DNA from: Octopus bimaculoides
Lineage: Eukaryota
Assembly (NCBI RefSeq): GCF_001194135.2
Contig: NC_068987.1
Location: forward strand, 59,130,318-59,189,060
Reading direction: 5' to 3'
DNA length: 58,743 nucleotides
Part shown: piece after piece, positions 1 to 58,743 of the stretch
Numbering within the stretch: the stretch's first letter is position 1
Layout: every line of letters begins with the position of its first letter
Notes under the pieces: generated by a model
The model's input: the letters and a program-made list of their open reading frames with translations, nothing else
What the model was told of the DNA's origin: nothing
The model's database searches: none
Translations under genes and position numbers: made by a program

Positions 1-113
<113 letters not shown>

Positions 114-1079
114 AAGAAAGAAAGTGAGAGAGGGAGACAGATAGATATATTGTTTTAGTTTGTTATTTACTCCCCGATAAATCCAGCAATGCTTGGGTAA
201 TCTAGGCCTGAACACTAATACAATGGACAATCCAGAATATGAATAGAACAATACCTTTAGAACACTACCACCCTTATTTAGTTTGGAAAAAATAAAACAA
301 TAAAAAAAACCTGAACTTAACACGCACACACATACATACACACACGCACGCACGCACGCATACACACACATATGCACATACACACATATACACACGCGTG
401 ATAACTTGATTAAATACGAATACTGTGTTGCAATACATGCTTCCAGAAATAGGAGCAGAGGACAACAACTGACTTCCATATAGTCTCTCTTGACCGAATT
501 CATTCACATATCAATAGTTTGTCCGGAGTTATAGTAGAAAACACTTGCCCAAGGTTCCATGTATGAGGACAGAACCGAAACTACGTGGTCGTGAAGCGAG
601 TTTCTTAACACTCAACCATATTCACATCTATAAACTGTTTGAACACTGAGAAAACTATCTTACAAAAGCCAGATATTCTTCATATCACTCAATGTTCAAC
701 AGTTGGATGTGGAAAAGTGTGCGGTTTTCATTATCACTATCCAAAACATGCCTTATATACTAGTGTAAAAGTCAAATTTTTTTGGCCATTTTTGTGAGTT
801 AAATTTACTAGGTCGACTTGCATATGAATACTACTTTTGAGGGGTTGAAATTCACGCTAGAATCCAAACACCGTATCAGTAGCAGAAGCCCAAATAATTA
901 CTAAACAAATAAACAATGAATTGTCGTAATAATACTGATTTTACGCATCAAAACACATATCCTACTTAATAATATCAACCATAAATAAGGTCATGTAATA
1001 CATAAATATTCATACTTGCTCCTTGACTCACATTTGTCGCAATTAATAGACTAGCTAAGTGACATAAATTTACTAGAGG

Positions 1080-2010
1080 CACTCGTTAGTCTTGTGAGAA
1101 TCAGGGATCTGCGCATGGAAAGTCTTGCTTCTGTCTTGTTAGCAGAGTCACATCTGCTATTAATAGAGACCCTCATGTGAGTGACAATCTCAGATGCACT
1201 AACAGCATTTGAAGAACACATTTGAAGATCACTGTCCGCCAGTCTTGATCTGGTGTTTTTTTTTTTTTTGTCAATTTATTTTCCTTCATTTGCAAGACAC
1301 TTCTCTCGACTTCAGCCTTTTTTCTAATTCCAGTCTCTAGTGGGAGCTGTCATCAATAATGTCCTCTCACGTTTAAACTTTCATATAAAGGGACTTCATA
1401 TCTCCCATGGATATATCTTTGAAACATTTAGAAGTCGTCCTTGTGTTCTGTCGGAGACCAGTTCACCATATAGCAAGTCTTTTGGGATCCTCCCATCTCA
1501 CATGCGGTGTACAAGATACATTCAGCAGAGGCATCGCTGTTGCAGTAGGATGACGAGGTTGGGTACCTATGCGCCATCCAGAACCTCATTGTCGGTGACT
1601 CTGTCTGTTCACTTGAAATTCAGAATAAATCTCAAGTTGCGTGGATGGAGGAGATTGAGACATCACTCTTGTCTGGAATAGATGTTCCAGGTCTCACTGC
1701 CATAAAGCAATGTTCTGAGGATACAAAATCCGTGGACTGCAGCCTTTGTGTGCAGTTAACTTATTGTTATCCCAACTCTTGTTTTCACCCTAGATAATTA
1801 TGAGACTGCCCTTCCAATACGTCTATTGATCTCAGATTCTAGAAAGAGGTTGTTCATGATGGTCGAGCCGCGGTATGTGAATTCGTGAACTACCTTGAGC
1901 TAGAAGTTGATAGTAATGGTAGGGGAATGCCCAGTACCTTGATCTTCTTCCATCTTCTTCAGACTAATGATCAAGCCAAAGTCTCTAAACTATTGTATGC
2001 CATTGGCTTA
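1080..2010 (-). mobile_element. Decayed RTE-clade LINE, ORF2 C-terminal region
   Basis: The - strand gives FTYRGST, EINRRIG, LLYGSETWNI (1682-1711) and DGRIPKDLLYGEL (1460-1497), with stops and frameshifts. Confidence 0.85.
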
Positions 2011-2690
2011 CCGTGATAATATGCATATGGTCGATACCTGCTCAACCGTTGGTGTATTTAATAATACCTGCTTGAAGTGTTTTCGCATCACAATTCTACA
2101 ATAACAAAATTGTCAAATGCAGGGAATTGACTTTTACATGAGATCGACATATAGACAAATATATAATGCAAGGTAATCATGTAATTGCTTATATTCTGCC
2201 TCAAGAAACCTTGGCTTGGCTGAACATACTATAAAGTTGAGAAATAAAACTAAAGGTTTGTGACAGTGTGATTCTCAAAATCTGGTATGTTGTGAAGGAC
2301 TGGGAAATAATTCTAATCTCTGAAGGCATCAAATAAAAATGAATGGCGTCATAAAGTAGTTATAATTATTGCTTGACTAATCTTCTAAGACTATGTATTC
2401 TGTTGTTCCAGTCTACTAAAACATTTGAGATTACTTAAGCATACTAATGAATAAATAAATAATGTGGGTGTAAATGTAAAAATAAAGTGGGGAAATCAAC
2501 CTGATAAAGTTTTTTTACAACTTGAAAAGCGAGATAGAATAACTTGAAGAGATGAGTCATTTATTTAGGTCAATCGTTCCCAACTTTTTCTTTGCAATCA
2601 ATAATGTTAACTTCATAGTATATTCGCTTAACCCACAATAAAAAAAAAATTGAAAGAGAGAGAGAGCGAGTGGGGAGAGAGAAAAGAAAC

Positions 2691-2723
<33 letters not shown>

Positions 2724-4464
2724 AAAAGAGGTAAAAAGAAGAAGAAAGAAAAACGAAAAAAGCTTCTGATTTAAAATGAGACATGAATTCATTTCGGTTA
2801 TGTGTGAGAAAAAAAAAAAAAAGCTGATATAAATTTTCTCGATTGTTATATAATGATATAGCAACATATACTTAATACCGTTCACGTTTAGAGCTGTGTG
2901 GTGTATATATATATATATATATCTATATATATNNNNNNNNNNNNNNNNNNNNNNNNNNNNNNNNNNNNNNNNNNNNNNNNNNNNNNNNNNNNNNNNNNNN
3001 NNNNNNNNNNNNNNNNNNNNNNTATATATATATGTATATATAAATCATCAACATCATTGTTTACCTCGACTTTCCATGCTTGTATGGGTCAGACGGAATT
3101 TGCTGAGGCGAATTTTCTACAACCGGATGCCTTTCCTGTCGTCAACTTTCACTTGTTTCCAAGCAAAGTAATATTCCCCATAACCAGACATATTTTCACA
3201 GACGATGGGAACCGAGGGGACACTGCTTACTTGACGATCACGTTCGTTTACAACCATCACATGAAGTTAAGGCAAGGAGATAGTAACACATGCGCACACG
3301 CGAGAGTGCATACACGCACGCGCGCGCACGTATACATACATACATACATACATACATACATACATACAACAGGCTTTCTTCAGTTTGCTTCTAGCAAATC
3401 TACGTAGCACATTGGGCCACACAGTGGGATTAAACTACACACAAACGCATGTGGCTATATATCTATGTTTATCTTTATGAGTATATCGGCATCTAAATCT
3501 ATCTGTCTATCTATCTACACATGCACACACACACATGTATGTATGTATGTATGTATGTATGTATGTATGTATGTATGTATACATATATGTATGTGTATCC
3601 TGCACTGTCTCTAACTCATCCGTCGAATATCTCGACATTACTGTCAGAATACACCACTCCGCTCTTAATACCTCCGTCCACTTGTGTCTCAGAAGACAAN
3701 NNNNNNNNNGACATTACTGTCAGAATACACCACTCCGCTCTTAATACCTCCGTCCACTTGTGTCTCAGAAGACAACTTTCTAGGTATGCATGGGCGACTG
3801 CTGGTCTTCCATAAACGACCTTGCCCGGACTTGTGCCTGGGAGGGTAACTTTCTAGGTGCAATCCCATGGTCAGTCATGACCGAAGGTGGTTTCAGCATA
3901 ATATATATATATACGCACACACACACCTATGGTGATACAAACAGGAAAAATAGAACTCAAAATATGAGTATATGTATACTTTTATTAAAATTTAGCTGAA
4001 GCAACAGAGAAACTCAAGGTCCGTGAGTTTCTTGTGTTGGCACTGAGTGCTAACGCACGAAATCCTCGGACCATGAGTTACTTTGTTGCTTCTACTANNN
4101 NNNNNNNNNNNNNNNNNNNNNNNNNNNNNNNNNNNNNNNNNNNNNNNNNNNNNNNNNNNNNNNNNNNNNNNNNNNNNNNNNNNNNNNNNNNNNNNNNNNN
4201 NNNNNNNNNNNNNNNNNNNNNNNNNNNNNNNNNNNNNNNNNNNNNNNNNNNNNNNNNNNNNNNNNNNNNNNNNNNNNNNNNNNNNNNNNNNNNNNNNNNN
4301 NNNNNNNNNNNNNNNNNNNNNNNNNNNNNNNNNNNNNNNNNNNNNNNNNNNNNNNNNNNNNNNNNNNNNAATGAACTTGAAGTTTATTATTTGTTTACCA
4401 TTAATTTCTTAAAAATAAAACAGACGACGTATGTTGAGGTTATGCCAGTATATATATATATATG

Positions 4465-4659
4465 CGAGGAGGTGCTGAAAAGTTCCTGTCTTTCAGTAGA
4501 AGAAAATAGAGGAGGATTAGTCAATATATGATTTTCTTCAACATATTCCCCTCTCAGTTTCACACACTTATTGCGCAGCGGTCCTTCAGTTTTTTCCAAG
4601 CCACATAAAAGAACTCGGAAGGTTGGGCCTCCAATCAGGCCTTTCGCGACACCCCCTCG
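4465..4659. mobile_element. Mariner-like MITE
   Basis: Imperfect TIRs CGAGGAGGTGCTGAAAAG / CTTTCGCGACACCCCCTCG, with a (TA)n flank on the left and a (GTAT)n flank on the right. Confidence 0.6.
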
Positions 4660-5604
4660 TGTATGTATGTATGTATGTATGTATGTATGTATGTATGTAT
4701 GTATGTATGTATGTATGTGTGTGTGTACGTTTGTATGATTGAATGTACGTTCTTTTCTGTTTTTAATTATTTTAATTCTTCCTTTGAAAAAGGACATGGT
4801 TTTTTAGCAAAGATACAAAGCTCCAACGTTGGAATGTAGAAAACGAAAACAACGTCACATTTTAAGCCTGAGAAAAGTCTTGCATAGTCTTACTGTTCCA
4901 CTTACAAATTGTATTTATAATGCGCAAGTCAAATGGTTGAATTCTTTTTCTGAAATCCAAACTTATCCAAACAGTCAGTTAGGCAGTTATGTATGTATGT
5001 ATGTATGTATGTATGTATGTATGTATGTATGTATGTTTGCATGTATGCATGTCTCTATGTATGTATGTATGCTTGTCTAACAATCTGTCTGTCTATCTAT
5101 CTATCTATCTATCTATCTACTTCTCTATTTGTTTTGCGACTATTTAAATATCGACCTGTCTCTGTCAACTCATCTACCTATACGTTTAAACTTTAAAACC
5201 TAAACCAACAACATGACACCTATTGTCTGTCATGTCATTTTAATCTTTACCTCTTCTTATATTGCTATTAAATCACAAACAGCTCAGCGACTCAACACCC
5301 GCAATATAAACATGTCGCTTGAGACACCGACATATAATATCCACCGTTTACTAGTAAAACACATATACAACAGATTAGTTTCAGATATCTTTCAGTTGTT
5401 GGGTACTGTAAATATTCGGAGTAATGCCTCGCCTGATGTCCTGGACGCTTTTCAGTAGGGGTCTACGACCACGCGCCGCGGACCAGTATCGGGCCGTAGA
5501 TCATTTGGTACCGGATCTCACATAAAGATAAATTTTCAAATTTTATTTCCATTTCATTGACTGTCACAGTCTACAGTATTACATATGTATTTTATATGTA
5601 ATAA

Positions 5605-5820
5605 TTCTTTTCTACTCTAGGCACAAGGCCCGAAATTTTGGGGGAGGGGGACAGTCGATTAGATCGACCCCAGTGCGCAACTGGTACTTAATTTATCGAC
5701 CCCGAAAGGATGAAAGGCAAAGTCGACCTCGGCGGAATTTGAACCCTGAACGTAAAGACAGACGAAATACCGATAAGCATTTCATCCGGTGTGCTAACGT
5801 TTCTGCCAGCTCGCCGCCTT
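5605..5820 (-). mobile_element. About 210-bp tRNA-headed SINE, CpG-intact copy (others about 6825-7031, 19403-19610, 44065-44250 on -; 25124-25722, 35950-36757, 55935-56420, 58225-58425 on +)
   Basis: Head GGCGGCGAGCTGGCAGAA..GTTCAAATTCC; core TTTGCCTTTCATCCTTTCGGGGTCGATAAATTAAGTACCAG; tail GCCTTGTGCCTAGAGTAGAAAAG. Confidence 0.85.
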
Positions 5821-7836
5821 TTTTATATGTAATAATTAAATTCAACATTAGGGTGGCGAGCAGGCAGAATCGTCATTTTATGTACAAATTATCTGACAAT
5901 ATCATTGACTGACCGCTAAATTACAGGCAAGTAAATATACCAACATCGGTTATCAAGTGACTGGTGACACACACACACACGCACACAAACGCGCGCACAC
6001 ACACACACATACACACAAGCACGCACACATACATACAAGCACGCACACATATACGACAGGCTTCTTTCAGTTTCTGTCTACCAAATCCACTCACGAGGCT
6101 ATAGTAGAAGACACTTGCCCAAAGTGCCACACAGTGGGACTGAACCCGGAACTATGCGGTTGGGAAGCAAGCTTCTTTATCACACAGTCACGCCTGCGCC
6201 TATAAATGTTGATGATTTATGTGCAATTAATTTTTTAATAGTGTTTTGTGGTGTATTTAATATTGTTGAATCTTCGAGAAGGAGCGTTGAAATAGTATTA
6301 ATAAATGAGAAGGGGCGTTGAAATANNNNNNNNNNNNNNNNNNNNNNNNNNNNNNNNNNNNNNNNNNNNNNNNNNNNNNNNNNNNNNNNNNNNNNNNNNN
6401 NNNNNNNNNNNNNNNNNNNNNNNNNNNNNNNNNNNNNNNNNNNNNNNNNNNNNNNNNNNNNNNNNNNNNNNNNNNNNNNNNNNNNNNNNNNNNNNNNNNN
6501 NNNNNNNNNNNNNNNNNNNNNNNNNNNNNNNNNNNNNNNNNNNNNNNNNNNNNNNNNNNNNNNNNNNNNNNNNNNNNNNNNNNNNNNNNNNNNNNNNNNN
6601 NNNNNNNNNNNNNNNNNNNNNNNNNNNNNNNNNNNNNNNNNNNNNNNNNNNNNNNNNNNNNNNNNNNNNNNNNNNNNNNNNNNNNNNNNNNNNNNNNNNN
6701 NNNNNNNNNNNNNNNNNNCCGGGCCAGGAATCGAAACCACAATCTTATGATCATGATGCTGACACCCTAACCACTAAGCCACGCGCCTCCACAAATAAAG
6801 TTGTGGATAATAATAATTCATTCTTCTACAGGCACAAGAACAGCAGATTAGAGGAAGGAGCTAAGTCGATTAAATCGATTACAGTACTCAAGTGATACTC
6901 ATTTTATAGACATTGAAAAGATAAAGGGCAAAGTCGACAACGGCAGCATTTGAACTCAGAACATAAAGACGGATGAAATGTCGTTAAGCATTTTACCCGG
7001 TGTACTAACGATTCTGCCAGCTCACCGCCTTATTAAAAGCATTGAAAGAAAGTCGAGAACAAGACAGTCACACCGAACATGTATCAATGTCACTAATCTT
7101 GGTTTCAATGCCTCTCCCACTGACTAAAAACCATAAAGATTTGAGTACGACTCATTCTCAGAAAAAAAAAAACTCATGGGAAAATTTAAAATCAGCACAA
7201 CAGGCTTTTTAAATAGACGTCAATCATATACTATGATATCACTGCAGACAATGTGTTGAACACTAGATCTATTTATTGCACCTATTTACAGTAAAGTTGA
7301 CTAATCTGGACTATTGTTGAGAATAAAACTAGCCCAACGTTGCTTAAAAGATTTAAAAACTTGTTTCATCACTCAAGAAAAACCAACACTCTGCCTGACA
7401 CTTCATGACTGATTCCTAGCAGATTTTTTGCTTTTTGTTGAAATACAATGCCTTTTCTCTCGATTAGATTAACATGAAATAGTAACCACTCTTTATCGCT
7501 ACGTTGAAAAAGGTCAACTTCACTTTTATCCTTTCAAGGTCGAGAAAATAAAGTACCAGTCAAGTACTGGATCGATGTAATCGACTTGCCTACTCTCTAC
7601 TAAATTGCTGGCCTTGCATTGAAATTAGAAAAACTTAGAAATAATTGTTGTTATATAGAATTGACCTACTGTTAAGATATATCGCTTATACGGTATGTCG
7701 TATATTGTTGTTAGGTGTTTGTTCAAATCAGCTTTGTCTTTCATCCTTTCCAGATGTGTCTGTCTGTGTCTCTCCCTTTCACACAGTCGCTCTCATGTAC
7801 ACACTAACACACACACGCTCTGTCTCTGTCTCTCTC

Positions 7837-7882
<46 letters not shown>

Positions 7883-7890
7883 TCTGTCTC

Positions 7891-7930
<40 letters not shown>

Positions 7931-10203
7931 NNNNNNNNNNNNNNNNNNNNNNNNNNNNNNNNNNNNNNNNNNNNNNNNNNNNNNNNNNNNNNNNNNNNNN
8001 NNNNNNNNNNNNNNNNNNNNNNNNNNNNNNNNNNNNNNNNNNNNNNNNNNNNNNNNNNNNNNNNNNNNNNNNNNNNNNNNNNNNNNNNNNNNNNNNNNNN
8101 NNNNNNNNNNNNNNNNNNNNNNNNNNNNNNNNNNNNNNNNNNNNNNNNNNNNNNNNNNNNNNNNNNNNNNNNNNNNNNNNNNNNNNNNNNNNNNNNNNNN
8201 NNNNNNNNNNNNNNNNNNNNNNNNNNNNNNNNNNNNNNNNNNNNNNNNNNNNNNNNNNNNNNNNNNNNNNNNNNNNNNNNNNNNNNNNNNNNNNNNNNNN
8301 NNNNNNNNNNNNNNNNNNNNNNNNNNNNNNNNNNNNNNNNNNNNNNNNNNNNNNNNNNNNNNNNNNNNNNNNNNNNNNNNNNNNNNNNNNNNNNNNNNNN
8401 NNNNNNNNNNNNNNNNNNNNNNNNNNTTATCACCGCCGCGAATTGTTTGTTTACGTAGTCAGCACTTAATTTTTACGGCTGAATGGACGTCAGTCATTGG
8501 TTGAAATTACAGAAATACGACAACTTTTACATGAAATAACTTGCGATGTACGTTTTTTTGTTAAGAAGATTAAGAGAAAAAGATGTTTTATATGACACAT
8601 TCTACCAGTGTCTCAAGTTTCAAAATGTTTCGTTAAGAAAATACTGGTGCCCCCGTTTTGAACAAGATCCTCGACTTACCCCTTGCTTGAGGCCTTGTAC
8701 CTCAACTACAAAGCATAAATTGTTGTTTAACTTTAGATCAGTCTAAATAAAGAAAGCTTATTATTAGGGCTGGATTTAAACTTGATGAGGCCCTTAGTTA
8801 TATAAAACTTGGAGAAGACTTGCCACAAGTGTAGCCAGAAGGCTGATGCAGGGATAAAGAAGTGAAGGGCTGAAAGGATGATCCTTACAGAATGACATTT
8901 TGACGTGTATTATGCTTTGTTTTCCATGGGGGACAAGCAAACTCAAGGGTTGTATCAGGCAACACGAGCACCATCTACACCACTGTTCCACTGGTCTCAT
9001 AGTAATGGTCTTGTATAAATGCCTTTTAATTATGTTGAATCCCCTGCAGATTCTGAGGTCCAAAGTTGTACGTTGTTTTATCTTAAACAACGATGACTCA
9101 GTATTTCATTTTCGAGCGATGAATTATTCTATATCCTTACTTTAAAAGAAAGAAAAATTATACAATTTTGAGTTCTTTCGTTTAAGGTGATAGAGTAAGA
9201 TTTCTGGGAGAGTAAAGCTAATATAGAGAATTCTTTTTTGTCTCGCATAATATAAAAATTTTGCATGGATGAAGAGAAAGGTGAGTTTTTATACAATTTT
9301 GGGTCAAAAACCATCCTACACCATTAAACCAGGATGAATTTTATTGGAGCAATTTAATATTGTTATCACGTCTCTCTTTTCCTCTTTCCGCCACTTCTCT
9401 CTTTCTCCCCCTCTCTCTGTGCATGTAAAGTACTTGTATAAGTTCGTGTATCTCTGTGATCATTTTTGTAAGTACACGGATTGTAATACACGTGTGTTTT
9501 GTCTATGTATATGAGTACATGCATAAATGTGTGCTTGTGTGTATGTATGTGTATGTATGTGTATGTGCACACATATCTATAACACTTTATGTATTCTCAC
9601 ACCTCTCTCCCTTGCATACAAAGGCGTCCATATATATATATATATATATATATANNNNNNNNNNNNNNNNNNNNNNNNNNNNNNNNNNNNNNNNNNNNNN
9701 NNNNNNNNNNNNNNNNNNNNNNNNNNNNNNNNNNNNNNNNNNNNNNNNNNNNNNNNNNNNNNNNNNNNNNNNNNNNNNNNNNNNNNNNNNNNNNNNNNNN
9801 NNNNNNNNNNNNNNNNNNNNNNNNNNNNNNNNNNNNNNNNNNNNNNNNNNNNNNNNNNNNNNNNNNNNNNNNNNNNNNNNNNNNNNNNNNNNNNNNNNNN
9901 NNNNNNNNNNNNNNNNNNNNNNNNNNNNNNNNNNNNNNNNNNNNNNNNNNNNNNNNNNNNNNNNNNNNNNNNNNNNNNNNNNNNNNNNNNNNNNNNNNNN
10001 NNNNNNNNNNNNNNNNNNNNNNNNNNNNNNNNNNNNNNNNNNNNNNNNNNNNNNNNNNNNNNNNNNNNNNNNNNNNNNNNNNNNNNNNNNNNNNNNNNNN
10101 NNNNNNNNNNNNNNNNNNNNNNNNNNNNNNNNNNNNNNNNNNNNNNNNNNNNNNNNNNNNNNNNNNNNNNNNNNNNNNNNNNNNGAGTAGTTTTATGTAG
10201 GTC

Positions 10204-10222
10204 ATGTCTAACAAACCTATAG

Positions 10223-10256
<34 letters not shown>

Positions 10257-10430
10257 TCTCTTTCTCACACTCACACACATACACACACATTCTCTTTCTC
10301 ACACTCACACACACACACACATTCTCTTTCTCACACTCACACAAACACATGCATTCGCTCGAATGTACACATATACACAAACACCCATATAAATATACAC
10401 ACGTATCACCTTTCTCTGTCTATGTCTGTA

Positions 10431-10464
<34 letters not shown>

Positions 10465-10658
10465 ACACACACACATACACACATTCACTCTCACGCACAC
10501 CTATACGTAAATACTCGCACCTATATAAACACACACATACATACACCACGCTCTTTCTTTGTCTTTGTCTATCTGTCTGTCTCCCTTTCACACATTCACT
10601 CTTACGCTCACACAGACACTCTCTTACACACACGCACATACATCACGCTCTTACTCTG

Positions 10659-10703
<45 letters not shown>

Positions 10704-10960
10704 TTCATGCAGTTGCTCCCACGCACACACCAACACACACTCTTTCTCTCACACACACACACACACACACATATTCACTCCCCCACCCCACATACACATT
10801 CGCTCCCGTGCACACTCACAAACATTTACACACACACACACACATACGCACACACACTGTCTCTCTCTCTCTCTCCCTCCGTCTTTCACTCTCTCCCACC
10901 ATCACTCCACCTCTCTCTCTCTCTCTCTCCCTCTGTCTTTCTCAGTTATGTGTACATAGC
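10204..10960. repeat. Compound CA/CT low-complexity tract; many other microsatellites (AT, AG, CA, TATG, ATT, CAT) throughout, most N gaps abutting them
   Basis: Read directly from the sequence. Confidence 0.95.
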
Positions 10961-13425
10961 TACATAACCACAGACATATAAAGGCTGTATACGGTACATA
11001 CAAAGCATTCACACAGGTGTATATACATTTACATAGGTGTATTTGCATGCGTGTGTGGGTGTATGGGTGTGTATGTGTGTGTGTAAGTGTATGTGTGTGA
11101 CTTTATGGAAACAAAAGATCTTGTTAATACCCTTCTCAGAGCTTTCACTTACAAAAAAAAAAAAAAAAAAAATGGCGGCAATCGGGAATCCAAACTGATT
11201 TGACGGCAAAATGGCAGATGCATTAAAGCGTCGTTACGACATAACTTGGTCTTCACTTTCCCCCGACTCCTTGCTTTCTGGGTTCAAATTCCGTTAGGGT
11301 CGATAAATAAAGTACTAGTCTTGCACATTAGTGTGGTGAAATCGTTAGAATTGTCGAACGAGTTGCCTTGCGGTGTTCATATCCAGCCGTGGCCTATATT
11401 TAAGGCCATTTATAACCATTAAGCAAAATAGCATGTTCTTAGGGCATCAAAGGAAGTGGGGACACCACAAAAATGGTAAATGGTTTACGGCACACAAAGA
11501 AACAAAAAACACTTTAAACTTGCTAAAATAATATTCGAAGTTGTTTATATGATCGGAAATATAATTTCCAAATGTTCATGGTGTCAGTGAGGATCTGATC
11601 AAAGACTTTGCAATTGCAAAAAGGAGAAAACTTTTCAAATATTAATAAAGTGAAACTATACAAAAATAAATCTTATTTTCCATCTAACTGTTAGTTTTGT
11701 ATCATTTCGAAAAATATATATTTTATTTTTTTTTCAAGGCGATGCCCCAGCATGGTTGCAGTCAAATGACTGAAACAAGTAAAAGATAAATGATAAAAGA
11801 TTTATAAAAGAAAAATCCCAAACACACACACATATACACCGTAACGCATTGTACTATGTCAGAATCATAAAACTAAAAATAAAATGCCCCAGTCATTTTG
11901 CTGGTGTCTTTGTCATCGTTAACGTTATTGCTGCTACTGTTGCTGTTATCGCTGCTGTTGTTATTAACGTTCTTGTTGTTGCTCTTTTTCTTCTTTATCG
12001 CCAAGCTGGTGGGTGGAGGTCAGTGTTCGTGGCCTTTTCTAGGATATCCGAGTGAGGAGGAGGAGGAGGTATCTTCGAATCGGCGATCCGAATGCTTGCA
12101 ACAAAGTGAGCTCTTGTAAAGGCATCCAAGTACCAGGTGGGGGTTTTAAACCGGGCGATAGACTAACTCTATCCTCCAATATGATCAAGGCCGGATTAAG
12201 ATCCATAGAGGTCCCAAGCACTTGAAAGCTTTCGGTACCCCTATATATACGTAATTCAAAATATAAACAATAATAAAAAAATAAAATATATATTTTTCGA
12301 AATGATACAAAGCTAACAGTTAGATGGAAAATAAGATTTATTTTTGTATATTTTCACTTTAGTATTTTTTTTTTGTATAAGGTTGTTTGTTATTGGTAGA
12401 ACAGTTTCGGATCAGTGTGAACGAACAGACCTACGACCTACAACCGTGGCAAGCTCATCTTTTTTCACATTCAGTGTATCTTGGTTCACTTTATCCACTA
12501 TGCGCTCTAGGGGATGATTTGAAGGAGATTTGACTGCTATTTTGGCTATTTCTAGCACGGCGAGCGACTGCATAGAGGATCCATCGTTAATTATTTGTTG
12601 CTTAGCCCTTGGTTGGTCCTGATCAAGAAGACGTATGATCAAAGATATTCTAATTGTTCCTTTCTTATAACCCGCTCGTGTATCCGGCACCATAATATAT
12701 TCTTCTGAGATATCCCAGATATGATTCGGGGAATTTTGACTGATATTTCTAGTAGATCACGTAGAGACCCCCCAACCACCATTGGCTTGTTTGAATGAAG
12801 TAGAAAGTGTTAGTGAAATGCAGTGGGTTCAACTGAGACCTGAAATCGCGATAGTTTTTCTCACTAACAGAAAATTTTATCTTAGTTTACGCCATCTTTC
12901 TTCTACCATAAATCTGGGTCAACTTAAATCCAGATTTATGGTAGAAGACACTAGCCAACGGTGAGATTGATCCCAAAGTCACGTCGTTGCAAAACAGGTT
13001 AATATGAGACAGAAAGGCATCGTTCATGACCCTTTTTTATGTCTTTCAAGACTACTAAGAGGAAAGGATAAAGTTCTCCTTAGATTAGAGGCCTGGCCTG
13101 GATGCTTGCAGCAGGGTGGTCCACTAATGGTACCCAAGGACAAGGCAGTGGTGTTAAACAAGACGGAAAGCAAAGTCTACCACCCGAGTACATGAACAGT
13201 TTTTGTCTGTCTAATTTCACTTGCATAATTTTGATTAAGGGGTATTCAGCTGGTACATTTGTAAGGGACCACAGGATGTGGTGGGGTGCTCAGTAAAGGC
13301 CCATGACCAACTTCTAAGCCTTGCCCTACTTCTAAAAAAGAAACTCAATTCATCACTTGAATTATGCGATGGCTCTTCATTTCGGGGCCCAAACATGGTT
13401 TTATTCTGCTTTGCTAAATTTTTTC

Positions 13426-13493
13426 TGGCTAGTGTCTTCTACCATAAATCTGGGTCAACTTAAACCCAGATTTATGGTAGAAGACACTAGCCA
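13426..13493. repeat. Perfect 29-bp inverted repeat with a 10-nt loop; partial second copy at 12899-12948
   Basis: TGGCTAGTGTCTTCTACCATAAATCTGGG - TCAACTTAAA - CCCAGATTTATGGTAGAAGACACTAGCCA. Confidence 0.95.
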
Positions 13494-13713
13494 ACGGTGA
13501 GATTGATCCCAAAGTCACGTCGTTGCAAAACAAACATTTTAACCACACAGCTATTTCTACTCACCAGCCAGGTTAATATGATCCCCAGCTACTACTTCAA
13601 CGATTTACAACAATCCCTGAGTCAAAGAGAACATACAAGTGATCACTCGACTCGTCCGATCTGGTAGAAATAATAGCAATAACATATAAACTCTCTCTCT
13701 CTTTCTCACTCTC

Positions 13714-13763
<50 letters not shown>

Positions 13764-14759
13764 CAACAACTTATCGTCTTAAAGGAATGACACATTCGAT
13801 ACTATATTCCTTGATATGTTATATCTTAGAAAACAAAAAAATAAAGACAGGATGGTCGCAACCAGATTTCATTTTGATCTTTTGGTCATAAATCAATCTG
13901 ATCAGAGTAAACCTTGCACTAAACAACAATGACAGCTTTTACAACTTCTTATCCTCTTATTTAATTCTGGAAGTAACAAATTGAATGTAACTGTTCAAGG
14001 TTAGATTAAATAAAGATTAGGCGTGGCCGTGTGGTAAGAACCTTGCTTCCCAACCACATGGTTCTGTGTTCAGTCCCACTGCGTGACATTTTGGGCAAGT
14101 GTGTTCTATTATAGCCTCGGGCCGAGTGGATTTGGTAGACGGAAACTGAAAGAAACCCGTTGTGTATATGCATGTGTGTGTGTATGAGCGTGCGTGCGTC
14201 GGTATTTGTCCCCCCCCCACTCCATCACTACTTGACGACCGGTGTTGGTATGCTTACGTCTACGTAATTTAACGGTTCGGCAAAAGAGACTGATAGAATA
14301 AGTACTGGGCTTAAAAAGAAGTTTTGGGGTCGATTTGTTCGACTAAAACCTTTCAAGGCGGTGCTCCAACATGGCCGCAGTCAAATGACTGGAACAAGTA
14401 ATATATATAACACACGCGGAGACAGTAACACTACCGNNNNNNNNNNNNNNNNNNNNNNNNNNNNNNNNNNNNNNNNNNNNNNNNNNNNNNNNNNNNNNNN
14501 NNNNNNNNNNNNNNNNNNNNNNNNNNNNNNNNNNNNNNNNNNNNNNNNNNNNNNNNNNNNNNNNNNNNNNNNNNNNNNNNNNNNNNNNNNNNNNNNNNNN
14601 NNNNNNNNNNNNNNNNNNNNNNNNNNNNNNNNNNNNNNNNNNNNNNNNNNNNNNNNNNNNNNACAACATCGACAACTTCAGTTCTATATTTAAGAGATGA
14701 GGAATTATGTACATTATTTACATTATTTACAATTGACGGATATTTGTCCTCATCTTGTT

Positions 14760-14805
14760 AACATAACGTTTCGGCTGATATACCCTCCAGCCTTCATCAG
14801 GTGTC
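14760..14805 (-). ncRNA. Minimal type I hammerhead-like motif in a SINE-like element (left arm)
   Basis: The - strand reads GACAC CUGAUGA A GGCUG-GAGGGUAUAU-CAGCC GAAACGUU AUGUU: core, 5-bp stem II, palindromic ACGU in place of stem III, and stem I with one mismatch next to the cleavage site. Confidence 0.6.
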
Positions 14806-14881
14806 TTGGGGAAATTTCGAACCTGGGTTCTCATTCCTGAGGTATTTTTTGATGTTGTTACTATTATTATTATTATTATGT

Positions 14882-15763
14882 TGTTTTTTTCTTTTTCTTT
14901 CTTCAAATTTTCCATTTCTCGCCGAATGTTTTTCGTACACATAGGGCAGAGAAGCTCATTGTAAGCATTCCCAGTTTACACACACAAATTCACAGGTAAA
15001 ATATGTATTAAAATAAAATAAATAAATTCATGAATGGATGTTGTATTCACATCGATAATGCTCTTCTCAGTACATGAGTCGTTCCAGTTAGCACGATTTT
15101 TTGCACTTCCTGTAGGGATGGTAAGCCTGGTATCATTTTCAAATAGGTTTCAGTGCCCTTTTTTTTTTTTTATCATTCCTAGAGATCCTACAAACACTGG
15201 TATGGTAGTCGCCTTGAGGTGCCACATTTTTTCAATTTCTATCAGCAAGTCTTTATATTTACTGATCTTGTCAAATACTTTCGTCGCTATATTATGATCG
15301 CAGGGAATACTCATGTCAATTAATAAACACATCTTCTTTGTTTGATCTTTTATAATAATATCCGGTTTATTAGCCTTTATAGTTTTGTCGGTATGTACGG
15401 GGAAGTCCAAGAGAATCGACACATTTTCTCCCTCAGTCACAGCTTCAGGATGATGTTTATACCATTTGTCAGCGGTTTTGATTTTATAATGCCGACATAT
15501 TGTCCAATGTAAATACTGGTCGACTCTGTCATGTCTTGTTTTATATTCTACAGGTGCTAAGACTCTACACCCTGAGATTAGGTGGTCTATAGTTTCAATC
15601 TCATTGTTACAGAATCGGCATTTTGGGTCAGCTCCATTTTTTATCACATTGGCTTGGTAGTTCCGGGTTAATAAGCTTTGGTCTTGAGCAGCTAATATGA
15701 AACCTTCACTCTCTGCTTTTAGCCCTGAGCTTCGTAACCATTGATACGTGTGTTTCTGGTTGA

Positions 15764-15764
<1 letters not shown>
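14882..15764 (-). mobile_element. 5'-truncated R4/Dong-clade non-LTR retrotransposon (CCHC zinc knuckle plus restriction-like endonuclease) inserted in (TAA)n
   Basis: The frame carries CRFC..ETIDHLISGC, RHD, and KPDIIIKD..LLIDMSIP (PD..D). A 1-nt slip in the 13-A run (15159-15171) hides the native C-terminus GTETYLKMIPGLPSLQEVQKIVLTGTTHVLRRALSM* (stop 15047-15049). (AAT)n lies on both flanks. Confidence 0.85.
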
Positions 15765-15836
<72 letters not shown>

Positions 15837-15840
<4 letters not shown>

Positions 15841-15911
15841 TCACTGCCTGGAATCGAACTCGGAATCTTGGGGTTAGTAGCCCGCGCTCTTAACCACAAC
15901 GCCATATGCCC
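15837..15911 (-). mobile_element. tRNA-derived SINE head followed by (AAT)n
   Basis: The - strand reads GGGCATATGGCGTTGTGGTTAAGAGCGCGGGCTACTAACCCCAAGATTCCGAGTTCGATTCCAGGC, with an A-box-like TGGCGTTGTGG, a B-box GAGTTCGATTCC and an anticodon-like arm. Confidence 0.75.
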
Positions 15912-15922
15912 GTGGGCATAAC

Positions 15923-15984
<62 letters not shown>

Positions 15985-16033
15985 GATCGAAAAATACCTT
16001 AGGAATGAGAACCCAGGTTCGAAATTTCCCCAA

Positions 16034-16079
16034 GACACCTGATGAAGGCTGGAGGGTATATCAGCCGAAAAGTTGTGTT
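16034..16079 (+). ncRNA. Minimal type I hammerhead-like motif in a SINE-like element (right arm)
   Basis: GACAC CTGATGA A GGCTG-GAGGGTATAT-CAGCC GAAAAGTT GTGTT. Stem I GACAC/GUGUU is intact; the stem III palindrome is mutated (C>A at 16071). Confidence 0.55.
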
Positions 16080-16249
16080 AACAACAAACAAGATGTTGAC
16101 AAATATCCGTCAATTGTAAATAATGTAAATAATGTGCATAATCTATCAACAACTACAACTGCAACAGCAGCAACAACAACAGCGGCAGCAACAACAGCAA
16201 CAGCAACAATAACGGCACCACAATAGCAGCAACAACAGCAATAGCAGGC

Positions 16250-16900
16250 ACCACATCGGCTCCACGCATCCAAGGAAACCCATTAGATGCGCCGGAACTT
16301 CTTTTAAGAAACGTCTTTCCAACCATAGATCCTCCTTCGGGGTCCCGGAAAGGAGATATGTAACGTCGCTGGCCAGCCATATCTGGCAACAGAAGGAAGA
16401 TGGAATTCCATACTCGATATCATGGAAAATCCCCCACCGTCCGGGTCCGCACATCAATGGAACGAATCGCTGCAAGCTATGCGTAGCCGAACGCATGGAA
16501 ATCGTGAAAAACTCGCACATACCAGGGACCATACTGAACTCCAGAAAAGAGATTTTCGATCCTTGCTTGCATTTCAGTAGATTTCTGTTAGTGTTTTGGG
16601 AACCGTATAACCGGATAAATAGCGGTATTAGCGATAATTACACTACAACTGGAAATTGATGGCTGATGGAAGTGGGAAATGACCCCCTACTTTTTACCCT
16701 CGTAGCCGACTGGTGGCGTAGCTGAGGGAGGACGACACAGCCGGAAGCCGATGACCAGTGGCAGAGGAAGATAATCCCCATTGTTTACGTCTGTATCGTT
16801 TCCCCCTCCATATTTTGAAGAGGCCATAGGCCAACAGGTCTTAAGATCTGAAGATATGCCATAAAGGTACCCTTTATGGTGAGAAACCCAGGGTAACCCT
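16250..16900 (+). mobile_element. Penelope-like element 3' fragment: GIY-YIG endonuclease C-terminal region plus 3' terminal region
   Basis: Stop-free frame 16294-16659: GTSFKKRLSNHRSSF..TSLASHIWQQKEDGIPYSISWKI..NRCKLCVAERMEI..LNSRKEIF..CLH. This resembles the recalled PLE endonuclease pattern FKxRxxNHxxSF / LSxYIW / WxI / CxLCxxE / LNxRxE. Confidence 0.72.
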
Positions 16901-16902
16901 AT
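16840..16902 (+). ncRNA. Hammerhead-like core downstream of the PLE endonuclease fragment
   Basis: CTGAAGA (16848-16854), long stem II GCCATAAAGG-TAC-CCTTTATGGT, then GAAA CCC A GGG TA with a near-palindromic stem III and a GUA triplet. Stem I pairing is poor. Confidence 0.45.
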
Positions 16903-18800
16903 CAACCGGCCTTCACCAGTAATAAATATAGGCTGCACTACTTCTTAAAGTGTGGTTCTTCTCTGGATTTATGTTTTTCTAACAAAACAAAAAGAAGAAA
17001 ATTATATATACATATATACNNNNNNNNNNNNNNNNNNNNNNNNNNNNNNNNNNNNNNNNNNNNNNNNNNNNNNNNNNNNNNNNNNNNNNNNNNNNNNNNN
17101 NNNNNNNNATATGTATTATGTATGTATGTATATTACACATTGTGTACAGGACATCACCAACGAGTGAAAAATACGTAAACACACGTGAGAAAAGTACAGG
17201 ACAAAATACCAAAAGAAGATAACTCCTCATCAGTTGTCGGATTGTTTATAACTCCCTATTTCGTGCCTTTAACGACAAGATAGGAAAACTTTATAAGACA
17301 GAAGCATCCAGAAATGTTTAAAATATAAATTCATGGAGAGTTAGAACTTCGAACGAACAAACAACGACTGAGTGGACGTACAGAGTAAACAATCGACGAA
17401 GGCAAACATTAAGGGCCGTGGCGGCTAGCTGGCAGAATCGTGAGCACGCCATGTGCAGTCCATTCTACGGGTTTCCTTGCAGTTTCCGTTTATCTACTAT
17501 TTGATCTGAAGATGACTAATCTTTAGTGTTGATTAGATTGCTCTGTGCTAATCGTTCCAATTCTCTACTCTCCGACTTCTTTTTCATTTTGAGGCTGATA
17601 AAATACCAGTTTTGAACTGAGATCAACCTTCTCATTCTTTCACTCGTTCTTTCTGTCTGATTGTTTTTTGGAAGAGATCAACTGTAGTCGGACCCGTGAA
17701 GGGATGGGTTTCGCCTGGTTTTAAATTGTTCGAGAGACGTTGATGTGACGACGTTGTTTGTAAGACTTAATCAAAACAAATTAAAGCCATATGATTTTGT
17801 AAATCAAATCAGGTAGACAAAAACATAATGAAAGACTGTTGTTCAAGATGCTACATTGCAGGAACAAACATCAACATAGGCACCCACAACGGTTAGCAAA
17901 AACGACCAAGTCAAATACGTTTGGGAGTGACGGATAAGCGTAGGACTCAATAAGTATTCACTTTTGACTTAAATTTCAGAATATTATGTTATCAACTTTT
18001 GAAGACTACAAGAAATTTATCGAATACAATTCAACTACAATATTCAACAAGGCAAGCAACTACATAAAAGTTTGTTCACAAACTCGTAATTAGAAAGTTA
18101 AGCAGTTAGTTGGGCATACATAAATGACTGAGCAAAAATTGAGATGAACATTCACCAAATTTAAAATACAAATTCATTCAGTTAATTCAAATTCTGCCTA
18201 AATGCTCTAGGATGTCTGTTATCATACATAAAAGTGGATTCATAAAAGCACTCGCAGATCTTTGACTTTTAGCTACTCCCAGAAATTGGCATATTTACTT
18301 GCACATGAGAAATGTCAAGGTTACTTTAATTGAGTAGTGAGTTGACAAGAAGAAAAAAAAAATGAAAAATTCATAGANNNNNNNNNNNNNNNNNNNNNNN
18401 NNNNNNNNNNNNNNNNNNNNNNNNNNNNNNNNNNNNNNNNNNNNNNNNNNNNNNNNNNNNNNNNNNNNNNNNNNNNNNNNNNNNNNNNNNNNNNNNNNNN
18501 NNNNNNNNNNNNNNNNNNNNNNNNNNNNNNNNNNNNNNNNNNNNNNNNNNNNNNNNNNNNNNNNNNNNNNNNNNNNNNNNNNNNNNNNNNNNNNNNNNNN
18601 NNNNNNNNNNNNNNNNNNNNNNNNNNNNNNNNNNNNNNNNNNNNNNNNNNNNNNNNNNNNNNNNNNNNNNNNNNNNNNNNNNNNNNNNNNNNNNNNNNNN
18701 NNNNNNNNNNNNNNNNNNNNNNNNNNNNNNNNNNNNNNNNNNNNNNNNNNNNNNNNNNNNNNNNNNNNNNNNNNNNNNNNNNNNNNNNNNNNNNNNNNNN

Positions 18801-18842
<42 letters not shown>

Positions 18843-20799
18843 TTCGGTACTTGGATCATATTCGTTTTCAATTTTGTAGCTTGGAACAACGTGAAATATA
18901 ATGCTTGTTCAGAGACACATCGCGCCTCCCGGTTTAGGAATCGAACTACAATCTTAAGATGATGAAGATAACACTCCTAATCACTAGGCCATACGCCTTC
19001 AGTAGTCCCATAGAACTAAGCTTAATTCCTGTTTGTGTGGCGTCAAACAGTCGAGAGATAAATCCCAACAGAGATACAACGACAGTCTGCAGCTAATCAA
19101 CGAAACAACAGATTTATTGCTGCTTGAAACAACAGTGTCCAGTTATACATATTTGCTACAAGGTGGTGGACTGTGGAGAGTTGTATTTGGAGTGCAGACA
19201 CAATACTCTTCCTTTATAATAGAATACGAATCACCGACCGCTGCATGTCCCAGCTGATTGTCTAATATATCCAACTGAATAACTCCTCTGCGGTTCCAAT
19301 TTAGGAAACGCTACACCACGACCTTAAATGACACAGCTAATGTTACGACACTGATCAAATGCTAGAAATAAACCCAATCAAGTGAATATATTGATTTAAA
19401 ATTTTGGCACAAGGCCAACAATTTCAGTCGAGGGAGCTAACGTCATTTACATTGACTCCATTGCTCAACTGGTACTTATTTCATCGATCCCAAAAGATGA
19501 GAGGCAAAGTAGACCTCGGTGGAATTTGAACTCAGAATGTATAAAGATGGACGAAATGCCGCTTAGCGTTTAGCCCGGCGCGGTTACAATTCTGCTTGCT
19601 CGCTGCCCTAATCAATTGAATATATATATTAATATCTGTATATCTACAGTTCTAAATTGTTGATTGGTCATATGACAGGTTATTTCAAAGCTTATTGGAA
19701 GCAACTAATTCAGAAGACGAGAGACGGATGAAACCCATAAATGGGTAGTTTTGTTCAGAAAATCGCGTTCCAGATATGATTGAATTTGTTGTTTCTGTCA
19801 GGGACAGTTGGAAGAGAAATAAGCGCATCATGTTTGTTCGAAAGAATTTTGGGTTTGCTTGACAAAATAAATGAATAAATAAGTAAATAAAAAGAACTGG
19901 GGGAAATGTGCGTATTTTATTTTAATTAATTTTTACTGTTCGTGTGAAGACGTGTGGCTTAGTGATCAGGGTATTCGACTCACGATCGTGAGTTCAATTC
20001 TCGGCGACGCGTTGTGTCCATTAGCAAAACACTTTATTTCACGCTGCTCGAGTCCACTCAACTGGTAAAAATGAGTAGTACCTGTATTTCTCTGTCACGC
20101 TGAATCTCCCTGAAAACTACGAGTTCAACTACTTGAGCGTTAATTTCACGAGCAGGCTGTCCCGTTGATTGGATCAAGTGGAACCATCGTCGTCGTAACC
20201 GATGGAGTGCCAGTTCTGTTCTTGTCCATTTACTTTTTTTTTTAATTGTATTCTTTAGGAATAAATCGAAAAACAAAATAAAATCAGGAATAGTACAGCT
20301 GCAGTAACAATAGGGTTTGGTAAGAATTCTGTTCCTTTTACATTTTAATTTTATTGAAAAATAAATAATATAAATAAATAAATAAATAAATGTGGCTATG
20401 TAGCATGTTTCCTGGTTCAGTCCCAGACCTTGGGCAAATGTCTTCTACTATAACGCAGAGCTAACCAAAGTCTTGTGTGTGGATTTAGTAGACGGAAACT
20501 GAAAGAAACCGGTCGTATATATATGTATACCTGCGTGTCTGTGTTCTCTCCCATCACCGTTTGACAGCCGGTGTTGTTTTGTTTACAGCCCCGTAATTTA
20601 GTGGTTCGGTAGAAGGAAAGAGAGAGACCTATAAGTACTGAAGTCGATTCGTTCGGCTAAAACACTTCAAGGCGATGCGACAGCATGGTTACCGTCCAAT
20701 TACTGAAACAAGTAAAAGATAAAATGTATGTAAGTAAAATAATCCCTTAATTTCCCGTTTCCTTTCCATGACATTTTCATTGACCATATTTATTTTTTT

Positions 20800-20955
20800 A
20801 ATTCCAGGAGTTGAAGTTGAGTTATTCCCCTTGTTTCAAAATGGTGGTGACGTGGAAAAATACTTTGTCAACAAGCTGAGACTGTCCACTCGCCGGTGTT
20901 GTCTTTATTAACGACCTCAGACACATGCCTTCTCAGGCTATAATTCAAAATACCG
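20800..20955 (+). promoter_or_regulatory. ERGIC2: Candidate ERGIC2 promoter / non-coding first exon (5' boundary uncertain)
   Basis: Non-repetitive, CpG-retaining segment ending in a strong donor CCG|GTGAGT (20956), with a TGACGTGG motif at 20848-20855. The ATG exon has an upstream acceptor (26072) that requires a 5' exon, and CpG depletion begins shortly downstream. Confidence 0.55.
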
Positions 20956-22884
20956 GTGAGTTATAATGATGATACTGTTATTATGATGATAGAGCATTCT
21001 CGTTATTAAAATAAAACCTGGCAGTCCCAATCACTTAGTAAATTAGAACTGTAGTTCGATGTTTTAAAACCACCACCACATGAAAAACAAAATAACCGTC
21101 TATATAAAACAAAAATATATAAACATTATTGATGTTAGATATAAATTACATTGAATATAGATATAAGAATAAAATTTTTTGTGTATGTATATGTGGCTAG
21201 TTAAATAAGTTAGTTTTTGATGTGTACGCACTGAGCTGAATAGTCTAGAAAACGAAGTTTGTGGACCCAGAGTTTGAAAGTGTACACACAAAAAAAATTT
21301 GGGGAACACGTAAATGTAAGGAAAGACAGAAATGAAGAAATAAAATGCAGAATATATCAGGCCTTTTCATAACCGCAAAAACCAGTGTTTAAACGACCAC
21401 TGAGTCAGGTGTTTATTACACGTATAGCTAGTTGGTGTCGTGTACAAACTATGTCCAACTTGTGTCGTAATTTTGTAAAAATTGCTAATTGTAATTATTT
21501 CGGTCGTTAATTATAAATGTTGAAGATGTATGATAAATTTCTATAGTAACTAGGTGTTATTCATTTGTTTACCACTGATATGCCCCTCCCCATCACCACC
21601 ACCCATTTTTGTTAACAGGAAAAGCTGATCCAAAGGAATTTTCATGTTAATTTAATAATTCTATACATTATTTATATTTGCGCAAGTTACAAACACACAA
21701 ATACACATCTATGTATGTGCTGTGTGTGTATATTATGCTTTACTAAACTAGGAGATTTAACTAAATCTTAAAATGTAGCTTTAAAGATTTTGATTCTTTA
21801 TGTTATCGCAAAATAATAACTTTCTAGCATGGGTAGAAGCGCTAAAATCTGGAGTCAAAGGAACAGCCCTCTAGATCGATCTCAGTACTTGATTGGTGCG
21901 TTATTTTATCGATTAGGATGGGATGTACAGCTATGTGAACTAGAAATCACGAAAATGGATATTTAAGGACGACACTATTAAAAAGTTACGATATCAATTT
22001 AAAACACATAGAGACAATTTTATTCAGCTTAGTTTTATTTTGGGGTCGTGTATTTACTGTAAACTATCACCAATTATTGTGTACCTTTAATGCATGTTAG
22101 GACATTAAACTAACGGACATAGGCGATACGCTTGACACACAATGATCATTTAAGCATCAGTTTTAGCAGTTTTCAATAAGGTTTTATTTGTTCCATTTTT
22201 GACCCCACCGTGATACTAAAGTCATAGTCTCAGGACAGGATGTTAAATCACTTGCCAAATAACTACACTGCAGGAATTTACAGAGATTGTAAGTTTCTCA
22301 AATTAAAATTTAAGCTGCCAAATTTAAGAAAAAAAAATCCCTTCCTTCTTTATTATGATAACTGTTTTGATATATCTTGAGATTGTGAGTTCCTAAATTC
22401 TTCATTTCATTATTTCATCTATTGGGAAGTTAGCAAGCTGGTAGAAACATTAGCAAGTCAGACAAAATGTTTAATAGGATTTCTTCTGGCTTTTTACATT
22501 CTAGGTTCAAATCTTTTTGAGGGTCAATGAAATAAGTACCAGTAGAACACTAGGGTCAATGTAGTCAACTTACCCCATCCCTTAAAACTGTTGACATTAT
22601 ACCATAATTTGAAACCACTATTTCATCTGGTAAGTCTGTAGTGAAAATGTCAGATTTGGTAAAACAACAAACAAAACACCATGTTGTGTTTAGTTATAGC
22701 CCAATGATATTGATTTTGCCTTTTATCCTTTCTAGGATAAATAACCAGTCCAAGAACTGTTTCAACTGAATTAACAATACTGTCCCACAAAAATGAGTGG
22801 TTTTGAGCTTCTAATGTTAAAAGCCTATCTCTTGCTGAAACACTTGGTTTCTTAGTTAAAACAATAAAATGAAAAAACTTTCAT

Positions 22885-23131
22885 CTCTTTACTCTTTTAC
22901 TTGTTTCAGTCATTTGACTGTGGCCATGCTGGAGCACCGCCTTTAGTTGAACAAATCGACGCCAGAACTTATTCTTTGTAAGCCTAGTACTTATTCTATC
23001 GGTCCCTTTTGCCGAACCGCTAAGTTACGGGGACGTAAACACACCAGCATCGGTTGTCAAGCGATGGTGGGGGGACAAACACAGACACACAAACACACAT
23101 ACATATATATATATATATATANNNNNNNNNN

Positions 23132-23172
<41 letters not shown>

Positions 23173-23343
23173 CATATATGCGACGGGCTTCTTTCAGTTT
23201 CCGTCTACCAAATCCACTCACAAGGCTTTGGTCAGCCCAAGGCTACAGTAGAAGACACTTGCCCAAGGTGCCACGCAGTGGGACTGAACCCAGAACCATG
23301 TCGTTGGTAAGCAAGCTACTTACCACACAGCCACTCCTGCGCC
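22885..23343 (-). mobile_element. tRNA-headed SINE with an internal microsatellite (other copies about 5935-6200 -, 14017-14400 +, 20390-20725 +, 24183-24485 -)
   Basis: The - strand head is GGCGCAGGAGTGGCTGTGTGGTAAG..GGTTCAGTCCC, followed by an internal (TA)n/(CA)n tract and a 3' end CAGCATGGCCACAGTCAAATGACTGAAACAAGTAAAAGAGTAAAAG. Confidence 0.85.
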
Positions 23344-26105
23344 TTTTTTTTTAAAGTATATAGCAGTTTTATTTACAGATATTGACTAACTAACTGTAAA
23401 TACAACTTGATGGACAGTTGGATGAATTGATATTTTGTTAGGTGAAGCGGTGAATATGTAACTAAATATATTGAATAATTGATTCTCAGCGAGCTAAAGG
23501 AAGAGGTTGATAGCTAGCTAGATAAATAATACAAAAATAATGCATGAGGTAGAATAAATTATTTTACTGTGGGGATATATTTCTCTTCTGCACTTTGTAA
23601 ACTTTTTATACTTCAGTTTACCAACACAGATTATAGCTTCATCTTCTTTCAAAATTCACTGAAGGATTAATGCTGATGTGGATAACCAAGTCAACCCCCT
23701 GAAAGACTGTTCTATTGATATTGTTGCTCGCACACATATGTAACTATACTTACCGTTTACAATATGGACTTAGGTTTTCAGTAATTCAGTATTTCATCTT
23801 TTATCATAAAATGTGAGGAGTTCAGGTAAATACTATGACAAACACTTTCTCATGTCGATGCCAGTTGTTAATCCAGTTGTTATTTAGCTCCTAACTGAGT
23901 AGATGTTTAGTTAAAGCCATTCCAGAAATGGCTGTCACATAATTTTTCAGATACTGTACCCCACTGCAGGCCATGTTACCCAATATGCTCTTATTTTAAG
24001 ATGGTAAAATGTAATTTGATGGATATTAGGTTGCTATTTCAAGCAAGTTCAATGATCACATTGAGAGTTCCTTGATGGAGTGATTAACTTTGTTGATCTC
24101 AGAGGAGAGACTGGGAAACACAAAATCTGGCATCAGATTTTGTTGGGGAAAATGCTCATCATTTTTTATTATCCTTTTTTTTCTTTTATCTTTTACTTGT
24201 TTCAGTCATTAGACTGTGGCCATGCTGGAGCACCACCTTGAATTTTTAACCAAAGGAATCAGTACCAGTACATTTTTTTAAAGCCTGGTACTTATTCTGT
24301 TGTCCTCTTTTGCTGAGCTGCTAAGTTATGGATCATACACACAAACTAAGACACACATACACACACATCTATATATATCTATCTATCTATCTATCTGTCC
24401 GTCTGTCTACATATACACATACAGATCCACTCACTAGGCTTTGTTTGGCCCAAGGTTATAGTTGAAGACATTTGCTCAAGGTGCCAATTAAAAGTCTAAA
24501 TATTCTCAGCTATTTTCTTGCATAGAATTCTCATAGGAGCCAGGGAAGAAGTTGATGTATTTGTTTAGCCTGCTCAATCTCCTTGCACGTAATTTCTTCT
24601 GCATTTCAAATGGAAGTTCATGTGTTTCAACCATAAATCTTATGACAGCATATCTTAGAATATAAAATAGGATGACCATGTTGTTCCTGTAAAAAAAAAA
24701 TATATTTAATTTTAAAATTTAAATTTCACGGAAACTTGTTACATAAATTACTTATAAAGTGAAAAAGGAAACAGCACAGCACCCATGAATCTTAGGAACA
24801 ATTTTTCAAAACAGAATAAACAACCTGCATCAGTTGTCAGTACACTGCATCATTCATGAAAAATTCTTCGCTTCCTGAAATTCAACACCACTACTCCTGA
24901 TGTATCTATGCATTCTTTTTCTCTTTATGGCTCTTTTACTATAATTTTTTTGTCTTTTTTTCTGTATACTGTGTATGTAGTTTTGGCTGTCATTGCTGTC
25001 TTTCTTTGCTTGACCTATTATTGCTACCAGTCCCTTTTTACCCTCTTCTGACAATTTGTAGTTCACCCGTGCATTGTATCCAATAAGCTTATAATTATTA
25101 TTATTACTATTATTATTATTAAAGCAGCAAGCTGGCAGAATCATTAGCACTCTAGAGAGAATGCTTAGCGGTATTTCGCCCATCGTTACATTCTGAGTTC
25201 AAATTCTGCCGAAGTTGACTTTGCCTTTCATCCTTTTGGGGGTCGATAAATTAAGTATCACTGAAACACTGGGGTCGATGTAATCGACTAGTCCCCTCCC
25301 GACAAATTTAGTAGAAAGGATTATTATTATTATTAATCATTAGCAAATTGGACAAAATACTCAGCAGCTTTTTACCTGCTATTTATGTTCTGAGTTCAAA
25401 TCCTGTTGAAGTCAGCTTTGCTTTTATCCTTTGAGGGTTGATAAAATAAAGTGCCAGATGTGCACTGGGGTTGATGTAATCTACTTAACCCCAACACCAA
25501 AATTTGAGGCTTTGTTCTTGACAGAATCATTAGCATGACAGGCAAAATGCTAAGTGGCATTTTGTTCATCTTAATGTTCTATGTTCAAATTCCACCGAGG
25601 TCAATTTTGCCTTTCATCCTTTCGAGGTTGATAAAATGAGTACCAGTTGAGCATTGAGGTTAATGTAATCAACTTATTCCTGCCCACAGAATTGCTGGCC
25701 TTGTGCCAAAATTTGAAATCATTATTATTATTATTTTAGCAATTATTGTTATCTTTAAGTACTGGGGTTGGTTTGTTTGCCTAAAAATTTTCATGGTGAC
25801 TGAGACAAGTAAAAGATAAAGGAAAATCTATATGTACCATATTTTAACATGTATAAGAAGTCCCCTAACTTTTGGGGCTTAAAATTCGGAAAAAAGGTTT
25901 TGTAAGGCACTATAATACTATCCATGTATGAGAAACTCCCATATTTTCTTAACCTAATTTTTGACAGAAAAGGGTTCCTTATACACGTTAAAATATGGGA
26001 TATAGTATTTGATTTTAATTATGTCATTCAATATAAATATTAATTTCTGGTTTTGTTTCTGTTCCTTTCAAGATTTTTTGTGATATATTTTAACTACAAA
26101 CAAAA

Positions 26106-26220
26106 ATGCGACGCTTGAACATTGTTAATAGGAAGCAAACTTTAAAAGTTGTTAAAGAACTTGATGCTTTCCCCAAAGTTCCTGAGAATTACAAGGAAAC
26201 CAGTGCCACTGGTGGTGGAG
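26106..26220 (+). CDS. ERGIC2: ERGIC2 coding exon 1 (MRRLNIVNRKQTLKVVKELDAFPKVPENYKETSATGGG), 115 nt, ends phase 1
   Basis: Translation matches the recalled ERGIC2/Erv41-family N-terminus (human MRRLNRKKTLSLVKELDAFPKVPESYVETSASGG). Donor GTATGT at 26221. An upstream acceptor TTCCTTTCAAG ends at 26072, so the exon probably starts at 26073 with 33 nt of 5' UTR. Confidence 0.96.
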
Positions 26221-26240
26221 GTATGTATATTATTTTTCTT

Positions 26241-26750
26241 CATGATTGGGGTCCACTACATTTAGATGGCAAATATACTACACGATAGTGTGTTGTTAGC
26301 CAGCAGGAGGAGATATCTTCCTGGGGCTATAAACAACAGTAGCATCGTCCCTTATGGGTCCGCCACATTTAGGTGGCAAATATACTTCACGATTCTGTGC
26401 TGCTACTGTTTACGTCTTGCTCAGAGATTTATTATTGCTTATTTCTCCATTTTCGAGATCAGCAACAGTTTATCACTGGAAAAAGCAAATGGTATTTTGC
26501 ACTTTGAATGAGTTCTTATCGCTAGCTGGTGATTGTCACAAGCTGATGACGAGTTACTACCCAGAAACCTGGATCTGTGTGTATCATGTAAGGCTAGAGA
26601 TGGGAACAATGATTTCCCTTTGCAAATACTAATCGGATACAGACAGTGTGTTGTTTGCCAGCTGGAGGTGTTCTCTTCCTGGGGCTGTAAACAACGGTAG
26701 CATCGTCCCCTATGGTCTGCCACATTTAGGTGGCAAATATACTTCACGAT
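26241..26750 (+). mobile_element. Diverged retrozyme-family array (one full 357-bp unit plus two partial units) with a degenerate HHR at 26529-26587
   Basis: GGCAAATATACT(T/A)CACGAT ends at 26286, 26393 and 26750. The sequence aligns by eye to the reverse complement of the 44.3-kb unit. CTGATGA at 26543-26549, GAAAC at 26564-26568, ATC at 26573-26575. Confidence 0.78.
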
Positions 26751-29700
26751 CAGGCTCCAGTCTGATTTGGCAGGCTCCAATCTGAAACTCTGCCAAATCA
26801 GATTGGAGCCTGGTGTAGCCATCTAGTTTCACCAGTCAAATCGTCCAACCCATGCTAGCATGGAAAGCAGACGTTAAACGATGACGATGATGATGATGAT
26901 ATATATATAGAGGAATGTAGGTATACACATTATATATATGATGGACTCTCCTGTTGAATTCAACGTATGAGTGTTCAGCCTTTGCTGAACGACCTGCACA
27001 AATGATTTGTTTATAGAGATCAAATGTATGTGTTGAACAAGCTCACTATCCCCATCAAATTGATATTGACTGAACAGGTGCATGGTGTAACACGCTTCAA
27101 GAGTTGATGTGATTGTAGAGCAATGTGAGATGAAGAGCTTTGCTCAAGAACACAATGCACCACCCAGTGTACGAATTGAAACTGTGATCTCACAATCATG
27201 AGTGCAACGCCCTAACCACTAGACCATGCACCCTCATATATATATTAACCTTTAGCATTTAAACTAGCCATATCTGGCTCAAATATTCTACCTGTTTTAT
27301 ATTAAAACTACCCAGATTCAGACTCTCACACCTACCCTATAATGTCATTCTAAAAATAAACTATCACATCAAAATCTTGCTGCTGCAAGATAAAGCATAA
27401 TTAATTTAAAACATTGTGAATAAATAAGCATTACAATTGATAGAGTAAATTGAATGCTGAAGGGTTAAAGTATATTAAAGTTGAAATTTCACATTTAACA
27501 TTGATCTGAAAGATTGTTTAGTGTTTTGGTTACATATATAGAAGTACATCTCAGAACATTAGAATATTATACAAAAATTGGATATATTTGTTGTTAGTTT
27601 AGTCAACATATTAAAATTTCAATTGGTAGTAGACTCAATAAATCTAAACTAATCTATTCTTCGATATAAGCTAATAATGGCTTCCACACAGGTGTCCAAA
27701 TATCTCAAAATCATCATCATTTAGCGTCTGCTTTCCATGCTGGCATGGGTTAGACAGTTTGACTGTAACTGGTAAACTGGAGAGCTGCATCAGATTCCAG
27801 TCTGATTTGGCATAGTTTCTTTAGCTGGATGCCCTTCCTAACACCAACCACTTGAAGAGTACAATGGATGCGTTTTACATACTACTAGCATGGGTGCCAG
27901 TTACATAGCAACGGCACCTGCCACAACTATGATTTCACTTGGCTTGATGAGTCTTCTCAAGCACGGCTTATTGCCAAAGGTCTTACTCGATATCTTCACA
28001 TCCAAAACATATCATTACAATGGAGCAAGTGGGTCAACATTTGAGAGAAAGGTATGAAATTCCATATAGAACTTGATTGGAGCTCTGACTACCTGAGAAC
28101 ATTATGGCATAGAGAAAACCAAGCAATTCAGGTGTGATGGAAGTCAAAGTGGTCTAGATATCAGCCTTCAGCTCTGTCTGATTGTTGAGATACAACGCTA
28201 ATAAAACAGGTAGACTATTTGGGCCAGATATGACCAGTTTAATTGGTAAAATGGTTAAGTATATTATGTATAGTAATTATCATCTTTATTATATATATTA
28301 ACTGCCATTAACTATTCATCCAACTACAATTTTATAGTTACTGACTACTCTCTTTACTAAGTATAGTAACTGCTGTCTTTTATTACTAAGTCTATTTACT
28401 GATATGAAATGCTCACCCTATTATAACTAATGCTGGTTTTAATAAGCAGCTGTTGTTTTTATTAAATATATATTAACTACCACCTCAAAGACAAAAAAGT
28501 ATGTAACCGTAGTTATAGTTACTGCTGTCTTTATGATTTAACTACTGCTATAAAGACAGCAGGTTCCCAGCCATAGTTAGTGCTGTTTTTAGTAAATATA
28601 TTATGGACAACATCTGTTATGCATAAGAATAAATAGTTTTATTGAATATACACATTTCTTCAAAATTTTAATCTTCTAAGACATTGTTGGAAACACAGTT
28701 GCATTAACATCATTATGTATTTGATTACAATTTTGCAGAGGATATATTCTGGTTAATTTTGGGTAAATTTGGAGTTAGGTGATTCAAATTAACCTAATTT
28801 CATAACCAGTGCATTTATCTAATAAACTAGCTCAGGGTGAATGTTACGAGTCATTGGATGATAGAGACACCATTGGAAGGACTGATCAAGTGATACTTTG
28901 ATTGCAGATCTTTACTGCACGCTAACTAAATCTTTGTTATATAGAGCCTTTACTGTCTACAGCATTCATATACATTTGTCCCATAATGCCTAATTAAGAG
29001 CTTGATAGAAAAGGTTTTGATTGAAACTAAGATCTGGCAATCTGGGATACTCTCAGTAAGGCCAACTGTAATCCTTAATAAAATAGTTCCATTACATTTT
29101 AGATATGGAATTACCTAGGAGGGTAAAACAACTTCTTTGCATGTTTTCCATTTGTATCACAGTTTTTAGAATAAGTACACACTCTTGCAAACTTACCCAC
29201 CTGCTCTTCCTGATCCTCTGTCCATTTTCCCTCTTATATTCACCTTCTTGTATCTTGAGGGTAACCCTGTCACCTGGTCACCACCACCTTTTTCTCTCCT
29301 TCCACCTGGAATAGTCATGTACCTTTTCTATGGTAAGATACCTGTTCCTGCCCATCTATCATACATTAGTCTCTGAACACCTGGCATAAAGTCTCCTTCC
29401 TTTCTACTACACAATCCACTCAGTTGGGAGGTGGGGACTTGTCTTGCAAGTTACTTGGTGGCCTCACTCATACCAATTCTGCAAAAAGAGTATCCAGTAC
29501 ATACTGTAAAGTGGTTAGCATTAGGGAGGACATCCAGCTGTAGAAACCATGCCCAAGCAGACATTGGAGCTTGATATTGCCCTTTGGTTTGACAATATTG
29601 ATATATGCAATATTGTGAAACCATCCAGCCCATTCCAGTGTGGAATATGGATGTTAATTGATGACAATGACACTATCTCTGTATGATTACTAAAAGAGTA

Positions 29701-30341
29701 GGCCTCAAAAAGCATTGTCTAACCCATAATGATATTAATGATAATGTATTATACTAGTGATTCCTTATGACCATATATAGAGTCATTTGGATGTATTGGA
29801 GATATAGTTAATTGAATCATCCTTAGTATATTACTAGTACTTTGTTTTTATCTTCATTTCAAATCCTCTTCAAGGTATTTCATTGTGTTTGTGAAGTTAA
29901 ATCTACAAGTTTTATTCCTGTTGTGCATCATGAATTGGTACTACAGGTTCTTCAAGAAATGTCCAAAGTAAATTATGATCTATGCTGCACAGATTTCTTT
30001 CTCAACTGCATAAAGTCATGAACTGAACTTAAATTTAAGCAGTAATCATTTAGAACTCCTGTAGATTATATAATTACAGGTGCATACATGGCCCTGTGGT
30101 TAAAAAATTTGCTTCCCAGATACATTGTTCAGTCCTACTACATGGCACTTATGGCAAGTGCCTTCTGTTATAGTCATGGGCCAATCAAAACCTTATGAGT
30201 AGATTTGGTACAAGGAAGTGAAAAAAGCTCATCATATAATGTATGTGTGTGTGTTGACTTACGTGACTTATAATTTCTCTTCCTCTGTGTAAAATGGTGT
30301 AATTGTTTTTTCATTGTGTAATTGTTTTCTCTTTCTTGTAG

Positions 30342-30450
30342 TATCCATCATTACATTTATCATCATCATCATCCTCACTATATCTGAAATCAGATATTAC
30401 TCAGAGTCAGAACTGGAGTTTGACTATATGGTGGATTCCAGTGTAGATGG
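30342..30450 (+). CDS. ERGIC2: ERGIC2 coding exon 2 (VSIITFIIIIILTISEIRYYSESELEFDYMVDSSVDG), includes TM1, 109 nt
   Basis: Acceptor TTTCTTGTAG ends 30341; donor GTAAGT at 30451. Phase 1 in and phase 2 out keep the frame. Hydrophobic helix followed by EIRYY..EFDYMVD resembles ERGIC2 EFSVY..KYEYEVD. Confidence 0.95.
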
Positions 30451-30519
30451 GTAAGTAATTGCTGTCTTTATTGGAACTCTTGAGCCCTTTATATCTTCCC
30501 TTATGTCTTCACTTAGTTA

Positions 30520-32900
30520 AGTGCATATTTTTTTTTTTTTTGCTGGGTCTGGAGGAAGGGGCAGTGTCTATGACCTTTGCAGACTCACCAAGTCTGGTAA
30601 GATTGATGCCATTAATATTTTTTCTAAACTGTTGCAACTTGCTACCTCCTAGAAAGAGATGAACAGAGGTGATTCCAGAGGGGTGACATTCCGGGCATGT
30701 AGGATGGGAATTGTAGTTAGTGCAGGGTATGTGAGATTGGACACACAGGAGTGACAAGAGGTGGAGAGACAGGTGGGGAAGGTATATGACTAACCAGTTT
30801 CAAGGAACAGAAGCCATTGTAGTGGCAATAAAAAAGCCAGAAAGAGGCTGAAACAGATCTGTGTGAGATTTAAGACACTTTCAACAGATTAACATTAGCA
30901 GCATCAGTAGCACGGTCTCAGATGTGGAAACATACCCTATTGCAGACTTCATTTGCGTACTTGTAAGTACTGGTGCCATGTAAAAAGCACCCAATACACT
31001 CTGTGAAGTGGTTGGCACTAGGAAGGGCATCCAGCTATAGAAACCATGCCAAAATAGACAGGGAGCCTGAACAGCCCTTCAGTCAGTCAGCTCCTGTTAG
31101 CTACAACCCATGCCAGATGGATAACGGATGTTAAATGATGATGATGATGATTTGAGCTTTGTAGAGTGTCAATTGTTGGAGGCTGAAATAGTTTCTGACC
31201 CTGAAGAGAAGAGGCAGTCTTTGGGATGTAGTCCTAGCTGTGCTACTGATGTGTTTTTTTATCAGCTAAGATTCTCAGTAATAGTGAGGCTTAGCATTTG
31301 AAGTGATTGCGAGGGCACTAGACAAGTGCTATTCATGTTTAGGCAGGATTTGGTACAATTGCTTTATTGATATGACTGGATTCTTTTGCTGTTAAAAGTG
31401 ACAAGATTGGCATCATCTGCATAACAATCGTATTATTGGATATAGCAGCAAATAGGCCATTGATGAATAGAAGGAAGAGAGTGGAAGACAAAACTGAATC
31501 CTGTGGTACACCACAGTTGATGGAGAGTTGAGCAGAAAAAGCTCTATCAACACGTCACAATTGTGCAGCCTGATAGCAATCTACCAGTGCAAAATGTGAG
31601 AGATGGTTGAAGCCCATAGGTAGAAAGATTTGATAAGAAATTCATGTGCCAGATGTGGTTCAAAGTTTTATTGATGTTTAAAGCACTAACGTTGCATTCA
31701 TCATGAAGGCCATCTAGTGAGTAGCATAAGAGAGTAGTTTCCAGTAGATCTGGCTCCGTGGAAGCTGGACTAGTGATCATTGAGCAGAGAGAGTGAGCCA
31801 GGTCCTGAAGAACATTGTTGTTAATGGGTTTTTCATTACCTTAGATATGTTAGAAGTGAGGGAAATGGGACAGTAGTTAACTAGGTCAGAGAAGTTTCCT
31901 TTCTTTGGAATGCGATGCACTGTAGTGTTTTCCCAAATGCTTAGAGTATATCCTCTTGAGAGTGGGAGATTAAAGAATCTGGTGAATATAGGAACAAGTT
32001 CAGGAGCACATTGTTTAAGTTTAATAAAAGGGACATTTCTAGGGGCAAAGGTCATGTTTGTTTCAAGCAAATGGAATTATTTCTGCACTTGGCATGTGTA
32101 TGTATGTGAGGTGGGGAGCCCATTAGAGTGAAAGGGGATAAATTTAGAGGAGATTGTCTGAGAGCGCATAGTATGAATTTAGATGTGAAATAGAACTGTA
32201 AAGGTGGATACTTTCTCACAAAGTGAAGCCATCATTTAGAAGATGAGGTAAAAAGAGACAGCAAAGTTGATGGAGATTTAAGGACTAGTTGGATCTGCTA
32301 TATTTTGGATGGTGGGAAAACTTGAGAGCTGTATGAAGGTATCCTTTCTGACTGAATAATAGTCTTATAAGAGTTGTGCTGCTGGATGATTGCCAACCAA
32401 TTTTGGAGAGTGGGTAGAATTCTTCAGGTATTATAGGCCTTGTTTTTTGCTATGAAAGCCACAGCACAGCTATAAGTGTGTAAGATGTGGAGGAACATGC
32501 CTTAACGTCACTTCTCTAGCAGATTATTTTAGTGCCAAGAGTGAAGTATGAGTGTTGCTTTCAGCGAAAATTGATATAAAACAGGCTGAACTCTGACCAG
32601 TCAGCTGAATTGAAGTGCCATAGGGTGCCATGTAGCATGTGATTTTGTGTTGGTTAGTTACAATTAGGCAATAGTTAGATGATCTGATAGATGCTGAGAT
32701 AGTTATAGGTTGGAAGAGGTTAGATTTTTGCAACAAGAAATAGGTCAAGTGTTTGGGATGTCTGTATGACAGTCTGGAATATGAGTAAGTGATGAAACAA
32801 GTTGGTTGAAAAAGTTGAGAATTGTAGTAACAGATAGATGAATAGAAAAAAATTCTCAAACAACCTTTATTGAACTGATAATGAATTTAGGAAAGGTGAC
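30520..32900 (-). mobile_element. Decayed CR1/L2-group LINE (APE remnant plus RT) in ERGIC2 intron 2, interrupted by an RTE-tail repeat at about 30960-31150
   Basis: The - strand gives LKQCAPEL..FN..W....V..IPKKG..DLVNYCPISLTS (ORF 31777-32070), NCGVPQDSVLS.TLFLLFIN, YADD (about 31412-31423) and a degenerate LWN..FK.NIN-like 3' end. Confidence 0.82.
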
Positions 32901-32991
32901 ACTGATGGGTCTTAAATTAGGTATTACACTATTGCTCAAAGTTAATGAAACAAAGACCCAATTAACCTTCACAAATCACTGGGTCATTCAT

Positions 32992-33620
32992 CATCATCAT
33001 CATCATCGTTTAACGTCCGCTTTCCATGCTAGCATGGGTTGGACGATTTGACTGAGGACTGGTGAAACCGGATGGCTACACCACGCTCCAATCTGATTTG
33101 GCAGAGTTTCTACAGCTGGATGCCCTTCCTAACGCCAACCACTCTGAGAGTGTTGTGGGTGCTTTTACGTGCCACCCGCACGAAGGCCAGTCAGGCGGTA
33201 CTGGCAATGGCCACGCTCAAATGGTGTATTTTATGTGCCACCTGCACAAGAGCCAGTCCAGGGGCACTGGCAATGATCTCGCTCGAAAGTCCATTACACA
33301 TGCCACGGGCACAAGTGCCAGAAAGGCGACGCTGGGCACAGGTGCCATCCCGATTTCGCTTTCGCTTGCCCCAATAAGTCTTCACAAGCTGAGTTTCGNN
33401 NNNNNNNNNNNNNNNNNNNNNNNNNNNNNNNNNNNNNNNNNNNNNNNNNNNNNNNNNNNNNNNNNNNNNNNNNNNNNNNNNNNNNNNNNNNNNNNNNNNN
33501 NNNNAATGAAAGAGACGACGTTGGCATGGGTGCCAGTCGTCGAATTTAGTTCGGTTTCGATTTCACTTTCCTCAACAGGTCTTCGCAAGCAGAGTTTAGT
33601 GTCCAAAGAAGGAAAGGTAC
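32992..33620 (-). mobile_element. Young RTE 3'-UTR-only copy (others near 26790-26900 +, 27715-27980 -, 29460-29660 +, 42000-42275 +, 48205-48570 -, 49380-49575 +, 49880-50145 +, 54610-54805 +, 56820-57092 -, 57375-57775 +)
   Basis: Shared block CATCATCGTTTAACGTCCGCTTTCCATGCTAGCATGGGTTGG..GCTGGATGCCCTTCCTAACGCCAACCAC, continuous with the RTE ORF-bearing copies. Confidence 0.85.
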
Positions 33621-34262
33621 GCATGTCTTCATATAATCTGTCTGTACTAAATTATCATGCTGAAGCTCAAGTCCCTCCAGGTTAATGAGGGCTGCCACAA
33701 GTTGCTGATAAGGGCTAGTGACAAGACATTGTTTAACCAAATATTAAATGTGCGTCACAGATTTGGTCTGTTGGAAAATTAACACTGCTCTAATTGAATG
33801 CAATACAAACATGTTCTGTGATACTTGATAGGTCATTATTCTATCACCATTAAAATTTTCTGTTTTCATACTGTGTCATCATATCATCATCTCCAGGCTA
33901 TTGTTTACAATTGGAAATTACACAGACAAGGAATAAATAAAGTGAAATAGCTTAGTCATGACCTACCGATGTTCAAATGGGATATAAATCACATCAACCT
34001 TATTGTTAAATGTAATATATCATAGTTACAGACTGTCTGTCTGATAAAACCATAAAACAACCCCAACAAGCTCATAGACTTAGCTTGGAACCTTACTCTA
34101 AGTGTTTTTACAAAACAGTGGTTAATTTAGCTTAACAGATTGTACGATCTTGCCACTTTTATTCCTTCTTGAATTGTTCATTAGGTAAGTGACTGATTAA
34201 AAGATGAACTGATGAAATAATCAATCCCCGAAAAGATATTTGTGTTACCTATGTTACCCAGC

Positions 34263-34645
34263 GTGGAAGTGCAATGGCCCAGTGGTTAGGGCAGCGGACT
34301 CGCTGTCATAGGATCGCGGTTTCGATTCCCAGACCGGGCGTTGTGAGTGTTTATTGAGCGAAAACACCTAAAGCTCCACGAGGCTCCGGCAGGCGATGGT
34401 GGCAAACCCTGCTGTACTCTTCCACCACAACTTTCTCTCACTCTTACTTCCTGTTTCTGTTGTGCCTGTAATTCAAAGGGTCAGCCTTGTCACTGTGTCA
34501 CGCTGAATATCCCCGAGAATTACGTTAAGGGTACACGTGTCTGTGGAGTGCTCAGCCACTTGCACGTTAATTTCACGAGCAGGCTGTTCCGTTGATCGGA
34601 TCAACTGGAATCCTCGACGTCGTAAGTGACGGAGTGCCAACAACA
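34263..34645 (+). mobile_element. Young tRNA-headed SINE, (CAA)n tail, 12-bp TSD ATGTTACCCAGC
   Basis: Head TGGCCCAGTGGTTAGGGC..GGTTTCGATTCCC; TSD at 34251-34262 and 34646-34657. Confidence 0.9.
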
Positions 34646-34890
34646 ATGTTACCCAGCATCTAATGTAACACAGAAGCATTATCAAACCTGTGAAGTATCT
34701 TCTGGAAGCCATCACCCTTACCATTCTCATTTCTCCCAATAAGATTTTCGTGGTCCATTTCTGCTTTGGTTTTGACCATTATTTCTTATATATTTGAACA
34801 ACGATTTTCTATCAATTATTCATTACTAACTAAACTTGATATTTTTTTTTCTAATTTTGTTTATGTTCTTTTTTCATTTTCACTCTCCAG

Positions 34891-34937
34891 CACTCTCCAA
34901 ATTAATGTTGATATTACAGTGGCAATGAAATGTCCAA
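34891..34937 (+). CDS. ERGIC2: ERGIC2 coding exon 3 (TLQINVDITVAMKCP), 47 nt
   Basis: Polypyrimidine tract and CTCTCCAG acceptor end at 34890; donor GTAAGT at 34938. INVDITVAMKC matches the conserved INIDITVAMKC motif; the frame is continuous. Confidence 0.96.
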
Positions 34938-35949
34938 GTAAGTATATGATCACAAATATAGTAATGTTGTGATCCATCATTCACTTGTTCCATTTGTTTT
35001 AATAAATAGTTAATAGGGGACGCTGTTGTGTGGTGAAGAAGTTCATTTTGTAGTCATCTTAATTCAACTTCACATTCAGATATTGGTGACCATATAGTTT
35101 ATCCTTATTGTCAAAATTTATCTATAAGTTTCCCTTATCATACGTTTCTACTTTACTCCATCATGTTAGGCAAAATACTTAGTGATGTTTCATCTGTCTT
35201 TATGTTCTGAGTTCAAATCCCACCAATGTCAGCTTTGCCTTTCATCCTTTCAGGGTTAATGAAATAAGTACTAGTTAAGTACTGGGTTGATGTAATTGAT
35301 TTTTTATTATATGTTCTTTAGTTTATTGCTTTTTTTTTCTTAATTCATTATGGCAAATAATTTCCAACAGAACAACTATGTGCACCTGATGTGAAAGGAT
35401 GCTGGTTCGCCTTGAAATATTTGTAATATTATACGATATGTACTCAGTGCTTCTCCTGCTCCTTTCATTTACAGACTTAATTATCACATAAGAAACAACA
35501 TTTGTTGCTTTTGAACTGAAATTGCATAGCATTTTCCATCTTATTGGAATTTTCTGTCTAATCTCAATATGGGGTGAAGTGTGTTTGATGCATTAGTTAA
35601 TAAACTTTATTGATTATTTATCAATTCATTTCTGTTTTCTATACTAATTTTGCTTATGCTAGATGCTAACCAATCATCATTATTATTATTTTTACTATTA
35701 TTATCATTTCATGTAGTCACATGAATCCTACCATTGAGCTACAAGTAACCTTGCTGTCCCTAATAACACTGTTTTCTGGAGATGCACTAAACTAAGTTTT
35801 ATGCCTATTTCCTCTATCCAGCTGTTCAAATCTTTAGGATTAGCTCCTAATGCACCTATAACCACAGGGATACATTTTATCTATACTTTCCATAGCCTTT
35901 GCAACTCAGTGGCTAGGTCCTGGTACTTTGTTATTTTCTCTATACCTCT

Positions 35950-36287
35950 CCAAGTTGGCAGAATCGTTAGCATGATGGATGAAATGAAATACTTAGTAGT
36001 ATTTTACCTGTCGCTCCATTCTGAGTTCAAATTCCATTTAGGTCATCTTTGCCTTTCATCCTTTCAGGGTCGATAAATTAAGTACCAGTGAAATACTAGG
36101 GTTGATGTAATCAACTAGTCCCCGTTCCCCAAAATTTCAGGCCTTGTGCCTATAGTAGAAAGGATTATTATTATTATTCTTTCTGCTGAGGTCAGCTTTG
36201 CCTTTCATCTTTTCGGGGTCGTGGAGTTTATGTAATCGACAGATCCCCTCCCCAAAAATGTCTGCCCTTGTGGCAAAATTTGAAACC

Positions 36288-36327
<40 letters not shown>

Positions 36328-36792
36328 TTATTAAGGCAGCAAGCTGGCAGAATTGTTAGCATGCTTGGTGAAATGTTTAGTGGCATTTCATCTGTTACTA
36401 TGTTCTCAGTTCAAATGCCGCCGGGGGTCGACTTTACCTTTCATCCTTTTGGGGTTGATAAAATAAATACCAGTTGAGTACTGGGGTCTATGTAATTGAC
36501 TTACCCCCTCCTCCAAAATTTCAGGCCTTGTGCCCATAGTAGAAAGGATTATTATTATTATTAAAGACAGCAAGCTGACATAATCATTAGCATATCAAGC
36601 GAAATGCTACATTCTGAGTTCAAATGTTGCTGAGGTGTACTTTGCCTTTCATCTTTCCAGGGTCGATAAATTACGTATCAGTTATGCACTGGGGTTGATG
36701 TAATCAAATAACCCCCTCCCCCAAAATTTCCAGCCTTGTGCCTATAATAAAAAGGATTATTATTATTATTATTATTATTATCATTATTATTA
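35950..36792 (+). repeat. Head-to-tail cluster of four copies or partial copies of the 210-bp SINE, separated by (ATT)n
   Basis: GGCAGAAT/GACATAAT heads and GCC(C/T)TTGTG(C/G)C tails recur, each followed by an ATT run, ending about 30 nt before the exon 4 acceptor. Confidence 0.8.
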
Positions 36793-36823
36793 TTGTTATT
36801 ATATTTTACTTTTCATTTTCTAG

Positions 36824-37043
36824 CTGTTGGAGCTGATTGTTTAGATATCACTGGCCAAGATGTTCAAGCCTTTGGTCAGTTACAGCAAGATGATGCTTAC
36901 TTTGATCTCACTCCACAGCAACAACACTACCATAACACACTTCAAGAATTTAACCAATATTTAAGAGAAGATTACCATGCTATCCAGGAAGTTTTGTGGC
37001 TCACATCTGGGATATCATCTCTTGCTGCTAACATGCCAGATCC
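36824..37043 (+). CDS. ERGIC2: ERGIC2 coding exon 4 (TVGADCLDITGQDVQAFG...DLTPQQ...AIQEVLW...NMPDP), 220 nt
   Basis: Acceptor TTTTCTAG ends 36823; donor GTATGT at 37044. The frame is open; VGAD.LD and FDLTPQQ match ERGIC2 (VGADVLD, FDLSPQQ). Confidence 0.94.
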
Positions 37044-37471
37044 GTATGTATTATTTATATATTCTTTTTGTTGTTATTAGGGTTGTGGTCTGCTCAAGAT
37101 AAATGTCTTGTTGTATTTAAGTGTGTCTTTTACATTATAATTTTAAATTCCATCAGCATCAACTTTGCATTTCATCTGTCAGCAAGTATTTAGATAAGTA
37201 CCAGTGAAATACTGTGGTTGATTTAATGTACTGTCCTCTCCCTTCCATAAAATTAATGTCTTGTGCTGGATTCATAAATCAGTATGTAGTTTATTTCCCA
37301 GTATGTAGTTTATTAACCTTGATCAAGTACAGATAAAAGGCAGTCCAACCATGTCTATCAGACTCAGTGGCTCTCCTGTTGATTTCTAATAAATCTTTAT
37401 TTTCAGGTTTCTGTGATAAAAAAATTGTTATGAATCTTTATTTTTAGGTTGTTTCCGTGATAATTTTATTA

Positions 37472-38160
37472 TTAGGTTGTCAAGAAAGTTCTTGCGGAAT
37501 TTTAAATTTTGGTTTTAAATGATGTATTTTCAAATTAATTTTCATTGAATTACTTTGACTTTATATATCATTTTAAAGCCCATTTTTCACTCTATCTAAT
37601 CGTGTTACTCTTTTCCTTTTTGAATAATTAGGCCATTTTTTCCAGAATGTTGAATACAACATGGACAAAAAGCAAATTCGCACAGTTTTCTTATTCCAGT
37701 GCAAGCTAGGCCGAAAAGCTGCTGAAACAGCTCGCGATATCAATGATGTGTTTGGCTCAGGAACCACTAATGAACGCCCAGTTCAATGGTGGTTCAAGAA
37801 ATGTTGTAGCAGTGACAAGAGTCTTGAAGATGGTAAGCATAGTGGTTGGCCATCGGATGTTGACAACGATAACTAAGAGCCTTAGTCGAAGCCAATCCAC
37901 ACACAACTGTTCGAGAGCTTGCTTCTGAATTAGGCGTTATGTATACGACAATTTCCAACCACTTGAAAGAGATTGGAAAAACAAAAATACTTGAGAAATG
38001 AGTGCTGCATGAATTGGACGACAACCAAAAACAAATGTTGTTTTGAAGTGTCATCTTCCCTTCTTTTTCGCAATAAGAATGACCCGTTTCTCGACCAGAT
38101 TGTGACTTGCGATGAAAAGTGGATTCTTTATGACAACCAGTGGCGCTCATCTCAGTGATT
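37472..38160 (+). mobile_element. 3'-truncated mariner transposon remnant in ERGIC2 intron 4
   Basis: TA followed by a TTAGGTTG..AAAGTTCTTGCGG left TIR. The broken transposase reads MDKKQIR..F..KLGRKAAETARDINDVFG..VQWWFKK and FLDQIVTCDEKWILYDN (first D of DD34D). Confidence 0.9.
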
Positions 38161-39120
38161 GGGGAAATTCTATTAAGAATTATAAGGGAAATTCTATTAA
38201 GAAGTATAGAGTTCTAGATTTTTGAGACAAGAGGTGAGATTGTGATTCCTTTGTAGTTCTGAGACAGGTGATGATTACCTTACTTTGGAAGTAGAATTTC
38301 ATTTATAGAAATACTCTTCCAAATGATGGCTGAGATAAGCATTTTGAGACTCTTCTTCGGTAAACAGTGTTGAGAATGAAGTATGAGTGTCAATAGGAAG
38401 TGAGTCAAGGGAGAGGGAGTGATGACTGGCAACACAGGAAAAGTGGTCTGTGGAAAATATAAGTTGGGGAAGATTATGCTAAAAATCTGAAATGACATAC
38501 ATTAAAATAGATATATGACAGTGTGGTTAAGAAGTTTACTTCAGAGCTTCTTGGTTTTGGATTCAATTCCACTGTGTCGTACTATGGGTAAGTGTATATA
38601 TATGCTATACATGTGTGTGCATATGTGTACCCTTGTCTGACATCATGTGATGGTTGTAAACAAGCATCATCATTATACAAGTGTTTTCAGTCTGCTATGG
38701 AAAATCATGTTTGGCTATGAAAAATATTACATTGCCTGGAATCAGGTGAGCATTGACAGTTGTACATCAAGTTGTAGAAAATCTGCTTCAACAAATCCTA
38801 TCTGACTCGGGCAAGCATGGAAAAATGGACACTATATGATGATATATATTTGTGTGTGTGTATTGAATACTTGAAATGAGGAATAGATAGGCAGCCGATA
38901 CTGATGAAGGGTCATTCTCTCTGTTTACTAGCCCTGTTTTCGTTTTTTTTCTCTTGTTGTTTGCATACTTAACTTGTTTGTTTTCGTATTTCATGTTGTT
39001 TACACAGTTGGTGATGTCCTGTACCCATATATGCATATATATATTTATACTTACACACATACATGTGTATATGTTTGTGTATTCGTGTATCTAAACATTA
39101 TATTGTATATGCTATTGCAG

Positions 39121-39216
39121 TGGGCTTAAACGTGATGGACCACCTGATGCCTGCCGAATTCATGGTTCACTACATGTCAACCGGGTTGCAGGCAATTTTC
39201 ATATTACAGCTGGGAA
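39121..39216 (+). CDS. ERGIC2: ERGIC2 coding exon 5 (GLKRDGPPDACRIHGSLHVNRVAGNFHITAGK), 96 nt
   Basis: Acceptor TTGCAG ends 39120; donor GTAAGT at 39217. ACRIHG.L.VN.VAGNFHIT.G is the hallmark ERGIC/Erv46 lumenal motif. Confidence 0.97.
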
Positions 39217-39530
39217 GTAAGTTAATTTATTACTTTTCATTCATATTATCTCATTCTCTGTCTTTCTCTCTCTTATATTTATATATTCATTCATTTGTAA
39301 TATATACATAGTAATATTATTTACATGACAACAAAATAAGCACAGATTGTAAAACATCTACATTGGCACTACCAAAGGAATGTTCACAGGCACACAACAA
39401 CACATGCATACATTCTGGAATGCAAAGTGAAGAAAGTGTCCCTGTCTCAATGTGTCTGGTAAAGCACAACCACAAGATGGGAAATAATAAACTATGCACT
39501 ATCTTTCACAGTGGTTCTGGACTCTTGACT

Positions 39531-40410
39531 CATCATCGTCATTGTTTAATGTCCACTTTCTATGCTGGCTTGGGTCGGACGGTTTGACTGAGGGCTGGCT
39601 GGCCAGAAGGCTGCACCAGGCTCCAATCTGATCTGGCAGAGTTTCTACAGCTGGATGCCCTTCTTAATGCCAACCACTCTGAGAGTGTAGTGGATGCTTT
39701 TTATGTGCCACTGGCATGAGGGCCAGTCAGGTGGTACATGGCATCGACCACACTTGAATGGTGCTTTTTACTTGCCATCCACATGGGAGCCAGTCAGCTG
39801 GCACTGGCATCGACCACGCTCAAATGGTGCTTTTACGTGCCAATCGGGCAGTACTGTCATGGGCTACGACAACAATTTCACTTGCCTCAACAGGTCTTCG
39901 CAAGCGCAGTTTATTGCCCAATGATTGAAGGGTACTCTTAAATGGCTGGTTGGGCTGCACTGGCATAAGCCACAGTTGTGATCTCACTTGGCTTGCTGGG
40001 TCTTCTCAAGCATATCTCCAAAGGTCTCGGTCATTTGTCATCGCCTCAGTGAGGCCCAACGTTTGAAGGTCATGCTTCACCACCTCATCCCAGGTCTTCC
40101 TGGGTCTACCACAGGACCCCCCTACTGCTAGGGTGTGACACTTTTTTACGCAGCTGTCCTCATCCATATGCAACACATGACTATACCAGCGCAGTCGTCT
40201 CTCTTGCACACCACATCTGATGATTCTTAAGTCCAACTTTTCTCTCATGACTTTTACACTCTGTCGTGTATGCACACTGATATTACACATCCAGTAGAGT
40301 ATACTGGCTTCATTCCTTGCAAGCTTACACATGTCCTCAGCAGTCATGGCCCATGTTTCATTGCCATGTAGCGTGGCTGTTTGCACACATGCGTCATATA
40401 GTCTACCTTT
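39531..40410 (-). mobile_element. RTE-clade LINE 3' fragment with (GAT)n tail
   Basis: ORF 40006-40386: LHGNETW, ERRLRWYSHV, GRPRKTWDEVVKHDL, DRDLWR. The 3' UTR is shared with many short copies in the window. Confidence 0.88.
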
Positions 40411-41711
40411 TACTGAAATTGCATATAGGTGGGAAGGTGAGAAGGAGAATGGAAAAGTAGGTAATAAGTCAGTGGTGAGAATGAAACTGGAAATGCATAG
40501 TTGTTAATGCTTAATTAATAAAAACAAAATTGAAATATTTTTTGGAGAAAAGAAGAATCATTTCTTAAGTCCTGCAGAATATTTAGAGCAAAGTGCAAAG
40601 ATCATTTGTTTCACTTTATGTTTGTGTTCATGTGGAGGACTGTGGTGTTAAGAAACCTCTGTCACTAAGAGCTGATCAGTGGAGTAGCCTGATGAGTTGA
40701 ATGAAATCTGGGCTGGGGGTCTACTCTGATTGTGGTGGGGAAAGCTGTGAAGATGTGTGCAAAATCATTTAAGCAGTACCATGTTTTGCCAGCATACGAT
40801 GCAGTGCAAAGTTTGCATGTAATGCAGTAGTTGTGGTTAGTTGGACTGCAGCTAAGGTTTTGAGCGACAGTTTGCTGTGATATAGGGCTATTTATAGTTA
40901 ATGTGTTTGAGGTGATGGGACGAATGTGGCATCAAGTTTGAGCATTTGAATATACTAGGCTGAGTGTGACTGGATGGAAGCAGTGAACTTTGAGATTAGA
41001 AAGCAGAATTTATGGAGAAGTGTATGTTTTAATGGTCTAGAAAGTGTGATTAGAGCTTGTCTTAGCTGCCTTTACTACTCTGATCTTTGATAGTAAAATC
41101 ACCAGAAGAGGAGGGGGTGAGACATTTGAATGTAAAAACGATTTCAGTTAGAGAGTTGAGGTTGGTCAATCTGGATAGAGGTAAGGAGGGGCAGCGGTCA
41201 AGGAAGTATTTTAAAGCTGAGAAACCATCATTGTGGTGGTGGTGGTGGGGGGTCAAAAGGAAAAAGAAGTTTGGAAAGCCCAGAGAGAAATGAGACATTG
41301 AAGAGGTTTAGAGCATGAGTGGTGTCTTTAATAGGAAATGGTAAGCAGAAACATGAGGTGACAACAGTTTGTTTGAGGTAACAAAGAAAGTGCTTATGGG
41401 AGAGTTGCAAGTGGAGACAAGGAAGTGGTGGCTAGGACTGTTGTGATCTTGATTTTTCCAGAAGAAATAAGTAATGGAAATTTGGGTATGATGACTTCAA
41501 ATGCTCTTGTCCTTTCATTTCAAACTATGACTATATGTATGTGTATGCATATCTATGCAAATATCATATATATATATATATTTATATATTTATTTATAAT
41601 TTAGTCAATTACATAATCTACAAAGTAAAAGTATAAAAAGGACAGGTTGTAGAAAGAACTATGTTGACACTATCAACAGAATGTGTACACATGCTGCACA
41701 CATCCAAACTA

Positions 41712-41888
41712 CCATATTTTAACATGTATAAGGAACCCTTTTTTGTCAAAAATTAGGTTAAAAAAATATGGGAGTTTTTTTATGGATAGTATTATAAGCC
41801 CTTACAAAACCTTTTTTTCCAAATTTTAAGCCTCCAAAATTAGGGGGTTCCTTATATACGAGGGTTCCTTATACATGTTAAAATATGG
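41712..41888. mobile_element. pogo/Tc1-mariner-like MITE with TA TSD; a second copy in opposite orientation at 25837-25998
   Basis: TIR CCATATTTTAACATGTATAAGGAACCC at both ends, with TA at 41710-41711 and 41889-41890. Confidence 0.8.
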
Positions 41889-42860
41889 TATATACGGAAG
41901 AACTGCAGCATTCTTGTCTAAATATATCTGGGAGTTAAAAGTGAACAATATAACTGCAGCCACAAGGTGGGAAATAACAGATGGTGCCACTTGAAAAGTA
42001 CCCACTCCACACTGTAAAGTGGTTTGCATTTGGAATGGCATCCAGCTGTAAAAACCATGCCAAAACTTACCTCTCTTGTGCGAGTGCCATGTAAAAAGCA
42101 TTCAGCCCACTCTACGGAGTGGTTCGTGTTTAGGACGAGCGTCCAGCCATAAAAACCATGCCAAAATAGACACAGAAGCATGGTGCAGGCTCCTGCCTCG
42201 CCAGCTCCTGTCAAACCGTCCAACCCATGCTAGCATGGAAAGAGGACGTTAAACAATAATGATGATGATGATGATGCACCTCATAAATGCATGGTCTAAT
42301 GTCAATATGAAAGCTAAGCTACACTTCTATATAATTACTCAAAAGTTTAGTTGCACTTCTGTCTACCTCATATACCACATTACTTGCAAACTTTCTAATG
42401 CATTATACATAGGTAAAACTATGACAATCACTATCTCTCCTGCACATGCTGAACTTTAGCACTCTCAATCAACCTTTTTTGTAGACACCCAAAAGACTAT
42501 TTTCATTATTCTCATTCAAGTACTCAAACTAAACCTTCTCACCTATGTACAGTGATTCAATATTGTCACTTGTGCACCTACTTGTCAATATAAAATTTTC
42601 ACTATTCTCCACAACTATTTACTATTCTCATTTGTGTACTTTGACCTCATGCAATTATTTTTCACTATTTCTACATGCATATATACTAAACTTTGTCCAA
42701 CACAAAAAGTACTTTTATTTTTTTGTCCTTGTATGTATTCAGTACTTTCTAAACCCCCCAGTTAAAAGATCTTTGTCAGTCTCAAACAAAGAAGCTGGTT
42801 TTGAAATGTGACAATCCTCTTCTTACAGCACAACAGCTTACAAATGTATTCAGAGCAGAT

Positions 42861-43262
42861 GTTGTCGTTGTTGTTGTTGTTGTTGGCACTCCGTCGCTTA
42901 TGACATCGAGGGTTCCAGTTGATCTGATCAATGGAACAGCCTGCTCGTGAAATTAACGTGCAAGTGGCTGAGCACTCCACAGACACGTGTACCCTTAACG
43001 TAGTTCTCGGGGATATTCAGCGTGACACAGTGTGACAAGGCTGACCCTTTGAATTACAGGCACAACAGAAACAGGAAGTAAGAGTGAGAGAAAGTTGTGG
43101 TGGAAGAGTACAGCAGGGTTTGCCACCATCCTCTGCCAGAGCCTCGTGGAGCTTTAGGTGTTTTCGCTGAATAAACATTAACAACGCCCAGTCTGGGAAT
43201 TGAAACCGCGATCCTATGACCGCAAGTCCGCTGCCCTAACCACTGGGCCATTGCGCCTCCAC
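42861..43262 (-). mobile_element. Same SINE family, 13-bp TSD ATTCAGAGCAGAT
   Basis: Near-identical to 34263-34645 in reverse; TSD at 42848-42860 and 43263-43275. Confidence 0.9.
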
Positions 43263-43938
43263 ATTCAGAGCAGATATAACTTGATAATCAAAATCATGAT
43301 ACACATACACATACATACATATATTCATATACACACAAACATGTGTGTGCATATGTATGTATGTATGTATGTATGTATATTTTATTAAACTTGACCAATA
43401 TTTTTCAAGCAATGAACAATTTTCATCAAAACAACAATATAATTTGTCGACTTGGAAATTATTGCAAAGCTGCATGATAAACATTTTTTGTCTTCCCATT
43501 CAGAGATCAGTACAATTCTTTTTTATGTCTAACCTCTTTCTTTCTCTCTCTCTTTCTGTTGATTGTTTTCAGCCATCACCACTAGTGTCACCATCATCAC
43601 CACCACAACTGCCATACACACACCATTCAGACTACTGACACCACCACCATCAATACCTTTGACTTTGCTGCCTTCCCCTCCTCCACCATCACCATTGTTT
43701 TTAATCACATCACTTACTATCACCGTCATCCCTGACCACCAGCACCATCATCACCGTTGCCCCCGCCTCTATCACAACTACAGCTCACACTATTACTATC
43801 ATCCTATTACCATCACAACTGTCAACCTACTACTGCCCTCACTGTCTCTACGCCTACTATTACATTCACCCCAGCAGGAGGAATAGTAGAGGGGGTCAAA
43901 GTGTGACACACTGACACACAGAAATTTGTTTTGGCATT

Positions 43939-43973
<35 letters not shown>

Positions 43974-44503
43974 ATAACTTGCCTGATGACCTCGAGAATG
44001 CACAGACAAAACTCAATTGTAGTAAGAGACTGACTTGACCAAGCTAAACATTCTTTTCTACTCTGGGCACAAGGCCTGAAATTTTGGGGGAGGGGGCCAG
44101 TCAATTAGATCAACCCTAGTACACAACTGGTACTTAATTTATCGACGCCTGAAAGGATGAAAGACAAAGTCAACCTCGGCGGAATTTGAACTCGGAACAT
44201 AAAGCATTTTGCCTGGCTTGCTAACATTTCTGCCAGCTCACTGCCTTACAAAGTATCAATATATTAACCTCTAATCTGGTAGGGAGTACTCTTCCTTTGG
44301 AATGTTAACACTAAAAGTATATATATATAAATATATATATATATAAAGTGAAGTATATTTGCCACTTAAATGTGGCTGACCCCGGGGGGTGGATGTTACT
44401 GTTGCTTTTAGCCCCAGGAGGACATCTCCTCCAGCTGGCTATCGACACACATTTGTGTCCTGTCTGTATATGCCAAGGGAAGTTATCTTTCCCATCTTGA
44501 TCT

Positions 44504-44562
44504 ACGATACGTACGTACTCGAGTTTCAGGGTTATTTCCCTTCTTCAGCGTACGACAATCGC
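44504..44562 (-). ncRNA. Type I hammerhead ribozyme, retrozyme unit 1
   Basis: The - strand reads GCGAU-UGU-CGUACG CUGAAGA AGGG-AAAUAA-CCCU GAAA C-UCGA-G UA CGUACG-U-AUCGU. The catalytic core is complete, stem II is 4 perfect bp, stem III has a palindromic UCGA loop, the triplet is GUA, and stem I is 6 bp plus a 5-bp distal helix. Confidence 0.9.
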
Positions 44563-44854
44563 CGACCTTCGATTCAAAAGATAATTCTTGGCAAATATAT
44601 ATAACTTTTTCCAGTGAAATTATTCACTGATATCGAAAAAGTGAAAACAAGCAATGTTAAATTTCTGAACGAGGTATTAACAGTAACTGCACAATAAAGT
44701 GAAGTATATTTGCCACTTAAATGTGGCTGACCCCGAGTGGTGGATGTTACTGTTGCTTTTAGCCCCAGGAGGACATCTCCTCCAGCTGGCTATCGACACA
44801 CATCTGTGTCCCATCTGTATTTGCCAAGGGAAGTTATCTTTCCCATCTTGATCT

Positions 44855-44913
44855 ACGATACGTACGTACTCAAGTTTCAGGGTTATTTCCCTTCTTCAGC
44901 GTACGACAATCAC
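44855..44913 (-). ncRNA. Type I hammerhead ribozyme, retrozyme unit 2
   Basis: Same motif exactly 351 bp downstream. It differs only by loop III UUGA instead of UCGA and a U.G wobble in distal stem I; the core is intact. Confidence 0.87.
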
Positions 44914-45610
44914 CGACCTTCGATGCAAAAGATAATTCTTGGCAAATATATATAANNNNNNNNNNNNNNNNNNNNNNNNNNNNNNNNNNNNNNNNNNNNN
45001 NNNNNNNNNNNNNNNNNNNNNNNNNNNNNNNNNNNNNNNNNNNNNNNNNNNNNNNNNNNNNNNNNNNNNNNNNNNNNNNNNNNNNNNNNNNNNNNNNNNN
45101 NNNNNNNNNNNNNNNNNNNNNNNNNNNNNNNNNNNNNNNNNNNNNNNNNNNNNNNNNNNNNNNNNNNNNNNNNNNNNNNNNNNNNNNNNNNNNNNNNNNN
45201 NNNNNNNNNNNNNNNNNNNNNNNNNNNNNNNNNNNNNNNNNNNNNNNNNNNNNNNNNNNNNNNNNNNNNNNNNNNNNNNNNNNNNNNNNNNNNNNNNNNN
45301 NNNNNNNNNNNNNNNNNNNNNNNNNNNNNNNNNNNNNNNNNNNNNNNNNNNNNNNNNNNNNNNNNNNNNNNNNNNNNNNNNNNNNNNNNNNNNNNNNNNN
45401 NNNNNNNNNNNNNNNNNNNNNNNNNNNNNNNNNNNNNNNNNNNNNNNNNNNNNNNNNNNNNNNNNNNNNNNNNNNNNNNNNNNNNNNNNNNNNNNNNNNN
45501 NNNNNNNNNNNNNNNNNNNNNNNNNNNNNNNNNNNNNNNNNNNNNNNNNNNNNNNNNNNNNNNNNNNNNNNNNNNNNNNNNNNNNNNNNNNNNNNNNNNN
45601 NNNNNNNNNN

Positions 45611-45659
<49 letters not shown>

Positions 45660-45885
45660 TATACACACTTGAGTGCATAAGTGCGAAGTGAAGTGGAGAA
45701 AATAGAACTCAAATACCAAAGGTAGAGTAAAGTACAATGCCTTATTGAAGTTGAAAACTTCCACAAACTAATTCAGACAGAAAGGAATTTTTGAAAGTTG
45801 ACAACTGTTTATAAAACATTGTATTGTTCTAAAAGTTGACCTGATGGTCAGTTATGTGAAACTCTGAGTAACAGTTTGTGATATA

Positions 45886-46810
45886 TTTAACGTCCACTTT
45901 TCATGCTGACATTGGTTAGATGGTTTGAACGAAACTGGTAAGCTGGAGAGGTGCACCAGGTTCCAATCTGATTTGACATGGTTTCTACGGCTGAATGTCC
46001 TTCCTAATGCCAACCACTCCGAGAGTGTAGTGGGTGCTTTTTATATGCCACTGGCACAGGTACCATTTACATTATACTGGCAACAGCCACATCTACGATT
46101 TCACAAGTACCATTTACATGACATTGACAATGGTCACAACTATGATTTCACTTTGCTTGACAAGTCTTCTTAACTACAGCATATCGCCAAGGTCTTGGTC
46201 ACTTGCCATCACCTCATCACCTCCATGAGACTCAACATTTGAAGATCATGGTACCAGCAATGGCCACAATTACAATTTCATGGGTGCTATTTACATGACA
46301 CCAGCAAAGGCCATGACTTCAATTTTACTTGGCTTGATGGGTCTTCTCAAGCACAGCATATCACCAAAGGTCTCTGTCACTAGTCATCACCTCCGTGAGG
46401 TCCATTTGAAGATCATGCTTCACCACCTTGTCCCATGTTTTTCTGAGTCTACCTCTTCCACAGTTAGAGATCGGCACTTCTTTACACAGCTGTCCTCATC
46501 TATTTGCTTCACATGACTATACCAGTGCATTCGTCTCTCTTGCACACTACATTTGATGCCTCTTATGCCCAGTTTTTCTCTCAAGACACTTATGCTCTGT
46601 CACTCCTGCACACTGACATTGCACATCCAACAAAGCATACTAGTTTCATTTCTTTGAAGCTTTTGCATGTCCTCTGCAGTCACAGGCCATGTTTCTCTGC
46701 CATGGAGCATGGCTGTTCGCACACAGGTAGCAAACAGTCTACATTTCATTCTGAAGGAGGGGCTCTTTGTTACTAACAGAGGCAGAAACTCTCTGAACTT
46801 TGCCCAGCCT
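45886..46810 (-). mobile_element. RTE-clade LINE 3' fragment (decayed)
   Basis: Homologous by eye to 39531-40410 (e.g. ACACAGCTGTCCTCATC, GTCTCTCTTGCACAC). Confidence 0.78.
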
Positions 46811-47805
46811 AAATGAAAAATAGAAAACTGTTAATTAAGAGTTTTGGCGACCTGAACATTGTACAACTTGTTACTTCAATAATATTACTTGTATCTGTCT
46901 ATGTGAAGTTGCTTGTGTGTGTGCGATACCTGTTGTACAACAATCTTTTGTGTTCATGTTTTGTCCACTGAATGGAATTGTGGAACAATTTTACGATAAT
47001 TTTGTTCACAGCAGTGTTGCCATTCAGATGTTAATTTCAATGCCATCTGTTGGCTCTGAACTACATTACGTCTGTTGTTTGTATTATACATTTCGAAGTA
47101 ATTGGATAATCAGTCTACTTGTTCAGTGTTGTGTGTCTTTGGTAGAATCAAAATTCTGTTCAATCCCTCTCTCTCTCTCTCTCTCTACTCTCCCCCTCTA
47201 TACCTTCACTCTCTATTTTCCCCCCTTTTCTTTCTTTTTCTATAGTTTTCACTCTCTTGCTTTCTACTTTGTCTCTGCATTTTATCTCTCTACTCTCTTT
47301 CTCCCTGTACTCTTGTCTTTGTCTCTATTCTTTCACTCTCTCTACTCTCTTCTTATTCTCTCTCTCAACACCCCTTTCTTCCTCTTTTTTACTCTCCTAG
47401 TATCCCCCTTTCTCTGTCAAGTAATGAACCTTTTATGATTTTACTTGCAAGTAATAAACCTCCCCCATCTCTCATTTTCATAATTTGCTTCTCTGTATCC
47501 ATTGATGGATGTAAGTTTGGGAACTAAGTTCACAATCTAAGATTTATGCTTGGGGTTTACATGGGGATGGCCTGTAGGAGTTATATTGGTGATATATAAT
47601 CTACATTAGATACATAGACACATGTCACATGTATACATACACACAGGTGTATGTGTACTCACAAAATACATAATTGGTATTTTAGGCTTTGTATAACTTA
47701 TAACTTAACATGTGTTTCTACAAGTCAATTGTCATTATTAATTATTCTGTTAGCTTGTTGGCTCTATTATGTAATGTAGTCAACTCACTTCCTCAGTATT
47801 ATCAG

Positions 47806-47844
<39 letters not shown>

Positions 47845-50800
47845 NNNNNNNNNNNNNNNNNNNNNNNNNNNNNNNNNNNNNNNNNNNNNNNNNNNNNNNN
47901 NNNNNNNNNNNNNNNNNNNNNNNNNNNNNNNNNNNNNNNNNNNNNNNNNNNNNNNNNNNNNNNNNNNNNNNNNNNNNNNNNNNNNNNNNNNNNNNNNNNN
48001 NNNNNNNNNNNNNNNNNNNNNNNNNNNNNNNNNNNNNNNNNNNNNNNNNNNNNNNNNNNNNNNNNNNNNNNNNNNNNNNNNNNNNNNNNNNNNNNNNNNN
48101 NNNNNNNNNNNNNNNNNNNNNNNNNNNNNNNNNNNNNNNNNNNNNNNNNNNNNNNNNNNNNNNNNNNNNNNNNNNNNNNNNNNNNNNNNNNNNNNNNATA
48201 TATATCATCATCATCGTTTAACGTCCGTTTTCCATGCTAGCATGGGTTGGACGATTTGACTGAGGTCTGGTGAAACCGGATGGCTACACCAGGCTCCAAT
48301 CTGATTTGGCAGAGTTTCTACAGTTGGATGCCCTTCCTAACGCCAACCACTCTGAGAGTGTAGTGGGTGCTTTTATGTGCCACCTGCATGAGGCCAGTCA
48401 GGCGGTACTGGCAACGATCACGTTCAAATGGTGTATTTTATGTGCCACCAGCACAAGAGCCAGTCCAGGGGCACTGGCAATGATCTTGCTCGAAAGTCCA
48501 TTACACATGCCACGTGCACAAGTGCCAGAAAGGCGATGCTGGGCACAGGTGCCATCCCGATTTCGCTATATATATATATGATGGACTCTCCTGTCATTAA
48601 ACGCCAGAAAGGTTTTGACAACTTCTTACCGAACAAGCACACAGTTGATTCGTTTATAGTCATCAAATGTTTATGTAGACATAAGCTCACTCCCTTCATC
48701 AGATTGATATTACCTGTACAGGTGCAACGGGTGCCACATGTCAGATGTCGAAATGATTGCAGAGCAACATGAAATGAAGTGCTTTGCTCAAGAGCTCAAC
48801 ACAACGCAACACATGGTCTGGGAATCAAACCTGTTTGTCATTTATTCAGTATATCTTCTGCTTTTAAAAAGTCATGTCCTCACATATTTTCCAGGGTCTC
48901 ATTTTGATAGAGAAAACCTTATTCTACTGTAGACACTGTACTTACAACTGTTAGTAACAGCTAAAAATTGCGTTACCTTTATATTTCTTAATTTCCCTGT
49001 ACACCCTGATGTATAACCCACCATGTTCCCAAACTGTTCTGCCATTTGTTTAAATCATTATTCTCAAAGATAGAAAGTTAACTGTTTTTGAGGGGTGATG
49101 GGGATATTGCTAATACCTAAATATTTTGCCTAGTTCACTTTTTACATTTATTGTTGAATTATCTGCTTATATTCACCTCCATGTAACTTGAGGATACAAC
49201 CCCAACATATCTTCTAATGCATCTTCTCTCCCTTCCAAATGGGGTTGCCATGTATCACTTCTACAGCAAAACATTTGTTTTTGTCCCTCTAGCATACCTT
49301 AACTTCTCATCACCTGACACAAAACTACCTTCCTTAATACTACTCGCCTTCTCAATTAAGGGGTCTCAACTTGCAAGTTACTTGGTGACTTCGCTGGTGC
49401 TACATGAAAAAGCACCCAGTACACTGTGTAAAGTGTTCAGCATTAGAAAGGGCATCCAACTGTAGAAACCATGCCAAATCAGACAGTAGAAGCTCAGTGC
49501 AGTTTTCTGGCTCACCAGTTCCTGTGAAACTGTCCAGTCCATGTCAGCATGAAACACACATTAAATAGTGAGGATGATGGTGTTAAAAGTTGTCATAAAT
49601 TCAGAGAACTTGGATTTCTTAATTTTTATCAAGATCTTCAAAAACTTTGCTTACATTGTAGCAGGTACTTTACCATTCCTCAAATTCACACTGTAAGATG
49701 TCTGGCTTGTTACCTTTCTGCACTTGAGCATTATATGTTTTTGGTGACACTATTTAACAATCAAGAACCATAATAGTTCATTTAATTTCTTCTGTATGCT
49801 TTACTAGGTGTACAAATTCAATTTAAGTGCGAGTTCAGATTAACTTTCCTAAACTGTGCTTCAATAAGAGCAAATTATACTGTAAAGAGGTTGGCATTTG
49901 GAAGGGCATCCAACTATAAAAACCTTGCCAATATCAACCTCTCCTGTGCTTGTGCCATGCAGAAAGCATTCTGTCAACAGTCCACTTTGCTGGGTGGTTG
50001 GTGTTTGTAAGGGCATCCAGCCATAACAACCATGCCAAAACAGACACAAAAGTATGGTACAGGTTCATGCCTGGCCAGTTCCAGTCAAACCAAATAACTC
50101 ATGCCAGCATGGAAAGTGGATGTTAAACAATGATGATGATGATAAATGACTCTTAAGATGTTTCTCTGCCCTTTATACTTTACTCTTTCTGCATTGAGTC
50201 TTGAAGCATGACAGATCACTTAACCAAAATGTTTCCAAGTAACTTTTAAAAGATTGCTTTTACAGTTTGGCAAGATGAAGCAGCCTAAATCACATTGGAA
50301 ATATGCTCAATGTCCATCAGTTGATTATGAAGAACTGCTGCCCCTGCTATTAACTCATTTTGATTCTTTAGAGACTTATAAGGCACCTAATTTATCAGAA
50401 AATATCTGAAGATAATTTGAACCTACAACTCTGTTTACAGTATCACTGCATTAATTTCAAGCCAGTGGTTAACACAGTGGCATACTAAAAAATAAAAAAT
50501 AGTTTTGTGGCCCTCATTTTCATCCTAACATTATTTGATGCTCCATCAAGGGTAAAGACCCACTTTGGTCATGAATGAGCATGAGATACACCTAGAAAGT
50601 TCCCCTCTGAGGCACAAGTCTGGGCAAGATTGTTTATGGAAGACCAGCAGTTGCCCATTCATACCAGCCTCCCCTCTCCATGCCACTGATGTCATCCAAG
50701 GTAAAAGCAAAGGCCGACACAGCTTGGCACCAGTAACATCACAACTCATTTCTGTAGCTGAATGAACTGGAGCTACATGATCTAAAGTGTCTTGTTCGAA

Positions 50801-51750
50801 AATACAACACGGAGCCTGGTCTGAGAATTGAACTCACTACCTCATGATTGTGAGCCTGACACTCTAACTACTGAGCCAGGTTCTGCTCTGAATAATCACC
50901 ACTTTGTAATTAAGATATAATGATTGAAGAAGATGTAGAATAGTAGAACAGTACCTCTCTCATTGCTTCTGCTATTACCAGTAAACTCACTGATACTGAT
51001 GCAAGTATCTCATTTTGGCAGAGATAAGGCCTGGCAGGAGGTCATGGCTCATGAACCGCTGGAATTCTTTAATATCTTATTCATCTTCTGAGCTGCTCCA
51101 TTGTGAAATACATTCTGATATTACTCATGGCATTAAAGGCAGTGAGCTGGCATACATCACTTATGGCATTTGAGTATCTAACATATCAAGCAATACTGAA
51201 TATTTGCAAAGCAGTAGGATGTTAGAATAATGATAACTAGTAAAATATAAGTGACACCTTCATTCCTCCCTCCCTCTCTCTCTCCTAAATGCATTGAACT
51301 TCAAAAATATGAACTTACAGGGCCACACTCAATGTGATTTCACATCACCGTACTTCATTCTTCTCAAAGTCACTCTAGAACTACTCCTATTTTCCCCTGC
51401 TTTTAATTAATTAACAAAATACTGAACCACTCTTATTGCAAATTAATCTAAATTTGGTGTTTTGTTATGAGAACCAAATGAAATTTGCATGCATAATTAT
51501 AAAAGATAAATAAGTTAATTTTTATTGGAAGAAACTTGACAAAAGATAGCTAATAATAGCTTGTCTTCATTGGCAGTTACCCCCCGCTCTCTCTCTCTCA
51601 AAATTTAGAAATTAAGATTCAGCTATTATGCCTACACCTGCCTCTGTTTCTGTCACTGTTGCTGTTCAAGTTATTATTTACTGTCTCACTTATGTTCCTA
51701 TCTAAGTCTATTTTCTACTAATATACTTCTTTTGTTTAGCTAATGTAAAT

Positions 51751-52691
51751 CAGGGGTGGAGAAACCCCTGCCTGCAGGTGCAATTGCATCTGCGAGCCCA
51801 TTTTATTGTGCCTGCGAGCCCACTTTATTGCGCCCACAGGCTGGTATATTTGTGTGTACAAAATATAGTAAATTTTGCAGTTATAAAATTTATACAATAT
51901 TCGTATGCCTGTTTGCGAAATAGGTTGCTGTTCTACTACGACTTATAACGGCAAGAGTCGAACAGAAAATTGTCCAGTAATTACCATTTGTATGGAAATT
52001 TTGTTTTCACTAGGTTTGTACTTGTTGTTGTTGGCACTCCATCGCTTACGACGTCGAGGGTTCCAGTTGATCCGATCAACGGAACAGCCTGCTCGTGAAA
52101 TTAACGTGCAAGTGGCTGAACACTCCACAGACACGTGTACCCTTAACGTAGTTCTCGGGGATATTCAGCATGACACAGTGTGACAAGGCTGACCCTTTGA
52201 ATTACAGGCACAACAGAAACAGCAAGTAAGAGTGAGAGAAAGTTGTGGTGAAAGAGTACAGCAGGGTTCGCCACCATCCCCTGCCGGAGCTTCGTGGAGC
52301 TTTAGGTGTTTTTCGCTCAATAAACACTCACAACGCCTAGTCTGGGAATCGAAACCGCGATCCTATGACCGTGAGTCCGCTGCCCTAACCACTGGGTCAT
52401 TGCGCCTCCACAGGTTTGTACTACCCCCTTGAGATCCAACTACACTCTAGCTGAAAAATAAAGAATGCCTCATAAGTAATATAAACGTCCTAAATTCAGT
52501 AGCGGTATTAATGAAGATATTACAGTCTTAATTTAATGTGTTAAACTTATCTTTATTAATGTATATCAAATTATACATAGTTATATGCAAGATTTACAAA
52601 AATTCACACAGAGTTAGAACTTGTGATCCACCCGCGCATCTTTTTCTTTGGAAATTTTAACCCGCTGCACTAAAATGGTTCCTCACCCCTG
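51751..52691. mobile_element. hAT/Charlie-like MITE
   Basis: TIRs CAGGGGTG...CACCCCTG; flanking 8-mers ATGTAAAT / ATCTATAT match at 6 of 8 positions and look like an NTNTANAN target. Confidence 0.7.
52023..52411 (-). mobile_element. Same SINE family, 11-bp TSD AGGTTTGTACT, nested in a hAT-like MITE
   Basis: TSD at 52012-52022 and 52412-52422. A more diverged relative lies at about 19945-20215 (+). Confidence 0.9.
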
Positions 52692-52845
52692 ATCTATATA
52701 CTCTCTTCAGTCTCAGAAATATATATCAGTGGAAACTATTTTGTTTACTGTTCCCATATTTATATATTTTGCTTACTGTTCTCATATTTATATATTTTGT
52801 TTACTGTTCCTCACTCTTATATACCTGCATTTGATTATCTTGCAG

Positions 52846-52904
52846 GTCCATACCAGTAATACCACGAGGTCATGCTCATTTAGCTCTTCTTGTTGGCGAG
52901 AATG
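52846..52904 (+). CDS. ERGIC2: ERGIC2 coding exon 6 (SIPVIPRGHAHLALLVGEN), 59 nt; the gene continues past the window
   Basis: Acceptor TCTTGCAG ends 52845; donor GTTTGT at 52905. PRGHAHL matches ERGIC2 (AIPHPRGHAHLAALV). Phase 2 in matches exon 5. The expected next exon (YNFSHRI-like) was not found before 58743. Confidence 0.92.
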
Positions 52905-53599
52905 GTTTGTATAAAACTTTATTTCCTCTTGTAGTCACTCTCTTATCTTTTTATTGCTGTTCTGTCTCCCTCTCTTTTCTCTCTCTTTTTTGTGTCTCTC
53001 TTATAATCCCTCCTTATTCTTCTGTTAATTCCTGGCACCTCTGTTTTATCATCATGCACCCTTTATTTCTCAGTCATGCTTTATCTAACTCTTTTGACCT
53101 TCATCTTCATGTTTTTCCATATTCAATCAATCATTATGCAAATAGCACAAAAATGAATCAAAATAGTTACAACAGGCCTGTTGTAACTTGTTGTAAAGCC
53201 TGTTTAATCCATACTCCTTGTTTACCTTAAGCACATTTCATTTATATATCAATTCTTTATTTATACTTATATGTGAAGTCATTTGAAACACAAGCTTGAG
53301 ACTGTACTAAGTCGCAGTGTTCCATCACCAGCGGAACCAAAAACTTCGAAGCCTCTAAAAGAGAAAAAGAAGAAATCAAAAGACAGGAGAGAACAGCTTG
53401 ACGAGATCAACCTTATCCTCCACCATCATTACGATGCAATCAGTACCACTGACTTTTCTATGCAAGAATTGATCTACTCAGTCATCAACGCCATCACGAT
53501 GAGGGAAGCATTCAGCAAAGAAGAAACTAAATTCTTGGATATGAGATGAAGCCAACAACAGATAGTAGAATAGAGCCTTTGTTAAGAATACTATAGTCT

Positions 53600-54210
53600 C
53601 ATCATCAATATCATCATTTAACATCCGCTTTCCATATTTGTATGGGTTGGATGGTTTGACATGGAGCTGGCCAGCTGGGAGCTGTCCAAACTCCAACTGT
53701 CTATTGTGGCATGGCTTCCATGGCTGGATGCCCTTCCTAATGCCAACCACTTAACAGAGCGTGCTAGGTGCTTTTTACGTGCCACCAGCACAGCTGCTTT
53801 TTATGTGGCACCAGCTCCTGAAAGGACAACCCTGTATGTGTGGAAGACAGTGGTTTTACTTAGCATTACACATCTTCTCAAGTACAGCAAATTGCCACAT
53901 TTGGTTCCTTGTCATTTCCTCAGTGAGGTCCAACATCCAAAGATCCTTTCTTACCACTTCCTCCCATGTTTTCCTGGGTCTACCCCTTCCACATGTTCCC
54001 TCCACAATTAGAGCTTGACACTTCTTTATGCAGCTGTCCTCATCCATACACATCACATAACCAAACCAGTATAGTCTTCTCTCTTGCACACAACATCTGA
54101 TGCCTCTTATACCCAGTTATCCTCTTAAATCATTTACACTTTGTCGCTCATGCACACCCAACATTACCCATCCAGCATAGTATGCTAGCTTCATTTCTTT
54201 CAAGCCTTCG
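53600..54210 (-). mobile_element. RTE-clade LINE 3' fragment
   Basis: ORF 53856-54089: QERRLYWFGYV..CGRGRPRKTWEEVVRKDL; tail ends in GAT repeats. Confidence 0.85.
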
Positions 54211-55616
54211 CGGTAGTTATAAAACTCTTTCCCTCGCTCTCTCTCTCATAAAATTGCCTAATTGAAAATATTTGTATTTTAGGTTAATTATCTCTTATGG
54301 TTTAATACTTTTTCCTACTGGTAACCATTACACCATGAGCGTGTAATGGTGGATTGTATTGTTAGTTAGGCAAATATTTGGCAAGTATATTAATAAGCAA
54401 CTCCTCCTTCCTACACATGATGGCTGCAACAAGGCTTGAACTAATAGTAATTGAAGTCAGTCATCTTTCATTTAAATCTCAAAGCCATTGTCTCTCATGT
54501 AATGTTTGTTGATAAAACTGGAAATATTATAGTACATCATGGATAATATATATTAATATATATATTTATTATCCATTATGTGTGTGTGTGTATATATATA
54601 TATATAGGTACCAGTGCCACTTAAAAAGCACATGTGCTGGTATTGCATAAAAGCACCCAGTACACTCTGTTAAGTGGTTGGTGTTAGGAAGGGCATGCAG
54701 CCATAGAAACCATGCCACAACAGACAGTTGGAGTTCAGACAACCAGCTCTTTGTCAAACCATTCAACTCATGCTAGCATGGAGACTGGAAGTTAAATGAT
54801 GATAATATATACATACATATATACATATGTATGTACACACACATACACACATGGCTGTGTTGGTGAGTTTCTCAACCACATGGTTCCAGATTCAGCTCAG
54901 TTACGTGTAACCTGAAGCAAATATCTTCTACTATATCACACACTCTGTGAAATGGTTAGCGTTAGGGAGGGTATCTAGCTGTAGAAATCATACTGAAGCA
55001 GACATTGGAGCCTGGCACAACCATCTGGCTTGTTAGCTCATCATGTTGAACCAACCAACCCATGCTAGTATGGAAACAGGGACATAAAATGATGATGATG
55101 ATTACACACACACACACACACACACACATACACATATGCAAATGTTAGCCATCATATGATGGGTAATGTTGCAAATATACTTTTACTACGGTGGGTAATA
55201 TCAGGAAAGACAGAATATATTCAACAATTATAATTATTTATTCTTTATCAAATTTCTTGGTGATTATACAAAATGATGAAATGAATCCTAACTTTCAAGT
55301 GAAAAATATTTATTATCTTAAAGTATAATTAGAAGAAACGAATTTCTCATTTCTCCTCCTCTGTGATTCTTTCTCTTTCTCCCCCCCCCTCTCTCTGTTG
55401 AGTATTCCTTTTCTCAACTCATTAACTGCCACCCAGCCCAGTACATGCACTCTTACTGCTCCATTCATGTTAACTTTTTCTCTATCTTTCTTTTACCCTC
55501 TCTTCCTTTCCCTCTGCACAATGTAAAACATGACTGGAGAAATCAACCTGCCACCAAAAACCAACCACCAATTATATCAGCTATTGTTATATTGAAATTA
55601 TGGGTCACTGTGAACT

Positions 55617-55845
55617 TTAACCCATTAGCATTCAAACCGGCCATATCCGGACAAACTACTCTACTTGTTTTATGCTCAAACTAGCCAGATCTGGTCGCTC
55701 ACACCTACTCTACTATGTCACTCTAAAAAATAAATGTTCACATCATCAAAATCTCAAAGCTACAAGATAATGTTTAATTTATTCAAAACAAAGTGAATAA
55801 ATAAGTATTATATTTGATAGAAAAATCTGAATGCTAAAGGGTTAA
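55617..55845. mobile_element. piggyBac-like MITE (TTAA target); other copies 27245-27468 and about 56625-57110 (interrupted)
   Basis: TTAA-CCC(A/T)TTAGCATT...AATGCTAAAGGG-TTAA termini, with shared internal sequence in the three copies. Confidence 0.72.
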
Positions 55846-56147
55846 ACCAGGATTTAAATTGTATCTTTCTGACCCTTATTCATTTCTAAGGCTATTATTA
55901 TTATTATTATATTACTAATGTTATCATTTTTATTAGGTGATGAGTTAGCAGAATTGTTAGCACTCTGGGAAAAATGCTTAGCAGTATTTCGTCTGTCTTT
56001 ACATTCTGACTTAAAATTCTGCCAAGCTTGATTTTACCTTTCATCCTTTCAGAATTGATAAATTAAGTATCTGTGAAACACTGGGGTCAATGTAATCAAC
56101 TAATCACCTCCTACAAAATTTCAGGCCTTGTGCCTTTAGTGTAATGG

Positions 56148-56185
<38 letters not shown>

Positions 56186-57968
56186 CATTATTATTATTAT
56201 ATTACTAATATTATCATTATTATTAGGAGGCGAGCTGGCAGAGCCGGTAGCATGCTGGGCAAAATGCTTAGCAGTATTTCATCTGTCTGTCTCCATGTTC
56301 TGAGGTCAAATTCCGCCAAGGTCAACTTTGCCTTTCAGCCTTTCAGGGTTGTGAGAATAAGTACGAGCAGAGGCAATCAATTTACCTGAAATTGCTGGCC
56401 TTGTGCGAAAATTTGAAACCAATATTATCATTATTATTATTATATTATTGATTTGTAATTTAGTTTATTCTTTGTTATCATATTATTATGTTTTTTATTA
56501 TTTCTATGAGTTTGAGATCCTGGCAATGTAATCGGGTTTAAATCTCATGTTCCTGAGCGAGGTCCTGACTCTCCTTGCTCTTATTTGCCTGTCCAAATTT
56601 TAAAAAAAAAGAACTATTCAGCTCTTTAACATTTAAACCGGCCATATCCAACCAAAATATGCTACATATTTTATGTTAACCAGCCAGATCCAGCCTATCA
56701 CACCTACTCTTCAATGCCATTCTAAAAATGTCACATCATCATCAAAATTTCAAAGTTATGAGATAATGCATGATTAATTGAAAAACAATGTGAAGGAAAA
56801 AGCATTTGACAGAATAATCATCATCATCATCATCATCATCGTTTAACGTCTGCTTTCCATGCTAGCATGGGTTGGACGATTTGACTGAGCATTGGCAAAC
56901 CAGATGGCTGCACCAGGCTCCAATCTGATTTGGCAGAATTTCTACAGCTGGATGCCCTTCCTAACGCCAACCACTCAGAGAGTGTAGTGGGTGCTTTTAC
57001 ATGTCACCCGCATGAAGGCCAGTCAGGCGGTACTGGCAACGGCCACGCTCAAAATGGTGTATTTTACGTAGCACCCGCACAAGAGCCAGTCCAGAATGCT
57101 AAAGGGTTAAACAGGTTCTACTCCTGCAACAGTGGTTCGATAGTCATCTAGCTTTAGGCTATTTAAGCATAGAAGCTGGTTATAAAACAGTAAAGCTGTC
57201 ATTGTGCTGACATGCACAGTCTGATGAGCTGGTACTTAATCCGTTTTCTTAAAGGATTAAGGGTTTCAGCTACAAATGTTTCTGTAGGTAAGAACCCCCT
57301 CTATTACTGCTATGTTTATTACTCACAGGGTAGCTGAAAACAACAACGAAAGTCAGTGAAAATTTTCACACACTGCATGTGTGGCACCTGTGCCCAGCAT
57401 TGCCTTCCTGGCACTTGTGCCAGATGGCACTTGTAAAGACATTTGAGCGAGATCATTGCCAGTGCCGCCGAACTGGCTCCTGTGCAGGTGGCACATAAAA
57501 TACACCATTTTGAGCGTGGCCGTTGCCAGTACCGCCTGACTGGCCTTCGTGCCGGTGGCACGTAAAAGCACCCACTATACTCTCGGAGTGGCTGGCATTA
57601 GGAAGTGCATCCAGCTGTAGAAACTCTGCCAAATCAGATTGGAGCCTGGTGTAGCCATCTGGTTTCANNNNNNNNNNNNNNNNNNNNNNNNNNNNNNNNN
57701 NNNNNNNNNNNNNNNNNNNNNNNCCAACCCATGCTAGCATGGAAAGTGGACGTTAAATGATGATGATGATGATGATGCATGTATACAATGGGCTTCTTTC
57801 AGTTTCAATCTGTCATATCCTCTCACAAGGCTTTCAGTTGACAATAGTAGAAAATATTTGCCTGAGTTGCCATGCAGTTGGACTGAACCAGGAACCATGT
57901 AGTTTACAAGTTCACTTATCACCCACACAGCCATATATGTGTGTGCAACACACACACACACACACACG

Positions 57969-58009
<41 letters not shown>

Positions 58010-58743
58010 TCAGTATCAAATATGTACTTTATGAGGTACTTCATAATTAGATTTAGTGATGTATTTTTCTTCAAGAGTACTCAGCAAATGTTTGTGTAAA
58101 CTATGAATTATTCAAAGCTATGATTTTAAGTCTATGCATTGAAGAAGATAAATAGAAAGAATCAACTTCTGATCCATGATATAAAGGAAATATGCATAGT
58201 TTTATTATTTTATAAGTTTCAAGTGGGGTGAGCTGGCAGAATTGTTAGAGTGGTAGTCTTCTGGCTTTTTACGTTTTGGGTTCAAATATGGCTAAGCTCA
58301 AGTTTGCCTTTCATCCTTCTGGGTCTAATAAAATACCAGTCATGTACAGGTGGGTTGGGGGTGTACCGTAACTGTCTAAGCCCCTTCCTCCAAAATTGTT
58401 AGCCTTGTGTCCATATTAGAAACAATTATTTTACTGGTCCTAATCATTGCATTGTAAATGTGTTTTCTGTGGTTAAGTAGTTGCCATTTTGATATAACAC
58501 TAGTTATGTCTCCTCAAGTGGTGTTGTATTGAATACAAGAAACAGACAGACGTAAGATAGACAAAAGCTAAATGAGTCTTAATTTTAACCCCCTTTTTTT
58601 TTGTATATTGCAATGTTATTTACCAATCCCTGTAGATTGATCTAAGCTTCTGATGGTTCAAACGTTTGAAGATTCAGCCTTATGTTGATCTCTTTCACTT
58701 CCTTTACAACTAATAGCTTAAGCTTGATTTTAAGCCTTAGGAA

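What the first reader, a model, noticed from the sequence alone, without database searches (positions are those of the whole stretch)
44344..44955. Retrozyme-like system: 351-bp tandem repeat with two well-formed type I hammerhead ribozymes, antisense in an ERGIC2 intron
Seen: two head-to-tail units with period 351 run into a gap of about 650 N. Each has on the - strand CUGAAGA, stem II AGGG/CCCU, GAAA, stem III with a 4-nt loop, GUA, and stem I CGUACG/CGUACG extended past a UGU/U internal loop by GCGAU/AUCGU. The unit is otherwise rich in hairpins (GCCAC-TTAAAT-GTGGC; GGAGGA-CAT-CTCCTCC; CAAGGGAAG-TTAT-CTTTCCCATCTTG; TTGCCAAG pairing with CTTGGCAA). Established: metazoan non-LTR retrozymes are tandem repeats of a few hundred nt with type I HHRs; their multimeric transcripts self-cleave to monomers that circularise. 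Inference: cleavage at 44867/44866 and 44516/44515 would release a 351-nt non-coding monomer (44516-44866, - strand). I know of no characterised cephalopod family of this kind but cannot verify novelty.
Basis: partly seen in the sequence, partly recalled or inferred. Interest (0 to 1): 0.92.

Follow-up and report, generated by a model that had tools for sequence, protein, structure and literature searches.

The report
Hammerhead-ribozyme tandem repeat (retrozyme-like element)
A 351-bp non-coding repeat sitting backwards in an intron carries a complete self-cleaving hammerhead ribozyme motif in each unit and belongs to a family of about a thousand copies, so it is a new, probably cephalopod, example of the already described animal "retrozyme" mobile elements, not a new kind of system.

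Summary
Two copies (44343-44604 and 44694-44955, 97% identical, period 351) run into a 655-N gap. On the minus strand each carries every invariant hammerhead (HHR) core nucleotide in type I topology. Helix I has 6 bp, a UGU/U internal loop and 5 more bp; helix II has 4 bp and a 6-nt loop; helix III has 2 bp and a palindromic tetraloop; the cut follows GUA. My descriptor finds only these two sites, against 0.013 expected per window.

The unit is non-coding, 40.5% G+C, and folds far better than shuffles (z about -5.9) with its ends juxtaposed. Genomic reads show roughly 1,000 copies with the canonical core. Position 17 is C, A or U but under 1% G. Sister subfamilies keep helix I through different sequence, and three related species carry the motif.

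It sits antisense in an ERGIC2-like intron and abuts an (AT)n microsatellite.

Against: Rfam reports no hammerhead at any threshold, 10.1-11.1 is A-U not G-C, RNA-seq signal is weak and unstranded, and no read ends pile up at the cut site. Cleavage and circles are therefore inferred.

Verdict: a new member of a known kind, the metazoan non-LTR retrozymes linked to Penelope-like elements. Interest is moderate.

The parts
44343..44955 (-). Visible part of the tandem array: about 1.75 units of a 351-bp repeat. The ribozyme sense strand is the minus strand. The array continues into the assembly gap.
   Evidence: Two copies at 97% identity, spacing 351; sequence; 9 differences between copies.
44504..44562 (-). 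Hammerhead ribozyme 1, type I. Distal helix I GCGAU/AUCGU, internal loop UGU/U, proximal helix I CGUACG/CGUACG, core CUGAAGA (44548-44542), helix II AGGG/CCCU with loop AAAUAA, GAA (44527-44525), helix III A-C[UCGA]G-U, A17 at 44516. Predicted cut between 44516 and 44515.
   Evidence: descriptor hit, 0.013 expected per window; structure consistent with the hammerhead fold, -14.1 kcal/mol.
44855..44913 (-). Hammerhead ribozyme 2. Same as ribozyme 1 except loop III UUGA and one U-G pair in distal helix I. A17 at 44867. Predicted cut between 44867 and 44866.
44516..44866 (-). Predicted 351-nt monomer released by cleavage at both ribozymes. Non-coding, 40.5% G+C. In the fold, the 5' and 3' ends are brought together by helix I and further long-range pairings.
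   Evidence: MFE -110.2 linear, -107.5 circular; z -5.8 and -5.9 against 200 dinucleotide shuffles; 58-60% paired; no ATG-started reading frame longer than 45 codons, read round the circle.
44318..44343 (.). Interrupted (TA)n microsatellite directly abutting the 3' end (minus-strand sense) of the array. Probable insertion target.
   Evidence: (AT)n runs of 8 or more repeats make up only 0.5% of the window. Other family copies also abut AT-rich microsatellites (joint 44343->44517 with AAGGCG between, (ATT)n).
44956..45610 (.). Assembly gap (655 N) hiding the rest of the array and its other boundary.
45611..45649 (.). (AT)n microsatellite directly after the gap. Possibly the other half of the target microsatellite, but gaps in this window often abut microsatellites.
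26249..26762 (+). Second, older array of the same superfamily, with the ribozyme sense strand on the + strand. Period about 357, about 78% identical to the unit. It holds a decayed hammerhead (CUGAUGA at 26543-26549, GAAA at 26564-26567) whose helices I and II are broken, mostly by CpG-type changes. It lies just downstream of the first ERGIC2-like exon.
39121..39217 (+). Upstream flanking exon of the host ERGIC2-like gene. The 3' end of the exon is approximate.
   Evidence: tblastn of recalled human ERGIC2 residues 167-191; splice joint 37043->39121, GT..AG.
52862..52894 (+). Next detectable ERGIC2-like coding piece downstream (weak match, E 0.15). It places the array inside an intron.
   Evidence: colinear with the four stronger matches.

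Best explanation
The locus is a short tandem array of a non-autonomous, non-coding mobile repeat of the metazoan 'non-LTR retrozyme' type. It is inserted into an (AT)n microsatellite, antisense in an intron of an ERGIC2-like gene.

Shown:
- Each 351-bp unit encodes a complete canonical metazoan type I hammerhead ribozyme on the minus strand.
- The unit belongs to a subfamily of roughly 1,000 copies with that intact core, inside a superfamily of tens of thousands of copies. The superfamily is present in at least three related species.
- The monomer is strongly self-paired, with its ends juxtaposed.

Inferred:
1. A multimeric minus-strand transcript is cut after GUA at 44867/44866 and 44516/44515. 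Helix III is only 2 bp, and its 8-nt core (ACUCGAGU) is a perfect palindrome. The two ribozymes of a tandem transcript therefore probably pair to form a double hammerhead, as in newt and axolotl repeats.
2. The released 351-nt RNA carries a 5'-OH and a 2',3'-cyclic phosphate. Helix I holds the ends together, and a host RtcB-type ligase circularises the RNA.
3. Copies are made by the reverse transcriptase of an autonomous element, most likely a Penelope-like element, and are inserted as partial tandems at AT-rich microsatellites.

This particular copy is probably a passenger in the intron, with no role for the host gene.
For: Motif:
- All invariant core positions are present: C3 U4 G5 A6 G8 A9 G12 A13 A14 A15.1 U16.1 H17.
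- Topology is type I, with helix I of 6 bp plus an internal loop plus 5 bp, helix II of 4 bp with a 6-nt loop, and helix III of 2 bp with a palindromic tetraloop.
- This is the architecture described for canonical metazoan hammerheads and for invertebrate retrozymes.
- Chance expectation is 0.013 per window.

Family, from raw genomic reads:
- Depth is about 900 over the ribozyme flanks at roughly 0.7x sampling.
- Reads with the canonical U4 number about 880, matching that depth.
- Position 17 is C in 60%, A in 39%, U in 1% and G in under 1% of reads, which fits the H17 rule. C17 is at 92-100% in organisms B, H and G.
- 44504 U>C turns a G-U pair into G-C in 58% of copies.
- Both differences between the two local ribozymes fit the structure.

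Covariation between subfamilies (loose ends):
- One sister family has distal helix I GUGGC/GCUAC instead of GCGAU/AUCGU, with the internal loop at the same place.
- Positions 2.4-1.4 are U-A here and A-U (CGAACG/CGUUCG) in the abundant family.

Helix III:
- Every helix III variant is an 8-nt palindrome. Self-duplex energies are -5.8 to -10.9 kcal/mol.

Ancestry:
- The older copy at 26249-26762 has CUGAUGA, so the canonical core is ancestral in the superfamily.

Unit properties:
- 351 bp, 40.5% G+C, no ORF, z about -5.9, ends paired. These fit the published class: 150-450 bp, below 45-50% G+C, highly self-paired.

Mobility:
- The array abuts (TA)n, and two other loci of the family abut AT-rich microsatellites.
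- Penelope-like elements show insertion bias for microsatellites and form partial tandems (PMC8557442).
- Retrozymes are argued to derive from the terminal repeats of these elements (preprint 10.64898/2026.07.22.740005).

RNA:
- RNA-derived contigs identical to the ribozyme region exist in several runs of organism A.
Against: - Rfam release 15 gives no hammerhead match at gathering score, nor at E<=10 on 761-nt or 81-nt stretches.
- The 10.1-11.1 pair is A-U instead of the usual G-C (my knowledge). This may lower the cleavage rate.
- The conserved loop-loop contact nucleotides were not evaluated.
- The nearest-neighbour MFE of the isolated domain (-20.7 kcal/mol) is not the hammerhead fold (-14.1 kcal/mol).
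- Expression is weak. In the one raw RNA-seq run, depth is about 35 over the ribozyme for about 1,000 genomic copies.
- That run is unstranded, so no strand can be assigned. Exon reads of the host gene lie on both strands.
- No excess of read ends is seen at the predicted cut site.
- The RNA-seq contig runs may contain DNA.
- Within-family divergence is low and dominated by CpG decay. An intact core in about 1,000 copies therefore shows recent amplification from an intact master rather than selection on each copy.
- The commonest relative, with about 10,000 copies, carries U4->C in the core. A canonical ribozyme is therefore apparently not needed for amplification.
- No reverse transcriptase of a Penelope-like element was found in the window.
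- Only 1.75 units are visible, and whether most family members are tandem could not be determined.
Confidence: 0.74

Rival explanations
1. The repeat is a fragment of a Penelope-like element itself: a solo or partial pseudo-LTR whose hammerhead belongs to the autonomous element. It is not a separate non-autonomous retrozyme family.
For: - Hammerheads sit in the flanking repeats of Penelope-like elements, which insert as partial tandems and favour microsatellites.
- Retrozyme consensus sequences in frogs match the termini of these elements.
- The abundant sister family has the palindromic helix III (AUCCGGAU) typical of ribozymes associated with these elements.
- The gap hides 655 bp.
Against: - No reverse transcriptase or GIY-YIG ORF lies next to the array on either side of the gap. 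The only RT-like ORFs in the window look like LINE remnants and lie 4-29 kb away.
- A 655-bp gap cannot hold a 3-4 kb element.
- The ribozyme has the canonical architecture (helix I 6 bp, helix II 4 bp). It does not have the 'minimal' architecture reported for metazoan Penelope-like elements, with helix II 6-8 bp, helix I 4-5 bp and no or 1-bp helix III.
- The unit repeats with a period of 351 bp.
Confidence: 0.12
2. The repeat is an inert satellite or SINE-like repeat. The hammerhead is an inherited relic that no longer cleaves, or cleaves negligibly, in vivo. The family spreads, or spread, without any need for self-cleavage or circular RNA.
For: - The most successful relative (about 10,000 copies) has U4->C and N7->C in the core.
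- A-U at 10.1-11.1 and a 2-bp helix III.
- There is no Rfam match.
- RNA depth per copy is below the intronic background of the host gene, and no read ends pile up at the cut site.
- Older copies decay freely.
- The large Naiad clade of Penelope-like elements amplifies without canonical hammerheads.
Against: - About 1,000 copies keep every core nucleotide.
- Position 17 avoids G although A, C and U all occur.
- Helix I is kept through different sequences in sister families, and helix III stays palindromic in four variants.
- The motif persists in at least three other species.
- The available RNA libraries are not suited to small non-polyadenylated circles, so absence of signal is weak evidence.
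Confidence: 0.12
3. The motif is a chance resemblance or an assembly artefact: a collapsed or duplicated read next to a gap.
For: - The array borders a gap in a fragmented draft; the window has 14 gaps.
- Tandem Repeats Finder and Rfam report nothing.
Against: - The descriptor expectation is 0.013 per window.
- The two copies differ at 9 positions, so they are not a duplicated read.
- The same sequence is found in many independent DNA and RNA runs of four organisms.
Confidence: 0.02

Closest known systems
Non-LTR retrozymes of invertebrates, e.g. the 350-390-bp repeats of the mussel Mytilus galloprovincialis and the 220-240-bp repeats of the coral Acropora millepora (Cervera and de la Pena 2020, PMC7229834)
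   Same: - Type I hammerhead in every unit of a short tandem repeat, with a unit size of 351 bp.
- Low G+C, no ORF, no LTR.
- Thousands of genomic copies.
- Strongly self-paired monomer.
- Helix III of 2 bp capped by a tetraloop, described there as typical of invertebrate ribozymes.
- Mollusc host.
   Different: - No sequence similarity was tested or expected, because the families are species-specific.
- Abundant linear and circular RNAs were shown for those families but not here.
- The pair at 10.1-11.1 here is A-U.
- Here the canonical subfamily is a minority inside a much larger superfamily whose main lineage has a mutated core.
Newt satellite 2 and axolotl Rtz_331/Rtz_353 repeats with dimer-dependent hammerheads (Forster et al. 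1988; PMC7229834)
   Same: - Repeat of about 330-350 bp.
- Type I hammerhead with a weak helix III and a palindromic loop, so that two ribozymes of a tandem transcript can form an extended helix III.
- Here ACUCGAGU self-pairs at -10.7 kcal/mol.
   Different: - Vertebrate hosts and unrelated sequence.
- Dimer dependence is measured there and only inferred here.
Minimal hammerheads in the terminal repeats of Penelope-like elements (Cervera and de la Pena 2014, PMC4209133)
   Same: - Type I topology and a palindromic helix III.
- Partial-tandem insertions and association with microsatellite targets.
- The sister family seen in the reads (AUCCGGAU helix III) resembles these.
   Different: - The ribozyme here has the canonical helix I and helix II sizes, with an internal loop in helix I.
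- No reverse transcriptase ORF is attached.
- The period is 351 bp rather than about 3 kb.
Schistosoma Sm-alpha SINE-like repeats with type I hammerheads (Ferbeyre et al. 1998, cited)
   Same: - High-copy short non-coding repeat of an invertebrate with a type I hammerhead.
- Helix I has an internal loop placed to contact loop II.
   Different: - Sm-alpha has a stable helix III and cleaves efficiently as a monomer.
- It has a SINE-like organisation with a Pol III promoter, which was not found here; no tRNA-like part was detected.
Plant LTR retrozymes (Cervera et al. 2016, PMC4918200)
   Same: Non-autonomous retroelement whose RNA is excised by two hammerheads and circularised.
   Different: - Plant elements have type III ribozymes inside LTRs, a PBS and PPT, units of 600-1000 nt, G+C above 55%, and Gypsy-type mobilisation.
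- None of these applies here.

Membership tests
Hammerhead ribozyme, type I | Invariant core nucleotides C3 U4 G5 A6 N7 G8 A9, G12 A13 A14, A15.1-U16.1, H17 (not G) | tested here: met
   Both copies read CUGAAGA ... GAA A ... U A. In the family, position 17 is C, A or U, and G is below 1%.
Hammerhead ribozyme, type I | Three helices around the core, with helix I open-ended (type I) | tested here: met
   Helix I 6 bp, internal loop UGU/U, then 5 bp. Helix II 4 bp closed by a 6-nt loop. Helix III 2 bp closed by a 4-nt loop.
Hammerhead ribozyme, type I | Canonical metazoan architecture: helix I 6 bp, helix II 4 bp, helix III 1-2 bp with a small palindromic loop (PMC4209133) | tested here: met
   Loop III is UCGA, and the 8-mer ACUCGAGU is palindromic.
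Hammerhead ribozyme, type I | G10.1-C11.1 pair at the base of helix II (usual in natural hammerheads; from my own knowledge) | tested here: not met
   A10.1-U11.1 in both copies. No variant at these positions reaches 1% of all reads laid on the core in organism A. That depth is dominated by the abundant relative (family M), so variants below about 9% of the canonical subfamily would not be seen.
Hammerhead ribozyme, type I | Match to the Rfam covariance models of the hammerhead clan (Hammerhead_1, RF00163, and relatives) | tested here: not met
   No match at gathering score on the whole window. No match at E<=10 on 761 nt, on 81 nt, or on the second locus.
Hammerhead ribozyme, type I | Support for the helices from covariation among relatives | tested here: inconclusive
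   Sister subfamilies seen in read overhangs keep distal helix I with different sequence (GUGGC/GCUAC vs GCGAU/AUCGU). They also swap 2.4-1.4 from U-A to A-U. In addition, G-U changes to G-C at 44504 and C-G to U-G at 44561. Linkage of the paired changes within single molecules could not be read from the summary tables.
Hammerhead ribozyme, type I | Conserved loop I - loop II tertiary contacts | not tested
   The internal loop (UGU/U) lies 6 bp from the core and faces a 6-nt loop II on a 4-bp helix II, which is the right geometry. The specific contact nucleotides were not compared. Mussel retrozyme ribozymes also lack most of them.
Hammerhead ribozyme, type I | Site-specific self-cleavage giving 5'-OH and 2',3'-cyclic phosphate | not testable with these tools
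   The only indirect test was negative or uninformative: no excess of RNA read ends at 44516/44515 at a depth of about 35.
Metazoan non-LTR retrozyme (Cervera and de la Pena 2020) | Short tandem repeat (150-450 bp, dimer to multimer) with a type I hammerhead in each unit | tested here: met
   Period 351. Two complete ribozymes are visible, and the array continues into the gap. A second array with period about 357 lies at 26249-26762.
Metazoan non-LTR retrozyme (Cervera and de la Pena 2020) | Low G+C (below 45-50%), no ORF, no LTR, PBS or PPT | tested here: met
   G+C is 40.5%. The longest ATG-started frame is 45 codons, read round the circle. No terminal repeats other than the unit itself. PBS and PPT were not searched for specifically.
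Metazoan non-LTR retrozyme (Cervera and de la Pena 2020) | Multi-copy, dispersed family in the genome | tested here: met
   Read depth is about 900 over the ribozyme flanks at about 0.7x sampling, and about 31,000 at the superfamily peak. Contig depth is 300-9,000 times single copy. There is a second locus in the window.
Metazoan non-LTR retrozyme (Cervera and de la Pena 2020) | Monomer RNA highly self-paired, ends brought together | tested here: met
   MFE -110.2 (linear) and -107.5 (circular) kcal/mol, z -5.8 and -5.9, 58-60% paired. The 5' end pairs with the 3'-proximal strand of helix I.
Metazoan non-LTR retrozyme (Cervera and de la Pena 2020) | Abundant expression as linear and circular RNA of unit length | tested here: inconclusive
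   RNA-run contigs identical to the ribozyme exist. The raw RNA run shows low depth, is unstranded, and has no informative junction or end signal. Junction reads cannot separate circles from tandem DNA templates.
Metazoan non-LTR retrozyme (Cervera and de la Pena 2020) | Coexistence with autonomous Penelope-like elements in the same genome | not tested
   No such ORF was found in the window, and the genome could not be searched. The literature reports these elements in cephalopods.
Penelope-like element (pseudo-LTR with minimal hammerhead) | Ribozyme lies in direct repeats flanking an ORF with reverse transcriptase and GIY-YIG endonuclease | tested here: not met
   No such ORF lies beside the array. 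The gap is only 655 bp.
Penelope-like element (pseudo-LTR with minimal hammerhead) | Minimal ribozyme architecture: long helix II (6-8 bp), short helix I (4-5 bp), no or 1-bp helix III | tested here: not met
   Helix II is 4 bp, helix I is 6+5 bp, helix III is 2 bp plus a tetraloop.

The most novel reading that the evidence does not exclude
The superfamily may be a natural experiment on whether hammerhead catalysis is needed for retrozyme spread. The lineage with the canonical core has about 1,000 copies. A sister lineage of about 10,000 copies carries U4->C and N7->C in the core plus a fully palindromic helix III (AUCCGGAU).

There are two readings. Either CCGACGA is an unrecognised active natural core variant that works only as a dimer, or amplification by the helper reverse transcriptase does not require self-cleavage at all. 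Either outcome would revise the circular-RNA model of animal retrozyme transposition.

A weaker version is that cephalopods express these repeats as abundant small circular RNAs that ordinary poly(A) RNA-seq has missed.
Probability: 0.15. Interest if true: 0.65.

Novelty: new member of a known kind. Interest (0 to 1): 0.4.

Why it matters
It extends the animal retrozyme class (tandem repeats with type I hammerheads) to what appears to be a cephalopod. It also supplies a concrete 351-nt candidate circular RNA with defined cut sites that can be tested directly.

The family context adds something beyond another example:
- A canonical-core subfamily and a ten-fold larger core-mutant sister lineage sit in the same genome. 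This offers a direct comparison of ribozyme competence against copy-number success.
- Repeated association with AT-rich microsatellites supports the proposed link between retrozymes and Penelope-like elements.

For genome annotation, the case shows that Rfam's hammerhead models miss this family entirely. Counts of hammerheads in cephalopod genomes, such as the 235 loci reported for the giant squid, may therefore be large underestimates.

Tried and rejected
- **Rfam, whole window at gathering score:** nothing matched.
- **Rfam at E<=10 on 761 nt, on 81 nt, and on the second locus:** only chance-level snoRNA and sRNA matches, no hammerhead.
- **Tandem Repeats Finder:** does not report the array.
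- **ARAGORN:** no tRNA-like part, so no support for a tRNA-derived SINE.
- **Pfam on eight ORFs:** only a sub-threshold zf-RVT match at 15150-15905. There was no domain of a Penelope-like element and no ERGIC domain for the single exon.
- **The search for homologous proteins with the exon at 36826-37038:** one unnamed 66-aa hit. Its contig (L001) comes from a distant species, with the exon 75% identical, and holds no copy of the unit. No orthologous empty site could be examined.
- **Strand of transcription:** the raw RNA run is unstranded, so the 2:1 mate bias over the ribozyme means nothing.
- **Read ends at the cut site:** none above the tool's threshold.
- **Copy number from contig word depth:** this overestimates and hides variants near contig ends. 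I preferred the raw reads.
- **The 'skips 83' joints 44440->44524 and 44791->44875:** I first read these as deletion variants lacking the cut site. The overhang consensus shows they are the abundant sister family, whose middle part is too diverged to align.
- **Alternative cleavage register at 44512/44863:** this arises from the CGUACGUACG repeat. I rejected it because it shortens helix I and opens helix III.
- **A CUGAUGA heptamer on the + strand of the sister family:** no helix II or GAAA follows it, so it is not a ribozyme.
- **Literature searches for a described cephalopod retrozyme:** none found in the held library. The search was poorly specific.
Full report
**1. What is in the sequence**

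The region 44343-44955 holds two direct copies of 262 nt, at 44343-44604 and 44694-44955. They are 97% identical with start-to-start spacing of 351. They differ at 9 positions. That makes about 1.75 units of a 351-bp head-to-tail repeat, which then runs into a gap of 655 N at 44956-45610.

Read on the minus strand, each unit contains:

5'-GGCGAU UGU CGUACG CUGAAGA AGGG AAAUAA CCCU GAA A C UCGA G U A ^ CGUACG U AUCGU-3'

In hammerhead numbering this gives:
- C3 U4 G5 A6 A7 G8 A9.
- Helix II of 4 bp (A10.1-U11.1, then three G-C pairs) closed by a 6-nt loop.
- G12 A13 A14.
- Helix III of A15.1-U16.1 and C15.2-G16.2, closed by UCGA.
- A17, the cleavage site.
- Helix I of 6 bp, followed by an internal loop (UGU opposite U) and 5 more pairs.

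The predicted cuts lie between 44516/44515 and 44867/44866, 351 nt apart.

The second copy differs inside the motif only in loop III (UUGA) and in one distal pair (C-G to U-G). Both changes fit the structure.

**2. Is it more than chance?**

I ran a type I hammerhead descriptor over both strands of the window. It requires CUGANGA, helix II of at least 3 bp, GAAA, at least one pair inside A15.1-U16.1, UH, and helix I of at least 4 bp. It finds these two sites and nothing else. In 300 composition-matched random sequences it gave 0.013 hits per window.

The two sites are one duplication, so independent evidence has to come from relatives (section 4).

Rfam does not help. No hammerhead family matches at gathering score on the window, or at E<=10 on 761-nt or 81-nt stretches. 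I report this as a failed membership criterion. It does not outweigh the direct reading of the core. It does mean that the motif departs from the Rfam seed sequences, probably through the A-U pair at 10.1-11.1, the 2-bp helix III and A7. That explanation is my inference.

**3. The unit as an RNA**

- The 351-nt minus-strand monomer (44866 down to 44516) has 40.5% G+C.
- It folds at -110.2 kcal/mol as a linear molecule and -107.5 as a circle. Shuffles average about -81 and -76 (z -5.8 and -5.9; none of 200 shuffles does as well). It is 58-60% paired.
- The 5' end produced by cleavage pairs with the 3'-proximal strand of helix I, and further long-range helices extend this closure.
- No reading frame started by ATG exceeds 45 codons, even when read round the circle.
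- The isolated ribozyme domain has an MFE (-20.7 kcal/mol) that is not the hammerhead fold (-14.1). This is common for this motif, because the core is not modelled by nearest-neighbour rules.
- The 8 nt forming helix III, ACUCGAGU, are a perfect palindrome with a self-duplex energy of -10.7 kcal/mol. The same holds for ACUUGAGU in copy 2 (-5.8), for the commonest family variant ACUCGGGU (-8.9), and for the sister family's AUCCGGAU (-10.9).

A weak helix III with a palindromic loop is the published signature of metazoan type I hammerheads. These become fully active when two ribozymes of a tandem transcript form a double hammerhead (PMC4209133; PMC7229834).

**4. The family**

Public runs of one organism (coded A) and of three others (B, G, H) hold the sequence.

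*Contig depth.* Single-copy flank has word depth 13.6 (X1), 52.7 (X2) and 39.6 (X14, organism B). The ribozyme part of the unit reaches 10^4 to 10^5.

*Raw genomic reads.* These give cleaner numbers. I read 1.93 Gb per run, which I take as roughly 0.7x on an assumed genome size of 2.4-2.7 Gb. The resulting depths are:

| Part of the unit | Read depth |
|---|---|
| Ribozyme flanks (44490-44521, 44558-44573) | 600-950 |
| 34-nt core | about 8,000 |
| Around 44388-44431 and its second copy | about 31,000 |

*Structure of the superfamily.* The 351-bp unit is one subfamily, of order 1,000 copies, of a very large superfamily.
- Of the core reads, 89% carry G at 44547 (U4->C on the ribozyme strand), usually with G at 44544 (N7->C).
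- In the looser lay, 72-91% of core reads also carry T at 44552.
- Their overhangs read, on the ribozyme strand...UCGAACG CCGACGA AGGG AAAUAA CCCU GAAA UCCGGA UA^C GUUCGUGCUG....
- The remaining 880 or so reads, with canonical U4, match the depth of this subfamily's own flanks.

*Variation within the canonical subfamily.*
- Position 17 is C in 60%, A in 39% and U in about 1% of reads, with G below the 1% listing threshold. It is C in 92-100% of depth in organisms B, H and G. That is the H17 rule, and the family consensus has the classical GUC.
- 44504 U>C (58%) converts the terminal G-U of distal helix I into G-C.
- Loop III varies (A>G in 54%).
- The other variants are at 1-5% and mostly at CpG sites.
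- No variant at any invariant core position reaches 1% of the total core depth. Because the sister family dominates that depth, variants below about 9% of the canonical subfamily would be invisible there.

*Between subfamilies.*
- One sister lineage replaces distal helix I GCGAU/AUCGU by GUGGC/GCUAC, with the internal loop in the same place.
- The abundant lineage replaces the 2.4-1.4 pair U-A by A-U (CGAACG/CGUUCG).
- I could not link the paired changes within single molecules, so I rate covariation as suggestive.

*An older relative in the window.* It lies at 26249-26762 on the + strand, with period about 357 and 78% identity. It aligns through the ribozyme and reads CUGAUGA ... GAAA, with helices I and II broken mainly by CpG-type changes. 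The canonical core is therefore ancestral in the superfamily, and individual old copies decay. This is what one expects of a mobile element whose ribozyme matters for the active master copies and not for the host.

**5. Genomic context**

A human ERGIC2 sequence that I wrote from memory aligns colinearly to the + strand at 26106-26237 (E 6e-12), 34886-34933, 36826-37038, 39143-39217 and 52862-52894. RNA reads give a GT..AG splice joint 37043->39121 on the + strand. The array therefore lies in an intron and the ribozyme strand is antisense to the gene. The host pre-mRNA carries only the complement.

On its left the array abuts an interrupted (TA)n run (44318-44343). Directly after the gap comes (AT)n (45611-45649). 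Runs of (AT) of 8 or more repeats make up 0.5% of the window.

Two other loci of the family, seen in reads, also adjoin AT-rich microsatellites:
- An expressed copy in organism A whose ribozyme-strand 3' end lies 6 nt past the cut site, next to (TA)n (joint 44343->44517 with AAGGCG between, 25 reads).
- A copy in organism G truncated at C3, next to (ATT)n.

Penelope-like elements are reported to prefer microsatellite targets and to insert as partial tandems. A 2026 preprint derives vertebrate retrozymes from their terminal repeats. No reverse transcriptase of that kind is in the window. The RT-like ORFs at 15150-15905, 31777-32070 and 40006-40386 look like LINE remnants.

**6. Expression**

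- Contigs of four RNA-seq runs of organism A cover the unit, some identical to this copy across the cut site.
- The one raw RNA run gives depth 20-60 over the ribozyme and 1-8 over the most subfamily-specific parts, from 6% of the run.
- In the same sample, host exons have depth about 25-60 and unique intron 0-3. Exon reads lie on both strands, so the library is unstranded.
- Per genomic copy the signal is below intronic background.
- There is no excess of read ends at 44516/44515.
- Such libraries would not capture small non-polyadenylated circles well, so this neither supports nor refutes the circular RNA model.

**7. Mechanism and comparison**

*Shown:*
- A complete canonical metazoan type I hammerhead in each unit of a 351-bp AT-rich non-coding tandem repeat.
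- A strongly self-paired monomer.
- Membership of a large, multi-species, dispersed family.
- Insertion next to microsatellites.

*Inferred:*
- Minus-strand multimeric transcription.
- Cleavage after GUA, probably as a double hammerhead.
- Circularisation by a host RtcB-type ligase.
- Copying by a reverse transcriptase of a Penelope-like element.

The closest known systems are the invertebrate non-LTR retrozymes (mussel, 350-390 bp; coral, 220-240 bp) and the amphibian satellite 2 and axolotl repeats.

All structural criteria of that class that I could test are met. The expression criterion is inconclusive. Coexistence with Penelope-like elements was not tested.

The locus is not part of a Penelope-like element as far as can be seen, and the ribozyme does not have the 'minimal' architecture of metazoan elements of that type.

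**8. Novelty and score**

Tandem type I hammerhead repeats are described as widespread in invertebrates including molluscs. Rfam hammerhead hits have been counted in a squid genome. I found no description of a cephalopod retrozyme family in the held library.

This is a new member of a known kind. Two things lift it above routine:
- Rfam's models miss the family completely.
- A ten-fold more abundant sister lineage has a U4->C core, which bears on whether self-cleavage is required for spread.

Interest is 0.4.

Noticed in passing
window 26249-26762 (+): A second, older array of the same superfamily (period about 357, about 78% identical), in the opposite orientation. It starts 12 bp after the first ERGIC2-like exon (26106-26237). 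Here the ribozyme sense strand is the host gene's sense strand. The hammerhead is decayed: CUGAUGA and GAAA are kept, helices I and II are broken. The array starts with a 38-nt 3'-terminal fragment joined to a 5'-truncated unit. It ends at the same unit position (…GGCAAATATACTTCAC) as the array at 44343.
   Followed up: partly
seen only in reads laid on window 44524-44557 and 44875-44908: An abundant sister family (about 10,000 copies by read depth) shares the ribozyme core but has U4->C and N7->C (CCGACGA), helix I CGAACG/CGUUCG and a fully palindromic helix III AUCCGGAU. It outnumbers the canonical-core subfamily about ten to one.
   Followed up: partly
window 44359-44440, 44608-44791: These parts of the unit have 10-30 times the read depth of the ribozyme flanks (up to about 31,000 against about 1,000). 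The unit is therefore one branch of a superfamily with tens of thousands of copies. Relatives differ by small indels, for example loss of the 12 nt TTTGCCACTTAA in about half of the reads.
   Followed up: partly
window 42848-43262: An extremely abundant SINE-like repeat (contig word depth 10^6 to 10^7) is present here. It is absent from the orthologous contig of organism B, which joins 42847 directly to 43263. This looks like a lineage-specific insertion.
   Followed up: no
window 44050-44250: Another very high-copy SINE-like repeat lies immediately upstream of the array (word depth about 10^6). Together with the microsatellites, this makes the neighbourhood almost entirely repetitive.
   Followed up: no
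window 44322-44343: Reads of the (TA)n microsatellite are about six times deeper in the RNA run (about 600) than in a DNA run read to the same number of bases (about 100). No other bin of this stretch shows this.
   Followed up: no
window 15150-15905 (-), 31777-32070 (-), 40006-40386 (-): These ORFs look like remnants of LINE-type reverse transcriptases. 15150-15905 gives a sub-threshold Pfam zf-RVT match (25.5 bits against a 27.5 cut-off); the other two resemble such proteins by eye only. None looks like a Penelope-like element.
   Followed up: partly
whole window: There are 14 assembly gaps (3,709 N in total). Several directly abut microsatellites, for example 47808-47844 (AT)n before the gap at 47845-48197. 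The (AT)n after the gap at 45611 is therefore weaker evidence for the target site than the (TA)n directly touching the array at 44343.
   Followed up: partly
window 46055-46151: A 47-bp tandem repeat (2.1 copies, 80% matches) lies 400 bp beyond the gap. It is unrelated to the 351-bp unit.
   Followed up: no
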